Source: Nitrospirota bacterium (lineage in GTDB: Bacteria; Nitrospirota; Thermodesulfovibrionia; UBA6902). Taken from it: a stretch of 64,000 nt of DNA. A program made the position numbers and the translations under genes. Location: NCBI GenBank assembly GCA_016222905.1, contig JACRPZ010000049.1:532-64531 (forward strand), written 5' to 3'. Positions 1 to 64,000 of the stretch are shown here, piece by piece (position 1 is the stretch's first letter; every line of letters begins with the position of its first letter). The notes under the pieces are model-generated. The model was not told where the DNA came from. It worked only from the letters and a program-made list of their open reading frames with translations, and made no database searches.

Positions 1-232
1 TCCGGGACACGAATTGACCATAGATATTTAAACCTCAACCTCTTTTCTCCCCATCACAAAAAAGGGGCATGGTTGGATGTGAAGACCTGCTGGTCTCTCA
101 GTTTTTGAGAGTGAGAGTTAATGTGAGTGTGTCCTTTTTTCTGTTAAAATTAGGGAAAGAGGTAAATAAAACAAGAAGGGAGCTTAATAAGCTTCAATTA
201 GTAATTACCAGCTAAAAGTATAACCGGGAACT

Positions 233-1435
233 CTAATCCCCCACAGAAACTTTCTGGACAACCTTTCCAATGGAGAAGATTTCATCACGCGTGTAAAGGT
301 ATTTAACTTCCGCTTCTACTGATACGTATGTTGTATCGGCTTTAAGAGGAACAACAAAGGTGCTGGTTGCGGGTTCATCAGGTTTCAGGCCTAAATCAAA
401 ATGCTCTGTTGCCGTAACATCCCACTCGGCCATTGCCACCTGCTTACCGCCCTTGAAGTAGAGGTCGCCTACGGAATACTCTTTATGATTGGAGAAAACT
501 TCCTTGCCGTCCTGATCTGTTACACGAACCTCGGAAATGATTTTAGGCATCATTGCGCAGCCGTGAGGTATCACATGTCCAGCCTTGTTCGTCAATGCAA
601 CTTTTATAAATAGAGCCTGCATCTTCCGGTCTTCGTACATATCAATATATCGTGCTGCTCTTGCGCTTAAAAATATGTCAACTGAAGACCTCAGGAAGTC
701 AAGGTCCTTCGGCCCTAAAAACTTATGGACTGCTTCACTCCCCTTCATGTGGCAGTCCTGACAGGTTTCCTTGCGCCCTTTATGTAGAAAATCTTCCACA
801 TAAGTAGTGTAAAGTGTAGGGCAGTCCTTCCAAGGAACATCAGGAGGGCAGTGATGGCATTGAGCGCACATTTCAGAGGTCGGCAGCAGATCAGATTTCT
901 TTGTGCGGAAACCAATAGCTGCATGCGGATCATCTTTTATTTCATCAGGCCCGTAAATAACCTTCTCTTCCGGGGTCACTTTAAAACCGGTCGCCTTTAG
1001 ATTATGACATCCGAGGCAGTTAAGGTTAAGTTTTGACAGTTCTTTCTTCGCGGCCTCTTTCTTTTCCTCATCCTTATCTTCTACCGCAGTAAGTATGAGA
1101 TCGCCGATGTGAATGATTAGTTCAGGGGCAGCGTCTTTTATCTGCGGGATATGACAGTTCAGACATATGGTAAGGTCTTTCCTCGTCAACGTCTTTTCTT
1201 CATCGAGAGCTAATCTGATGAAAGACCTCATGCCTCTGAGCACACGAGGGTCAATAACTGAATTTCCCATTGTCGAGGTCTTCCAGTCTTCGTATTTATC
1301 GGGATGGCATTCCGCGCAGCGCTTTATATCGTACATCTCAGCAAGTTCGTCAATGGTTGCTGCCTGTTTAGAAAACGCGGAATGGTGAATAAGAACTGTT
1401 GATAATATAAGAATAATGGCAAGTAATGCCTTCAA
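233..1435 (-). CDS. Periplasmic pentaheme c-type cytochrome, ExtKL-like (Cys form)
   Basis: Signal peptide; five CxxCH motifs (CAECH, CLNCH, CLGCH, CAQCH, CQDCH); C-terminal beta domain with NKAGHVIPHGC motif. Confidence 0.75.
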   Translation of the reverse strand: MKALLAIILILSTVLIHHSAFSKQAATIDELAEMYDIKRCAECHPDKYEDWKTSTMGNSVIDPRVLRGMRSFIRLALDEEKTLTRKDLTICLNCHIPQIKDAAPELIIHIGDLILTAVEDKDEEKKEAAKKELSKLNLNCLGCHNLKATGFKVTPEEKVIYGPDEIKDDPHAAIGFRTKKSDLLPTSEMCAQCHHCPPDVPWKDCPTLYTTYVEDFLHKGRKETCQDCHMKGSEAVHKFLGPKDLDFLRSSVDIFLSARAARYIDMYEDRKMQALFIKVALTNKAGHVIPHGCAMMPKIISEVRVTDQDGKEVFSNHKEYSVGDLYFKGGKQVAMAEWDVTATEHFDLGLKPDEPATSTFVVPLKADTTYVSVEAEVKYLYTRDEIFSIGKVVQKVSVGD

Positions 1436-1583
1436 GTGGTCCCTCCGAATAAAAGTTTATCACATTTTTCAGTAAAATAACGAATAACATTGTCATGCGC
1501 CTTATTAGATATATAATCGGCGGTATCGTTATTGACTTAAGCACAATTTAAATGCTAATTTAAAAATCACGTGGAGGTAATTT

Positions 1584-3026
1584 TTGGAAAATAAAGAACA
1601 GGTAAATATATTTGATGGAATATGGGGTTTCTTTGCTTCTGTTAAGCTCGCAATTGTTCTCCTCTTTTTGTTAGCTGTCACATCAATTATAGGGACTGTT
1701 GTCCCGCAGGAGTCCCCAAAGGCAATTCAGTTTCTCGGGAAGATTTTCGGGGATAATACAGCGCCCGCAGTTTACAATGCATTCTTGAAGCTCGACTTCA
1801 TGGATATGTACCATTCATGGTGGTTTGTTTTGCTCCTGGTTCTCTTCTGCGTCAATCTTACGGTCTGTTCTCTTGAAAAGATCCCAAGGACCTGGAAGCT
1901 CGTCAAAACACCTGTCAAGCCTATGGCCAAGAATGTTTTAGAGACACTTCCAGTCAAGAAGGAAGTTACGCTGAAAGTAAGTCTGGATACTGCCAGGGAT
2001 GAATTTTTGAATGCGTTCAGGACGTCAAAATATGATGTTAAAGAGGCTGTTCAAGAAGACGGAGTTCAGCTTTATTCGGAGAAGGGGGCTTATTCACGTC
2101 TTGGCGTATATGTGGTGCACTTGAGCATTCTCCTCATATTTGTCGGGGCTATTATCGGAGCCAGGTTCGGGTTCGACGGATCTTTAAACCTCCCTGAAGG
2201 GAGTTCCTCAGATGTTGTTTATTCACGCACCGGCGAGCAGGTACCTTTAGATTTTTCAATAGCCTGCAACTGGTATAAGACGGACTATTACAAAGGGGCG
2301 GACGCTCCGCAGGAGTTCTCCAGCGAACTTGTAATATTAGAGAACGGCAAAGAGGTTTTGAAGAAGGTTATAGAAGTCAACAACCCTCTTACATACAAAG
2401 GCATCACCTTCTATCAATCAAGTTACGGCATAGTGCCGGACGCAGTCGGTATCTTTGTTCTGAAGGTCTCAAATGATCGCGGACTTGAAGAAACACTGCG
2501 TCTTAAGCAAGGTGAATCATTTGAGATTCCGGGACAGAAAATAAAGGGGACTATCATGGACTTTTCACCGGCTCTCGGCAGAGACCCGCAGTCAGGCGCG
2601 CTAACCACTTATTCTGATTCGTTGATTAATCCGGCCGTATCTATAAGGTTTGATATGGAAGGCTCGGATGGTTTTACGGGATGGATTCTCAAGCGCTACC
2701 CTGAAACAGGGATTATAAAAGATGCGGGTCTTAAGGTTGAATTTCTGGATTACTGGGGTGTTGAATATACAGGACTTCAGGTTTCAAAGGATCCCGGTGT
2801 CATTATCATATATATAGCCTCTATTGTTATGGTGCTCGGCCTTTATGCTGCCTTCTTTTTGAGCCATAAGAAGATATGGATAAGGATTGCTCCTGTTGGA
2901 AAAGGCTCTGTAAAGGTTAATATCGGAGGCTCTGCAAGCAAAAACAGGCTGGCTCTTGAGAGACAGGTAGAGCATATGTTATCCAGAGCAACCGCGGCTA
3001 TAGAGGGAAGGCTTAAAAAAAATTGA
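1584..3026 (+). CDS. resB: Cytochrome c biogenesis protein ResB/Ccs1 (system II)
   Basis: FASVKLAIVLL...IGTVVPQ, YHSWWF, VHLSILLI, VNNPLTYKGITFYQSSY and TGLQVSKDPG motifs. Confidence 0.93.
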   Translation: MENKEQVNIFDGIWGFFASVKLAIVLLFLLAVTSIIGTVVPQESPKAIQFLGKIFGDNTAPAVYNAFLKLDFMDMYHSWWFVLLLVLFCVNLTVCSLEKIPRTWKLVKTPVKPMAKNVLETLPVKKEVTLKVSLDTARDEFLNAFRTSKYDVKEAVQEDGVQLYSEKGAYSRLGVYVVHLSILLIFVGAIIGARFGFDGSLNLPEGSSSDVVYSRTGEQVPLDFSIACNWYKTDYYKGADAPQEFSSELVILENGKEVLKKVIEVNNPLTYKGITFYQSSYGIVPDAVGIFVLKVSNDRGLEETLRLKQGESFEIPGQKIKGTIMDFSPALGRDPQSGALTTYSDSLINPAVSIRFDMEGSDGFTGWILKRYPETGIIKDAGLKVEFLDYWGVEYTGLQVSKDPGVIIIYIASIVMVLGLYAAFFLSHKKIWIRIAPVGKGSVKVNIGGSASKNRLALERQVEHMLSRATAAIEGRLKKN

Positions 3027-3052
3027 ACAGTTAGATATAAGGAGTAAAAAAA

Positions 3053-4159
3053 ATGGACAGTTCAACTCTATTCGGCATATCAACATTCGCATATTTTATA
3101 GCAATGGCGGTTTATGTCAGCTATATAGCTTTCAGAAATAATGCTGTTGCGGTAACAGCCACATCAATAACGGTATTCGGTTTTCTGTGCCAGACAGGGG
3201 CGTTGCTTTTAAGGTGGGTTGATTCTTTTAATATATGGGTTGCGTCTGCGCCTTCCACAACATTTATTGAGTCGGTTTTAAGGGGCGCGCCTCTCAGGAA
3301 CATGTATGAGTCCATGATATTCTTTGTCTGGTGCCTCGTGCTTATTTATCTGATAATGGAGTTTAAGTATAAAAACCGTTCGTTAGGCGCTTTTGCCATG
3401 CCTGTGGCAGCCCTTGCGCTTGCATTCATTGATGTATCAGGCATGTCAACGGATATTGAGCCGCTTATCCCTGCGCTTCAGTCAAACTGGCTGCTTTTTC
3501 ACGTATTCCTGAGTTTTATCGGATATGCGGCTTTTGCCGTTTCCTTTGCGGCGGCAGTGGCATATATTGCTATGGCCTCTGAATCAAGAAGTGAAAAGGC
3601 GTATATCTTCTGGAGCATTGCCGTAGGCGTTTTTCTTATAGTCCTTATCGCGATGGGCATTGACTATCTGAACATGTCAACATCTGCACAGGGAGATTTT
3701 ATCCGCAGCTATTTTCTTAAAGCCACTTTTAGAAGCTCATCAGGCGTTATTGCTGTATTTAGCTGGATCATATCAGCGGTATTCATTCTCGCTCTTTGGC
3801 GGTATGGGCATGGACTAAGGAAGATTTTAGAAGGTCTCTCAATTACAAAGATTATGCTTGAAGAGATAGAGTATAAAAGTATCGCCATAGGTTTTCCTCT
3901 CTTTACAATTGGGGGTCTCCTAATGGGCGCAATATGGGCCAACAGCGCATGGGGAACATACTGGAGCTGGGACCCGAAAGAGACATGGTCGCTTATAACA
4001 TGGTTCATTTACGCCGGTTATCTTCATGCACGTTTTGTGGGCGGTTGGAGAGGTAAAAAAGTATCGGTGCTCGCACTTATAGGCTTTATAGGCGTGGTCT
4101 TTACTTATCTCGGGGTAAACCTCTTTCTCTCAGGACTCCATTCATACGGCGGACGATAA
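3053..4159 (+). CDS. ccsA: Cytochrome c biogenesis heme channel CcsA/ResC
   Basis: WWD motif GAIWANSAWGTYWSWDPKETW, PALQSNWL..H and C-terminal GLHSY. Confidence 0.95.
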   Translation: MDSSTLFGISTFAYFIAMAVYVSYIAFRNNAVAVTATSITVFGFLCQTGALLLRWVDSFNIWVASAPSTTFIESVLRGAPLRNMYESMIFFVWCLVLIYLIMEFKYKNRSLGAFAMPVAALALAFIDVSGMSTDIEPLIPALQSNWLLFHVFLSFIGYAAFAVSFAAAVAYIAMASESRSEKAYIFWSIAVGVFLIVLIAMGIDYLNMSTSAQGDFIRSYFLKATFRSSSGVIAVFSWIISAVFILALWRYGHGLRKILEGLSITKIMLEEIEYKSIAIGFPLFTIGGLLMGAIWANSAWGTYWSWDPKETWSLITWFIYAGYLHARFVGGWRGKKVSVLALIGFIGVVFTYLGVNLFLSGLHSYGGR

Positions 4160-4228
4160 ATACAGGCTTTGCAATCATCAAGCCCTAAAGGCCGTTTGAC
4201 TATCAGCGGTTGAGATTTATATATCAAT

Positions 4229-5926
4229 ATGCTCCGTGAGCTCCATATCAGAAACCTCGCCATAATAGATGATGCTTCAATAGAGTTCGGTAAAGGGTTT
4301 AATGTTCTGACAGGCGAGACAGGCGCCGGCAAGTCCATAATAGTAAATGCTTTAGCACTTGCCCTTGGAGAAAGGGCAGCAGGCGAGCTTATCAGAAGCG
4401 GTGAAAAAGAGGCGGTTGTTGAGGCGCTCTTCGATCCCCCTCCCAAACTTTCAAATCAGTCAATATACGGACCTTTGCATGATGCCGGGATTGAGATTGA
4501 AGACGGTATCATTATGAAGAGACTCGTCTCATCTCAGGGCAAGAGCAGGGCGTATATAAACGGTTCAATGGTGAACATCCAGACACTCTCCGATGTAAGC
4601 AGGAGTATCATAGATGTTCATGGACAGTATGAGCACCAGTCGCTCCTTTCTCAAGATATTCAGCTTGCAATGCTGGATGAGTACGGCGGACTTCTTCCTG
4701 AGAGAGAGGAGGTAAAGAGCGTTTATGAGAAGCTGAAGAATTTAAAACGCCGGATTGCTGAGCTTGACATGAAAGAGAAGGAACGAGCCCAGAGACTTGA
4801 CATGCTCAAGTTTCAGATAAATGAGATAAATGCGGCTGACCTTCAGAACGGTGAAGAAGAGAGCCTCACGGATGAGCTTAAGGTATTAAGCAATTCTGTC
4901 CGCCTTACAGAGCTTGCCAATCACTCTTATGATTCCCTTTACTCTTCGGAATCATCATGCATCGCAAATCTATCAAGAATACTCGGCAGCCTCAAGTCAA
5001 TCTCAGATATTGACCCTAAGGCTAACGATTCTGTTAAATCGCTGGAAGAAGCTATTCCTCTGCTGGAGGAGACCGCATACTTTCTAAGGGATTATAAGGA
5101 TAGCCTGAACTTCAGCCCGGAGAGGCTTGATGCAGTTCATGACAGGCTTGAACTAATTAAGGGATTCAAGAGGAAATACGGCGAAAATATCAAGGCTATC
5201 CTTGATTTCAAAGATGAGGCTGAAAAAGAATTTAATGAACTGGAGCGCTCTGAAGAGATGTTAGGCGGTCTGAAGGAGGAGCTTGCCGGGCTTAAAGAGG
5301 CGTTAACTGAAAAGGCATCACGGCTTTCAAAAAAGAGGGAGCAGGTTGCAAAGAAGATAGAACCGATGATCGTAGCCGAACTCTCAAAGCTCTCAATGCC
5401 CGATACAAAATTCTCAATTATTTTCTCACGGGAAACGGGAGATGATACAACAGACGGACTTAAGGCAACGCAAAACGGCGTTGACAGCATTGAATTTCTC
5501 ATATCCCCTAATATCGGTGAAGAACTTAAGCCCTTGTCAAAGATAGCATCAGGCGGCGAACTTTCAAGGGTAATGCTCGCTCTTAAGGGGACTCTCTCCA
5601 AAGGAGACAGAATCCCTGTCCTTGTCTTTGACGAGATAGACGCGGGCATCGGCGGCATAGCTGCCGAGGCTGTGGGACAGAGGCTGAAGAATCTCTCGGC
5701 AAGCCATCAAGTCATATGCATAACTCACCTGCCGCAAATTGCATCCTATGCTGACAGGCATTTAAAGATCGAAAAGACGGTTAAGGGCAAGAGGACAGTG
5801 GTTGAGATAAGAGAGATAGAGAAAGAGGAGAGGACCGAAGAGATCGCCCGGATGCTGAGCGGCAATATCTCAGATGCTTCAATGAAGCATGCGAAAGCGA
5901 TGCTTAAATCAAAATCGAAGCAATAG
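4229..5926 (+). CDS. recN: DNA repair protein RecN
   Basis: [10 protein letters not shown] Walker A, IHGQ-like motif (VHGQYEHQ), [18 protein letters not shown] and ITHLPQIA. Confidence 0.97.
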
Positions 5927-5942
5927 TAATCCTGTTTGCTTG

Positions 5943-5951
5943 TGCTATAAT
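5943..5951 (+). promoter_or_regulatory. Extended -10 promoter of cysK (probably leaderless)
   Basis: TGcTATAAT lies 6 nt upstream of the ATG at 5958; no Shine-Dalgarno. Confidence 0.55.
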
Positions 5952-5957
5952 TCACGC

Positions 5958-6884
5958 ATGAATCCTTACAAAAACATCCTTGATCTTATTGGCAACACGC
6001 CGGTTCTTAGACTGAATCATATACCTGATAATGATTCAGCGGAGATATGGGCGAAGCTTGAAGGCTGTAATCCCGGAGGCTCTGTCAAGGACAGGATTGC
6101 ACTTTCCATGATTGAAGACGCGGAGAGGGACGGGAGATTAAAACCCGGAGGGACAGTTATAGAGCCGACAAGCGGAAATACCGGAATAGGGCTTGCTATG
6201 GTGGCGGCGGTTAAAGGGTACAGGCTTATCCTGACGATGTCCGAGACGATGTCGCTTGAGAGGCGGCAGATATTTCAGGCCTACGGAGCCGAAGTTGTTC
6301 TGACCCCAGGATCAAAGGGGATGTTAGGAGCGGTTGAAGAAGCGGAGATAATATACAGAGAGAACCCTGAATATTTTATGCCGATGCAGTTTGAAAACCC
6401 TGCTAATCCTGAGATTCACAGGAAGACAACAGCCGTCGAGATATTGAATGTTTTTAAATCCGGCGTTGACGGCTTCGTTGCAGGTGTCGGCACCGGAGGG
6501 ACGATTACAGGGGTTGGAGAAGTCTTGAAATCTGAAAAGGGCGATACATGGATATCCGCTGTTGAGCCGGCAGGCTCTGCTGTGCTTTCAGGAGACAAGC
6601 CGGGTCCGCATAAGATAGCGGGCATAGGTGCCGGGTTTTATCCCGGGGTTTTGAATACTAAAATCTATGATGAAGTTATAACTGTAAGCGATTATGATGC
6701 AGCGGAAATGTCAAGACGGATTGCAAAGGAAGAGGGGATACTTGCCGGAATTTCTTCGGGCGCTGCTATGTGGGCAGCCTTGAAGGTAGCAGGAAGACTC
6801 GGCAAAGGCAAAAAAGTTGTTGTTATATTCCCTGACCGCGGGGACAGGTATTTAAGCACAGGGCTTTTTGGGGATAAATCATAG
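5958..6884 (+). CDS. cysK: Cysteine synthase A (O-acetylserine thiol-lyase)
   Basis: [12 protein letters not shown]-lysine motif, [15 protein letters not shown] and GDRYLST; start moved to ATG 5958. Confidence 0.95.
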
Positions 6885-6910
6885 AGAACACAACTGGTGT
6901 ATTCTGAATT

Positions 6911-7243
6911 TCAGTGGGCCTCTTTTAAGGAAGTCTCTTGTTTTACAAAATCTTCATACATCTGCGGTATATTCTTGAGTTTAACTCCCATACCGTTTTT
7001 GAAATCTATAAGACCGGTTTTAAGGGACCATGCAACTTCGCCTTCAAGATTTATTTTTTGGTCTTTGTCTAATTCCAGAACAATCTTCAGAAGTGTTCCG
7101 GGACTAAAGGCCTTTTTTGTTCTTATGAATAGACCGGTCAATGAGAGATTGGAGGTGGTGCCGATGAACTCCGACTCACCGCTTGAAAAGACAACCGGCA
7201 GCCTTTTGGTATGACGTTTACTTATCTGACGCTTGTTCGCCAT
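6911..7243 (-). CDS. PilZ domain protein
   Basis: KRQISKR (RxxxR-like) and NLSLTGLFI (D/NxSxxG) motifs; GEVAW..GMGVKL. Confidence 0.85.
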   Translation of the reverse strand: MANKRQISKRHTKRLPVVFSSGESEFIGTTSNLSLTGLFIRTKKAFSPGTLLKIVLELDKDQKINLEGEVAWSLKTGLIDFKNGMGVKLKNIPQMYEDFVKQETSLKEAH

Positions 7244-7266
7244 CTGTCTTAACTATATCAGAAATA

Positions 7267-7344
7267 TGGCGGGGTGGACGGGACTCGAACCCGCGACCTC
7301 CTGCGTGACAGGCAGGCGTTCTAACCGGACTGAACTACCACCCC
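7267..7344 (-). tRNA. tRNA-Asp(GTC)
   Basis: Reverse complement GGGGTGGTAGTTCAGTCCGGTTAGAACGCCTGCCTGTCACGCAGGAGGTCGCGGGTTCGAGTCCCGTCCACCCCGCCA forms a cloverleaf with anticodon GTC and CCA end. Confidence 0.97.
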
Positions 7345-7427
7345 ATAAAAATGATAAACGGTAAGTAAGAAGTAAAAAATGAGAAACCCAGAAATATTTT
7401 CCTGCTTCTTACTCGTTAATTTGTAAA

Positions 7428-7503
7428 TGGTAGGCGGAACAGGGATCGAACCTGTGACATCAGCCTTGTAAGGGCTGCGCTCTCCCAGCTGAGCTATCCG
7501 CCC
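7428..7503 (-). tRNA. tRNA-Val(TAC)
   Basis: Reverse complement GGGCGGATAGCTCAGCTGGGAGAGCGCAGCCCTTACAAGGCTGATGTCACAGGTTCGATCCCTGTTCCGCCTACCA; anticodon TAC. Confidence 0.97.
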
Positions 7504-7631
7504 GGGATTATTTAACGAGTAATACTATAACAAATCATCATACTAAATTTAAAGTAGATTTTTAGACTGTTTGATTTAGGTTATATCTTTGAGCTACAAT
7601 TAACAACAAAATTACGGAATAAAGGGGACAA

Positions 7632-8420
7632 ATGCCGGAAAAACAACAATACAATAATATTCTCAAACAGCTTCTCGCTTCTCTTTTTGTCATGGTTTTT
7701 TTCTTTGCCTGTTCTTCTAAAAAGGCAGTGATAAAAGATACGTCGCTCTATGATGCCGGAGCGCGTTTTGAAGAGGTCAATGAAAAGATAAAGAAGAAGG
7801 ACTACGAAAAAGCAAGGGAGATACTTGCGGATGTTAAAGCGCGGGACACATCAAAAGAGTATGCAGCCCTTGCCCAGATACGAATTGGCGATACGTACTT
7901 TGAAGAAGGAGAATATGAGGAAGCAGTAGGCCAGTATGAAGCATTTCTGGATCTTCATACATATCACAAGTATGCCCCTTATGCTCAGTATCAGGTTGCA
8001 ATGAGTTATTACAAAAGAATAAGCGGCGCTGACACAAGCTATTCGCTGGCAAAACTCGCATTAACTGAATTTGAAAAACTTCAGAAGCAGTATCCGAGAA
8101 ATCCATATATGGAGATTACCGATAAGCGGATAAAAATATGCAAAGACACACTTGCAGAATATGAATTATATGTAGGGAAATTTTATTTACAGAAAGGCTC
8201 ATATACAGCGGCTGTGGAACGTTTTATCAACCTGCTGAAGCTTTATCCTGATTCAAGCACTGAATCGGAAGCGCTTTATTCCCTCGGCCTTGCCTATAAG
8301 GAAACAGGAGATAAAGAGAAAGCGATTGATGCCTTAACCACACTTAATGAGAAATTTCCCACTATTAAACTCTCCCAGCAAGCAAGAGAACTTCTTGTTT
8401 CCTTAAAGGAAAAGAAGTAG
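7632..8420 (+). CDS. bamD: Outer membrane protein assembly lipoprotein BamD
   Basis: Lipobox FFAC, TPR repeats, YAPYAQYQVAMSYY and LAEYELYVGKFY. Confidence 0.9.
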   Translation: MPEKQQYNNILKQLLASLFVMVFFFACSSKKAVIKDTSLYDAGARFEEVNEKIKKKDYEKAREILADVKARDTSKEYAALAQIRIGDTYFEEGEYEEAVGQYEAFLDLHTYHKYAPYAQYQVAMSYYKRISGADTSYSLAKLALTEFEKLQKQYPRNPYMEITDKRIKICKDTLAEYELYVGKFYLQKGSYTAAVERFINLLKLYPDSSTESEALYSLGLAYKETGDKEKAIDALTTLNEKFPTIKLSQQARELLVSLKEKK

Positions 8421-8459
8421 ATACAGGACGTTTTCCGCAAGAGCCAGTCTGAATTTCAT

Positions 8460-9122
8460 ATGATGAAACAGATGAAATATTATCCTGTCTTTCTTAATCT
8501 GAAAGGGGTAAAGGCCGTTGTAGTTGGGGGCGGCAGAGTTGCAGAGCGAAAAGCCATTGCTCTTTTAAAGGCAGGGGCTTTGGTAAAGATTATAAGCCCT
8601 GCTATAACAAAGACGCTTGAAAAGTATAAGAAGCTGGGATTGGCCACTCACATAAAAAGAGAGTACAGGCAAGGCGACGTTAGAGATGCCTTTATTGTTA
8701 TAGCAGCCACTTCATCCAGGCAGACAAACAACCGAGTAGAGGCTGATTCGAAAGATTTGCCGCGGCTTATTAATGTGGTTGATACACCGTCAATGGGTAA
8801 CTTTATCCTACCATCTATTGTAAATCGCGGACATTTAACTATTGCCATATCCACGGAGGGCTGCAGCCCGGCGCTCTCAAAAGCCATCCGCAAAGAGCTT
8901 GAGGAAATCTACGGTTCTGAGTTTTCAGATTATCTTAAGTTTGTTGAAAGCATTCGCAAACAGGCAATGAATAAGATAAAAAACAGCGTGGATCGGGAGA
9001 AATTTCTCAAATCACTTGCATCTGAAGATCTATTCAGAACTCTGAGAAAAAAGGGAGTCAAAGCAGCTGTTAAAAAAATTAAGTCGCGGATGTCAGACTT
9101 GTCGGTTGTTACAGATTTTTAA
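8460..9122 (+). CDS. sirC: Precorrin-2 dehydrogenase / sirohydrochlorin ferrochelatase (SirC/Met8p type)
   Basis: YYPVFLNL, VVGGGRVAERK Rossmann motif, NVVDTP and IAISTEGCSPAL. Confidence 0.9.
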   Translation: MMKQMKYYPVFLNLKGVKAVVVGGGRVAERKAIALLKAGALVKIISPAITKTLEKYKKLGLATHIKREYRQGDVRDAFIVIAATSSRQTNNRVEADSKDLPRLINVVDTPSMGNFILPSIVNRGHLTIAISTEGCSPALSKAIRKELEEIYGSEFSDYLKFVESIRKQAMNKIKNSVDREKFLKSLASEDLFRTLRKKGVKAAVKKIKSRMSDLSVVTDF

Positions 9123-9132
9123 TATCGAATAC

Positions 9133-9528
9133 CTACAATCCTGCCTCTGAAGCAATTGCATTATGAATTCTTTCGGCTGACTTGCGATCGCCCAATATGC
9201 CGGCTCTGACTGAAATAGACGTAACATTCTGACCTTTATCCTTCAAATTCAGAACAACCTTTGCTCCGTCTTTTTGCACTGCTTCTATCGTCCCTTTTGT
9301 CCCGTTATTGAGACTGTTTGTTACGCCTATCTTAAGGTTTGCCAGCGCAGTATTTGACGCATCCCATGCCTTTGTGTATGCAACGGGATATTCTCTGCTC
9401 AAGTTGCCCTCCACATATTTATAAGCCCCTATTCCAACTCCGGCGCCTACTCCCAGCAACACGGCTGCGCAGCCGTAAAAGAAGATTAGAGATGATAACA
9501 GAAGCGCCAACATTGTTCTTTTTTTCAT
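9133..9528 (-). CDS. DUF3568-like lipoprotein
   Basis: Lipobox YGC followed by a Gly/Ala-rich segment, YVEGNL and ISVRAGILGD; RBS GGGAGG before ATG 9528. Confidence 0.7.
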   Translation of the reverse strand: MKKRTMLALLLSSLIFFYGCAAVLLGVGAGVGIGAYKYVEGNLSREYPVAYTKAWDASNTALANLKIGVTNSLNNGTKGTIEAVQKDGAKVVLNLKDKGQNVTSISVRAGILGDRKSAERIHNAIASEAGL

Positions 9529-9758
9529 AATACCTCCCGTATTATTCGTGATATTCTGATTTTTAAATTCCATTTTTCAAGAAATGATAACAAAAATATG
9601 ATAATCTCTGCAATGCTCTGCTATTTTTTTAAATCAATGCAACATGAGAAATTTGAACCGGGCTATGAAATTGTTCAGCCAACAATAAATTCATTAGCGA
9701 TAAAATTATTTAGATTTTGTATAATCTCATATCCGTTTTCTACAATTCAGGAGGAATT

Positions 9759-11072
9759 ATGGCATCCAAGGTTATAAATAAACAATCAAAGGTCTCTGTC
9801 TCCATTTATGAAAATTTTTACTTCAACAAGAGCCTGTCTCTGCCCACTGTGATTAAAGAGTATGAAAAGATCGAAGGTCAGCTTCTGAAATCACGTTACT
9901 TAGCCTGTATCACAGTCAAATTTGAGGATATTGTTAAGATCGAACATCTTTACGGAAGCAATGTTTATATTGATATCCTTACCCGTATCACCCAGAAGCT
10001 TAAGGCTATCAAAAAGAAAGAACTGAGAGGGAAGGATGTTTTTGTGCTGGATCTTTATGATATTGATACTTTTGTCATATTTTTGTCATCCCCGCGCGAA
10101 AAGACCACACAGCTTCTGTATCATTTAGAAAGGATTGCTGAAAGAATCAGGATTAAGCTGGAAGATGAGGTCTTTAATCTGCTTTATCCTTATCTGAAAG
10201 GATATTCAAGGGCAACTATAGGATATGCTCTTGAACTTATGAACCCGATGGTCAGCAATATGCGCCTTATAACACAATTGATAAGCAATGCCAAAAAAAT
10301 GGGCGAGTTCTCTATTGTTAAACGGCATTTTATTAGCAGGTATTTTCTGCAAAAGATTATCATTGAGAAGAATGTGAGCACTTTCTTTCAACCTATTGTT
10401 AATTTGAAAGATCTGACAATTATAGGTTATGAAGCATTATCCAGAGGGCCTAAAGAGACGGAATTTTTCAATCCTCTTCTGCTCTTCCTCGCGGCTTCCG
10501 AATGCGGTCTCTCTTTTGAATTAGACAGGCTCTGCAGGCATAAGGCGCTTGAAAGTTCACGCAAGATTAAAACGAACAAAAAGATCTTTATTAACACGCT
10601 TAGCATGACAATCCATGATACAGAGTTCCGGGGTATATATCTGAAAGAACTGCTGAAAGACCTTAAGCTTAAGCCGGAGAACGTTGTCTTTGAGATAAGC
10701 GAAAAACTTGCTATTGACAACTACTCCCTATTCAGAAAATCTCTGAAGGATTATACCGACCTCGGCATTGTACATGCCGGGGATGATTTGGGTACCGGTC
10801 ATTCCGGTCTTGAGAGGATAATGGAACTACATCCCGGCTATTTGAAGATTGATATGTCTTTTACGCGTGATATTGATAAAAGCTTCATGAAACAGGAGAT
10901 AGTGAAGGCGCTGGTAAACCTTGCGGCGAGCATTGGTTCGGAGGTTGTTGCCGAGGGCATTGAGACCAAAAAAGAGTACGAAAAACTGAAAGAGCTTAAT
11001 GTAAAATATGGCCAGGGTTTTTTGTTTGGGAAGCCTTCAGAAAAACTCTCCCGAATAAATAAAGATTTTTAA
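9759..11072 (+). CDS. EAL domain protein with degenerate N-terminal GGDEF-like region
   Basis: FQPIV..YEALSRG, FEISE, DDLGTG, LKIDMSF, VAEGIET and YGQGFLF; RBS AGGAGG. Confidence 0.88.
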   Translation: MASKVINKQSKVSVSIYENFYFNKSLSLPTVIKEYEKIEGQLLKSRYLACITVKFEDIVKIEHLYGSNVYIDILTRITQKLKAIKKKELRGKDVFVLDLYDIDTFVIFLSSPREKTTQLLYHLERIAERIRIKLEDEVFNLLYPYLKGYSRATIGYALELMNPMVSNMRLITQLISNAKKMGEFSIVKRHFISRYFLQKIIIEKNVSTFFQPIVNLKDLTIIGYEALSRGPKETEFFNPLLLFLAASECGLSFELDRLCRHKALESSRKIKTNKKIFINTLSMTIHDTEFRGIYLKELLKDLKLKPENVVFEISEKLAIDNYSLFRKSLKDYTDLGIVHAGDDLGTGHSGLERIMELHPGYLKIDMSFTRDIDKSFMKQEIVKALVNLAASIGSEVVAEGIETKKEYEKLKELNVKYGQGFLFGKPSEKLSRINKDF

Positions 11073-11197
11073 AAGTCCGCCTGGCACTATACAATTGCTG
11101 ACTATACATTTGCTTGACATATACGGCCAATTGTGATAATTTTGATTTAATATATTTGTTAAGTGATTAAAGAAAAGACATAAATAAAGGGGGCATT

Positions 11198-12298
11198 ATG
11201 GGATTATTTGATGAAAACATCCTGCCTGAGATGTCTGAAAAGCTTGACGAGTTAGCCCGCAAAGGAGTATCCCGCCGTGACTTTATGAAGTTCTGCACCG
11301 GAATGGCCGCGCTTCTGTCTCTGCCTGCATCATTCATTCCAAAGATAGCCGAGGCTGTAACCGGCAAAAAACCGATTATCGTCTGGCTTGAATACCAGGA
11401 CTGCGCGGGAGATACCGAAGCGCTGTTAAGGGCAACAAGTCCAACTGTGGGGCAGATCGTCTTGGATATCTTTTCAGTTGATTATCATGAAACTATCATG
11501 TCTCCTTCCGGATTTCAGGCGGAGAAGTCGCTCATGGATGTGGTGAAGAACAATAAAGGGAATTATTTTGTTGTTGTGGAGGGATCAATCCCCCTTAAAG
11601 ATGACGGTGTTTACTGCTGTGTTGGCGGCAGGACTGCTGTTGATATCGCCAGAGAGGTCTGCGGCAACGCGCTTGCGACAATAGCCGTGGGCACATGCGC
11701 TACTTACGGAGGCATACCGGCGGCAAAGCCTAATCCCACGGGAGCGGTAGGCGTTAAAGAGGCTGTGCCTAACGCCACAGTTATAAATCTCCCCGGATGC
11801 CCTGTCAATGCCGAAAATATAACGGCAACTCTTGTACACTACCTTACATTCGGTGCACTCCCAAATATGGATAAGCTTGGAAGGCCGTATTTTGCATTCG
11901 GCAAGAGGATACACGACAACTGTGAGAGAAGGTCGCATTTCGATGCGGGACAGTTTGTAAGGCAGTGGGGAGATGAAGGGGCAAGGCAAGGATGGTGCCT
12001 ATATGAGATGGGTTGTAAAGGGCCTGAAACATTCCATAACTGTCCTACTGTCAAATACAATGAAGGAACAAGCTGGCCTGTGCAAGGCGGCCATGGCTGC
12101 CTGGGATGTTCCGAGCCGCATTTCTGGGATACGATGACGCCTTTCTACAAGAGGCTTCCGAATGTCCCCGGTTTTGGCATTGAGAGTACCGCGGACAAGA
12201 TCGGCGCAGGGCTTGCTGTTGCAACGGCTGCCGGTATAGCAGCCCATGGAATTGCAAGGGCAATATCTCCAAAAAAGAAAGAAGAAGAAGATAAATAA
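11198..12298 (+). CDS. hyaA: Group 1 [NiFe]-hydrogenase small subunit (Tat-exported, C-terminal membrane anchor)
   Basis: SRRDFMKFC twin-arginine signal; Fe-S ligands CAGD, GTC, GCP, HDNC, WCLYEMGCKGP and HGCLGC. Confidence 0.95.
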   Translation: MGLFDENILPEMSEKLDELARKGVSRRDFMKFCTGMAALLSLPASFIPKIAEAVTGKKPIIVWLEYQDCAGDTEALLRATSPTVGQIVLDIFSVDYHETIMSPSGFQAEKSLMDVVKNNKGNYFVVVEGSIPLKDDGVYCCVGGRTAVDIAREVCGNALATIAVGTCATYGGIPAAKPNPTGAVGVKEAVPNATVINLPGCPVNAENITATLVHYLTFGALPNMDKLGRPYFAFGKRIHDNCERRSHFDAGQFVRQWGDEGARQGWCLYEMGCKGPETFHNCPTVKYNEGTSWPVQGGHGCLGCSEPHFWDTMTPFYKRLPNVPGFGIESTADKIGAGLAVATAAGIAAHGIARAISPKKKEEEDK

Positions 12299-12322
12299 TA
12301 TATAAGAAGGGGGTGACTGGCA

Positions 12323-14038
12323 TTGGCTAAGAAAATAGTTGTTGACCCGATAACAAGGATAGAAGGACACCTCAGGATAGAAGCACAGGTAGAGAACGGA
12401 AAGGTCGTTGATGCCTGGAGTTCAAGCACGATGTTCAGGGGGATAGAACTCATACTTAATGGCAGAGACCCGAGGGAGGCTTGGGCGTTTACGCAGCGAA
12501 TATGAGGCGTCTGAACTACGGTTCACGCAACCGCCTCGGTGAGAGCGGTCGAAGATGCCCTTGGCATCACAATTCCTGACAACGCAAGAATTATAAGAAA
12601 CCTTATATCAGGCATTCAGTATGTACAGGACCATGTAATCCATTTTTACCACCTTCATGCCCTTGACTGGGTTGATATCGTAAGCGCGTTAAGCGCCGAC
12701 CCGGCAAAGACTTCAGCGCTGGCCCAGTCTATCTCTGATTGGGACAAATCAAGCACTGATTATTTTACTGGCATCAAGAACAAGCTGAAGGCCTTTGTTG
12801 AGAACGGCCAGCTCGGCCCGTTTGCCAATGGTTACTGGGGGCATCCAGCGTATAAGCTTCCGGCTGAAGCCAACCTAATGGCTGTTGCCCATTATCTTGA
12901 GGCGCTTGACTGGCAGAGGGACGTCATCAGGATGCAGGCACTGCTTGGAGCTAAGAACCCGCATGCTCAGACTTATATTGTAGGCGGAATGTCCATCCCC
13001 GTAGACCCGAACAGCCAGAACGCGTTGAACGCGGGGAGCATCGCCTTTATGCAAGGCATTGCCCAGAAGGCAAAGGATTTTGTAGAGAAGGTCTATATTC
13101 CTGACATACTTGCTGTCGCGCCATTCTACCTCGACTGGGCAGGCCACGGTGCCGGCGTGGGAAACTTTCTATCCTATGGAGAGTTCCCGAATGATACAGT
13201 TACAAATTCTGCAAACCTCTGGCTGCCGCGCGGGATCATTCTCAACAAGGATCTTTCTAAAGTTCTCCCTGTTGACCACAAGAAGGTAACAGAATATGTA
13301 ACTCATTCATGGTATGAGTATTCCGGCGGAGACGGCACAGCTAAACATCCGTGGGACGGCGAGACGAACTATAAATACTCCGGGCCCAAGCCCCCGTATC
13401 AGGAGCTTGATACTGACAAAAAATATACCTGGCTTAAGGCTCCGCGCTATGATGATAAGGCGATGGAGGTCGGGCCGCTTGCAAGGATGCTCGTCGCTTA
13501 TGCCTCAGGCCATGAGCGGGTGCAGGCTGTTGTCAATCTTGTCCTTAAGACGCTCGGGAACCTTCCTGCTACTGTTCTCTTCTCAACTCTCGGCAGGATA
13601 GCCGCAAGGGGCGTAGAGACGCTTGTGACTGCTGAGCAGTTGCCCGTATGGATCAACCAGCTTGCAGCGAATATGAAGAAAGGCGATGTCAAGATTCACA
13701 GCGGCGAGAAGTGGGACCCGTCTGAATGGCCGGCAGAGGCCCAGGGGTACGGCCTGCATGAGGCTCCGAGGGGCGCGCTCGGTCATTGGGTAAAGATAAA
13801 GGACAAGAAGATCGAGAATTACCAGTGTGTTGTGCCAGGCACATGGAACGGCTCGCCGAGGGACGCGAAGGGTCAGAGAGGTCCCTTTGAGGAGGCGCTG
13901 ATAGGGACACCTGTGGCGAACATTGAGCAGCCTGTAGAGATACTCAGGACCATACATTCATTTGACCCGTGCATGGCCTGCGCTGTCCATGTTGTAGATG
14001 CCGAAGGCAAAGAGGTAACAAGGATAAAGGTGATATAG
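12323..14038 (+). CDS. hyaB: [NiFe]-hydrogenase large subunit, 571 aa, with two in-frame TGA codons (putative Sec61 and Sec64) in the L1 motif
   Basis: [10 protein letters not shown] start; cga ata TGA ggc gtc TGA act acg gtt cac = RI*GV*TTVH in the same frame as ORF 12539-14038; C-terminal [11 protein letters not shown]. Confidence 0.93.
12530..12549 (+). promoter_or_regulatory. Putative bacterial SECIS element
   Basis: ACCGC-CTC-GGT-GAG-A-GCGGT hairpin with 8 bp, one bulged A and a GGU apical loop starting 23 nt after the second TGA and 32 nt after the first. Confidence 0.6.
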
Positions 14039-14047
14039 GGGGATATT

Positions 14048-14707
14048 ATGATTGAGAGAAAGAGAACATATATATGGGAAGTCCCGATTAGGCTTACCCA
14101 CTGGCTCTTTGTTCTTAGCCTTGCAGCGTTCACTGTTACGGGCTTGTACATAGGCAACCCTTATTTATACGCCGTATCCTCAAAAGAGTATATTATGGGC
14201 TGGATGAGGTTCGTTCATTTTGTGTCTGCCTATGTCTTCCTTATGAGCTTCATTATCAGGATGTACTGGGCTTTAATGGGCAACAAGTATGCCTGCTTCT
14301 CAGTATGGTTTCCTTTTACATCCCAAAAGATGAAGGACTTCATAGGTGCTCTTAAGTTCTACCTTCTCCTCAGCAAGAAGCCGCCTTATGCCACTGGTCA
14401 TACGGCTCTTGCCGGATTCACTTATCTGATAGTTTTTCTACTCTTTCTCTTTGAGATATTTTCAGGGTTCGCCCTTTATTCCGTAAATCATTCAGGCGCT
14501 CTCTGGACTGCTTTGGGAGGATGGATGCTCGGATTCATGTATCTGCCGCTAATCAGACTCTACCATCACCTTGTGATGTATGTACTGATGGCATTTACGA
14601 TTATTCATGTTTATGCTGTTATCTTTTCCGATTCCAGGGAGAAAAACGGGCTGCTCCTCTCGATCTTCAACGGATATAAGTTTGTGACCGGAAAAGAGTG
14701 GGAGTAA
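14048..14707 (+). CDS. hyaC: Ni/Fe-hydrogenase b-type cytochrome subunit
   Basis: YIWEVPIRLTHW, RFVHF, GHTALA, YHHL and IIHVY heme b histidines; four TM helices. Confidence 0.93.
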   Translation: MIERKRTYIWEVPIRLTHWLFVLSLAAFTVTGLYIGNPYLYAVSSKEYIMGWMRFVHFVSAYVFLMSFIIRMYWALMGNKYACFSVWFPFTSQKMKDFIGALKFYLLLSKKPPYATGHTALAGFTYLIVFLLFLFEIFSGFALYSVNHSGALWTALGGWMLGFMYLPLIRLYHHLVMYVLMAFTIIHVYAVIFSDSREKNGLLLSIFNGYKFVTGKEWE

Positions 14708-14761
14708 AATAATATTTAAATAGAAACTTTGCACTGGGAACTGAGATTTAAGGTGTTATGC

Positions 14762-14788
14762 CCCCGGAAGTCATTTAGGATTCCGGGG
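14762..14788 (+). terminator. Stem-loop after hyaC (terminator or mRNA-stabilising hairpin)
   Basis: CCCCGGAA-N11-TTCCGGGG followed by TTGATTTTT. Confidence 0.5.
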
Positions 14789-14795
14789 TTGATTT

Positions 14796-15290
14796 TTGGA
14801 GTCAATATTGAAAACAGTAGTATTAGGCATAGGAAACACTCTAATAAGCGATGATGGTGTCGGAGTTCAAATTGTTAATAAACTTAAGCAGGAATATACG
14901 TTCCCTGACAACGTCACTTTGATAGACGGCGGCACAAAGGGGCTGGACCTTCTGCCTTTTATCGAAGGCAGCGACAGGCTTCTGATAATTGACGCCGCAA
15001 ACTTTAAAAAAGAACCTGGTACTATCGATACCGTCATTGGCGACAAGATCCCGGCTTTCCTGAGTCAAAAATTGTCCGTGCACCAGATAGGGCTTCCTGA
15101 TATGCTCTTTGCCGCAAAGCTAATGGACATAAGCCCGCCTGAGATGTGCCTTATCGGAATCCAGCCGAAGTCCATGGAGACAAGCACTGAAATGTCGGAA
15201 GAGATAAAGGCAAGGTTTAATGATCTTTATGCCAAGGTTTTAGATAAATTGAAGGAATGGGGAGTTAGTCCGGTTAAGGTTAAGAAATAA
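14796..15290 (+). CDS. hyaD: Hydrogenase maturation protease HyaD/HybD
   Basis: VLGIGNTLISDDGVG, IDGGT, IIDA and SVHQIGL. Confidence 0.93.
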   Translation: MESILKTVVLGIGNTLISDDGVGVQIVNKLKQEYTFPDNVTLIDGGTKGLDLLPFIEGSDRLLIIDAANFKKEPGTIDTVIGDKIPAFLSQKLSVHQIGLPDMLFAAKLMDISPPEMCLIGIQPKSMETSTEMSEEIKARFNDLYAKVLDKLKEWGVSPVKVKK

Positions 15291-15374
15291 CCGCCGGGAG
15301 CGAAGCGAGTGGGGAATGAGGCAGTTGAGCAGCCCTCGGAGGGGTGTCCTTCTCGTGTGCCTTGTTAAGTCTCA

Positions 15375-16070
15375 TCATGTTTCCAAGTCATCGTAGTAAT
15401 CCTGCCAGTACCCGTAGTAAGCGTCATATTGATATTGAAATTTTCCGTTTGCATCCCCTAATTCCCAATGTTGCAGTAAATTGCTGTGTGATGAAAATAA
15501 ATCATCAATCGAGTAGGTACATATCTTTGAGTTTCTCATTTTTCTCAATCCATTATAACCCCACATGTATTCTGTCGGTAAAAAGTTGATCCACTGGAAA
15601 GATATATTTCTTCTGTTATAGTTGTAATCAAGCTTATAGTTACTCAATATTTTCCTTGAGCTGTTTTCCATGTTACATAGTAATTCTTTATTCTTCCAAT
15701 CCCCTGTCACTATAACTAGTCCAATGAGAGCTGTTATTTTTACAATATAATCATATTCGTATGCTAAGTAGATCATTATAGATGTATCAATCCCCACCAC
15801 CCAATTGCCTAAACAACCTTTGTCAGCCTTCCCTTTTCCTATCACAAAAAGCAATGCATCTTCTTTTTCTTCATCAAGGGTAATATACTGCTTAAACCAT
15901 GCTTCGACAACATCAGAATCAATATCACAAAAAGTACATCGATCCGGTAAATTAAATTTGTAGCATTTACTTAAGTACGTTAGCATCTCATGAAACATAG
16001 ATTTATATTTCGCAAGAAGCATCCCTGTATAATATGACTCAGATTTAATGTGAATTCTTAGTTTCGACAT
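15375..16070 (-). CDS. Hypothetical AT-rich protein inserted in the hydrogenase cluster
   Basis: 231-aa ORF, visibly AT-rich, opposite strand, no recognised motif. Confidence 0.5.
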   Translation of the reverse strand: MSKLRIHIKSESYYTGMLLAKYKSMFHEMLTYLSKCYKFNLPDRCTFCDIDSDVVEAWFKQYITLDEEKEDALLFVIGKGKADKGCLGNWVVGIDTSIMIYLAYEYDYIVKITALIGLVIVTGDWKNKELLCNMENSSRKILSNYKLDYNYNRRNISFQWINFLPTEYMWGYNGLRKMRNSKICTYSIDDLFSSHSNLLQHWELGDANGKFQYQYDAYYGYWQDYYDDLET

Positions 16071-16392
16071 CTGCTTAATTTATTTATCTTAGACTTAACA
16101 TTCATTTTTTTCTGTATTTTAGTGAAGTTTATCTCTATACTTTGTCGCATGTCAAGATAATTGCAGGCAATATGAGGAAAACGTGAGTTTTGTATTGCAA
16201 GGAGGGCAACAATTCTATAGACTGATAAATACTTATTAATATACGGAAGCGAGATAAGTTATAAAGAGCGATAATTTCTCGGCTTTTAGCGCCTACCTTA
16301 TTACAAAATCTGCCGTAACGAATATTATTGTTAATCGCTGCTAATCTCGGTAAAATATTAAGAACCTGAAAGATAAAAGGATAAAATATATT

Positions 16393-16638
16393 ATGTGCGT
16401 AGGCGTACCAATGCAGGTCGTAGAGATAAATTACCCTTCAGGAGTTGCCGAGGCAAGGGGAGTGAAGCGCAATATCGGGCTTCAGCTTCTACCGGAAGGT
16501 GATGTGAATATAGGCGACCATGTCATTGTCCATGTAGGATTTGCTATTGAAAAGGTGGATGAAAAGATGGCAGATGAGATATGGAAGGGTTTTGATGAGA
16601 TATTCAGGCTGATGGACGAGGAGGATGAGGGTGCATGA
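16393..16638 (+). CDS. hypC: Hydrogenase chaperone HypC
   Basis: MCVGVP N-terminus and GDHVIVHVGFAI. Confidence 0.95.
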   Translation: MCVGVPMQVVEINYPSGVAEARGVKRNIGLQLLPEGDVNIGDHVIVHVGFAIEKVDEKMADEIWKGFDEIFRLMDEEDEGA

Positions 16639-16981
16639 GGTCTCAATAGCTCTGAGCATGGTGAATGAGCTTGCGAGGATAGCTAAAGAGAACAACGCAA
16701 AATATATCAGTGCCGTCAATTTAAGGATAGGACGATCAAGCGGCATTGTCATAGATTCACTAAAGTTTGCTTTTGACGCGATCAAATTGGAGAACCCTCT
16801 CATCTCATCAGCAGAGATAGTGATCGAGGAAGTTCCATTAAGATATGAATGCAATGACTGCAAGATCAGTTTTGAGACAGACTATATCCACTTCCCTTCA
16901 TGTCCTGACTGCAAGTCTTACAGCCTGAAACTCTTATCAGGCGATGAGATGGATATAGTGAATATGGAATTGGAAGTGTAA
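16625..16981 (+). CDS. hypA: Hydrogenase nickel chaperone HypA
   Basis: (M/V)HEVSIA with CNDC and CPDC Zn site; true start may be GTG 16631. Confidence 0.93.
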   Translation: MRVHEVSIALSMVNELARIAKENNAKYISAVNLRIGRSSGIVIDSLKFAFDAIKLENPLISSAEIVIEEVPLRYECNDCKISFETDYIHFPSCPDCKSYSLKLLSGDEMDIVNMELEV

Positions 16982-16989
16982 GGAGAGCT

Positions 16990-17745
16990 ATGTGTGACAC
17001 ATGCGGATGCGAAAATAGTCACGAACACCCCCTTCATTCCCCCCTTACTAAGGGGGAAGTAAAGACCGTTGAGATAAACCAGAGCCTCCTGAAGGCGAAT
17101 GAAGATGCCGCCTCGCATAACAGGGAGCATTTTGACAGCAACGGTATTTTCACATTGAACCTTATAAGTTCCCCAGGCTCCGGAAAGACAACACTGCTTG
17201 AAAAGACGGCTGAGGCGCTTAAGGATGAATTCAGCCTCGGAGTTCTTGAGGGCGACATAGAGACTGATCTTGATGCCGAGAGGATAAGGAAGAAGGGCGT
17301 GCCCGCTGTTCAGCTCACAACAGGAGGGGCCTGCCATCTCGATTCAGTGCTTATACATAAAGGCATGCATGAACTTGAGCACCAGCTTAACGGGAAGAAG
17401 ATGGATATACTCTTCATTGAAAATGTCGGCAACCTTGTATGCCCCTCATTCTTTAATCTGGGCGAACATGTGAGGGTTGTCCTCGTATCAGTGCCTGAGG
17501 GGCCTGATAAGCCTATCAAATATCCAAAGGCATTTAAGACATCGCATGTTTTTATCATCACCAAATCCGATCTTCTGCCGTATTTTGATTTTGATATCGA
17601 GAAGGTGAAGAAAGATGCACTGTCTCTCAATCCTGACTTAAAGATATTTGTCATATCTGCAACAACAGGTGATGGGATGGGTGAATGGTTCACGTTTCTT
17701 CGCAATAAGCTGAAATCTCCTCCTCCCTTGAGGGGAGGGGATTAA
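16990..17745 (+). CDS. hypB: Hydrogenase nickel incorporation GTPase HypB
   Basis: MCDTCGC, SSPGSGKTT, GGACHLD and ENVGNLVCP. Confidence 0.96.
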   Translation: MCDTCGCENSHEHPLHSPLTKGEVKTVEINQSLLKANEDAASHNREHFDSNGIFTLNLISSPGSGKTTLLEKTAEALKDEFSLGVLEGDIETDLDAERIRKKGVPAVQLTTGGACHLDSVLIHKGMHELEHQLNGKKMDILFIENVGNLVCPSFFNLGEHVRVVLVSVPEGPDKPIKYPKAFKTSHVFIITKSDLLPYFDFDIEKVKKDALSLNPDLKIFVISATTGDGMGEWFTFLRNKLKSPPPLRGGD

Positions 17746-17810
17746 GGGGAGGGTGAAAATTTCGTTAAATACCCCTCACCCTAACCCTCTCCCCTCAAGG
17801 GGCGAGGAGA
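17716..17810. repeat. REP-like palindromic element (inverted pair) overlapping the hypB stop
   Basis: TCTCCTCCTCCCTTGAGGGGAGGGGATTAAGGGGAGGGTG ... CCCCTCACCCTAACCCTCTCCCCTCAAGGGGCGAGGAGA; related copies near 34607-34638 and 43745-43788. Confidence 0.7.
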
Positions 17811-17838
17811 TAACCAGACAAGGCAATACAGCATTAAA

Positions 17839-18831
17839 ATGAAAAAGATCGAGATCGGACACGGCAGCGGTGGCAGGCTCACGAGGGACCTGATAGAGAA
17901 GCTCTTTCTTAAATATCTTGATTCAAATGAACTTAAGCCCCTTGAGGATGCAGCATATCTCAGGTTTGAAAATCCAAACATAGCCATCACAACCGATTCT
18001 TATGTCGTGCGTCCTCTATTCTTTCCGGGCGGTGATATCGGAAAGCTCGCTGTATGCGGAGCGGTGAATGATATCGCCGTAAGCGGCGCAATTCCAAAGT
18101 ATCTCTCGCTAAGCTTCATAATTGAAGAAGGCTTTCTCATCAAACATCTTGAAGACGTGCTGAAGAGTATAAAGATGACATCAGAAGCCGCTGGCGTGAA
18201 GATTGTGACCGGCGATACAAAGGTGGTTGAGAGGAATAAATGCGACGGCCTATATATCAACACTACTGCCGTCGGTGAGATTGTAACACCGCTTGTTATT
18301 GAGAATATCTCAGATGGCGATGCGGTCATTGTCACAGGCACACTTGGAGACCACGGCACTGCTGTTGCAATCGCAAGGAATGAGTTTGACATAGACGCAT
18401 CAGTTGAGAGTGACTGCGCCGCTCTCAGTGGTTTACTCACGCCTCTTTTTGATATTGACGGATTGAAGTGGATGAGGGATCCGACGCGTGGAGGCGTTGC
18501 CACCGTTCTTGTCGAGGTTGCGGAGAAAACAAGCCTCGGCATTGAAATTTACGAAGACAAGATTCCGGTGAGAGATGACGTCAGGTTCATCTCTGATATG
18601 CTCGGTTATGATCCACTATATCTCGCCAATGAGGGGAAGGCGGTTGTAATAACTTCACATGAGGCGGCAGATGAGATTCTGAATAAACTTAGACTGCATT
18701 CATTGGGGAAAAATGCGGCTCTCATCGGCAGAATAACGACAAAGCATAAAGGCGTGAGGCTCAGGACAAAGATAGGCGGAGAGCGGGTTCTTGATATGCT
18801 TGAGGATGACATGCTTCCAAGGATTTGTTAG
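17839..18831 (+). CDS. hypE: Carbamoyl dehydratase HypE
   Basis: HGSGG, TTDSYVV.PLFFPGGDIGKL, MRDPTRGG and C-terminal PRIC. Confidence 0.97.
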   Translation: MKKIEIGHGSGGRLTRDLIEKLFLKYLDSNELKPLEDAAYLRFENPNIAITTDSYVVRPLFFPGGDIGKLAVCGAVNDIAVSGAIPKYLSLSFIIEEGFLIKHLEDVLKSIKMTSEAAGVKIVTGDTKVVERNKCDGLYINTTAVGEIVTPLVIENISDGDAVIVTGTLGDHGTAVAIARNEFDIDASVESDCAALSGLLTPLFDIDGLKWMRDPTRGGVATVLVEVAEKTSLGIEIYEDKIPVRDDVRFISDMLGYDPLYLANEGKAVVITSHEAADEILNKLRLHSLGKNAALIGRITTKHKGVRLRTKIGGERVLDMLEDDMLPRIC

Positions 18832-18846
18832 AAAAGTTATCAGCAG

Positions 18847-19899
18847 ATGACAAAAAATATGAATAAATCGGAAAACCTCATAAAACACATCCACTCACTC
18901 GTTCCCAAAGACCGCAAGGTGAAGATAATGAATGTCTGCGGCTCGCATGAGCACACCATCGCATTTTCAGGCATGAGGAGCCTGATGCCTCAAAACCTTG
19001 AACTCATTCCAGGACCCGGCTGTCCGGTCTGCGTCTGCCCTGAGAGCGACATAATCAACGCTATAAAACTTTCAAAAAGAGATGATGTAATTCTCGTGAC
19101 ATACGGCGATATGCTGAGAGTGCCGACACAGCAGGGTTCTATCAGAGCAGAGGGAAAGAACTTCCGCATGATCACTTCGCCTTTTGAAGCGATCGCTATA
19201 GCGAAGAATCATAGTGATAAGAAAATCATCTTCTTCTCAATAGGCTTTGAGACGACGACCGCGCCCACCGCGGCCATACTTGAAATGGGCATCCCGGATA
19301 ACCTTTATATCTTAAGCTCTCACAGGCTGACCCCTGCGATAATGGAGATACTTGTCAAGGACGCGGATATCGGCATAGACGGTTTCATTGCGCCGGGTCA
19401 TGTTTCGGCAATAGTCGGCTCAAACGCATGGAATGTATTCTCTGAAAAATACGGCATCCCGACGGTCGTCGCTGGCTTTGAGGCAGAGAACCTTCTCCTC
19501 GGCATTGTTGATATATTGAGGCAGATCAAAGAGGGCATTGCAGAGACAACAAATGTCTATAGTAATGTCGTAAGACCAGAAGGCAATACGCAGGCGCAGA
19601 GGATAATGCATAAATATTTTGAGGTTTCAAATGTGAACTGGAGGGGCATAGGTTATATCCCTGATTCAGGACTTGAGCTGAAGAGCGAGTATTCAGCAAG
19701 AGATGCGCGAAAGGTTTTTGAACTTAAAGAGGTTAAGGAAGAAAAGATCCCCGGCTGTATCTGCGGTGAGGTGATACTCGGCAAGGCATATCCATCCAAA
19801 TGCAAATTATTTAAAAAGGCATGCACTCCTCAAAGTCCCACAGGCCCGTGCATGGTTTCTCAGGAAGGTTCATGCAATATTTGGTATAAGACTAATTAA
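18847..19899 (+). CDS. hypD: Hydrogenase formation protein HypD
   Basis: NVCGSH, GPGCPVC, GFETT, PGHVS and GPCMVSQEGSC. Confidence 0.97.
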   Translation: MTKNMNKSENLIKHIHSLVPKDRKVKIMNVCGSHEHTIAFSGMRSLMPQNLELIPGPGCPVCVCPESDIINAIKLSKRDDVILVTYGDMLRVPTQQGSIRAEGKNFRMITSPFEAIAIAKNHSDKKIIFFSIGFETTTAPTAAILEMGIPDNLYILSSHRLTPAIMEILVKDADIGIDGFIAPGHVSAIVGSNAWNVFSEKYGIPTVVAGFEAENLLLGIVDILRQIKEGIAETTNVYSNVVRPEGNTQAQRIMHKYFEVSNVNWRGIGYIPDSGLELKSEYSARDARKVFELKEVKEEKIPGCICGEVILGKAYPSKCKLFKKACTPQSPTGPCMVSQEGSCNIWYKTN

Positions 19900-20306
19900 A
19901 ACTCCTTAAAAACCTTTGCCAAAGATTCACCTGCCACATGCATCTTCCATTCATTCAGATATCCGAAAGGCGTTTCAGTGATTGCGTAGCCTGTTCTTGA
20001 GAGTCGTTCCTTAACATCCGTGATTATCTCATCCGTCAATTTCGGCGAGGCCTTTGACATCGAGAGGTGGCTGAAGGAGTGGAGAACTATTCTTTTTGTA
20101 TTGAACTTCCCTGCAACCCACTTAACGTTCTTTACAAATTTACTGATAACGCTGCTCTTCTTCTCACTGTCTTCTTCCTCAGCCTGGTAAAAGACGACAA
20201 CCGCATTCTCAACCGTCTCTTCCATCTCAGAGTCAGGAACTTCGTCAAGGATCTTTTTGTATGTCTTGAACCAGAATGACGGCGCATAATAAAGAATAAG
20301 TCTCAT
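19896..20306 (-). CDS. Free-standing archaeal-type threonyl-tRNA synthetase editing domain protein
   Basis: MRLILYYA, RIVLHSFSHLS..KASP, TPFGY and GESLAKVFKEF match the tRNA-Thr_ED pattern (YPYAHLS, PFGWYK, GHPL). Confidence 0.75.
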   Translation of the reverse strand: MRLILYYAPSFWFKTYKKILDEVPDSEMEETVENAVVVFYQAEEEDSEKKSSVISKFVKNVKWVAGKFNTKRIVLHSFSHLSMSKASPKLTDEIITDVKERLSRTGYAITETPFGYLNEWKMHVAGESLAKVFKEF

Positions 20307-20360
20307 TTGCAGGTTAACCTTTTATCATTATTTGTCATTGGTAATTATATAATATATTGC

Positions 20361-22646
20361 GTGGAGCAAGTTTTTATGAGACTGAAAATTAGCATAACCG
20401 GTGTTGTTCAGGGCGTTGGCTTCAGGCCGTTCATCTACAGGCTTGCCAAAGATATCGGGTTGAAGGGATATGTTCAGAACGATACGGGGGGAGTTACTAT
20501 CGAAGCTGAAGGTGCGGAGTCTCTGCTCACAGATTTTCTTTTCCGCATTGAGAAGGAGAAACCGGCTCTCTCACAGATATTCAGTCTCAGGCACTCTTTT
20601 CTGCATGATAAGGGATTTAAGGAGTTTGTCATTAAAGAGAGTGATAAGGAAGGTGAAATCAGAGTCTCTGTTCTCCCTGACATAGAGACCTGTGACGAAT
20701 GCTTATATGATATTTCTACTAAAGGCAATAGAAGGTTCAATTATCCCTTCACCAACTGCACTAACTGCGGCCCGCGTTTTACCATCATAGAAGATCTCCC
20801 TTATGACAGGAAGAATACATCCATGAAGTATTTCAGGATGTGCGCTGATTGTGAGAGGGAATACAACGACCCTTCAGACCGAAGGTTTCATGCCCAGCCT
20901 GACGCATGTCCTGTCTGTGGGCCTTTCATTACTTTAATAAACCCCACTTTAGAAAATGGGGGCATGGGGGGATTTAAATATCAGAAAGATGATGCCATTA
21001 ATAAGTGCGTTGAACTTATAAAAGAAGGCAATATCATCGCCATAAAGGGATTAGGCGGTTATCACCTTGTATGTGACGCAATGAATGAAACTTCTGTCAG
21101 AATTTTGAGAGAGAGAAAGCAAAGGGAAGAGAGGCCGGTTGCGGTCATGTTTGCTGATATTGAATCAGTAGAGGCGGAGGCGCATGTAAGCATGCTTGAA
21201 GAGCGTGCATTGTGCTCAGTCGAGCGGCCTATCGTCATTCTTAGAAAGAAGAAAGGGACGAGGCTTCCTGATTCAATCTCTCCCGGCAATGACACCATAG
21301 GTGCATTCCTGCCGTACACACCACTTCACCATATAATATTGCAGAGACTGAAGAGGCCTGTTGTGGCAACGAGCGCTAATATTTCAGACGAACCGATTGC
21401 AAAAGATGAGGATGACGCATTTAAGAGGCTTTCAGGCATAGCCGATTATTTTCTGACGAACAATAGAAAGATAGTCAGGAGGTGCGATGACTCAGTGGTT
21501 AGGATAGTTGCTGAAAGACAGATACCTATAAGGCGTTCAAGAGGCTTCGTTCCCCTGCCCGTGATACTTCCTTTCAGACTTGAAAAGCCGGTGCTTGCGC
21601 TCGGCCCCTATATGAATAATACGATAGCTGTCGGGATTGATGATAAGGTTTATCTCTCCCAGCATGTAGGTGATCTTGAGACGCCTCTTGCAATGGAGTT
21701 CTATGAAGAGACGGTCAATGACTTTTTGAGGCTTTTCAATATCAAACCTGAGGTGGTTGTATCTGATATGCATCCGGGTTACTACAGCACGATCTTCGGA
21801 GAGATGCATTATAAAGATAAGCTTGTAAAGGTCCAGCACCACTTCTCGCATATACTTTCCTGCATGGCTGAGAATGACATTCAGAATGATGAAGAGGTGA
21901 TAGGCTTTGCATTTGACGGGACCGGCTACGGAACTGATAAGACGGTATGGGGCAGCGAGGTGATGACAGCGTCATATTCCGGTTTCAAAAGATTATATCA
22001 TCTCCGCCCTTACAGACTTCCCGGTGGGGAGAAGGCAGTTAAAGAACCTTTCAGAATAGCTTTGTCTTTATTGTATGAAACATTCGGAGATGCATCAGAG
22101 TTTGATCTTCTCTCTTTATCTGGAAAAGAGAGACGCTTTTATACGGACATGATAAAAAAGGGCGTTAACTCGCCTCTGACAACGAGCATGGGAAGGCTCT
22201 TTGACGGCGTTGCTTCCATTATCGGCTTAAAGCACCATGTGTCGTATCATGCCCAGGCCCCGGTCATGCTTGAGCAGGCAGCTCAAAGGTCAGACGAAGA
22301 GGTAAAGTATGAATTCAGAATAGAAGAGAGTTTGATTGACTTCAGGCCTATTATCCAGGAGATTGTAAGGGACAAGCGGTCAGAAGTTCCGATTGAGGTC
22401 ATATCAAAAAAATTTCACAACACCATTATTGAGATCATCCTATCTCTTTCAGAGTCATTAAGAAAGAGCGCCGGCATTACAAAAGTCGCGCTTTCAGGCG
22501 GGGTATTTCAGAACGCGATACTTCTTACCGGGGTATTTAATAAATTGAATGAGAGGGGTTTTACTCCTTTGATCCATCAGCTTGTTCCGCCCAATGACGG
22601 GGGTATATCACTGGGGCAGATCGTGGCTGGTAATTTTCAACGTTGA
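20361..22646 (+). CDS. hypF: Carbamoyltransferase HypF
   Basis: Acylphosphatase GVVQGVGFRPF, Zn fingers CTNCGPR and RRFHAQP, QHHFSH, DGTGYG and PNDGGISLGQ; start GTG 20361 or ATG 20376. Confidence 0.97.
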   Translation: MEQVFMRLKISITGVVQGVGFRPFIYRLAKDIGLKGYVQNDTGGVTIEAEGAESLLTDFLFRIEKEKPALSQIFSLRHSFLHDKGFKEFVIKESDKEGEIRVSVLPDIETCDECLYDISTKGNRRFNYPFTNCTNCGPRFTIIEDLPYDRKNTSMKYFRMCADCEREYNDPSDRRFHAQPDACPVCGPFITLINPTLENGGMGGFKYQKDDAINKCVELIKEGNIIAIKGLGGYHLVCDAMNETSVRILRERKQREERPVAVMFADIESVEAEAHVSMLEERALCSVERPIVILRKKKGTRLPDSISPGNDTIGAFLPYTPLHHIILQRLKRPVVATSANISDEPIAKDEDDAFKRLSGIADYFLTNNRKIVRRCDDSVVRIVAERQIPIRRSRGFVPLPVILPFRLEKPVLALGPYMNNTIAVGIDDKVYLSQHVGDLETPLAMEFYEETVNDFLRLFNIKPEVVVSDMHPGYYSTIFGEMHYKDKLVKVQHHFSHILSCMAENDIQNDEEVIGFAFDGTGYGTDKTVWGSEVMTASYSGFKRLYHLRPYRLPGGEKAVKEPFRIALSLLYETFGDASEFDLLSLSGKERRFYTDMIKKGVNSPLTTSMGRLFDGVASIIGLKHHVSYHAQAPVMLEQAAQRSDEEVKYEFRIEESLIDFRPIIQEIVRDKRSEVPIEVISKKFHNTIIEIILSLSESLRKSAGITKVALSGGVFQNAILLTGVFNKLNERGFTPLIHQLVPPNDGGISLGQIVAGNFQR

Positions 22647-22747
22647 TTAGACAGACCTGCCTACACCAACAAGCTGACACAAACTATGTTGTAGATAACA
22701 TTATTTCACTTCACTGTCCGGTTAGGTTGTCATTAACTGATAGTCAA

Positions 22748-23815
22748 TTATAACCATCTTAGACTTTTCAATAATAGCAATATGAGAAAGCCGGAAATAA
22801 AACCGCCTATATGGGCATACCATGCTACTCCGCATGAACCTAAGGCTGCATTCAGCCATTGCTGACCAAAAAACCAGACCCCTAAATAAAGCCAGGCCGG
22901 AGAAGTAAATCTGATGCTTCGAAAATAAACTAAAGAAAATGCAGAAATGCGAGCCTTTGGATATAAAAGCAAATAACCTCCCAATATGCCAGAGATAGCG
23001 CCGCTGGCCCCCAATGTCGGGAGATCGGGCCTGTCTGTGACTAATGCATGAGTAAAATCTGCAATAACTCCACAAAATAAATATACAGATAAGTATTTGA
23101 TCGGCCCAAGGCGGTCTTCGACATTGTCGCCAAAAACCCAAAGATAGTACATATTCCCAATAAGGTGAAATATATTGGCATGCATAAACATCGAAGTAAA
23201 AACAGTATGTATATTCGTTAGCGGAGAAGAAAGAAGCGATGCCGGGACCATAAGCAAAAAAGTATTATCCTTCAAATAAAGACAATATATGAAGATAAGA
23301 GTATTAATGATTATTAATGACGCAGTAGTATATGGGAAGCTTCTTGTAGGATTATCGTCTTTAATTAGGCCTAATAATGAGGCTCCAAGCGGAGCATCTT
23401 CTTCAATTTCCCATGTGTCAGCCTGATCATCATAATCCTTTAGTTGTAATTTTTGGGATGGCGTAGCCGTAATATACCATTGTGTCAAGGGTTGAAGGTG
23501 ACATCGTCTGATCCAAACTCCCATACAGCCAACACACTTCAATATCTTTATCTTAAGATCGGGTATGCTGATCTGTTCTACAGCTTGATTACACTTTGGA
23601 CAAAAACCACCGCCGTTAAAACCAAAATCATTATTAGTCTTTAGTTGTTTTTCATTCAGTAAAACATTATGCCAGTCACTGTCTGCTTTATTACTTAAAT
23701 ATTGAGGAAGCTCATTCCTATCGAACCATGCCCCATCACATTCTGAACACGATTCAATTTCAATACCATGAGTATTTATAGTAACCAAGCTTTTGTTACA
23801 GACTGGGCATTGCAT
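22748..23815 (-). CDS. Rhomboid intramembrane serine protease with two N-terminal zinc ribbons
   Basis: CPVC/CSECDGAWFD and CPKC/CVGCMGVW zf-TFIIB-like repeats; HLIGNM, GDNVED, GASGAISG and AHIGG. Confidence 0.9.
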   Translation of the reverse strand: MQCPVCNKSLVTINTHGIEIESCSECDGAWFDRNELPQYLSNKADSDWHNVLLNEKQLKTNNDFGFNGGGFCPKCNQAVEQISIPDLKIKILKCVGCMGVWIRRCHLQPLTQWYITATPSQKLQLKDYDDQADTWEIEEDAPLGASLLGLIKDDNPTRSFPYTTASLIIINTLIFIYCLYLKDNTFLLMVPASLLSSPLTNIHTVFTSMFMHANIFHLIGNMYYLWVFGDNVEDRLGPIKYLSVYLFCGVIADFTHALVTDRPDLPTLGASGAISGILGGYLLLYPKARISAFSLVYFRSIRFTSPAWLYLGVWFFGQQWLNAALGSCGVAWYAHIGGFISGFLILLLLKSLRWL

Positions 23816-23819
23816 AATT

Positions 23820-23881
23820 TATTAACGGTTGAACTCAGTAGCAAGCGTGGGCGACTGTCACGCTGGAGCGTTTTGTTATGT
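23820..23881 (-). mobile_element. Integron attC-like site
   Basis: Minus strand ACATAAC-AAAAC-GCTCCAGC...ACTGAGT-TCAACC-GTTAATA: R''/L''/L'/R' boxes with 5- and 6-nt spacers, 62 bp. Confidence 0.65.
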
Positions 23882-23962
23882 GTTTATTAATGTTTACCAA
23901 GAGATTTATAGCTACATAGATTCTTGTTCTCCGGCAAATCGCGTATTTTAATCCAGTATTCT

Positions 23963-24703
23963 TCAATAAATGACCTTAACCAGGAACAAGGCATGAGGAG
24001 GGGCCGTAAAGCCGGCCTCTGAACGTTTTTCTTTTTCAAACATCTCTTTAACTTCTGAAACAGAAAGCTCCCCTAAACCAACCTGAATAATTGTCCCCGT
24101 AATCACTCTGACCATTTTATGAAGAAAACCATCTCCTGAAAAATTGAGAGTTATCTCACTCTCTTTTTTAAGAATCTCGATCTTTGAGATAGTCCTCACG
24201 GTCGATTTGTTCTTGGACTTCAAGGCTGTAAAACTCCGGAAGTCTTTGGTCCCGATAAACAACTCCGCAGCCTGTTTCATCTTTTCAATATTCAGAGGTT
24301 TTTTTATGTGTAAATAATAGTCCCTGTTGAAGATATTCTTTTTAGAAGGATGGTTCCATATCCGGTACAAGTACTCTTTCCCTTTTGCATTCAGCCTTGA
24401 ATGGAAACGTTCAGGCACTTCCCGGATCTCCAGGAGATTAATATCATCCGGAAGGTATTTATGAAGATACTCCTCTATTTCTGAAAGTCCCTTTTGACTT
24501 TTAGTATGAAAATTTGCAACTTGACCCAGCGCATGGACTCCTGTGTCTGTACGGCCTGCTCCATGAAGCTCAATTTTTTCTTCAGTCATCAGTTGCAGCA
24601 CATGCTCAATTCTTCCCTGGACCGTGCTTTTAATAGCCGTCTGGCGCTGCCATCCTTTATAACGGCGGCCATCATATTCCAAAACAAGTTTAATGTTACG
24701 CAT
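23963..24703 (-). CDS. truA: tRNA pseudouridine(38-40) synthase TruA
   Basis: EYDG..YKGWQRQ, AGRTDTGVHA, FHSR, GDGFLHKMVR and TAPPHALFL. Confidence 0.95.
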   Translation of the reverse strand: MRNIKLVLEYDGRRYKGWQRQTAIKSTVQGRIEHVLQLMTEEKIELHGAGRTDTGVHALGQVANFHTKSQKGLSEIEEYLHKYLPDDINLLEIREVPERFHSRLNAKGKEYLYRIWNHPSKKNIFNRDYYLHIKKPLNIEKMKQAAELFIGTKDFRSFTALKSKNKSTVRTISKIEILKKESEITLNFSGDGFLHKMVRVITGTIIQVGLGELSVSEVKEMFEKEKRSEAGFTAPPHALFLVKVIY

Positions 24704-24710
24704 AAATTTC

Positions 24711-24779
24711 TTCCAATGTGCAAGCTAACCGGTGCGGGCGGTTTTATCTAACTCGTCCGTGTCGAGCGGTCGGTTAAGC
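24711..24779 (-). mobile_element. Integron attC-like site with degenerate core
   Basis: Minus strand GCTTAAC-CGACC-GCTCGACA...GGTTAGC-TTGCAC-ATTGGAA; the R' GTT has become ATT. Confidence 0.6.
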
Positions 24780-25426
24780 CAAGATGTTACTTTTGATGCC
24801 TGATGAAGCATTACTGCTGGGTTGTGCATGTAGGTAAGCAACTGTGTATAGAAGGTGACGAGATTACGGAGCGGCTCAGAGAACTCGGCTCCCAAGCGGT
24901 ACACTTCAATTGCTTTTAGATCAGAAAGTATGTCCAGTTGCGTTGATGCGTTGTGGTCTCTATGAGCGCCAACGTAATTGCGAACCTTTTTAAGAAAGCG
25001 TGAGTTATTTTTCTGAAACTGGCTCAACTTGGCGTTAATTTCATTTAGTGCCGTAATCCAATTATCGTCAAGTTCCAAGACGTTCAACCAGTTTCTGTAT
25101 TGCTTCCCAAGCAACTGTGATACGTCCTCCGCCCCCTCGTGTAGCAATACCGCAAGACCTCGTGCGAAGAATTGGCGTTTCCACTCAGACTTGGCGAAGA
25201 AGATGCTTTCGCTATAGGCACTAATATCCTGCTCAAGCAGTGCGATAAAAAGCCCAACATTGTAAACGCCAAGATATGCAGGAACATTGGCGCGAGTGGC
25301 CTCATCGCATCTTTGCTTTAACACCACAATCAGGCCTTCAGTGACCTTTCTCCGGTTGCGATTCCGCCAACGAAAACGCATTCGCTTCGGAATCAGTAGT
25401 AGTTGCAGAAGCCATTCCATAGTCAA
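24725..25426 (-). CDS. Hypothetical helical protein, probable gene cassette
   Basis: Starts right after a GTTAGGC core (25428-25434) and reads into the attC; contains RNYVGAH (RxxxxxH, HEPN-like, tentative). Confidence 0.6.
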   Translation of the reverse strand: MTMEWLLQLLLIPKRMRFRWRNRNRRKVTEGLIVVLKQRCDEATRANVPAYLGVYNVGLFIALLEQDISAYSESIFFAKSEWKRQFFARGLAVLLHEGAEDVSQLLGKQYRNWLNVLELDDNWITALNEINAKLSQFQKNNSRFLKKVRNYVGAHRDHNASTQLDILSDLKAIEVYRLGAEFSEPLRNLVTFYTQLLTYMHNPAVMLHQASKVTSWLNRPLDTDELDKTARTG

Positions 25427-25585
25427 AGCCTAACAATTATTTTTACACTTGTTCTATTTTTTGATAAATTATATCCCTGCTAATGTAAATAATCAATCAT
25501 TTTTATGAAAAGTGTAATTCGCTCAATTGACAAGCAATCTCCAGAGTGTTATTCTCATAAAAAACTTATTCAAAGGAGAAGAAAT

Positions 25586-26230
25586 ATGAATAGACTTAAA
25601 GGAATCGTGACCGCATTAGTTGTTGCCATTATTTTTGCCGTGACCGCATGGGCTTCAGACAAGACATTTCAGGAAACAGATATTGAATATTCCGCAGACG
25701 AGCAGATGGAGACAGAAGATATGGCTATGCAAGCCAAAGTCTACCACGCGCCGGGCAAAGAGCGAAGAGAACAGGACATGAGCGGAATGCAGCAGATCAT
25801 GATTATGCGAAGGGATAAAAGCGTTGTCTGGATGTTAATGCCGGATCAGAAGATGTATATGGAGATGAAGATGGGGCAGGGTAAAGAAGATACCGCAGAT
25901 CTCAAAGACTATACGATTGAATATTCTGTTGTAGGAGAAGAAGTTATAAACGGAATCAATACAACAAAGAACAAGGTCATCGTAACAGACAAGAAAGGGA
26001 ACAAGTTCGGCGGATTTATGTGGGTCTCAAAGGAAGGGATTATGGTCAAGATGGATACTGTTTCAAAGGTTGAAGGCTCAAAGATGCGCGTAAAGATGGA
26101 ACGCAAGAACATTAAAATTGAAAACCAGAATCCGAAACTCTTTGAGATCCCTTCCGGCTACAACAAGATGTCAATGCCGGGCATGGGCGGCGGCTTTAAC
26201 ATGCAGGACATGATGAAGGGCATGGAGTAA
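25586..26230 (+). CDS. Exported DUF4412-like (LolA-like fold) protein
   Basis: Signal peptide, Met-rich beta strands, VGEEVING..T.K and LFEIPSGYNKM; RBS AAGGAG. Confidence 0.7.
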   Translation: MNRLKGIVTALVVAIIFAVTAWASDKTFQETDIEYSADEQMETEDMAMQAKVYHAPGKERREQDMSGMQQIMIMRRDKSVVWMLMPDQKMYMEMKMGQGKEDTADLKDYTIEYSVVGEEVINGINTTKNKVIVTDKKGNKFGGFMWVSKEGIMVKMDTVSKVEGSKMRVKMERKNIKIENQNPKLFEIPSGYNKMSMPGMGGGFNMQDMMKGME

Positions 26231-26236
26231 GAAAAG

Positions 26237-27274
26237 ATGAGACAGGGATATTTTAAATTATTATTGCTGTTAGCCTGTGTTGCCTTCCTATGCATGACAC
26301 ATACCGCTTATGGAGACTGCGTAGGTTATTTCAATAAGGAAATGAGAGTATTTTTTGATAAGGCTGTCTCCGCTGAAAAGAGAGGGGAGCTTACAGAGGC
26401 TTTTGAAGATTATGCAAAGGCACGGGATGAGTCCGGATGCGACGGCAAAAACCCCGTTTCAGGCGATGCAAAGGCCGGATGCATGAGAATCGCCAAAAAG
26501 ATGAGCGATGAAGAGGAGAAGAAGGGTAATCTTTACAAATCCGTTGAACTCGATAAAGGCGCTGGTGCTTTTCAGTGGCTTGAGGCAGGATGGAATTTTG
26601 CCGACGCAGACCGTATGATGATGAAGATGATAAAGAGAAAACCGGAAGATGTTGAGGTATTCAAGATCGCTGTCGGGCATTTCCGGGGAAGAGAGGAGAG
26701 GAGCGAAGACTTACAGAAATCATACGGTTTCAAAGTTGATTTAAGTTATCTCAGGGAGCTTGAAGTCACGGCGTCAAACAACGGCGATAACGTACTTAAC
26801 AAAGAAGAGAAGGAGTTCGCAAAGAATGTGATAGATCTCGGGGGCTCGAATGTCGACAGATCACTCAGGCAGCTCTCAAATGCCCGCCAGTGGTTCGCAT
26901 TTTTTAAGGATGCAAAGGAAAAAAAGGTTATTGAACGAGCTGAAAAGAGGGGCGACAATTTTTACGCGGATGATAATCAGCCTCAATCCCTTGAAGAGGC
27001 GATAAGGTATTATGAGGCTGCCAATGATCAGGGGAAGATAAAAAAGGTGAAAGAGAAGGCCGTTAGGCTGGCGGAGGCGGCTGTAAAAGAGGGGATACTC
27101 TTAAGGGCTGTGCATTATTACAACATTGCAGGCAACCACGATAAAGCGGAAAAGCTTGAAAATAGCGTGCAGGAACGCAGTATGAAGCAAGAGAAAGAGA
27201 TGCTCAAAGACGAGAGTCAGAAGAAGAAGTTCAGAAAAGAGCAGGATGATCTGGAAAAAGAACTCGGGATGTGA
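26237..27274 (+). CDS. Exported alpha-helical repeat hypothetical protein
   Basis: Signal peptide, TPR-like A..YYE.A motifs; 6 nt downstream of the previous gene. Confidence 0.65.
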   Translation: MRQGYFKLLLLLACVAFLCMTHTAYGDCVGYFNKEMRVFFDKAVSAEKRGELTEAFEDYAKARDESGCDGKNPVSGDAKAGCMRIAKKMSDEEEKKGNLYKSVELDKGAGAFQWLEAGWNFADADRMMMKMIKRKPEDVEVFKIAVGHFRGREERSEDLQKSYGFKVDLSYLRELEVTASNNGDNVLNKEEKEFAKNVIDLGGSNVDRSLRQLSNARQWFAFFKDAKEKKVIERAEKRGDNFYADDNQPQSLEEAIRYYEAANDQGKIKKVKEKAVRLAEAAVKEGILLRAVHYYNIAGNHDKAEKLENSVQERSMKQEKEMLKDESQKKKFRKEQDDLEKELGM

Positions 27275-27589
27275 AGTTATGAATTCTCAGCGCTCGGCCT
27301 TATTTTCAATAGTCAGTATTTGCTGTGACCCCTCTTGTAAACGGAATTACTGACTTGCATTTTCATGTTAAGGTCTCGTCCCCAGCTTGTGGGCTGGCCC
27401 GAAAAGTACACCTACTTATCAACAATCTCAGGTGGTGGGAAAACTAATAATTTTTGATTGAAACATTCACAGTTCTAAAGCCCTACTTACTGACGCGTGC
27501 CACTGTAAGAAATGAGAAAAGAAAAAGACATTTTGCAGACAAAAAATATATTCAAACAGAACAAATATGCTCTCAAGTGACGATGTTTG

Positions 27590-28045
27590 TTAGGTAAGAT
27601 TTTTTACGTTCTTTTTTTTAACTTTTTTATCTTTTTGCCGTTGTAAAGACCAAGGTAAAGTGAGAGGAATTTCCATGGAATTTAAAATATTTGTTAAAAA
27701 AGCTCTAATTACAGGGAACAATTGATTTCCCAACAATTCAGTAACTTTTTTAAAATCTTTAGGGTCACTATTGTCGCTATCGATAATCAAATAATCTCCC
27801 CTAAACTTGGAGATTATTTGAAAATATTCATTCTTATCATTATCAATAGCTTTTAATTCTGTATTAAGACTAAGATAAAAGTCGTACTTATTCTCTTTGG
27901 GGTGAACATCAAATTTTACGGAATGCTTCATAGTGATGCCCAATGTTATTGACTGCTCAATATCCGGTTTGATAAATTTACTGGAACATTCAAGCAATCT
28001 TAATTTACCTAATTTACAAGTGTCAATGTAGGTTCTTTTTTCCAT
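27590..28045 (-). CDS. SecB-like chaperone (TAC system third component)
   Basis: QLFPVIRAFLTNILNSMEIPLTLP matches the SecB C-terminal helix motif; overlaps the end of hicB. Confidence 0.7.
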   Translation of the reverse strand: MEKRTYIDTCKLGKLRLLECSSKFIKPDIEQSITLGITMKHSVKFDVHPKENKYDFYLSLNTELKAIDNDKNEYFQIISKFRGDYLIIDSDNSDPKDFKKVTELLGNQLFPVIRAFLTNILNSMEIPLTLPWSLQRQKDKKVKKKNVKNLT

Positions 28046-28470
28046 TGCATATCCCTTTCAGTAACTTCTACTAATGTTTGTTCATATTTAACAGTAACTG
28101 TATGCTTATGATTATGAACAATCTCTTTTTGTTCTGTCTTGTTAAGATATTGTATTAAAGCCTTTTTTACAACGTCATTAATTGAAGTTTCATTTGTAGT
28201 AGCATAGTGCGCCAAAGTCTGATGCAATTCACTTCCTATCCTAACGTTAAAGGTACCGCTAAATGGTTTAAGTGGTTCTCTGCCAAGTTTTCTACATGTG
28301 TCTAAATAATCATCAACAGCATCTTTAAATTCAACTTCTATTTGTGCTGGAGATTCAGCTTCATATGTCACCAAATCGTCAATAAATAGAAGTTTGCCAT
28401 GAATACACTTGTTATCATTGCTGATTTCTTTTGAACCTAAAAAACCTTTATAACGTAATACGTTTTTCAT
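28009..28470 (-). CDS. hicB: HicB antitoxin with C-terminal extension
   Basis: YKGFLGS, HGKLLFIDDLVTYEA, AVDDYL, KPFSGTFNVRI and SINDVV, plus a tail of about 40 aa. Confidence 0.9.
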   Translation of the reverse strand: MKNVLRYKGFLGSKEISNDNKCIHGKLLFIDDLVTYEAESPAQIEVEFKDAVDDYLDTCRKLGREPLKPFSGTFNVRIGSELHQTLAHYATTNETSINDVVKKALIQYLNKTEQKEIVHNHKHTVTVKYEQTLVEVTERDMQWKKEPTLTLVN

Positions 28471-28718
28471 GGATGAATTCCTTTCTCTTCCAACTGAGTT
28501 GTTACGTCATTTACCATGTATGATTTTAGAATATTACTGGGGTGAGGTTTGTGTAAATTAATCAAACTATTCGATTCAGCATTGTAGAATTTAATTCTCG
28601 ATCCTCTCCCCCTGATTTCTTTGTAACCAAAACCAGACAAAAGGGTCTTTAGCTCTTCCCAAGTGAAATCCGTTGGCTTTGAAAAAAGCCGCTCTAATAA
28701 CTTAGCCTTCTTCGACAT
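28467..28718 (-). CDS. hicA: HicA toxin
   Basis: DFTWEEL..LL.GFGY, GSRIKF and LHKPHP. Confidence 0.9.
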   Translation of the reverse strand: MSKKAKLLERLFSKPTDFTWEELKTLLSGFGYKEIRGRGSRIKFYNAESNSLINLHKPHPSNILKSYMVNDVTTQLEEKGIHP

Positions 28719-29065
28719 TAATTATATAACCATATATTTTATTTTGCAACTATTTAATAGGTGCAATTTTTTATTAATCTGGATAGGGGGAGAAAGTTGT
28801 TATCTGAAAAACTAAGTGAGAGTAGCATAAATTTTAACGTGTGGTCAATGAAAAAAATGGCTTGACGTATCTGATGAATTTGTTTCACTTCCTATGGATA
28901 TTGATTAACATCAAAAACCTTATGTTTAGGGGCATGATTAAATAACAAGATAACAGGAAGGAAGTGTGATTTTGCATCTGTCTCTTTTAAGTATAGACAA
29001 ATAACATCAATCGAGAGTGAATGATCTGGCAAAAGAACTCGGACAGCATTGTCTTTAATAGAATT

Positions 29066-29170
29066 TCACTTCTTGTGTTTTCTATTGATAATCTCTTTGT
29101 AGAGTTCTCTGGCAGTCTTGTTGCCAAAAAGCCTCTTCTTGATTTCAAGGTAGTCTGTCTTTTGAGACAT
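29066..29170 (-). other. Small 34-aa ORF, possible antitoxin remnant
   Basis: MSQKTDYLEIKKRLFGNKTARELYKEIINRKHKK preceded by AGGGA. Confidence 0.3.
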
Positions 29171-29267
29171 TGGTTTCCCTAAAGAAAAAAGCGGATTTTG
29201 TAATTCCTAAATTTTTCACAATGACATTGACAACTTCACTTTTTAAAACTTTTGTATCCGGCAGCAA

Positions 29268-29486
29268 TCATTTCTTCAACCATTCATCATTACTTATGCC
29301 AGCCTGTCGCAAAAGTCTCTTCAAGAAACCTACCCCTATGTCAGCCTCATGCGGGTTAGGAATAATAAGCGTCAAATCTCCCCTTCGCATTTTCGGATGT
29401 TTGCCTCCAATATATGGGCCTTCAAATCCAAGCTCCTTCAATCTTGCAACAAAGTACTTCCATGTAACCGGATTGAGAGGCTCCAC
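29268..29486 (-). CDS. hicA: HicA family toxin
   Basis: LKELGFEGPYIGGKHPKM, IPNPH and LLRQAGIS. Confidence 0.88.
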   Translation of the reverse strand: MEPLNPVTWKYFVARLKELGFEGPYIGGKHPKMRRGDLTLIIPNPHEADIGVGFLKRLLRQAGISNDEWLKK

Positions 29487-29731
29487 TATGCTGCCTGTTC
29501 GACAACATTTAAATCAATCCCGTCGACAACCGGCAAGGCAAGCTTATTTCTTAAACGGTAGATGATCCAATCCTCCAGGGCCTCTTTGAGTTCATATCGG
29601 CACTTTTCAAGGGTTTCAGCCTTGCCCCATACCCCCTGGAAGCCGGGTAATTCACCCCAATAAGATTTTTCATCCTCTATGATTTCGTAATGGGCTGCTT
29701 CCATTGTCTTTTGAATATATTCACTCAGCAT
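29486..29731 (-). CDS. hicB: Short HicB family antitoxin
   Basis: YWGELPGFQGVWGKAETLEKCRYELKEALEDW; RBS AAGGAGG before ATG 29731. Confidence 0.88.
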   Translation of the reverse strand: MLSEYIQKTMEAAHYEIIEDEKSYWGELPGFQGVWGKAETLEKCRYELKEALEDWIIYRLRNKLALPVVDGIDLNVVEQAA

Positions 29732-29815
29732 AACGCCTCCTTTGAAACTGTTGTTCATCTGCAGAAATTATATCATGATTTGAAAGATATTGTGAAAAAA
29801 TTACAGCATTGATAT

Positions 29816-31519
29816 TTACGAATTCTCAGCGCTCGGCCTTATCGCCTTAAGGTTCAACTGGAGACTCTTTATGCCGTTCCATTCGTTCATACAAGGGACA
29901 AAAGCTATATCCGCCGCTGCTGTCATAGATATCTTCTTCATTATATCGCCTTTGCCAAAACCGATAGTATCTATACCGGAATTATTCTGCAAAGCCCTCA
30001 TCTTGAGATGCCCGTTGCCGACAACTCTGTAATCCATCATCTTTACGCTCTTTGCGCCGAGAAGTGGTTCTCTGTTCGCCTCACCATAGGGCTCAAGAAG
30101 GCTCAGCTCCTTAACGAGATCAATCTTTATATCCGAAAGCTCTACGCTTGCATCTATATTGAGCACAGGGGTTATCTCATCGCCGCTTAAACTCTTTTCC
30201 GCGATCAGGCTTATCCGCTCTCTGAAGACAGGCAGGTTCTCCGACAGGATCTTAATGCCTGCCGCCTGACCGTGACCGCCGAATGCGATAAGTATATCCG
30301 CGCATTCTGCAACGCCGTTATAAAGGTGAAACGGGGGGATGCTCCGTGCTGAGCCTTTGGCCATAGAATCTTTTACTGAAAAGAGAAATACCGGCCTGTA
30401 AAAGAGCTCCACAAGACGTGATGCGACAATGCCTATCACTCCGGGATGCCACTCGGCAGATGAGAGGACGATGGCATTCCCCGGATTATCAGGATCTACC
30501 ATATTAAGGGCTGACCTGAAAACCTTTTCGCCTATCTTCTGCCTCTCCCTGTTCTGTTCTTCAAGGATGTCAGCTATCCTTTTTGCCTCACCGTTGTCCT
30601 GTGTCAGAAGAAGCTCAACAACCACTCCGGCATCATCCACCCTGCCTGCTGCGTTGATTCTGGGGATCAATGTGTAAGAGAGCTGCCCTGCCCTGAGTTC
30701 CCCCTCTATGTTGGCAGAATCCCTCAAAGCCTTTATTCCAGCCCTGCATTTTTCGCTGTTGATCTCTTTCAGCCCGTAAGCCGCAAGTATCCTGTTCTCC
30801 CCTGTAAGCGCAACAGAGTCAGCAACAGTCCCTAATGCGACCAGATCAAGATATTCATTTAAGTCTGCTTTCTCTCCTCTCTGTTCCATGCTTTGGAAAA
30901 GCGCCTGCACTAACTTAAAAGCAACGCCGACTCCCGCTAAACATTTAAAGGGATACTCTGAATCCGCCCTGCGGGGATTTATAACTGCCGTTGCCTCAGG
31001 AAGTTGCTCAGGCGGTTCATGATGGTCAGTAACAATAACATCAATGCCTATGGAACGGGCTGAAGCAATCTCCACGCCTGAACTTATACCGCAGTCAACA
31101 GTAATAATAAGGCCTGCTCCGCACAATCTTGCCTTCCCTATCCCTTTACTGCTGACGCCATAGCCTTCTGTGAACCTGTTGGGGATGTGATAAAAGGTCT
31201 TTAAACCGAGACGCCTTAATGCGGAGACAAGAAGCGCTGTTGATGTAACGCCGTCGGCATCATAATCCCCGTGCACAAAAACGGTCTCGCTTCTGTTAAT
31301 GGCGGTTTTTATCCTCTCAACAGCATCCTTCATATCAGGCATAAGCAGAGGATCGCAGAGATTATTCAGTGAAGGATACAGAAAATCTTTTATTGAATCC
31401 GGCTCTTTGATGCCGCGATTTACCAGTATCTGCGCAACTGTTGCGGATATGGATAATTTATCTGAAAGGTATTTGAGAAATTCAGGATTGGTCCTCTTCA
31501 CCAACCAGTGACGATTCAT
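29816..31519 (-). CDS. recJ: Single-stranded DNA exonuclease RecJ
   Basis: GDYDADG, TVDCG, TDHH, GTVAD, PRINAAGR, GSARS and GGH. Confidence 0.97.
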   Translation of the reverse strand: MNRHWLVKRTNPEFLKYLSDKLSISATVAQILVNRGIKEPDSIKDFLYPSLNNLCDPLLMPDMKDAVERIKTAINRSETVFVHGDYDADGVTSTALLVSALRRLGLKTFYHIPNRFTEGYGVSSKGIGKARLCGAGLIITVDCGISSGVEIASARSIGIDVIVTDHHEPPEQLPEATAVINPRRADSEYPFKCLAGVGVAFKLVQALFQSMEQRGEKADLNEYLDLVALGTVADSVALTGENRILAAYGLKEINSEKCRAGIKALRDSANIEGELRAGQLSYTLIPRINAAGRVDDAGVVVELLLTQDNGEAKRIADILEEQNRERQKIGEKVFRSALNMVDPDNPGNAIVLSSAEWHPGVIGIVASRLVELFYRPVFLFSVKDSMAKGSARSIPPFHLYNGVAECADILIAFGGHGQAAGIKILSENLPVFRERISLIAEKSLSGDEITPVLNIDASVELSDIKIDLVKELSLLEPYGEANREPLLGAKSVKMMDYRVVGNGHLKMRALQNNSGIDTIGFGKGDIMKKISMTAAADIAFVPCMNEWNGIKSLQLNLKAIRPSAENS

Positions 31520-31567
31520 AGGATTAAATGAGCGTTGTTTAATGAAGGGCTATACAGAGTCAACCGG

Positions 31568-32482
31568 CTACTTCTTCCTGCTGAGGGTCTTCTCTTTCCC
31601 CAGCATCAGCACAACCGGGCTTGCAACGAAGATTGAGGAATAAGTGCCGACTATTACGCCAATTATCATCGCCAGCGAGAAGTCATGTATCACTTCTCCG
31701 CCGAAAAGAAAGAGGGCAACCGACGTAAGAAAGACGGTGAGCGATGTAACAATGGTCCTCGATAACACTTCATTTACGCTTTCGTTAACAATTTCAGGCG
31801 CGGATTTTTTAAGCCTGGCTCTAAGATTCTCTCTTATCCTGTCGAAAACTACGACTGTATCCGTAAGCGAATATCCCGCAATCGTCAGAAGAGCTGTGAC
31901 AAGCAGCAGATTGATCTCCCTGCCCATGATGTAAAATATGCCTAATACTGCCATCACATCATGAAAGGTGGCGATGGTTGCTCCAACGCCAAACCGGAAT
32001 TGGAACCTGAAAGCCACATATATCAGAATGCCTAACGTGGCAACGAGTATCGCTACAAGGGCGTCCCGGCGCAGTTTGCCGCCGACCTTGGGGCCTATTT
32101 CGGTAGTTGAATCCACTACCACGTTCTTATGGGAAAATTTCTGAGACAGAATGGTTATTATCTTCCTGGAGAGATCGCCGAGATTCCCCTCGCTCTTTTT
32201 TATACTGATAAGCACCTTGTTCTCAGATGGCAGATCCTGGAGTTCAGCATCCCTGATCCCTCCCTCTTCCAGCGCCTTTCTTACATCATGCAGATTGGTG
32301 GGAGAGTTGAATTTAATCTGGACTGATGTGCCGCCCGCGAAATCAATGCCGAGATTGGCTGTGCCTCTGGCAACCTGAAAAGCGGCAACGAAGCCGAGGA
32401 TTGTCAGGACCGCTGAAACACCGAGGGCTATAAACCGCTTGCTCATGAAATCTATTTTTGTGTTCTTTATAATTTCAATCAT
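31568..32482 (-). CDS. secF: Protein translocase subunit SecF
   Basis: GIDFAGG, IGPKVG, GYSLTDTVVVFDRIRE and GTYSSIF. Confidence 0.97.
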   Translation of the reverse strand: MIEIIKNTKIDFMSKRFIALGVSAVLTILGFVAAFQVARGTANLGIDFAGGTSVQIKFNSPTNLHDVRKALEEGGIRDAELQDLPSENKVLISIKKSEGNLGDLSRKIITILSQKFSHKNVVVDSTTEIGPKVGGKLRRDALVAILVATLGILIYVAFRFQFRFGVGATIATFHDVMAVLGIFYIMGREINLLLVTALLTIAGYSLTDTVVVFDRIRENLRARLKKSAPEIVNESVNEVLSRTIVTSLTVFLTSVALFLFGGEVIHDFSLAMIIGVIVGTYSSIFVASPVVLMLGKEKTLSRKK

Positions 32483-34104
32483 ATGCTCAGTTTCTTGACC
32501 TCTCGATTGGCAGTAATTAAATCAAATACAGTTTTAGTCCCTATAAGCGCCGTGAAAAGATTAATAAAGACAGCAACGCCAAGCGTTACGGCAAAACCTT
32601 TTATAGGGCCGGTTCCGAACTCGTACAAAACCACAGCGGTTATCAATGTTGTGACGTGCGAATCAAAGATGGTCCAAAAGGCTTTGTCATAACCGGAATC
32701 AATGGCAGCCCTCGGGGTCTTTCCGAGCCTCAATTCATCACGCATCCTTTCAAACATGAGCACGTTGCTGTCAACAGCCATACCGATCGCTAATATTATT
32801 CCGGCAATGCCCGGCATTGTGAGCGTTGCCTGAAAAGCCGATAAGGCGCCGACAAGAAAAACGATATTAAGAACAAGCGCAAAATCCGCTATAAGTCCTG
32901 ACAGCTTGTAATAGAAGATCATGAAGACAATAACCAGAAGGGCGCCTATAATGCCTGCCTTTATTCCTGCATTTATTGAATCCTCTCCGAGAGAAGGGCC
33001 GACGGTTACATTCTGGAGCATTTTAAGAGGCGCGGGAAGCGAACCGGACCTCAGTACAATGGCCAGGTCCTTGGCTTCATCCATAGTAAAAGAGCCTGTT
33101 ATCTGTGCATCGCCGCCTGAGATCTTGTCCTGTATCATCGGGGCTGAATGAACATTATTATCAAGGATAATAGCAAGGCGCTTCTTTACATTATTGCCTG
33201 TTATCTGCTCAAAAAGCTTCGCGCCAGTTGAATTAAAACGTATTCCGACATACGGCTCATTGTATCTTTGATCTATGTTTACCCTGGCCTCTGTCAGGAA
33301 CTCGCCTGTCATTAGGGTCTGCTTCTTCAGCAGATAAACCCTCTTTTTTACATATCCGGTGTCCTTATCAGTAACATTTTCAAAGAGTATCTCATCGTCC
33401 TGGGGTATTTTATCCGCATACTGCGCTAACAGTTTATCTGCCTCACCCGCATCAATAGATCCCGGAAGCTCTGCCGCAAGAGCGTTTTCGTCGTCAAGAA
33501 GTTTGAATTCAAGGATCGCCGTCTTGCCGACCAGATCAATCGCCCGCTTCGCATCCTTAACACCGGGTAGCTGCACAACAATCTCATTAGAAGCCTGCCT
33601 GTGGATTGTAGGCTCTGAGACTCCGAACTGGTCTATCCTGTTCCTTATCGTCTCCAGCGCCTGATCCGCGGCAAGGTCTTTAATCCTGCCGATCTCTTTG
33701 TCGCTAAGTTTATAAGAGAGCTTCCCTCCGGATTTAGACACAAATTCAAGGCTTGGATAATTATCCTCAACAATACCCTTAATTTTATCGTCGGAAGAAT
33801 TTATCACAATTCCCATCTGCTCTTTTTCAGCCCTGGCATCAACCTTTTTTTCGCGAAATATATTTGTCAGGCTTCCAGCTATACGCTCTGTGGTTATATC
33901 CGCCGCCTTCTCGCCGTCAACTTCATAAACAATATGTACCCCTCCCTGGAGGTCAAGGCCGAGCGTTATGCCTTTGTCAGGCAGAGAACTTTTCAACCAT
34001 TCAGGCATGGAGGAATACATTGATGTTGAAGGGATGAAAAATATGATAGACAACAGCATAGCCGAAGCGATTAACGTTATACGCCAGAAAAATTTCTTCT
34101 TCAC
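32479..34104 (-). CDS. secD: Protein translocase subunit SecD
   Basis: LGLDLQGG, RIDQFGVSEP, LRSGSLP, GMAVDSNV and IKGFA. Confidence 0.97.
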   Translation of the reverse strand: MKKKFFWRITLIASAMLLSIIFFIPSTSMYSSMPEWLKSSLPDKGITLGLDLQGGVHIVYEVDGEKAADITTERIAGSLTNIFREKKVDARAEKEQMGIVINSSDDKIKGIVEDNYPSLEFVSKSGGKLSYKLSDKEIGRIKDLAADQALETIRNRIDQFGVSEPTIHRQASNEIVVQLPGVKDAKRAIDLVGKTAILEFKLLDDENALAAELPGSIDAGEADKLLAQYADKIPQDDEILFENVTDKDTGYVKKRVYLLKKQTLMTGEFLTEARVNIDQRYNEPYVGIRFNSTGAKLFEQITGNNVKKRLAIILDNNVHSAPMIQDKISGGDAQITGSFTMDEAKDLAIVLRSGSLPAPLKMLQNVTVGPSLGEDSINAGIKAGIIGALLVIVFMIFYYKLSGLIADFALVLNIVFLVGALSAFQATLTMPGIAGIILAIGMAVDSNVLMFERMRDELRLGKTPRAAIDSGYDKAFWTIFDSHVTTLITAVVLYEFGTGPIKGFAVTLGVAVFINLFTALIGTKTVFDLITANREVKKLSI

Positions 34105-34111
34105 CGAAGCT

Positions 34112-34447
34112 CTACTCCTCTTTTCTCAAACCCGCTATGTGACCGCGGTCTATTTTTATCTTCACTTCATCCTTTACGCCGATCTTCAGCGTTATAACGT
34201 TGCCGTTAAGCTCCTCAACAAGACCGTGTATCCCTCCGGTTGTTATAACCTTGTCGCCCTTCTTGATGTTATCAAGAAGCTCCTTGTGTTCCTTTGCTTT
34301 CTTGGATTGAGGCCTTATAAGAAGGAAGTAAAATATAACAAATATCAGTATCAGCGGAGCGAAACTTGTTAACATCCCGGTTGCACCTCCTGCCGGAGTC
34401 CCGCCGCCCGCCGGCCCGCCCATTGCATAGGCTGATTCTGTGAACAT
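34112..34447 (-). CDS. yajC: Preprotein translocase subunit YajC
   Basis: FYFLLIRPQ and KGDKVITTGGIHG. Confidence 0.96.
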   Translation of the reverse strand: MFTESAYAMGGPAGGGTPAGGATGMLTSFAPLILIFVIFYFLLIRPQSKKAKEHKELLDNIKKGDKVITTGGIHGLVEELNGNVITLKIGVKDEVKIKIDRGHIAGLRKEE

Positions 34448-34573
34448 AGTTAAACCTCCGATATTTTTAAGTTAGTGTTATAAATTAAAAGTTTGATAAT
34501 ATAACCTGTAAGCGGTTATTTAATCAAGTGAAAAATATTGTAAAAATCTGGCGGGAATATCTTTGTCAAGCCA

Positions 34574-34638
34574 AATGAACTACCCTGTGGAAGTGACAGC
34601 AGGGTATCTCCCCGTCCTTGAGGGGGAGGGTGAAAATT
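34574..34638. repeat. Small palindromic elements (IS200/IS605-end-like hairpin plus truncated REP-like copy)
   Basis: AATGAACTACCCTG...CAGGGTATC hairpin, then CCTTGAGGGGGAGGGTGAAAATT matching the element at 17716-17761. Confidence 0.4.
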
Positions 34639-34696
34639 CAGGACTTATGTAAGAGCTTCAATATATAACAAAATAACAAAAATGATTAGTGTCCGG

Positions 34697-37600
34697 TTAA
34701 GGGCTGCACCCCGCGTTTATGACCTCCGTCACCCTTGCCTGAAACTCCAGTGAGTTCACAAACTCAGTAAGAAGTGTCGGTCTTGTATACACGCCTCCGT
34801 TAAGCTCTCCAAGCCAGTACAGATACCCCGCAAGATCCGCGCCTCTCCTCATTATGCCGTTATACAGGTCTTCCATATACTCGCTGTTGCTTGTATTCCT
34901 GTCAGCGTACTCCTGACTGTTAAGGAAGCCTAACGCCGTCTGTGATGTAAGGTCTCTTATTGCCTGCGCGTTTCCGTTGCACTGGGCATCCTGCATCTGC
35001 ACAAGCCAGGAGTTGAATCCAACGTCATCAGGCAGTCTGCTCAGAAATCCCCTGTACAGGTCATTTACAAGGTTATACTCCGGCCTTACTGATGTGTCTC
35101 CGAATATGCCGTCCATATACAACTTGAACTCTGCGCTGAATATGAAGTAGTTCAATAAGAGGTTCCTTGTTAATCCGCCTGAAAGCTCTCCTGCCCAGTA
35201 GTCCGCCTCTCCCTGTGATGGTGTCCTGCCAAGGAATGTCTCATACAGGTCTATCACATATGCATTATCTGTTGTGTTCATGCTCAGATACTCTCCTGAG
35301 TTGAAGAAGAGCTTGCCAAGGGCTATGAATCCCTCTTTTATGTCTATGCCGAGCGAGACAACTCGTTCTATCTCTAACGTCCAGTAAAATACTCCTCCGG
35401 GCTCCGGCGCCCTGTTCAGGATGCTGTTGTAGTAGTAGATTACGAGATTAGCTATTGGGCCATTGAGTTCCTTAATCTCCACATCATCAATATACCAGCC
35501 GTCTCCTGTTGCACCATCCCCGTCTGCAAGCAATCTGAACCTTATCAGTACTGACGGTGTTTTGTAACTGCTCAGGTCTAACAGATCATTTATCCATGTG
35601 GGATTATTTACACAATCGTAACTCTTCAGAATATCCCAGGATAATCCTCCATCGTCAGAGGCTTCCACAATAGGACTATCAGGACCATTAGGACTGCAAT
35701 CTGTATTACCCTTGTACCAGAAGGACACCACGGGATATACAAAGCCGGTTAAATCTATCGGATGCGCAAGAGTCAGTGAGGCATTTGTATTGTCAAGATA
35801 ATCCCCGTTAGGACTGTCTGTTGCTGAATGGGTAGTACTGCGAGCATCAGATGTCGTTAAATCCCAGTCATACCCGCTGACTTCCCAATTGCTAAGCCCG
35901 ATCTCAAAGTTGTCAAAGAATGGGAAAGGTGTTGTTGACGGGTCCTTTTCCTTAATCGTCACGTCATCAATATACCAGCCATCGCCTGTTGCACCATCCC
36001 CGTCTGCAATTAATCTGAACCGTATTAGCACTTCAGATGTCTTATAACCGCTTAAGTCCAACAACTCTCCTGCCCAGGTGGGATTATTTACACAATCGTA
36101 ATTCTTCAGAATATCCCAGGATAATCCTCCATTGTCAGAGGCTTCCACAATAGGACTATCAGGACCATTAGGACTACAATCTGTATTACCCTTGTACCAG
36201 AAGGACACCACGGGAGATACCGTCCCAGTTAAGTCTATCGGATGTGCAAGAGTCAATGAGGCATTTGTATTGTCAAGATAATCCCCGTTAGGACTGTCTG
36301 TTGCTGAATGGGTAGTACTGCGAGCGTCAGATGTTGTTAAATCCCAGTCATACCCGCTTACTGTCCAGTTACCAAAACCATTCTCAAAATTGTCGGAGAA
36401 TGGATAAGACAGTCTTACAGTGTCCTTTTCCTTAATCTCCACATCATCAATATACCAGCCGTCTCCTGTTGCACCATCCCCGTCTGCAAGTAATCTGAAC
36501 CGTATTAGCACTTCAGATGTCTTATAACCGCTTAAGTCCAACAACTCTCGTGCCCAGGTGGGATTATTTACACAACCATAATATCTTGGAACATCCCACG
36601 ATAACCCTCCATTTTGAGAAACTTCTACACGAGGATCATCAGGCCCATTAGGGCTGCAATCTGTTTGACCCTTATACCAGAAGGACACCACGGGAGATAC
36701 CGTCCCAGTTAAGTCTATCGGATGCGCAAGAGTCAGTGAGGCATCTGTATTGTCAAGATAATCCCCACCAGGACTGTCTGTTGCTGAATGAGTGACACTG
36801 CGAGCGTCAGATGTTGTTAAGCCCCAGTCATCTATCCAGTTGCAAAGTCCGCTTTCAAAATCATCATAGAATGGAAAAGACAATGTTGTCCCGCCGCATC
36901 CTTCGTCTATTTGTCCATTGCAGTTATTGTCAATGCCGTCGCCGGGGACTTCTGTCATGCCGGGATTTATTGCTGCGTCGCTGTCATTACAGTCAGTTCC
37001 AGGTGTTGTCTGACACCCGGCTGGAACCTGTGGAAGTGTCCCATCAATTGATGAATCAAAATACGTATCGCCGTCACTATCGCAATAATAATCAAATGAT
37101 TGAACTCCGCCCCGAACGCACCGGACGTAGCTGCTATCGTACTTACTGTAGTAGCTGACGTAGCCATCGTAGAAGAGCACGCCCCACGCGTAGTTCGTAT
37201 AGTTCGCGTGGGTAGTAGACGACCAGTAGAAGTTCCAAATGGCTCCAATCTGGAAGAATGTGGTATCTATCGCCGGATCGTATCTCGTATCATCAGTTAT
37301 GGACTCAAGCTCCTTGATATTCGGTAAGCGCCAGTCTGTCTGTCCGCTTCCTGGGGGCAGTGCAAGGTTCTCGCAATAGTTGAGCGCATCAGACCACGTC
37401 ATTTCTCCCGGCTCTGCCTGCTGCCACATGAGACCTGTCGAAGTATCGCTTATGGTGCCGTCATGATTGTCAATAAAATTACCAAAGTCCAACTCACCGC
37501 CCCGAACGCACCGCACGTCATAGAAATTGTACTTACCGTAGCTGAGGACGTAGCCATTGCCGAAGTACACGTGCCACGCGTAGTCCGGATAGCTTGCGAA

Positions 37601-40600
37601 GGTAGTAGACGACCAGTAGTAGGACGCATTGGCATTCGGGAAATATGTTGTGTTAATTGTCGGGACAGGGGAAGGGATAGAATAATCAACAATGCTCATC
37701 AGTTCCTTCTTTGTCGGCAGACGCCAGTCCGTGTAACCACCGGTAGTCAACTCACCGCATACATCCTGTGACAACGGATTATAAGTCGCATCATATGTTC
37801 CTGAAGCCTGATACCAGTTGTAGGTCGTTGGGTTTTCGTCCTGCTGCCACATCAGTCCTGTGTTGTTATCCGTAACCGTGCCGTCACCATTGTCAGTGTA
37901 GGACATCGGGTTGATGTTGTAAGCCCCGTCCTGCCCTGTTCCTGCGCATGGAATTTCATCATAGGGATCAATACCTCTATAGCACTTCGTCTGGCCGGTG
38001 TCGGGAAGTTTAAAGGCAGTTGGCCCGCCGCAGCCCTCATCTATCTGACCGTCACAGTTATTGTCTATTCCATCGCATATCTCAGTTGCTCCGGGATGAA
38101 TCTGATCATTGCCGTCGTCACAGTCAGTGTTGTCCACCACATATCCGGCAGGCTGTGAACATGCGTTTATTAATATCCCTGCGTCTCCATATGTGTCACT
38201 GTCCGCATCACGGTAGTAGGTTGCTGTTGGTAGACCTTCATCTATCCCCCCTTCGCAGTCATTGTCCACGCCATCGCATATCTCAGTTGCTCCGGGGTTG
38301 ATGGCTGCGTTGCCATCATTACAGTCGCCTGACGTTGCTGTTAATTCTGTTGACGCCTTATAACCGGCAGGTCTTAAGCATTGTACGGTCATATCCCCGC
38401 TTGAATACAGATCATTATCTGTATCTTGATACCAGGTCTGATTTGGGTGTTCTAACGGGTCGCTGTCGTCACAGTCATCTCCCGGTGTTGTATGGCATCC
38501 CGGAGGTTCGCATCCAATGCCTACGCAGGTCCCATCACTTGATGAATCTATGTAGGTATCAGCGTCATTATCACAATAATAGTCAAATGACCCAGCCTGT
38601 TCTGTTATCTTTACTACAAAGACATCACTACTGCCTGCATTTGACCCCTGAAACGGGTCCTGTGTTGGAAAGTTGGTTGAGTCTGTTCCACCTGTGACAT
38701 AGGCATTGCCTGAGCCATCCACTGCTATGCCACGGCCTGCATCTTCATTTCCACCGCCAAGGTATGTGGAGTAGACACGGGCGGTGCCCCCTGCATTTAT
38801 CTTTGCTACAAAGGCATCACTACTGCCTGCATTTGACCCCTGAAATGGGTCCTGTGTTGGAAAGTTGGTTGAGGCTGTTCCACCTGTGACATAGGCATTG
38901 CCCGAGCTATCCACTGCTATGCCACGGCCTGCATCATCATTTCCACCGCCAAGGTATGTGGAGTAGACAAAAGGGGAAGTGCCTGAAGAATTTATCTTTG
39001 TGACAAAGGCATCTCCATTGCCTGCATTTGTCCCCTGAATCGGGCCCTGTGTTGGAAAGTTGGTTGAGTCTGTTCCACCTGTCACATAGGCATTGCCTGA
39101 GCCATCCAATGCTATGGCACGGCCATAATCACCACCACTCCCGCCAAGGTATGTGGAGTAAACAAGGGGGAGAGAGCCTGAAGAATTTATCTTTGTGACA
39201 AAGGCATCAGAAGCGCCTCCTCCATTTGTCCCCTGAATCGGGCCCTGTGTTGAAAAGTTGGTTGAGGCTGTTCCACCTGTCACATAGGCATTGCCTGAGC
39301 CATCCACTGCTATGCCATAACCATAATCACCACTACTCCCGCCAAGGTATGTAGAGTAGACAAGGGGAAGAGTGCCTGAAGAATTTATCTTTGTGACAAA
39401 GGCATCATAACCGCCTCCTCCATTTGTCCCCTGAATCGGGCCCTGCATTGGAAAGTTGGTTGACTGCGTAACTCCTGTCACATAGGCATTGCCTGAGCCA
39501 TCCACTGCCATGCCATGGCCCTCATCCATACCATCGCTCCCGCCAAGGTACGTGGAGTAGACAAGGGCAGAGCCGAATGAATTTATCTTTGTGACAAAGA
39601 CATCTCCATTGCCTGCATTTGTCCCCTGAATCGGGCCCTGCATTGGAAAGTTGGTTGATTGCGTAACTCCTGTCACATAGGCATTGCCTGAGCCATCCAA
39701 TGCTATCCCATAGCCAACATCTTCATCTCCACCGCCAAGGTATGTGGAGTAGACACGGGCAGTGCCTGCTGCATTTATCTTTGTGACAAAGGCATCACTA
39801 CTGCCTGCATTTGACCCCTGAAATGGGTCCTGTGTTGGAAAGTTGGTTGACAATGTCTGTCCTGTCACATAGGCATTGCCTGAGCCATCCAATGCTATGC
39901 CAAAGCCAGAATCATAATCACCACCGCCAAGGTATGTGGAGTAGGAAAGCACGGGGTCTATGATGAGTGGATATTTTTTATTATAAGAGGCAACCTCAAA
40001 ACCGAATACGGGTTGTGAGCCTTTAATTCTGAACTTTGAACCATGAACTATGAACTGTCCCTTAACCTCTACCTTTTTGCCGTCTATCTCCTGATAGATG
40101 ATGGGCTTTTTCTGAGTGATGCTGCCTTCTTTAAGGGTTATCTCAAGGTCTCCTGCCTCTGTAACTTTTAACCCTTTTATGCCTTCATATTTCAGCCTTA
40201 CCTGTGACGGGTCCGCGCCAGGTTTTATTAGGATGTCATACTCAAGCTGGCGGTTGTTTCCATAAAACTTTATATCTATTCCCTTATAGAGGTCTTTATA
40301 AACCACTTCCCTGTAGGTTGGTATATTGGTCTTCCACTTTTCAGGGTCATTGCCGATAAAGTAGTTGACCTTGCCTTCCTGTGGCCCTTCTGCAATTATC
40401 TTGGGAGAAGGATTGGCGCCACGGGGGATGAGCTTTACAAGCTCTGATTTTACTCTCTTCTTATCTGCTGAGAGTTTATCTTTCTTATGACCCCTAACCT
40501 CTGACCCCTGACCTGTGACTAATTGCAGATAAACCCCTTCTTCTGTAAAGTAGGTGCTATGTCCTGAACCTCTTTCATAGAACTTGACCTTCTTGTCTGT

Positions 40601-40786
40601 CTGACCGTCGTTTTGTATGAATGAAAGCGGAAGTTTCCCATAAGCCACTGCTATCTTTGCCTCACTGTTCTCTTTCCCGGTCATTGAGATAGCAGCATTC
40701 CCTGTAAAAAGAAGGCTGGAGAGCATCGCCGCAATAAAAAATACCGTCATGACAAACCTTCTCTTAACTTTAACCATATGCGCCAT
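34697..40786 (-). CDS. Giant exported multidomain surface protein: SBBP beta-propeller repeats, MopE-like metal-binding repeats, two DUF1566 (CLec-fold) domains, three beta-sandwich repeats, C-terminal DUF4214-like anchor
   Basis: Signal peptide; 7x STYLGG..AYVTG; DCND...PGATEICDG.DNNC; 2x WRLP..KEL..YWSST..VRCVR; 3x GWYIDDV; YYNSILNRAPE and LYETFLGR repeats. Confidence 0.85.
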   Translation of the reverse strand: MAHMVKVKRRFVMTVFFIAAMLSSLLFTGNAAISMTGKENSEAKIAVAYGKLPLSFIQNDGQTDKKVKFYERGSGHSTYFTEEGVYLQLVTGQGSEVRGHKKDKLSADKKRVKSELVKLIPRGANPSPKIIAEGPQEGKVNYFIGNDPEKWKTNIPTYREVVYKDLYKGIDIKFYGNNRQLEYDILIKPGADPSQVRLKYEGIKGLKVTEAGDLEITLKEGSITQKKPIIYQEIDGKKVEVKGQFIVHGSKFRIKGSQPVFGFEVASYNKKYPLIIDPVLSYSTYLGGGDYDSGFGIALDGSGNAYVTGQTLSTNFPTQDPFQGSNAGSSDAFVTKINAAGTARVYSTYLGGGDEDVGYGIALDGSGNAYVTGVTQSTNFPMQGPIQGTNAGNGDVFVTKINSFGSALVYSTYLGGSDGMDEGHGMAVDGSGNAYVTGVTQSTNFPMQGPIQGTNGGGGYDAFVTKINSSGTLPLVYSTYLGGSSGDYGYGIAVDGSGNAYVTGGTASTNFSTQGPIQGTNGGGASDAFVTKINSSGSLPLVYSTYLGGSGGDYGRAIALDGSGNAYVTGGTDSTNFPTQGPIQGTNAGNGDAFVTKINSSGTSPFVYSTYLGGGNDDAGRGIAVDSSGNAYVTGGTASTNFPTQDPFQGSNAGSSDAFVAKINAGGTARVYSTYLGGGNEDAGRGIAVDGSGNAYVTGGTDSTNFPTQDPFQGSNAGSSDVFVVKITEQAGSFDYYCDNDADTYIDSSSDGTCVGIGCEPPGCHTTPGDDCDDSDPLEHPNQTWYQDTDNDLYSSGDMTVQCLRPAGYKASTELTATSGDCNDGNAAINPGATEICDGVDNDCEGGIDEGLPTATYYRDADSDTYGDAGILINACSQPAGYVVDNTDCDDGNDQIHPGATEICDGIDNNCDGQIDEGCGGPTAFKLPDTGQTKCYRGIDPYDEIPCAGTGQDGAYNINPMSYTDNGDGTVTDNNTGLMWQQDENPTTYNWYQASGTYDATYNPLSQDVCGELTTGGYTDWRLPTKKELMSIVDYSIPSPVPTINTTYFPNANASYYWSSTTFASYPDYAWHVYFGNGYVLSYGKYNFYDVRCVRGGELDFGNFIDNHDGTISDTSTGLMWQQAEPGEMTWSDALNYCENLALPPGSGQTDWRLPNIKELESITDDTRYDPAIDTTFFQIGAIWNFYWSSTTHANYTNYAWGVLFYDGYVSYYSKYDSSYVRCVRGGVQSFDYYCDSDGDTYFDSSIDGTLPQVPAGCQTTPGTDCNDSDAAINPGMTEVPGDGIDNNCNGQIDEGCGGTTLSFPFYDDFESGLCNWIDDWGLTTSDARSVTHSATDSPGGDYLDNTDASLTLAHPIDLTGTVSPVVSFWYKGQTDCSPNGPDDPRVEVSQNGGLSWDVPRYYGCVNNPTWARELLDLSGYKTSEVLIRFRLLADGDGATGDGWYIDDVEIKEKDTVRLSYPFSDNFENGFGNWTVSGYDWDLTTSDARSTTHSATDSPNGDYLDNTNASLTLAHPIDLTGTVSPVVSFWYKGNTDCSPNGPDSPIVEASDNGGLSWDILKNYDCVNNPTWAGELLDLSGYKTSEVLIRFRLIADGDGATGDGWYIDDVTIKEKDPSTTPFPFFDNFEIGLSNWEVSGYDWDLTTSDARSTTHSATDSPNGDYLDNTNASLTLAHPIDLTGFVYPVVSFWYKGNTDCSPNGPDSPIVEASDDGGLSWDILKSYDCVNNPTWINDLLDLSSYKTPSVLIRFRLLADGDGATGDGWYIDDVEIKELNGPIANLVIYYYNSILNRAPEPGGVFYWTLEIERVVSLGIDIKEGFIALGKLFFNSGEYLSMNTTDNAYVIDLYETFLGRTPSQGEADYWAGELSGGLTRNLLLNYFIFSAEFKLYMDGIFGDTSVRPEYNLVNDLYRGFLSRLPDDVGFNSWLVQMQDAQCNGNAQAIRDLTSQTALGFLNSQEYADRNTSNSEYMEDLYNGIMRRGADLAGYLYWLGELNGGVYTRPTLLTEFVNSLEFQARVTEVINAGCSP
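35465..36890 (-). repeat. Three tandem near-identical intragenic repeats of about 480 bp
   Basis: TTSDARS.THSATDSP.GDYLDNT.ASLTLAHPIDLTG...GDGWYIDDV repeated three times with DNA-level identity. Confidence 0.85.
37106..37231 (-). repeat. DGR-type variable repeat VR2
   Basis: FYWSSTTHANYTNYAWGVLFYDGYVSYYSKYDSSYVRCVRGG; differs from VR1 mainly at positions 1-2 of NNC/NNT codons. Confidence 0.8.
37496..37621 (-). repeat. DGR-type variable repeat VR1
   Basis: YYWSSTTFASYPDYAWHVYFGNGYVLSYGKYNFYDVRCVRGG; gap-free 126-nt alignment with VR2. Confidence 0.8.
38590..39945 (-). repeat. Seven tandem SBBP beta-propeller repeats of about 190 bp
   Basis: Near-identical DNA blocks such as CACATAGGCATTGCCTGAGCCATCC and CCGCCAAGGTATGTGGAGTAG. 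Confidence 0.85.
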
Positions 40787-41041
40787 CCTCAGAAAACAAA
40801 GTAGGCATGGGGCCCTTTTTCAGACCCCATGCCTATATACAGTGATATATTATTTTTGGCAATGGAAAAGCTGTTTGACTGAGCAAAGTTGGACATCATC
40901 TGTTTATTCCGTGCTGAATTTTATTAAAAAATTTTGCAGCTACGAAAAAAAGGATTAAAGGGATAATATAGCCGTACTATGTATATTGTCAAGAAAAAAA
41001 GCTATCAGCAAAAATGCGGCCATAAACCCTCCGATGCTTCA

Positions 41042-41767
41042 TCATTCCTCATATATCCTTTTCATTTCAGCGGTATATTCCCCGTCTTCTTCATAAATAC
41101 AGAGAGGAGGCTCAACTGTAAGCCATGCGCCTGAGTTCTTTAACGCCTCTATAAGCACCATCTTCGCCTCTTCCCCTGCCTTTGAATGAACAAACTGTAT
41201 CCTCTTTGGCTCAAGATGCTTACTCTGTAGCAATGCAATCAACTCTATTAACCTGAATGGATGGTATATCATATAGAATTTTCCGGCATTCTTAAGCAGA
41301 TATGAGGCTGTATTAACGAGGTCAGGTAGTTTTATATTTATTTCATGCCTTGCGGCTGCGCGCTCGCTGTCATTGCTTATCAATCCTGTTCTCGTCTTTC
41401 TGAACGGAGGATTTGAAAATACGAAATCAAATTTGTTCGCTGGAAAAACCTTTTTTAAACTCAGGATATCGGCCTCTAATATCGCAATCCTGTCATCAAG
41501 ATTATTCAAACTGATATTTCTCCTTGCATTCTCTGCAAGGGACTTTTGAATCTCAACGCCGGTTATCTTTGTCTTTTTGATTCGTTTTGCAAGCAGGATT
41601 GATATTATTCCCGAACCTGTCCCAAGCTCAATGCCATTGGCAGATTGCCCTGCCTTTATGAAGTTCTCAAGCAGAACAGCATCCATACTGAAGCGATAGC
41701 CCCTCTTTGACTGAAAGAGTTTTACCCCTTTAATGGTGTCAAGGGTTTCATCAGGGTTTGGATTCAT
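41042..41767 (-). CDS. tRNA1(Val) adenine(37)-N6 methyltransferase family
   Basis: GYRFSMDAVLL, ELGTGSG, SNPPF and ARHE. Confidence 0.88.
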   Translation of the reverse strand: MNPNPDETLDTIKGVKLFQSKRGYRFSMDAVLLENFIKAGQSANGIELGTGSGIISILLAKRIKKTKITGVEIQKSLAENARRNISLNNLDDRIAILEADILSLKKVFPANKFDFVFSNPPFRKTRTGLISNDSERAAARHEINIKLPDLVNTASYLLKNAGKFYMIYHPFRLIELIALLQSKHLEPKRIQFVHSKAGEEAKMVLIEALKNSGAWLTVEPPLCIYEEDGEYTAEMKRIYEE

Positions 41768-41772
41768 TTTAT

Positions 41773-43701
41773 TTACTTTACGCCCTTCAACTCAAAAATC
41801 TTCACCTCTTTTTCCTTGCCTTTCACCTTCGCGCATTCACGCCCTCTGAACTCTAAATGTCCAAACAAGCCCTTCGCTATCATAGGCTCGACATATTTAA
41901 AAGTATTTTCTGTAATAAGAATCCTCGTACCGTATTGCCTTGTCAATTTCTCAACCCTCGCAGCAAGATTCACGTGATCACCTATTGCCGTATAATCCAT
42001 CTTTTTCCCTGGCGCTCCGATATTACCTATTATCACCTCGCCTGTATTGATTCCTATACCCACATCCAGAATTTCGGATCCCTTGCCCTTCCAGATATTT
42101 TGAAGCTTGTCCAGCTTTGCCGACATATCGAGGGCACATCTCAGTGCGAGCTCTGCGTGGTCGGGTTGATCTACTGGAGCGCCCCATATTGCCATGATCT
42201 CGTCGCCGACAAACTTGTCGAGGGTGCCATCCCATCTAAATATAATATCCGCCATCTCCTTGAGATACTCGTTGAGAAGAGTAACGACCTCCTCCGGCTG
42301 TCTCCTTTCTGATAGCGAAGTGAAGCCGATGACATCAGAGAAAAGTATGGTCACGACCCTGCGCTCTCCTCCAAGCCCCGCCTTGTCGGGATTTTCGATG
42401 AGTTCCTTCACGATCTTCGGAGATACATAGCTTGAAAACATCTGTCGTATCTCCTTCGACTTTTTTTCCTCGTGGAAAAACTTTGTGACAGTGATGATCG
42501 TAAAAATGCCGAACATGTTCGTGACGGGATAGAGGAGATTTGCCCAAAGGTTCTGGTAGATGAGGAGATAGCAGCAGGCGGCAATGTAGAGCAGTATGAA
42601 ACCCGCGGCAATGAATGCGCTGGCAACAGCCTTCAACTTAGGAAGGGTCAGTCCCAGAAAAATCCCGGTAAGGATTATCACCGCGAGTTCCATGACCCCT
42701 GGGCTTTTCCCTATGAAATTATTCAGAAGGACATTCTCCACAACATTGGCGTTTTTTTCGACGCCTGGCATATTGGCTGAAAAAGGCGTCACCTTCTGAT
42801 CATAGGTGGCAAGGGCCGAAGTTCCAACGAGGACTATTTTCCCCTTAAGCGTTTCGGCAGCGCCCCTGCCCCTGATAATGTCGGAAGCGGATATATAGGG
42901 GAAACTGTGCTCCTTCCCCTGGTAATTGATTCCCCCACGTCCCCAGAGATCGGTCCTAATGAATCCGGTGCCGAGACCTATGCCGACACCGCCGTAGAGG
43001 ATCATATCTTTCACTGGGATGCCGAGAGCGATACGGGCGATCTGAAGAGCGAGCTGCGGGTAACAGTCTTCACCGTAAGAAAGAGAAAGTATCTCCCATC
43101 GCTGGGATCCATCCATATCAGGCATGGTATAGACATGGCCGAGAGTTGCAACAGTAGAGAATTCGGGCAAGGAAGCCTTAACCTTTTCCGCCCTCACTGC
43201 AAAGTCCTTCCATTTAATTCCTTTTTGGCTTCTTACCTCCATGAAGGCCGAATCCCAGAGAAAATCAGGAACATCTTTAGGAAGTGCGAGAACCTTTCTC
43301 CCCTGGGGAACATCAAAAGCTGTGGCCAGCACTACGTTCCCCGCCTTTCTTATTGCTTCTGCGAGCTTGTTATCGGTCTCCGGACTTTCCCTTTCCGTGA
43401 ACAAAATATCGATCCCGATGACCTTTGGTGTTGCAGCGGAGATCTTATTGATCAGATCTGCCATAACATCCCTTCCCCATGGCCATCTGCCTATATCCTC
43501 TATGCTTTTGTCGTCGATAGCGACGATTACGATGTCTTTGGCCGGAGGGGTCTGTCTCACAAAATTTTTCAAACGGAGTCTCAGATCGTACGTCTTGCTC
43601 TCAAGTTGTTCACGGATTATGACGGGATCAAAGAGCTGCAGAACAACGAATAACAGTGTCAACAGCGAGGGAATCAGATACATAAGGAGGTTTTTTTTCA
43701 T
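41773..43701 (-). CDS. CHASE2-domain adenylate/guanylate cyclase
   Basis: IVAIDD..IGRWPWGR CHASE2, three TM helices, FSDVIGFT, DKFVGD and YTAIGDHVNLAARVE. Confidence 0.93.
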   Translation of the reverse strand: MKKNLLMYLIPSLLTLLFVVLQLFDPVIIREQLESKTYDLRLRLKNFVRQTPPAKDIVIVAIDDKSIEDIGRWPWGRDVMADLINKISAATPKVIGIDILFTERESPETDNKLAEAIRKAGNVVLATAFDVPQGRKVLALPKDVPDFLWDSAFMEVRSQKGIKWKDFAVRAEKVKASLPEFSTVATLGHVYTMPDMDGSQRWEILSLSYGEDCYPQLALQIARIALGIPVKDMILYGGVGIGLGTGFIRTDLWGRGGINYQGKEHSFPYISASDIIRGRGAAETLKGKIVLVGTSALATYDQKVTPFSANMPGVEKNANVVENVLLNNFIGKSPGVMELAVIILTGIFLGLTLPKLKAVASAFIAAGFILLYIAACCYLLIYQNLWANLLYPVTNMFGIFTIITVTKFFHEEKKSKEIRQMFSSYVSPKIVKELIENPDKAGLGGERRVVTILFSDVIGFTSLSERRQPEEVVTLLNEYLKEMADIIFRWDGTLDKFVGDEIMAIWGAPVDQPDHAELALRCALDMSAKLDKLQNIWKGKGSEILDVGIGINTGEVIIGNIGAPGKKMDYTAIGDHVNLAARVEKLTRQYGTRILITENTFKYVEPMIAKGLFGHLEFRGRECAKVKGKEKEVKIFELKGVK

Positions 43702-43804
43702 TGATAAAATTATACAGGTTTAAGGCAAAATGGACAACAAGAAGTCCCTCCCCTTGCTTACGGGAGGGGACAAAAGGGAGGGGTGGAGCCAGTCTCTAAA
43801 TTTG

Positions 43805-45106
43805 TTAATTTGCCCATAAATAGAATACATCTGACGGGTGGTCACCCCAGATAGAAGACTGACTAAAGGTCGTATATCCCGCTGCCGTGATTGTAATGGT
43901 ATATGGGGTGCAACAATAATTTGCAAGGGTATTTGTCTGAAGGAAAAAGTAACCATCCGCATCGGTTGTTGCTGTTTGAGAGTCCAGGGACGTGGAAACT
44001 ACGGCTCCCTGTATAGCGTTAAGAGTGTATTGTTCATATACATGCCCTTCGATTGTTACATAATCCAGGGTTGTTGCTGACTTCTCAACTGTGTTGTTGT
44101 CGATATTGCCTGCCTCATCCTTTGCCCTTACTATGAAGTAATAAGTCGTTCCCTGATTTAACCCAGTCACTGTGCCGTATGTAGTCCCAGTTCTCGTATA
44201 GCTCGGTATCGCAAGGTTCTGCCCGCCTGAGCTTGTTGCCATGTAAATGAGATATGTGATATCTGACACTGATGTACGATCATCAGATGCAGGATTCCAT
44301 GACAGGCTTATTGCTGTTTCTGATGACGCAATAGCTTCTACTATCCCTCCAAATCCCGGTGGTGTTACATCAGGCGACATTAATGTCTTGGCAGATTTCT
44401 CCTCATTGTTAGCATCTGAATTTCCCATCTCATCCATCGCCCTCACCACAATGTAATATGCCGTATCCGGATTAAGACCTGTTATGTTATACGATGCGGC
44501 TCCTATGGCTGTAACAAAATTAGGGTTCGTAAAGTTCTGACCACCAGGCTTCATAGATATATAAATAAGATACTGTATTCTCCCAGAAGGCGTTACGTTG
44601 TCTGTTGCTGGTGACCATGAAAGCACCATCGATGTTGTTGTCACTGAATCTATCACTGTCAGACCTGAAAATACAGGCGCTATATCCTCTACTGATATCA
44701 TGGCTATAGTCAGGTCTGCTGATGCACCTGTCAGGTCTGCATACGTGCTTCCCTGAAATAATATGTTTCCATCTGAATCCAGCGCCTCTACTAAAAAAAG
44801 TCTGTTCGAACCCGTCGGGACTTCAAATGTCTCTGATATGCTTGTACTTCCGGAAACTGTAAGTACCCTTACCATGGTTGCCATATCAGGCGCCGATATG
44901 GTGAATTTGATGCTCGCTATTGCCGCAGGTATAGATGATGTGCGATTAAGTAAACCATTTGAGACTGTCTTTGTCTCACCAAGGTTTATTGTCACTTTTG
45001 TCTTGCCAGTTGTGCCTGTTGATGTACTGCCCCCGCCTCCACCTCCGCAACCCAGGAAGTTGGCTGTTAGTAATACGGAAAACAGTATCGTCAATAGCTT
45101 TTTCAT
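43805..45106 (-). CDS. Lipoprotein with two fibronectin type III domains and a C-terminal carboxypeptidase-regulatory-like domain
   Basis: Lipobox LGC followed by a GGGGGGS linker; LSWSPATD..GLNP.T.YY..VRA.D..GN twice. Confidence 0.8.
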   Translation of the reverse strand: MKKLLTILFSVLLTANFLGCGGGGGGSTSTGTTGKTKVTINLGETKTVSNGLLNRTSSIPAAIASIKFTISAPDMATMVRVLTVSGSTSISETFEVPTGSNRLFLVEALDSDGNILFQGSTYADLTGASADLTIAMISVEDIAPVFSGLTVIDSVTTTSMVLSWSPATDNVTPSGRIQYLIYISMKPGGQNFTNPNFVTAIGAASYNITGLNPDTAYYIVVRAMDEMGNSDANNEEKSAKTLMSPDVTPPGFGGIVEAIASSETAISLSWNPASDDRTSVSDITYLIYMATSSGGQNLAIPSYTRTGTTYGTVTGLNQGTTYYFIVRAKDEAGNIDNNTVEKSATTLDYVTIEGHVYEQYTLNAIQGAVVSTSLDSQTATTDADGYFFLQTNTLANYCCTPYTITITAAGYTTFSQSSIWGDHPSDVFYLWAN

Positions 45107-45118
45107 GCACGCCCCTTT

Positions 45119-45916
45119 TTATTGTGGAAATGTAAGGTTAATGTTTACAGGTACCGTCTTCAATGGCTGCTGAACTACAGGAGGTGTAAAGATTTGCACC
45201 CCCTCAATACCTATCTCTGCCCTGCCCGGCATCTCTGGCCCGTCTGGTCTCTCAACCCCGCCTGGATCGGGAATCCTGATTTCATACATGCTTATGTCTG
45301 TATCCCCCATCAGGCCTTCAATCTCTTCTTTAGTTGCTGGTTCTACTGAGGGAAAAGGTAGTCCCAAAATAATGGTTATCTTTTGCCCTGCTTTGAGTTC
45401 TGTACTTCCCGGATTGGCCAGGTCAGTGCCTGTTATGAATCCGATGCCTTCACCGCATATGATTGTCACAGTGATTTTACCATTCACAATATACACCCGG
45501 AAGAGCAGCAGAGTTCCCCTCGCTGCTGCCACTGCTGTTGGTGTGTGAACCTCGAAATTAGTCTTACCGACAATTGCTCTCATCTTGCCGTCAATGAGGT
45601 TGAATATCGATTTCCCGCCTTTTTCCTTGCTGTACATGAATTCTTTTATAACTACCTTTGATTTCTCCCCCAAGGTCAGGACGCTGTCATCCATGAAGAG
45701 CAGTTTAGCCCTGGAAGTCTCTGCTGTTGATACGGTATCTTTCAACAGTATGCTGTCTTTTACCTTTGCCCCCGTCTCTTTTTTGTCCCTTTCTATGAAC
45801 GCCTTACCGCGAACCGCTACCACTGTGCCGACATTATCCTTTGCCAGGCCAATATCTGACAGTCCGGAAATGAGCAGAAGGGTCAAAGTTATTACTATCC
45901 ATCTATATATTTTCAT
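45119..45916 (-). CDS. Exported FecR-domain protein
   Basis: VGTVVAVRG, DDSVLTLGEKS and FEVHTPTAVAAARGT. Confidence 0.85.
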   Translation of the reverse strand: MKIYRWIVITLTLLLISGLSDIGLAKDNVGTVVAVRGKAFIERDKKETGAKVKDSILLKDTVSTAETSRAKLLFMDDSVLTLGEKSKVVIKEFMYSKEKGGKSIFNLIDGKMRAIVGKTNFEVHTPTAVAAARGTLLLFRVYIVNGKITVTIICGEGIGFITGTDLANPGSTELKAGQKITIILGLPFPSVEPATKEEIEGLMGDTDISMYEIRIPDPGGVERPDGPEMPGRAEIGIEGVQIFTPPVVQQPLKTVPVNINLTFPQ

Positions 45917-47212
45917 CTAAAACCTCGCATTCAGAAAAAGACTTGTTATTGAACGGTTATAATCATATTCAAAAATGTTCGATTTATTTCTGGTGTATGA
46001 CTGGCCTACTGTTATGCTTAATCTGTCTGTAAGTGCTTTTGTAGCAGTCCCTGAGTATGTATGGACAATATCCTTTCGCTTCGAATTCGAGACAGGATTT
46101 ACCCCCTCATACTCTTTATTGTAATATTCTCCATAAAGATCGAGAAAAACACTATGAGGCATTTTAACTCTTATGCCCATAAATGCCTTGTCCCCCTTGT
46201 AATCCCAGAAATCTTCCCGTGTTGAATCCTCATCATGGGAATAGCCAACCTTCGCAGAAATAAAATGACTTACAGGTATATTCTGAGTTATCCCTATCAG
46301 GTTGTTTGAACCTGTCCTGTCTGAGTTATTGACAAAACGGTCAGAGTCCTTGAAATGTATATCCCTGTATCTGTATTCGATTATTGTAGAGAAGCCTTTA
46401 GCTTCCGAGATGACAAGTGATGGCGTTACAGAATGTGCGTAATCATAATTATCGCCTCCTAAATTTACGTATTCAAAGGAATATGTCCCGCTGAGATTCA
46501 ATGAAGGCGAGATATTGTATGCTGCCTTTAGTTCCAATAGGTGTTGAGTAACATTGAAATCAGAGAGTTTGCCATGAAGGCTCTGATAAAGGCTGTATCC
46601 GATTGAGCCTTCCAAATTTTCCTTTGTGACAATGTTGTACCTGCCTTTCAGGTAAAGTACGGCTCTCCAGTCCGATTCCCCTGATATCCCCTGTGGGAGA
46701 GGACTGTCAGACCCATTGAGGACTACATTGCTGTCATATTGAGTTCCCAGAGAGATATTTAACATCCAGGGCTTAGCGGTTCCTCCTGTCGCAGCGATAC
46801 TGAGGTATTCTTTTGCCGCTTCTGATAGATCAGTGTCCGGTGCAGCGGCAATCGTTCTATTGAAATAATCCTCTGCGAGATTATATTCGCCTTTGTTGAA
46901 ATAGTAAATGCCCAGTTCAAGAGATGCGCGGGAATCTCCGGGTTTCATGGCGAGTGCTTTTTTCAATGTCGTCTCAGCCTCTCTGTCTCCGGCGCTGCTC
47001 CGGGCTATACCGAGATAGAGGGTTGCCGTGAAGTCCCCGGGAACGTCCTTCAGCGCGGATTCGAATTCAGCTATGGCAACTAAGTAATTTTTTGCTTCCA
47101 TGTGCAGGACGCCTTTTGCAATATGCTGTTCATAGGTAGCTTCGGTGGCGTATGATAGAGACGACAGGAGCACAAAAAAAACAGTAATTATTACGGCAGT
47201 ATAGTTTCTGAT
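45917..47212 (-). CDS. TPR plus outer-membrane beta-barrel protein (Slam/DUF560-like)
   Basis: N-terminal TPRs, QYDSNV barrel start, SNIFEYDYNR and terminal Phe; signal peptide extends in frame to ATC 47212 behind AAGGAGG. Confidence 0.78.
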   Translation of the reverse strand: MRNYTAVIITVFFVLLSSLSYATEATYEQHIAKGVLHMEAKNYLVAIAEFESALKDVPGDFTATLYLGIARSSAGDREAETTLKKALAMKPGDSRASLELGIYYFNKGEYNLAEDYFNRTIAAAPDTDLSEAAKEYLSIAATGGTAKPWMLNISLGTQYDSNVVLNGSDSPLPQGISGESDWRAVLYLKGRYNIVTKENLEGSIGYSLYQSLHGKLSDFNVTQHLLELKAAYNISPSLNLSGTYSFEYVNLGGDNYDYAHSVTPSLVISEAKGFSTIIEYRYRDIHFKDSDRFVNNSDRTGSNNLIGITQNIPVSHFISAKVGYSHDEDSTREDFWDYKGDKAFMGIRVKMPHSVFLDLYGEYYNKEYEGVNPVSNSKRKDIVHTYSGTATKALTDRLSITVGQSYTRNKSNIFEYDYNRSITSLFLNARF

Positions 47213-47278
47213 GACATCCTCCTTTTGAATGTAATTATTAGGAAAATTATATTGTTTGTCAAGGGAAAATTTTCTTTA

Positions 47279-47382
47279 TGTAATCCCAACATGATAATGT
47301 CCTTTCTTGCCACCTTGCCTCCTCATCCAAAAAGAGGCAGTTTAGCATTTCTAATTTAGGACATTATCATGTTGGGATTACA
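47279..47382. mobile_element. MITE-like element with perfect 25-bp terminal inverted repeats
   Basis: TGTAATCCCAACATGATAATGTCCT (47279-47303) and its exact reverse complement (47358-47382). Confidence 0.65.
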
Positions 47383-47456
47383 GGTCGCAGATTGCGGGCA
47401 GAGTTTATGAATTCTTGCGGGATGCCAGGAAACCTGTTGTACGCAGCTTTTGTGAG

Positions 47457-47493
47457 AAAAAAATTGGAGACGGGAAGATTCCCGTCTCCAATT
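47457..47493 (-). terminator. Rho-independent terminator of the 47517-48545 gene
   Basis: AATTGGAGACGGGAA-GA-TTCCCGTCTCCAATT hairpin with a T-run on the minus strand. Confidence 0.85.
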
Positions 47494-47516
47494 CTGATTC
47501 TAAGAAAAAACGATTT

Positions 47517-48545
47517 TTACCAGTCTACACGATTCTGGCTTGTCCATGCTGTGTTCAGAGCACCGGTAAGCGCGTTTGTGCTCTCTATCTTGGAAACAAG
47601 GATACCCTTGTCCACATCGCCAGGTCCAGGAGTTACCATCTGGATGGTTGCCCAGCCGCCGAGAACTGTAAAAGGAAGTCCGGCAGGGTCAACAAAGTCG
47701 GAGATGACAAGTTCATCAAAGCAATCTACAACAGGGGTTGAGTCGGTTGACTTCGGGTTCTCATTGATGTCATACCACGTCCCTGAGATACCATTGCTGT
47801 TAGCAAACGCAATCTCTACGGAAAGCGTATCAGCGGCTGCCGGATTGCCAATGTTGTCAAATGCCGTATCTGTTGTCAAAACATTAACCCACCATGATGT
47901 AGCAACAGCGGCTGTCGGATGCCAGATGGCTGTCGGCGGAACGTCCGAACCCAATATGAAGAAAGGCGAAGCTCCGTAGCCCATGTCATCAATATTTCCC
48001 TCGTCTGTTCCAACAGGATCATTCGGTGCCTTAACTGACAGTACAAGGCCTGTTGAGAGGTTTGCAACCACAGTCTCTGTCTTAAGCGTGTTTTCAGGAA
48101 GCTCTATATCAAAACCATTATCATAATCAAAGCCGCAATCGCCTGAATTGGCAGCGCTGAAATTATAGAGTGTGAAGAAACCCTGATAGCCCGCGCCGAT
48201 ATTGAAGGAATCTGATGTTGTGTCAAGAGCGCCTGGAATCGGATTTCCGCCGTTAACCGTATTGCTGATGTCTACAGTGAACATGTCGTTCGGGGTTGTG
48301 GGAACTGCAGCATCAACATGAAAACACTCTTTTGCTGCTGTTGACGGGTCATCATAACGGTACATCCAGTGAATGCAAGGATCAGCGGCAGTAGACTTAT
48401 TTACTACCGTGACCAGGGTGATGAAGTCCCCGCTTGTTTGAAAGACATTACCAAGAGTGACATCTGCACTTGCATCTTGTACGCCTGCCAGTGCAAATAC
48501 CAAAGTTAATACCATAAAAACTACCAAAGCTAAGTACTTTTTCAC
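47517..48545 (-). CDS. Exported acidic beta-rich hypothetical protein
   Basis: Signal peptide ending ASA, D/T/N/G-rich, four Cys; RBS AAGGGGG before GTG 48545; own terminator. Confidence 0.75.
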   Translation of the reverse strand: MKKYLALVVFMVLTLVFALAGVQDASADVTLGNVFQTSGDFITLVTVVNKSTAADPCIHWMYRYDDPSTAAKECFHVDAAVPTTPNDMFTVDISNTVNGGNPIPGALDTTSDSFNIGAGYQGFFTLYNFSAANSGDCGFDYDNGFDIELPENTLKTETVVANLSTGLVLSVKAPNDPVGTDEGNIDDMGYGASPFFILGSDVPPTAIWHPTAAVATSWWVNVLTTDTAFDNIGNPAAADTLSVEIAFANSNGISGTWYDINENPKSTDSTPVVDCFDELVISDFVDPAGLPFTVLGGWATIQMVTPGPGDVDKGILVSKIESTNALTGALNTAWTSQNRVDW

Positions 48546-49027
48546 TTTGAAACCCCCTTTCAATTCTCTTAAATTTTCTTTAACATTTTTTTGTTTTTCT
48601 TAGTCAATGACTAAGAAATTCTCTCTACTACATTCCTCCCTTCCTTAATCACCTCCTTCTTTTATTTAATAGTCAGCAGCAATGAAATAAATAATGATAT
48701 AGCCTTAAAATTAGTTTAATTATATTCAACCAATTAAGTTATGTCAAGCTTTTTTTGCCCCTTTTATTTTCAGTATTCACCATTATATTTTAAAGAGGGG
48801 GCTTTGTCAATATTTATCTTAAAAGATATTAAAGCAATTGCCATGCCATATTAAGAGTTGTTGAAAATAAAGGCTTTTGTTTTGACACAATGTAATATAT
48901 GTATCATTTTTTGTATCCCCTTGTGGATTTTTTGCAATAGTCAAAAGCATGGTAAGGCATAATTACAAATCAAAGGTCTTAAAGTCTCTAATAATGCTAT
49001 TTTAAGTTAGAGCGTAACACTACAAGA

Positions 49028-50032
49028 TTATGGACAATTCTTTAAAGCGCAGACAATCTTATCATAGAGCAATCTCCGCTGAGTGTCCTCGGGGAGCATC
49101 TTATCCTTCATCTTATGAAATTTCCTGGCAAGTCTCCAGAAAATAGTTGTTTCCATGAGATGTATCTGTTTGTGTAATTCAAAAATCGCCTCATCCTTTC
49201 TGCTCATCTCAGATGTTAGACGGTCAACCAGACTACTATTTTCTTTTGATTTTCCCTCAGCTATCCTCATCAAATACAAGAGCGAGTCAGCAGCCCTGAT
49301 GGAACTCAGCAGCCTATCTTCAGATGAGGGAGTAGAGACGCTATAAGTAAACCACTCGGTCATATCAGAGATGTTCGGAATTGCTTCAGAAAGCCAGAAT
49401 GCCTCATAAAAGGAATCCCTGAGGGTAAAGAATGACCTGAACCTGTTCAGAGACAGCACCGAGGAGATAAAAATATCTTCTTTCTTCAGCATGCTGTAAT
49501 GATATTTGGCGAGGGCATCCTTTTTTGTCTCTACCACTTTACCGATGTCAATAAGGGTATTAAATCGAATCGGATTGTACACTTCATAGAAGGCAATTTT
49601 GACTGAAGGGAATCTTTCAATAAGCTCAATGCAGACAATTGCGGTCTCTCTATGGTCAGAATGAAGATCGAAAAGGGGGGGGGAGAAGACCATCTGCGGC
49701 TTTTTGAGTATGAATAGTTCCGAGAGTTTTCCCCTTATCTCATCTTTATGCTGCTGAAATTGTCCGTCAGGCACATGAAGAAAGATAATATCCCTGACAC
49801 CTATTATTTTCATGGCATCTTTAAGCTCTTCCTTCCTCAGGTCAGCCTTATTGTCCTCGGCTATATCTATAGCCTCTCCATCCGAAAGGACGATCACCGT
49901 AAAATCAACTCTCTCAGAATAAAGTGCGATGGTCCCGCCGCACCCGAGTGTCTCATCATCAGGGTGGGGCGAGAGAATAATCGCCCTCTCAATATCAGAA
50001 AATTCGTATCTGATGCCATTCAATTCAGACAT
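49028..50032 (-). CDS. PIG-L family deacetylase with C-terminal coiled coil
   Basis: SPHPDDETLGCGG, DLHSDH and YEV. Confidence 0.9.
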   Translation of the reverse strand: MSELNGIRYEFSDIERAIILSPHPDDETLGCGGTIALYSERVDFTVIVLSDGEAIDIAEDNKADLRKEELKDAMKIIGVRDIIFLHVPDGQFQQHKDEIRGKLSELFILKKPQMVFSPPLFDLHSDHRETAIVCIELIERFPSVKIAFYEVYNPIRFNTLIDIGKVVETKKDALAKYHYSMLKKEDIFISSVLSLNRFRSFFTLRDSFYEAFWLSEAIPNISDMTEWFTYSVSTPSSEDRLLSSIRAADSLLYLMRIAEGKSKENSSLVDRLTSEMSRKDEAIFELHKQIHLMETTIFWRLARKFHKMKDKMLPEDTQRRLLYDKIVCALKNCP

Positions 50033-51111
50033 AATATGTTCTTCATCCTCTCCTGCCAGACAGTTATATCGTAGTTATTTGCTATTATATCCCTGCCCTT
50101 TTCAGAAATCTCTTCATAGAAGTGTTCATCAGAAAAAAGTTTATGGATTGAGTCTTTGATTTTCGCAATAATCTCATTTTTATCCGGCAAACCAATAGGG
50201 ATAGACATGGTTGAGAAAGGCGTATTCAAATAAACCTCTTCAAGAAACCCGACAGAGGCTCCTATTACCGGAAGCCCTGATGCCATTGCCTCTGCAGCAG
50301 CCAATCCAAACCCCTCGTACCTTGACGGGAAGAGCATAAAATCGGACAGGCCGTAGATCTCTCTCATCTGTGTTCTGTTCAGCCCTGAAAGTGTGGTGAT
50401 ATTTTCACCCTCTGGAGGATCGGTCTCTCCACCTGTAGAAGTAACAATAACCCAAAACATATCATTAAGTTCCTTCATCAACCGTTCAGCAATATCTCTG
50501 CCCTTTGAGATTTCCCATCTGCCGACAAAAAGTCCAACTTTCCGATTCTTGGGAATTGCATATTTTTTCCTCAATTCTTCCTTATCATGAATCCTCAAGA
50601 AAAAGCCTGCGTCAACAGGATTTGGTATAAGCTCTACGTCTTCAATGCCATAATAGTTTCTTAGTTCTGATCTCACCCGGTTGCTTACTGCAATTATCTT
50701 AGCCCCCGATGCGGAACTTTGTTCAAGCAACTCGCCAATGATATATCTTATTTCAAGATAGGCGCTTAAAGGAACGAGTCTTCTGAGCGCATCGGCATAA
50801 CCGGCATGGGTTGAGTGGAAAACAGTAAATGTTTTCAGTTTTTTTGGAAAGTATCCTCCGCCATAATACCCATTTGATAAAACGAACTCATAACTGTCTG
50901 AGGAAAACGGCAGCAGGCTCCTGCCGGAAGCATACACCTTTCCGATAAATTCACGATATAGGCTATAGGTATTGCTGAAATCCGAGGCACAGATCATTTC
51001 GGTTTTTATATCCGAAAGCTCTATTAAGCTGATTAAGGTTTTTGTGAATGTCTCTATCCCGCCTGTGCAGGCATCCGGGTTAAAACCTGTAAGTATCAGC
51101 GCCTTCTTCAC
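50020..51111 (-). CDS. Glycosyltransferase family 4
   Basis: GGIE, IPNPVD, FVGR..KG and PSRYEGFGLAAAEAMASGLP; start moved to GTG 51111. Confidence 0.9.
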   Translation of the reverse strand: MKKALILTGFNPDACTGGIETFTKTLISLIELSDIKTEMICASDFSNTYSLYREFIGKVYASGRSLLPFSSDSYEFVLSNGYYGGGYFPKKLKTFTVFHSTHAGYADALRRLVPLSAYLEIRYIIGELLEQSSASGAKIIAVSNRVRSELRNYYGIEDVELIPNPVDAGFFLRIHDKEELRKKYAIPKNRKVGLFVGRWEISKGRDIAERLMKELNDMFWVIVTSTGGETDPPEGENITTLSGLNRTQMREIYGLSDFMLFPSRYEGFGLAAAEAMASGLPVIGASVGFLEEVYLNTPFSTMSIPIGLPDKNEIIAKIKDSIHKLFSDEHFYEEISEKGRDIIANNYDITVWQERMKNILCLN

Positions 51112-51349
51112 AGAATAATACCTTTCAAGAACAAATACTATGCTGTTCAAAAACTTGCAATGCCTAAAAAAATAAAAGCTTCCTAAAGACGCTAATTTTT
51201 TACCCGCCCCATCTGAGGGTTTCATCATACGGATGCAGGGCAAGAACGAGCACTCTTTCACCGTATGGCAGTGACTTATGGCAGGGGATTATCTGCTGCT
51301 CTTTCAGGTGGTTATTCACAAGACTCAAGATTTGCAGGCATACGGGCCG

Positions 51350-53314
51350 TCACTCTTTTGCGCCTGTTACATTTTCAGCAGGAATCTCTTTGGCGGCTGA
51401 CCTGGGTAAATCCTTTAACCCTTCCGTCCTGTTTATGAATTCATCTGTCATGGCCTTTGCCTCGCTTGCGGATTTCACCACCTTCGGGGTTATCATAACT
51501 ACAAGCTCTGTTCTGTCCTTTGAGTGATTTGTATACCCGAAGAGATAACCTAACAATGGAATGTCCTTTAATATTGGAATACCTTCTCTGGACGTGCCTT
51601 TGTTCTCCTGAATCAATCCGCCTATTACGATTGTCTGTCCGTTCTGAATGACCACATTGGTCTCCGCTGTCCTGTTGGAGATGATTGGATTATCGCCGAC
51701 ACCAGACTCCGGATCCACGCTTGACACCTCCTGTGATATTTCAAGCGATACAAGGCCTCCTTCGTTTATGTGAGGCTTAACTTTAAGGACAACACCGGTA
51801 TCTCTGTACTGAATAGAGTAAACCGTCTCTCCTCCGGTGGTGACGCTTGTTGATGTCTGCACAGGCACCTGCTTGCCGACCTGTATCTTTGCCTCCCTGT
51901 TGTCTGATGCCATGATGTGCGGGGACGCAAGAACCTTCACTTTTGACTCTGAGGCAAGTGTTTGCAGAAGCCCCCTTATTAGCCCCGCCGAATCAATGGC
52001 CGCAAAGCTAAAGCCTGACATGGCAAGAGGAGCGGCAGGTTCAAAGGAGAGCGATTGAGAGCCGAATGAGGTCATACCGGAAAGCGGGGTGTCTTTAAAA
52101 GTGAAGCCGGACTTTAAAAACCACTCTATTCCGAACTTCAATTTATCAGTAAGGGTGACCTCTGCGACAAGGGCCTCTATCATAACCTGTCTCGGCACAA
52201 TATCAATCTTGGTTATTGTCTTGGCTATAAGTTCATAGTCTTTCGGTGTAGCATATATTATTATGGTATTTGCGATCTCGTCAGGGAATATTCTTGTTAT
52301 ATCCGACACCAGAGATTCACCGCCTGACAATACCGAAGAGGCCGGAGGCGCCGTGCTTGCAACAGCTGCAGGTTGTCCTGTTTCCTTGCTTTTTGATGAT
52401 GCCTGCTGCGATTCCTTGACAGGTGTTCTTGACGACTCTTTTTTGCCTCCCAAAAATATCTGCTGGAGCACCCCGGCAACATCCTTTGCATTGCTGTTCT
52501 GAACAGGATAGACAAAGACCTCGGGACGAGATCCTTCAAAGATGGCATCGAATGTCTCAACCCATTTTCTGACATAATCAAGCTGCTCTTTTGTGGATGC
52601 CACAACAAGGATTCCGTTAAGCCGCTCCACAGGAAGCAAACGTACCTTCGCTCCGTTAACAGATACGCCCGTTGCATTTTCTATATCTTTAAGGGAATCT
52701 TTTATGTTCAGGTTCTTGAACGTGAAGAGTTCCATAGCAACGCTGCCGGGCTCTTTGCCAATCTGGGAATAGATCAATTCCCCTGAAACAACTTCAATAG
52801 GCACTATCCGGAAAAGTCCGTTTTCCTGCACAAACCCGACGCCATTGAGCCTTAGGATAGTCTCAATCACGGGAAGAACTTCGCCTATTGGAATAGGCGT
52901 AACTGTTCTGAAGTTTACCCTCCCCTTAACACGCGAGTCTATAATATAATTCACCTTCAGCACCTCGCCAAAGACTGACTGTATGACTTCAAACATATCT
53001 ACGTCATCAAAGAAGAAACTGACTTTGCCCTTGCTCACTGAAAGCTGTTTGGCAGAAGGGGCAGCCGGGGGGGACTCTTTGACTGACTGAGAAGCAGGGG
53101 CATGATCTTCCGGCTTTGCAATATCGCCGCTTGTCTGCTCCGTCTCAGCAGGCGGCGCGAGTGGTTTTTCCTCGGCGCCTGGCTGTGCGGCAGGGGCAGG
53201 AGCCCCTACCTTTACGGTATCGTTAAGCAACAGACCCTGTGCCTGACCCGTGTCAGGCGGCAATAAATTTATGATGCAAACAGCTATAAACAAGGTTATA
53301 AACCTTCTATACAT
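51350..53314 (-). CDS. gspD: Type II secretion secretin GspD
   Basis: N0 domain NYIIDSRVKGRV, QVMIEALVAEV, VLASP, YRDTGVVLKVKP, GGLI and IPLLGYLF. Confidence 0.9.
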   Translation of the reverse strand: MYRRFITLFIAVCIINLLPPDTGQAQGLLLNDTVKVGAPAPAAQPGAEEKPLAPPAETEQTSGDIAKPEDHAPASQSVKESPPAAPSAKQLSVSKGKVSFFFDDVDMFEVIQSVFGEVLKVNYIIDSRVKGRVNFRTVTPIPIGEVLPVIETILRLNGVGFVQENGLFRIVPIEVVSGELIYSQIGKEPGSVAMELFTFKNLNIKDSLKDIENATGVSVNGAKVRLLPVERLNGILVVASTKEQLDYVRKWVETFDAIFEGSRPEVFVYPVQNSNAKDVAGVLQQIFLGGKKESSRTPVKESQQASSKSKETGQPAAVASTAPPASSVLSGGESLVSDITRIFPDEIANTIIIYATPKDYELIAKTITKIDIVPRQVMIEALVAEVTLTDKLKFGIEWFLKSGFTFKDTPLSGMTSFGSQSLSFEPAAPLAMSGFSFAAIDSAGLIRGLLQTLASESKVKVLASPHIMASDNREAKIQVGKQVPVQTSTSVTTGGETVYSIQYRDTGVVLKVKPHINEGGLVSLEISQEVSSVDPESGVGDNPIISNRTAETNVVIQNGQTIVIGGLIQENKGTSREGIPILKDIPLLGYLFGYTNHSKDRTELVVMITPKVVKSASEAKAMTDEFINRTEGLKDLPRSAAKEIPAENVTGAKE

Positions 53315-53576
53315 AAATACCTCTCTTAGTAAACTGGGTTATTTAAGATAATTTATTTGCCTGCCTAAGGTCAAGGCATTAATGGACTTCTAATACCATA
53401 TTTTCAAATATAGAGAAGCTTACAAAGCATTAAAAGAGCCTGAACAGAAATAGGACAAAGGGATTTATCAGTTGGCGACAGTTTGTAGTAATGTTAATTA
53501 GAATCTGCTCGTCAGAGACAATATTACATTATATTTTTCAGATAAAGAGCTTAGCCTGAAGTGGTTTTAAATTCCT

Positions 53577-55025
53577 TCATTGTTTTACAAGGGGAGGAAA
53601 TGGAAAGTCCTGTTTTATGAAATCCTCGATGCCATAGCTGTAAAAAACCTCGACCCTGACTCCAGCTTTAGTTGATTCATGCAGCGCTTTTTTAAACACA
53701 TCTTTGAGCTTTTCTTTCTCTATTAAAGTATGATGCTGCTCGTATACAAATTCTCTATATGTTTTAACATTGTATGTTTCAAGCGCTTGGCACAGTACAC
53801 TAACGGAAGGATATCGTAACCTTTTAAAGAACAATCCAGCAAATCGCACCAGTTTGGTAATGACAGGATATTGAAGTCCTTTCAGGAAATTTCCTGTTTT
53901 CCGTACCAATTTATTAAAATTAGGACAGCGTTTCCCATTCATGAGATTTCCTGCTAATTTTATCAGTTGAGGCAACTCATGGTAATTTTTTTTCATCAGC
54001 ACGAAGGAAAAACTTATATAGAAGTCATGCTTTTTCTGTGATGCATAGGAAAGAAGGTACTTTATACTATCTAAGAGCTTGTCGTAATTTACATTTATCC
54101 TGGTGGATTCCAGCGTTTCCTTTGTAGCACCATCCATGCTTATATTCAGTTTCAGAGGGATCTTTTTATCAATTAAATAGCGTATATTGTGTGGTGATAA
54201 AAGAATTCCGTTAGTGGATAAAGAGAGCTTAATCCCGCTGTTTACAAGATAATCCGCAACCTTTTGCCAATTCTTGTAGAATAGAAATTCTGTGCCATTC
54301 ATGAAGAAATCAATAATATCATCTGTGCGGCTGAAAGCCTCTTTAAGATGTCTTTCGTCAAGCTCACAGCCGTTAACAATTGTACCGGCATATTTGCCAG
54401 GACACATTACACATCGTGCATTACACCGGTTTGTAAGTTCAACCTGCCTGAACGCTCCCACCACAGGAGGATGTAAATCACCTTGTATGAAAGCCTTTGC
54501 TATACTACCGATGACACGTAATTTATTTATTGCGTAAGAAACTGTAACAGGATATGAAACTTTTTTTCTTTCCATGTCATCTAATGCGGTAAAATACTTT
54601 TCAAGAACATCCCCCGTATTACTGCTGGCGGACTTAAGGTCAAATTGGGGCAATATGTCATATATAACATTATTTTTATGTCCGAAATATTCATTAATTA
54701 TTTGAGCGTTATAATGAAAAGCCGTAAACAGTTCTGTCTTTAAAGGACGTGAGGTCCCGTTGTAATAGCAGTTTTTACATTCTTCATTCGGAAAATTGCC
54801 GAGTACAATACTTTTTCGAAATTTCTGGAACTCCTCACTATGCCAACAATTTTCAAGTCCCTTTTCTTGCCAGTTACCAAATATCCTGCTGTTCCGGCAG
54901 CACGTCAACAAATGCCCGCTGTTATATAAAACAGCTTCTACCCATGGTGCAGCACAAAAACCCTTAAGGGCTATATTGTCTGATGCGCTCTCAACCTTTT
55001 TCTGTTCTGTCACCAGTGTAGTCAT
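53577..55025 (-). CDS. Radical SAM protein with N-terminal SPASM/twitch-like domain
   Basis: FCAAPW..TCC..W.S..F..FR..CKNC, then CNARCVMC, STNG and ISMDG. Confidence 0.85.
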   Translation of the reverse strand: MTTLVTEQKKVESASDNIALKGFCAAPWVEAVLYNSGHLLTCCRNSRIFGNWQEKGLENCWHSEEFQKFRKSIVLGNFPNEECKNCYYNGTSRPLKTELFTAFHYNAQIINEYFGHKNNVIYDILPQFDLKSASSNTGDVLEKYFTALDDMERKKVSYPVTVSYAINKLRVIGSIAKAFIQGDLHPPVVGAFRQVELTNRCNARCVMCPGKYAGTIVNGCELDERHLKEAFSRTDDIIDFFMNGTEFLFYKNWQKVADYLVNSGIKLSLSTNGILLSPHNIRYLIDKKIPLKLNISMDGATKETLESTRINVNYDKLLDSIKYLLSYASQKKHDFYISFSFVLMKKNYHELPQLIKLAGNLMNGKRCPNFNKLVRKTGNFLKGLQYPVITKLVRFAGLFFKRLRYPSVSVLCQALETYNVKTYREFVYEQHHTLIEKEKLKDVFKKALHESTKAGVRVEVFYSYGIEDFIKQDFPFPPLVKQ

Positions 55026-55067
55026 ATATAAAGAAATGTTATTTTTTTGTTAAATATATTAAGTAAA

Positions 55068-55880
55068 TTACAGGGGTTTAATCGCTTCAAATATCAACCC
55101 ATTATTGCCTATGATTCCATAACCAGGCTTATATATACAGTACATATTTGTTGAAAACCCTAAGTGTTTTAATTTACAGAGCATCTCCAGGGAAAAAATC
55201 TTATAAACCAATGCCCCCTCGTTCCTTAGTGGATCTTGATGATAAACAGGCTCTTTTAAATGTATTTCCTGCCCATCTTTAATAATACATCTATCTTCAT
55301 CAAGATATCCTGTCTGGTAAAAAGGAACACTGAAAATATGCCGGCCCCCGGGTTTTAAAATTCTATAAATTTCTCTATGGGCAAGGTATGGATCAGGCAT
55401 ATGTTCAAACACATCAGCAGAGATGGCAAGGTCAACGCTTTCATCTTGTAAAGATAGAGCCATTAAGTCCTGGTGTTCGACCTTTCCAATTATATCTCCA
55501 CTCTTATGCATTGCTCCAAAATAACCACTGAATTTATAGTTTCGTGAATGTGATAAAATTTCATGTATAGCACCATTGGGTTCAGTATTGTAAATATAAA
55601 TGTCGTTCAGTTTCGCAATTTCCCTTAAAGATCTCAACTTCTTATTCTTTATGCCGGATATGCTCTCACACACAATATATGCAAGCTGTCTTTTTCTGTT
55701 ATTCGCCCTGCATCTTATGCAAAAACAGCTTTCTCTCGGGTTTTCTTTTAACACCATTAGAAATATGGTAACCTTACCGCATACAGGACAAAATCCTGCC
55801 CATGAATTCATAAATGTCATTATCCGTTCCTGCCATCTTGGAGGATGATATTTTATTGGATACATCAGAAAATCTGACAT
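55068..55880 (-). CDS. Class I SAM-dependent methyltransferase with Zn-binding N-terminus
   Basis: CPVCG/CIRC, QDLMAL, DVFEHMPDP and LKPGGRHIFSVP. Confidence 0.85.
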   Translation of the reverse strand: MSDFLMYPIKYHPPRWQERIMTFMNSWAGFCPVCGKVTIFLMVLKENPRESCFCIRCRANNRKRQLAYIVCESISGIKNKKLRSLREIAKLNDIYIYNTEPNGAIHEILSHSRNYKFSGYFGAMHKSGDIIGKVEHQDLMALSLQDESVDLAISADVFEHMPDPYLAHREIYRILKPGGRHIFSVPFYQTGYLDEDRCIIKDGQEIHLKEPVYHQDPLRNEGALVYKIFSLEMLCKLKHLGFSTNMYCIYKPGYGIIGNNGLIFEAIKPL

Positions 55881-58070
55881 TTATTCTCCTGCGATTATCC
55901 CTAACTCTGCAAACATCTTTTGTAATTTTTCATGTGCAATTTCTGCCGAAAAATTATTTTTCATAGATTCAGCAGAATTATCTGATATTTTTTTCCACCT
56001 ATCCCCTGACCTGTAAAGTTCGACCACTTTATTGGCAAAATCAGATGGTTCATCTGCAATTAGCGCATCAAAACCATCTTTCAAGTCTAAACCTTCTGCG
56101 CCAATCGTGGTTGTTACAACCGGAAGCCCATAGCTCATGCTCTGTATTATCTTACCCTTGGCGCCGGCACCAAATCTTAAGGGCGCTACAAAAATCCTGC
56201 TGTTTTGAAAAAAAAGAGATACATCCTCAACATATCCAATTCCCTTGATCCTTGCGGAAGACAGTTTAGCGATACTTTTGGGAAGATAACTTCCGAGAAT
56301 GTTGAAATCAACATCGGGCAATTCCTTGTGAATCAAAGGCAATATCTCACGGACAAACCATAATACGGCATCTTCATTAGGGGGATGAACAAATCCCCCT
56401 ATATAGAGCAACCCCTTTGTTTCATAATATTGTTTGATCTTTAGGTTGGGGAGCGGGTAGACAAGGGGTATGAGGTATACTTTGATATTTGGATTTTCCT
56501 TTAGTAGCAGATCCCTCTCAAATGAACTAAGCACTACCACTGCATCGCTAATAGAAGATAAATAGAGTTCGTCTTTTTTTGATTTTAAAGCGGCTTCCAT
56601 AGCTGTTTTATTAGATTCTATTTCCGCTCTTCTCATCTCCCTGAGGTACGTAAGGTCATGGCAGTCGTATATAACTTTCATGTGAGTTTTTGCTTTAATG
56701 GCATGAATATATTTAATAGCGATGTGAGGTCTTGATAGAAAGGCAATATCAAAATATTTTCCATATGTATTTAAATAATCTTCGAATTTCTCATTCCCGT
56801 AAATAACCTCAACTCCCATTTGCTGAAGTTTGTAAGTGTAAGGCTCCATTTTTGTGAGGTTGTCCGGCCAAAAGGTTATATGAAACCCCATAGATACAAA
56901 AATCTTAAGATATTCATAAGTTCTTACTGACCCTGCATCCTTATCATAAGTCGGCACATAATGATCTATAAAAAGCATCCTTTTCCTTATTTTGTGATCC
57001 CTATGCTTTGCAAGAAAAACATCCTTGCCTGGATGCAGATGTTCATTTGTCAAAATATCCTTTTGTTTTTCTTTAAATTTTTCCCTGTTTATTTCCTGAT
57101 ACATTTTCATTCCTTTAGTAACGTCTGTTCCTGCAGTTACCCCCTCAAAATGAATTACTTCCGCACATGGCTGATATATAGTTTTATAACCCTTTTTTCT
57201 TAAAGTAAAGGCAAGATCAGTATCCTCGTAATATGCGGGTGAATATCTATCATCAAATCCTCCAGCCTTTTTAAATAAACTTTTTCTAATAAGCATACAA
57301 GCCCCTGAACAATAATCTACTTCTCGTAAATAATTATATTCGTATTTCCCGGGATCGTCATATATCCCATAGTTCCACGCCGTACCGTCAGCCCATACTA
57401 TCCCTCCCGCTTCCTGAAGTCTCCCATCAGGATATAATAATTTGGGGCCGACAATGCCGACTGTGCTGCTGTTTTTTGCCACTTCCAATAGTTGCCTCAA
57501 CCAGCCCGATGTAACTTTAGTATCATTGTTCAGAAAAACCAGGTATTCGCCTTTGGCAACTATCGCGCCAGCATTACATGCCGGGATAAAACCAAGATTT
57601 TCATCATTCTTTATAACTACTATATTTTGAATATTTTTTAAAACGTTATCTGTGTTGTCAGTAGAGGCATTGTTGACTATTATTACCTCGTAAGAAGTCT
57701 CTTTAGTGTTTTCAAGGATTGATTCAAGACAGTTAAATGTATACATTGCTTTATTAAATACAGGAATGATTATAGATACTTCCGGATTTTCATACCTTGG
57801 CAAGGAAAGGGCTTTTATATCGGTAGATATGGTACTTTTAAGTTTTGATGCACGAATCTCTGGGAGTTCTGAAGGGAGTTTTGCTTTTGCCCTGCGAAAA
57901 AATCTTCTCAGGCCTTCACTCCTGATTACATAAATACTTTTAAACATAAGGTCGTAGAATCTTCTTTGTCTGGATCCTTGAGGGAAAAATTTTACTTTTA
58001 ATTGTCTGTATCTTGAAATCAGTTGCCACCCAAATGAATCATATATTTCTGAGAGTATAAAATCTCTCTC

Positions 58071-58286
58071 TGCAACAATTCTACGTATTTCAGTTTCTTT
58101 TACCGCGATTTCAGCCTCTTTTTCTGCAACAATTCTACGTATTTCAGTTTCTTTTACCGCGATTTCAGCCTCTTTTTCTGCAACAATTCTACGTATTTCA
58201 GTTTCTTTTGCCGCGATTTCAGCCTCTTTTTCTGTGATCATTCTACGTATTTCAGGTTCTTTCCCTGAGATTACAGCCTCTTTCTC
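58071..58286 (-). repeat. Four 54-bp tandem repeats encoding a coiled coil
   Basis: EKEAEIAVKETEIRRIVA units; two identical copies, one with a single mismatch, one diverged. Confidence 0.9.
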
Positions 58287-58926
58287 TGAAATTATTTTAT
58301 TTTTATTAGCAATTATCGTGTCTTTTTCCGATAAATTTTCCTTAAGACTCTCTCTCTCTCTAACGAGGAACTGAATTGTTTTATGAGAAATTTTATCCCG
58401 ATGCTTATAAAATATTTTTGAAAATGCTTCATCTGTTTGCCCTGAATATTTAGCTTTTTCAGTGATTTGGGAATCCCTGCTCCATAAATTATAAATTGCT
58501 GTAACTTTTCTTATGTGATGGAACTGATATCTTGCAGACAACCTTATCAACACATCCCAGTCCTCATAAAGATCAAAGGTTTCGTCTAAACCATGGATCT
58601 CTTTGAGAACTGCTTTTGGAAACAATAGGCACATGAAAGGAATGAAATTTTTTACTAAGAGCTCATCAACAGAGAAATCATTAGAATATATAATCGTCTT
58701 CTTATTTCCTTCTGAGACATTATCATCGTAGGAATGTAGAATTTTACAATCTGCATAAGTGATTTTATTAGAGTTTTCAAGCAAGAACTCGGTTAAAGTA
58801 GCCACATGCTCCGGGTAATACTCATCGTCATCATCCAGAAACCCGATATAGTCGCCCTTTGCATTCTCAATCCCGACATTTCCTGCGTGCGCCCTGCCGG
58901 TGTTCTTCTCCAGTCTTATGTAGTTC

Positions 58927-58966
58927 AGCGGAATATCTCCAAGCATAGCGGAATATCTCCAAGCAT
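58927..58966. repeat. Perfect 20-bp tandem duplication
   Basis: AGCGGAATATCTCCAAGCAT twice. Confidence 0.95.
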
Positions 58967-59273
58967 ATTCTTCAGCTCTTCGACATTTAGGTCGCAGCCC
59001 CCGTCATTGACAAGCACAACCTCAATCTGCCTGTAGGTCTGCTCCGCTATGCTCTTAATGGCATTCTTCAAGAGTTTTGGCCTGTCTTTTGTCCTTACGA
59101 TTATTGAAACCAACGGTTTTTTCTCTTCCAATGTTGTGATAACCCTCTTCTGCTCTTTATTTCAGTCAAGATATTATATTTAAATCTGCGCTTTAATTTC
59201 TATACAACCGGATATGATCATAAGAGACAACTTTATCGGAATTCGGAGAAGAAAGGAGTTAGGTGATATCAGA

Positions 59274-59414
59274 TTACCAGGCGCCTTCTTTTTTGATGAC
59301 TATCTTTACTGTCTTTAACAGAATAACAATGTCAAGCCAGAGATTCCAGTTTCTTACATACCATGAATCAAGGGCGACCCTGTAAGCATAGCCGGTGCTG
59401 CTCCTGCCGCTCAC
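59274..59414 (-). pseudogene. 3' fragment of a WbaP/WcaJ-type undecaprenyl-phosphate sugar phosphotransferase
   Basis: VSGRSSTGYAYRVALDSWYVRNWNLWLDIVILLKTVKIVIKKEGAW* is the conserved Bac_transf C-terminus; upstream part absent. Confidence 0.85.
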
Positions 59415-60361
59415 CAGGCTATTCCGTACTTCTCATCATTATCGCGGTAAATTCTCACGCCCCCGGCAAATCCATTATCAGCGAGAACCTTCAAGAGCCC
59501 GGACTCCGAGAACATGCGCATTTCCAAGGTAAATCCACCTCCCCCGTGAAACACCAGATTGTTAAAAATCTGCTCCACGCCATCGACCGTGCGGTTGTAC
59601 AGGAAGGTTTTTTCTTTGGTAGTTATAAATTTGAAGTCATGAAGATCCGGATAGTATTCGTCGGTATCCCCGTCCGGTTTATACGGAACTGTTAATAACA
59701 AAAATCCGCCCGATTTCAATAATCTCGCCATGTTCGTGAACGCCTTCCCGAGATCCTTGTATGACACATGCTCCATGACATCGCTGGAGATGACAAAATC
59801 GTATTTTCCAATTTCGTCATCCGGAATATTTGTTATATCAAGCCTCGGCACCTGATGATAGAACGTATTGATATAAGACAACTTATTTTTCAGGCGACTG
59901 GCATATCCTTCCCAATCACTTAGCCCTATCCCTCTAATATTCCTGGAAACCGGGAATGCCGGCAATTGAATACTTTCGCCAAGAAGTTCGACAGACAAAG
60001 CGTTTATAACAGATCGCATCCGCAGACTTGAGTGACAGGTCCCGCATGATGCAGCCTCGCGATTACTTACAATATCCATTGCAACTTCCGTATTAATGCT
60101 GCCGCATATATTGCAACAAAATGAAATACGCTGGTCATGTTTGTCAATCTGGTACGGAGAAGGCTCTATCTCTTCGAGTTCAAAAATATACTTAGGTGCC
60201 TCCTGGATAACTCGAAGCTTGACTCGATGCGTCGTGCCAAGCTGTTTTACGTAGACCCTGGGAAGATAGAGCCTGCCGTTCTCGAATCTGCTTTGCCCCC
60301 GATCACAAAACTGACGGAGGACACGCTTCGCCATATTCAGGATCGTGTTTTCTTTGAACAT
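59411..60361 (-). CDS. Class I SAM-dependent methyltransferase, probably 3'-truncated
   Basis: CNICG/CGTC, LDIT, YDFVISSDVMEHV and LKSGGFLLLTVP; ends exactly at the junction with the wbaP fragment. Confidence 0.8.
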   Translation of the reverse strand: MFKENTILNMAKRVLRQFCDRGQSRFENGRLYLPRVYVKQLGTTHRVKLRVIQEAPKYIFELEEIEPSPYQIDKHDQRISFCCNICGSINTEVAMDIVSNREAASCGTCHSSLRMRSVINALSVELLGESIQLPAFPVSRNIRGIGLSDWEGYASRLKNKLSYINTFYHQVPRLDITNIPDDEIGKYDFVISSDVMEHVSYKDLGKAFTNMARLLKSGGFLLLTVPYKPDGDTDEYYPDLHDFKFITTKEKTFLYNRTVDGVEQIFNNLVFHGGGGFTLEMRMFSESGLLKVLADNGFAGGVRIYRDNDEKYGIAW

Positions 60362-60414
60362 GCCGTCTCCCGAAAGTGACTGTCAAAAGACATCTTTATA
60401 TAGTTTCTATTCAT

Positions 60415-63400
60415 CTATGACACCAACCTTACAATACCACGCCCGCAGTAGTGATCATCAAGAGCAAGCCCTGATATCGTCCCACGCTCCGATATCGACA
60501 TACGCTCGACAAACTCCCCAAACAACATTTCGGGCAGATGCGACGGAAGCTTAAGGTCCGGATAAATGTTACGCTGAATCGCAAAGAAGTCATCTATGAA
60601 AGACGAGACGCCGAGACGGATATTGTTGCGTAAGTCCAAAGACCCCTGTTCCTCGAGGAAAGGCTCTTGGTGTATCGCTTTAAGTTGACCATCGTTGCAC
60701 AGATCGTAGCAGATCACTTGGGGATCGTTGGAACTCAAGAATGTCTCCAGTTCAAAACTCCTTCTCCACAGGGGAGATACGTTGAAATCGCCAACAATAA
60801 GCTGACTTCCGTAATAGCCTTGCGCGAAAACGTCGTGCCTCTGGCAAATTTCCCTTGACTTTGCGGAGGTCAGCATATAATAGCCGTGAATCGGTTTTTT
60901 TAGTAACCTGGATAACATCCCCTGAATGGTCCCGGAATAGCCCACGTCAACTACCGCTGCTGACGTGACATCATTCAGCCCGATGCTATTCAAATACGCT
61001 GTCAGACCAGGACGTTCTGCGCGGCTACCGGCAAAGATTTTCTCCGCGAGTTCTTTGAGCACCGGCATAAGGTGGCTGATATCGCCTCTTACTTCTACAC
61101 TTTTTCCGGTCTGCCATAAGCCTTTCCGGCATAGTTCTTTAACGTCATCATCATCCAAAGTGACCCCATAACGGTATCCGATGAATGCTTTCAGTTCGTT
61201 CGGAAAGTAATCGGAATCTCTGGCAATCCTGCAAATGTCGTCGAAAGACTCGATCATCGCGACAGTTACAGTACGCCGGGATACTACAAGATACTCGGAG
61301 GGGATTGTGTCCTCTACATGCCTCGCTACCCGGTCATAGACCTCTTTCAGCAACTGTCCCTCACGGGCAAGGAAATACAGCTTTTCGATACCATCTGTTT
61401 TTGCCTGCTCCATCAACCATAAACAGAAACTTAGGACAACTGGACCCACCACGGCATAGCCGATATGCTCCGGTCCACCGGGAATTAGAATGTCAGGGTC
61501 GAATCTCTCATAAAAGACCGATTGGAAGAGTCTTGTTACCACTAACCCCAGCACCAGTTGTTCGTCCAGGCTGCCTTCCGTTTGAACCCATTCAAGCACC
61601 CGCTCAAAGCGATACAACCCCCGGGCTATTTCGACCGGTCGCAAAACGTGGCATACCTGAATCCCGAGATCAAGAGGAATCTGAACATCAGAATGTTCGT
61701 TGTCACCGACCATCAGAAGTTCGGACGGAGAGATATTCTCCCGTTCCAATAAGAGGCGGTATAGTTCCCCTGTGTCCTTTCTTACCCCAATGTCCGATGA
61801 AAGAAAGAGTGCCTGGTAGCCCTCGATTCCATTCTCCGTAAGCATCCGCTCAACAACAGCCCGCGGCAGAAACATGTCGCTCACAAGAATGACGCGTTTG
61901 CCGCTGCGTATCGCGTGGTTGAACAGCTCTATTCCATCAGGGCGGGCGGCGACCAGTTTCAGTTCTATGTGCTCCTCCAGGGAGCGGAGATACTCCACCT
62001 CGCTGAGCTGTTTTCCGGTCAATGATGCGAACTCACAGTAGATGTCTTCAAGAGCCACGTCTCGTCCCAGACGCGTGCGCGCCAGTCCTTCGGCATTCGC
62101 CCGCAGACCAGCAAAGCCTGAGCCGCCACTTTCCTGGAGGCGGTGCTCAATGATCGTTTTTGTGGTTTCAGGATGTATCACTGGCCGAATAAGAAGCGTA
62201 TCGAAAATATCGAAAGCAACCACTTTGATGTTACTTGCCTCCAGCGTCACCTTTTTAACATAATCACACGTTCGTTCCATATAGCGGTCGAGCCGCCACT
62301 TGGACCAACTGGGACACAAAGGATCCCGCAAAATGAACGGCTTGTATCCTGCATTCCTGGCGATAAGTACCAAAAGTCGCTCAACGCAGTGTGCCAGCGA
62401 ACCGTCGGTCTGATGAGCTTCCACTGGAAAATCCGTTAGTTTGATACCTACTGAGAAAAGATCCTGAATAGCCTTGCTCCTGGCCCAAAACATCGAACCT
62501 GCCGGGTAGTCAAAATAACCTTCCGGCACGTCTTTGATTCCCATCTGTCGGCATATTTGGTAACCTAATACTCTGTTAGAAAGCCATGTATTCCCCCAAT
62601 AGGGAAGATGCTCGTAATTTTGAGGGTAAACAATTCCAGCATCCGGGTTGATGAGAAAAAGCGTAAAAATGCGCCGTACCTGATCCTCGCTCCCCAGAAG
62701 TTGGCGAAAAAGATATTCCCGCCAGCCAGCCATACTTACTTGTGAATAGAGAGATTTTTTAGTATGTATATGACAGAAATAATCGTATTTTGCCAATTGA
62801 ACGCCAAAATGACATACCATGGGCGCAATATCTCGGCCACGATTTTCGACGATATCCACGATGACCCGGCTAACATGCGGCAGCTTCGAAAATTCCTGAT
62901 AACAGATATCTCTTGCCTCATCAGACGAGACAGATACGAAGAGGTCGAATATGAAAGGAATATTCTTTAGGTAAGACGCTAATTCCTTTGTCAAATCAGG
63001 ATAGTACACATGCGCGTGGACGGCAATCCGGCCAGGGTTTCCGCCAGACACGGGTTGGACATCCACGATGTCCAGCAATTCGGGTGAATAAAGAGAAGAA
63101 CCCAGAGATTTGGAGTGGTAAACGCCAAAATACAATTCAGCTTTAATCCTCCGTATTGTCGCTTTCAGCCCCGATTTCCGGTAAAACCAATACGTTTTTG
63201 CAGTTGCAACCCGAAGCGAAGCAAGGCCAATCACAAATCTGCGTTTATTGAATAAAGAGCCGATGACTCGGCGAAGCCGCCGAAGCGGGGCTGTAAGTTT
63301 CCACGATTTCGACGAAAATACGGCATTCGCCAAAGCTTGATAACGAACCACCTCAGCATCAAGTTCTGCAACTTTGCTCTCCAGTGAATTCTCCCGGGCC

Positions 63401-64000
63401 TCTATCTCGGTAATCCGGGCATCGCGAAGCTGTATCACTTTTTCCTTCTCCAATATAAGTTCGTTGACTTCAGCTATGCTTCTGTCTTTTTCGGCACGTT
63501 CCTCTCTCACCCTGAAGATAATCTCAGGGGACATTTTCGCCAAGTGTTTTTCGTAAATCTTCAAAGTCGCCTGACGAATCACCTCAGGAGGGCTCTGAAA
63601 TGCGATTTGGGAACTGCTCCACTGGTTATAGACTGCCGTAATCTGGTTGACAAAATAGAAATCTGTCCTTTCCGAGGCCATGATAAGCAGGTCCCAGTCT
63701 TCGTAAAGTTCAAAGGATTCGTCAAACCTAAGCCTTTTCAAAATATCAACATCAAAGACAAGCGACATAAGGGGAATATAGTTCACAATAACCAGATCAC
63801 CATAAGAAAAATCGCGCCCGAAGATCCATTTTACCTCTGAGATGGTAGACCGACCATCGCCATCCAACGCCTTATGGGCAAACTCAACAGCACCATAAGC
63901 CACCTTGTGGCCCGTCTCTTTCAGAAAAGAGACGAGTACAAACAGGTGCTCCGGGTAATACTCATCGTCATCATCCAGAAACCCGATATAGTCGCCCTTT
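60415..64000 (-). CDS. Multidomain glycan synthesis protein GT2 - coiled coil - RgpF (rhamnan synthesis F) - HAD-like hydrolase; 5' end outside the window
   Basis: Frame open to the edge (KGDYIGFLDDDDEYYPEH); HAHVYYPDL, NRGRDIAP, HIHTKKS, AGSMFW, HCVER; FDIFDTL, SDMFL, GDNEHSD, FLAREG and VDVGYSGT. Confidence 0.88.
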   Translation of the reverse strand, partial: KGDYIGFLDDDDEYYPEHLFVLVSFLKETGHKVAYGAVEFAHKALDGDGRSTISEVKWIFGRDFSYGDLVIVNYIPLMSLVFDVDILKRLRFDESFELYEDWDLLIMASERTDFYFVNQITAVYNQWSSSQIAFQSPPEVIRQATLKIYEKHLAKMSPEIIFRVREERAEKDRSIAEVNELILEKEKVIQLRDARITEIEARENSLESKVAELDAEVVRYQALANAVFSSKSWKLTAPLRRLRRVIGSLFNKRRFVIGLASLRVATAKTYWFYRKSGLKATIRRIKAELYFGVYHSKSLGSSLYSPELLDIVDVQPVSGGNPGRIAVHAHVYYPDLTKELASYLKNIPFIFDLFVSVSSDEARDICYQEFSKLPHVSRVIVDIVENRGRDIAPMVCHFGVQLAKYDYFCHIHTKKSLYSQVSMAGWREYLFRQLLGSEDQVRRIFTLFLINPDAGIVYPQNYEHLPYWGNTWLSNRVLGYQICRQMGIKDVPEGYFDYPAGSMFWARSKAIQDLFSVGIKLTDFPVEAHQTDGSLAHCVERLLVLIARNAGYKPFILRDPLCPSWSKWRLDRYMERTCDYVKKVTLEASNIKVVAFDIFDTLLIRPVIHPETTKTIIEHRLQESGGSGFAGLRANAEGLARTRLGRDVALEDIYCEFASLTGKQLSEVEYLRSLEEHIELKLVAARPDGIELFNHAIRSGKRVILVSDMFLPRAVVERMLTENGIEGYQALFLSSDIGVRKDTGELYRLLLERENISPSELLMVGDNEHSDVQIPLDLGIQVCHVLRPVEIARGLYRFERVLEWVQTEGSLDEQLVLGLVVTRLFQSVFYERFDPDILIPGGPEHIGYAVVGPVVLSFCLWLMEQAKTDGIEKLYFLAREGQLLKEVYDRVARHVEDTIPSEYLVVSRRTVTVAMIESFDDICRIARDSDYFPNELKAFIGYRYGVTLDDDDVKELCRKGLWQTGKSVEVRGDISHLMPVLKELAEKIFAGSRAERPGLTAYLNSIGLNDVTSAAVVDVGYSGTIQGMLSRLLKKPIHGYYMLTSAKSREICQRHDVFAQGYYGSQLIVGDFNVSPLWRRSFELETFLSSNDPQVICYDLCNDGQLKAIHQEPFLEEQGSLDLRNNIRLGVSSFIDDFFAIQRNIYPDLKLPSHLPEMLFGEFVERMSISERGTISGLALDDHYCGRGIVRLVS

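Follow-up and report, generated by a model that had tools for sequence, protein, structure and literature searches.

Two variable repeats in one secreted protein of a Nitrospirota bacterium, very probably remote targets of a single diversity-generating retroelement

Introduction

Diversity-generating retroelements (DGRs) whose targets carry DUF1566, DUF823 or Fib_succ_major domains make up target category 'd', or CLec2, in the survey of Wu et al. (2018, PMC5758913), which gives the Legionella DGR and its target LdtA as an example. The same survey attributes non-adjacent or remote targets to 45 of 372 DGRs, with up to seven non-adjacent targets and 'remote' meaning more than 100 kb from the cassette, and it mentions three DGR reverse transcriptases (RTs) with a C-terminal MutS_I motif. 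Several variable repeats (VRs) can also lie in one gene: Marichromatium purpuratum 984 has three in one ORF (Schillinger et al., 2012, PMC3521204), DGR 4/5 of Thiohalocapsa PB-PSB1 acts in trans on three tandem CLec domains (Dore et al., 2024, PMC10907252), and Yan et al. (2019, PMC6642488) count 31 DGRs in which a single ORF is overlapped by several VRs.

The locus considered here lies in a 64,000-nt window (the whole stretch of DNA that was analysed) and encodes a 2029-aa protein with two variable blocks, VRa and VRb. Both blocks are very probably VRs of one DGR whose core sits elsewhere in the genome. As far as the published accounts drawn on here describe it, the Legionella/LdtA type is alike in three respects: overlap of the VR with a DUF1566/Lcl_C domain, a target that carries a signal peptide and resembles a surface protein, and a MutS-like sequence accompanying Avd. 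It differs in that the MutS-like part is a separate MSL gene there but fused to the RT here, and in that two copies of the diversified domain are present here, set in the middle of a multi-domain protein about 800 aa before its C-terminus, where a preliminary description of the locus had placed them. As reported for Treponema denticola and other non-phage DGRs, several targets lying outside the cassette depend on one template repeat (TR); the T. denticola DGR is given as HRDC type, whereas avd and an RT-MutS_I fusion are found here. The Marichromatium and Thiohalocapsa systems share several VRs from one TR in one protein, tandem lectin-fold domains and a distant RT. There, however, the targets belong to MoxR/VMAP conflict systems, which have MoxR ATPase, adapter and effector genes nearby, and join vWA to CLec domains of the FGE-sulfatase type, whereas the domains here are of the Lcl_C type in a secreted protein with a beta-propeller, MAM-like modules and DUF4214, and the gene adjoins yajC-secDF. 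Pfam finds neither a vWA nor an FGE-sulfatase domain in the 2029-aa protein, which does not belong to the tandem-CLec VMAP/MoxR conflict systems and has only the tandem-VR principle in common with them.

The target gene and its two lectin domains

The features of the window that concern the target are as follows.

34697..40786, minus strand: target gene, 2029 aa (ORF list, translation, Pfam)
37496..37900, minus strand: first Lcl_C/C-type-lectin-like domain, about aa 963-1097 (Pfam, AlphaFold, Foldseek), its limits approximate and taken from the secondary structure of the model
37106..37477, minus strand: second Lcl_C/C-type-lectin-like domain, about aa 1104-1227 (Pfam best stretch 1110-1225, structure model)
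37496..37630, minus strand: VRa, by TR homology; the 126 nt first described plus 9 nt more at the 5' end (AATGCGTCC)
37106..37232, minus strand: VRb, by TR homology, beginning about 7 nt later than in VRa

By translation and Pfam, a signal-peptide-like N-terminus is followed by DUF7948, seven SBBP beta-propeller repeats and MopE-type Cys-rich motifs; the rest of the protein holds two Lcl_C (DUF1566) stretches, three Reelin-subrepeat-B/MAM-like modules and two C-terminal DUF4214 domains. The protein had been called cell-anchored; the N-terminus and the DUF4214 pair are there, yet no recognised anchor is, and the term is not retained. The two Lcl_C domains are predicted to adopt a C-type-lectin fold: an AlphaFold model (pLDDT 83.5, pTM 0.82) has as its best Foldseek match the Legionella Lcl C-terminal domain (8q4e_A, TM 0.60 on target), followed by C-type lectin domains (CTLDs). 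When the double domain was compared with PDB sequences, nothing relevant emerged, only a single chance match at E 0.61.

The gene lies among yajC, secD, secF, recJ, a methyltransferase gene and a CHASE2 cyclase gene, and phage genes are absent from the chromosomal setting. No orthologue of the target was found in a genome of the same genus (G001), and none exceeds 68% identity among 40 relatives; one metagenome scan returned 23 loci, none of them above 76% identity, with no allele to compare.

Two blocks that differ where a template has adenine

Each VR corresponds to the last 42 codons of its Lcl_C domain. The blocks at 37621..37496 and 37231..37106 align without gaps and are identical at 98 of 126 nt; the 28 differences fall 14/10/4 on codon positions 1/2/3, leaving 38 of 42 third positions alike, and 16 of the 19 differing codons are non-synonymous. 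These are exactly the 28 nt, 19 codons and 16 replacements first counted, and the scaffold codons then listed are indeed identical. The remaining parts of the domains had been said to diverge far more, which is borne out by their upstream halves: 136/276 nt (49%), 37/92 aa and 34/92 third positions are the same. In the VRs, even third codon positions have been brought into line with the TR. Set against that TR, the VRa-VRb differences occupy 24 of 45 template-A positions and 4 of 81 others (Fisher p = 8e-10), a pattern far beyond chance.

Ordinary divergence of paralogues, in which binding residues are under positive selection and the scaffold undergoes gene conversion with no retroelement, is barely credible as an account of this pattern. 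In its favour, tandem Lcl_C pairs are a conserved module: of 40 relatives searched, 10 have them, as do further paralogues of the same genome. It fails, however, on third-position conservation that is confined to the block, and on differences that match the A positions of a separate, non-coding, AAC-rich copy beside an RT and Avd. In practice the TR refutes it.

The template repeat and its six variable repeats

The target lies on contig C25 of a draft groundwater metagenome bin (90 contigs, estimated contamination 1.53%). That no RT or template lies near it had been pointed out from the window; neither an RVT_1 match nor a TR was found on the whole of this contig. A genome search for a TR differing at adenines and lying beside an RT and avd, which the preliminary description had proposed along with a single template acting in trans on both VRs, led to contig C53, where TR, Avd and RT are found together.

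C53:9014-9146, minus strand: TR (genome-wide blastn and alignment)

The TR contains 14 AAC and 4 AAT codons, with 45 A per 126 nt. The template predicted from the VRs agrees with it in 23 of 25 codons; codons 1 and 12 differ. Mismatches map to template adenines as foreseen: over the 126 nt, VRa departs from the TR at 22/45 adenines and 2/81 other bases (Fisher p 3e-10), and VRb at 20/45 and 2/81 (Fisher p 5e-9). VRa and VRb are thus non-adjacent targets in the published sense, since each matches the TR from outside the cassette, on a different contig.

A mask scan (ungapped, both strands, all 90 contigs, at most 30 non-A mismatches) with the 133-nt TR core, comprising 45 adenine and 88 non-adenine sites, returned nine matches: the TR, six VRs (each with at most 6/88 non-A mismatches) and two copies of poorer fit, having 10 and 23 non-A mismatches. 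It revealed no second TR. Further remote targets had been suspected, and the six VRs fitting the TR lie in five genes on three contigs, each forming the final 42 codons of an Lcl_C domain of predicted C-type-lectin fold; decayed VR copies were found in contigs C46 and C39. Mismatches of the six to the TR core are as follows.

C53_VR1: A sites 17/45, non-A 1/88
C53_VR2: A sites 19/45, non-A 0/88
C29_VR1: A sites 22/45, non-A 3/88
C29_VR2: A sites 21/45, non-A 2/88
VRa: A sites 22/45, non-A 2/88
VRb: A sites 20/45, non-A 6/88, four of the six within 7 nt 5' of its tract

In DGRs, as in that of Bordetella phage BPP-1, the 3' target-recognition elements are a GC-rich stretch, the IMH and a downstream hairpin. 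Here a GC-rich 3' end (CGGTGCGTTCGGGGCGG) is common to the TR and all VRs, while a search for a conserved hairpin or cruciform 3' of the VRs found none. A TTTGGTAATTT or TTTGATTATT motif lies 10-16 nt downstream of five of the six VRs and is absent from the TR; in four of these five it forms a coding linker.

The cassette on contig C53

On the minus strand the order is avd, a 228-aa target, the TR, RT-MutS_I and a 1259-aa target.

C53:10286..10648, minus strand: avd, 120 aa (Pfam bAvd)
C53:9534..10220, minus strand: Lcl_C target, 228 aa, with a C-terminal VR (ORF and TR match)
C53:7012..9075, minus strand: RT fused to MutS_I, starting inside the TR (RVT_1 at C53:7876-8823)
C53:2716..6495, minus strand: second target, 1259 aa, with a VR near the N-terminus (ORF and TR match)

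The DGR clade of RTs is marked by motif 4, [LIV]GxxxSQ. The C53 RT has LPIGNLTSQ and YVDDF intact, in invariant columns of eight aligned relatives, while among NCBIfam models no curated DGR-RT model passed and the top match was to a group II RT (104 bits, below cut-off). Many relatives of the RT have a precomputed DUF1566 match at the N-terminus, as expected if a TR overlaps the ORF, and the nearest relatives bear Nitrospirae names. The avd ORF passes Pfam bAvd marginally (41.4 bits against a cut-off of 40) and scores 39.6 bits with NCBIfam DivGenRetAVD, under its cut-off of 80; this weak score, the failure of any curated DGR-RT model to pass and the missing hairpin count against the DGR reading. 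Four other RTs of the genome were considered as the DGR core and rejected, namely those of C26 (a group II intron RT, 416 bits), C28 and C65 (group II-like fragments) and C29 (646 aa, with QGxxxS instead of SQ and no TR nearby); to judge from their sequences, none of them is a DGR RT.

Beyond the RT domain, the C-terminal extension corresponds to MutS domain I (Pfam 30.9 bits; Thermus MutS 1ewq, E 7e-8), with the Phe-x-Glu motif preserved, and is in this respect like the published MutS_I-bearing DGR RTs and MSL/Msl accessory proteins, so far as these are described. PF01624 occurs in 89 of the 120 best database relatives of the RT, among the matches listed, so the fusion is much commoner than the three cases mentioned above. 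C-terminal DUF4214 tails are common to three of the five targets, which, like the composition of the contigs, speaks for a single genome.

Linkage of target and template

C25 and C53 are associated by binning, by composition and by the TR/VR match itself, and the TR-VR distance, at least about 35 kb if the two contigs abut, is a bound set by a draft assembly. C25, C53 and C29 all have the GC content and tetranucleotide profile usual in the bin. Near-absence of the RT from the 40 relatives searched, where the only match was weak (28% identity, E 1.6e-11), counts against the DGR reading, as does linkage of C25 to C53 through a draft bin. C53 might come from another population, the true template of VRa and VRb being a related one that is unassembled here. 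Such an artefact, to which the many contigs and the contamination estimate of the bin would lend themselves, is quite improbable. Other organisms do have close TR-like scaffolds: the relative G033 holds a tandem pair whose two halves fit the TR with 5/81 and 6/81 non-A mismatches. The 2/81 of the window VRs is nevertheless better than any other-genome sequence (4-20/81), C25 and C53 agree in GC (0.438 and 0.432) and in tetranucleotide profile, and the same dispersed repeat family is present on both.

Working or relic targets

By the established DGR mechanism, the TR transcript would be reverse-transcribed with random misincorporation opposite adenines, and the cDNA would replace the homologous VR; AAY codons would thereby turn into NNY, and every other base would revert to that of the template. 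With VRs at the ends of two Lcl_C domains of predicted C-type-lectin fold, the secreted 2029-aa protein would present a pair of neighbouring binding surfaces, each randomised independently of the other.

A serious competitor, though somewhat less probable than an even chance, is that VRa and VRb were once written by the DGR and now lie idle, through lost recognition elements or an RT crippled by repeats. Each window VR has two non-adenine mismatches to the TR, which homing should erase and which count against the DGR reading; the G-to-C of VRb at TR position 108 is also present in the decayed paralogue C46_b, and the decayed copies in C46 and C39 indicate that such sites do fall out of use. 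Non-A changes are, however, reported in 379 of 850 VRs, and a non-A mismatch rate near 1.5% is described as usual (Yan et al., 2019, PMC6642488); the non-adenine identity of both VRs to the TR, 79/81, stands against 49% in the flanking domain DNA. The dispersed repeat breaks the RT ORF in frame at three sites, and these insertions, which might impair the RT, likewise count against the DGR reading. Against a crippled RT, none of the three insertions closes the reading frame and no catalytic motif is lost; at these sites close relatives carry other insertions, suggesting that the loops are tolerated.

Logan contigs from four groundwater runs of one study contain the gene in all four. In two (X1, X2) a single 1378-nt contig spans 36791-38168 with 0 other letters; in the others (X3, X4) the region is in pieces with 0 or 1 other letters. 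No listed variant lies inside VRa or VRb, but such contigs drop rare variants and one run may be the source of the bin, so these data are neutral on ongoing diversification. Differences at 37340-37474 and most 'joints' were rejected as alleles, a 1768-nt contig being the C39 paralogue and the rest other paralogues. That the two window VRs are still rewritten today is about as likely as not.

A doubtful extension, offered as speculation, is that five secreted proteins, with six or more sites between them across the genome, are rewritten by one chromosomal DGR whose RT brings its own MutS_I. Independent randomisation of its two adjacent lectin domains would make the 2029-aa protein a bivalent, combinatorially variable binder. 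MutS_I might shield the heavily mismatched cDNA:VR heteroduplex from host mismatch repair, and this protection could be what enables efficient distant homing.

Significance

Remote targets, DUF1566 targets, MutS_I-bearing RTs and several VRs per gene have all been published, and the double VR in one gene has precedents. The locus adds a well-resolved multi-target DGR, with six VRs in five genes on three contigs and one target with two mid-protein Lcl_C domains. The case shows that sequence alone can suffice to spot a remote DGR target and to predict nearly all codons of its template; surveys restricted to the surroundings of RTs miss such targets, as Roux et al. (2021) note. The RT-MutS_I fusion is abundant in metagenomes, and in Bacteroides host MutS is reported to suppress retrohoming 5- to 10-fold (bioRxiv 10.1101/2024.11.15.621889), so this lineage is suited to testing how DGRs contend with mismatch repair.

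Tandem variable regions in a lectin-like protein

The 2029-aa protein of the window carries two lectin-like domains, assigned by Pfam to Lcl_C (PF07603, formerly DUF1566), each of which contains a 126-nt variable region (VRa or VRb).

window 34697..40786, minus strand: 2029-aa ORF (ORF list and translation)
window 37621..37496, minus strand: VRa (gap-free alignment with VRb)
window 37231..37106, minus strand: VRb (gap-free alignment with VRa)

Realignment bears out the preliminary description of these blocks: they align without gaps and differ at 28 nt (14, 10, and 4 at codon positions 1, 2, and 3), 16 of the 19 differing codons are non-synonymous, and the scaffold codons listed are the same in both. 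The domains are, as described, far more diverged outside the blocks; the upstream halves share 136/276 nt (49%), 37/92 amino acids and 34/92 third codon positions, versus 98/126 nt and 38/42 third positions within the blocks.

An AlphaFold model of residues 950-1250, based on an alignment of 8 rows (paralogues and relatives), has a pLDDT of 83.5 and a pTM of 0.82. Among PDB structures it is closest to the C-terminal domain of Legionella Lcl (8q4e_A; probability 1.00; TM 0.60 on the target), followed by the C-type lectin domains of Endo180, mannose receptor, and DEC205; in each modelled domain the last three strands fall within the VR. The gene lies between yajC-secD-secF-recJ and genes for a methyltransferase and a CHASE2 cyclase, an ordinary chromosomal setting without parts of a diversity-generating retroelement (DGR).

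A single template repeat and its targets

A blastn search of the draft genome (90 contigs, 2.84 Mb, 44% GC; the window is C25:532-64531) with both blocks found nine additional places on contigs C53, C29, C46, and C39, and between two of those on C53 lie matches to the reverse transcriptase (RT) family RVT_1. Alignment of the copies sets one C53 copy apart in kind: the sequence upstream of it shows no relation to the lectin domain, it reads A wherever the remaining copies vary (14 AAC and 4 AAT codons; 45 A in 126 nt), and its position is immediately 5' of the RT. This copy is the template repeat (TR), and 23 of the 25 template codons predicted in the preliminary description match it.

C53:9014-9146, minus strand: TR, A-rich copy adjoining the RT (blastn and alignment)

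Mismatches to the TR core (133 nt; 45 sites reading A in the TR, 88 non-A sites)
C53_VR1: 17 at A sites, 1 at non-A sites
C53_VR2: 19 at A sites, 0 at non-A sites
C29_VR1: 22 at A sites, 3 at non-A sites
C29_VR2: 21 at A sites, 2 at non-A sites
VRa: 22 at A sites, 2 at non-A sites
VRb: 20 at A sites, 6 at non-A sites
C46_b (decayed copy): 23 at A sites, 10 at non-A sites

Four of the six non-A mismatches of VRb fall within the first 7 nt, ahead of where its homology begins. Over the 126-nt blocks, mismatches map to template adenines, as had been proposed: 22/45 A sites versus 2/81 others for VRa (Fisher p = 3e-10) and 20/45 versus 2/81 for VRb (p = 5e-9). Differences between VRa and VRb likewise fall at 24/45 TR-adenine positions versus 4/81 remaining positions. 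In VRa the non-adenine mismatches are at positions 102 and 103, in VRb at 34 and 108; the change at 108 is common to C46_b, so this position may simply be outside the transferred tract. In a published survey, 379 of 850 VRs have non-adenine changes (Yan et al., 2019, PMC6642488).

All contigs were scanned on both strands with a mask that counts mismatches at the 88 non-A positions alone; nine matches had no more than 30: the TR itself, six VRs (≤6 mismatches each), C46_b (10), and C39_b (23). Two additional copies, C46_a and C39_a, contain indels. In sum, the genome has one TR; five genes hold the six good VRs, and two others hold the four decayed copies. The preliminary description had suggested looking for further remote targets, and the genes with VRs on C29 are such targets.

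The DGR cassette

On the minus strand of C53 the gene order is avd-like (accessory gene), 228-aa Lcl_C target, TR, RT, and 1259-aa target.

C53:10286..10648, minus strand: Avd-like gene, 120 aa (Pfam bAvd, 41.4 bits; cut-off 40)
C53:9534..10220, minus strand: Lcl_C protein, 228 aa, with C-terminal VR (ORF and Pfam)
C53:7012..9075, minus strand: RT ORF (RVT_1)
C53:2716..6495, minus strand: target, 1259 aa, with Lcl_C and VR near the N-terminus and C-terminal DUF4214 domains (ORF and Pfam)

With the NCBIfam model DivGenRetAVD the Avd-like protein scores 39.6 bits, under the cut-off of 80. The cassette is flanked by genes for OmpA, a histone-deacetylase-family protein, LemA, and TPM, which are cellular, not phage. 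The remaining targets are 234-aa and 402-aa proteins on C29. All five targets have signal-peptide-like N-termini, as read from the sequence, and three of the five end in DUF4214 pairs.

For five of the six VRs, among them C53_VR1 with its non-coding flank, a TTTGGTAATTT or TTTGATTATT motif follows at a distance of 10-16 nt on the 3' side (window sites 37090-37110 and 37470-37495); no such motif follows the TR. Its role could be in target recognition, or it could be no more than a conserved linker. No conserved hairpin was found downstream of the VRs.

The TR beside the RT and Avd-like gene on C53, in the same bin as the window's contig (C25), accords with the earlier proposal of a single template acting in trans. 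GC is 0.438, 0.432, and 0.438 for C25, C53, and C29, whose tetranucleotide correlations with the bin mean are 0.986-0.987 (median over 78 contigs, 0.977). The distance from VR to TR is at least about 35 kb, the arithmetic minimum if C25 and C53 abut.

Present activity was considered using assembled contigs, which suppress minority variants, from four runs of one groundwater study, one of which may be the bin's own source. Contigs of two runs (X1 and X2) bridge both VRs without difference, and no VR variant was listed in these assemblies. No orthologue near enough for allele comparison was found among the 40 relatives or 23 metagenome loci searched.

The reverse transcriptase and its MutS-like extension

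The C53 RT retains intact LPIGNLTSQ and YVDDF motifs. The first ATG of its ORF (9075) is inside the TR, which thus doubles as the coding sequence for the RT N-terminus (MATSTTTIRT...), a terminus common to relatives in the RT alignment. Many RT relatives among the matches listed have a precomputed DUF1566 match, presumably from the TR inside the ORF.

C53:7096-7458: MutS domain I, RT C-terminal extension

Besides RVT_1, Pfam places a MutS_I match at RT residues 548-626, and the C-terminal region aligns to residues 16-116 of Thermus MutS (1ewq; E = 7e-8). Phe-x-Glu is the mismatch-contacting motif of MutS; FQVGkFcEfyGE aligns opposite FQVGDFYECFGE of the RT, so the Phe-x-Glu pair is kept, and both residues occupy invariant columns of an 8-sequence RT alignment. 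The family is large (7735 of 8000 scored candidates pass E <= 1e-10), and the closest named relatives among the matches listed are Nitrospiraceae and Nitrospirae MAG proteins. By our own count PF01624 is present in 89 of 120 relatives among the matches listed, making the fusion far commoner than the three cases of Wu et al. (2018).

Three in-frame insertions, at about aa 186-262, 433-480, and 590-604, make the C53 RT some 130-180 aa longer than is usual in its family. Copies of a ~35-nt repeat, which is scattered across dozens of contigs, make up the ends of the first two; a further copy is located between the 228-aa target and the TR (about C53:9272-9349). Close relatives have other insertions at these three sites, and distant relatives have none. 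We read these sites as tolerated loops attracting a MITE-like element; the insertions could impair the enzyme.

Other RTs are encoded in the genome. At C29:13847-15787 (L004:496-2436), ~13 kb from the two C29 VRs, is a 646-aa RT whose motifs are QGxxxS and YVDD and whose C-terminal region is long and helical. With QGxxxS rather than SQ and no TR nearby it is not of DGR type; it scores under the cut-off of every NCBIfam RT model and may belong to the defence-type RTs. At C28:4576-6502 (L002:1306-3232), a 174-aa fragment of a group II-like RT, with a TAG inside its RVT_1 match, is followed directly by cas1; this may be a CRISPR adaptation module of the RT-associated type in which the RT is broken.

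Tandem Lcl_C pairs elsewhere

Of the 40 relatives searched, 10 have tandem Lcl_C pairs. At one locus in relative G033 (L016) the halves have 6 and 5 non-A mismatches of 81 to the TR and differ at 20 and 24 of 45 A sites; the halves of L039 have 11 and 9 non-A mismatches. Across five loci from other genomes or metagenomes (L016, L039, L029, L027, and L033) both halves resemble the TR at non-A positions, with 5-20 mismatches of 81, and differ from the TR at 20-29 of 45 A sites. The double-VR target is therefore probably a design that recurs in this DGR lineage rather than a one-off.

In two more proteins of the window's genome that carry tandem Lcl_C pairs, the VR-like ends match the TR in decayed form, either with 10 and 23 non-A mismatches (of 88) or with indels.

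C46:11041-13008 (L010): tandem Lcl_C protein with decayed VR-like ends
C39:29861-31386 (L011): tandem Lcl_C protein with decayed VR-like ends

On C39, a separate ORF of 82 aa holds the DUF4214 tail, from which the gene appears to have been split. At C58:16943-18877, a 3305-aa open frame carries two additional tandem pairs of Lcl_C domains that share 44-52% identity with the pair in the window and do not match the TR; these may be stable paralogues of the diversified domains.

Relation to known systems

The evidence supports the 2029-aa gene as a genuine target that has two VRs and is non-adjacent to its DGR, a non-phage element with several targets and an RT-MutS_I fusion. Each element of this arrangement already has precedent in published reports. 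Non-adjacent targets were found in 45 of 372 DGRs, with up to seven; DUF1566-type targets form 'category d / CLec2'; and three RTs have a MutS_I extension, alongside an MSL accessory family (Wu et al., 2018, PMC5758913). Several VRs in one protein are represented by a Marichromatium ORF with three VRs (Schillinger et al., 2012, PMC3521204), by 31 DGRs in which more than one VR overlaps the same ORF (Yan et al., 2019), and, in Thiohalocapsa, by three VR-bearing CLec domains that stand in tandem and are diversified in trans (Dore et al., 2024, PMC10907252). Remote targets were invisible to the metagenome survey of Roux et al. (2021, PMC8144416), and host MutS suppresses retrohoming of a Bacteroides DGR 5- to 10-fold (bioRxiv 10.1101/2024.11.15.621889). 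With precedent for every element, the DGR target described here is one more case of a known arrangement; what is noteworthy is the mid-protein tandem of Lcl_C VRs, the abundance of RT-MutS_I fusions, and an RT frame that is riddled with repeats yet open.
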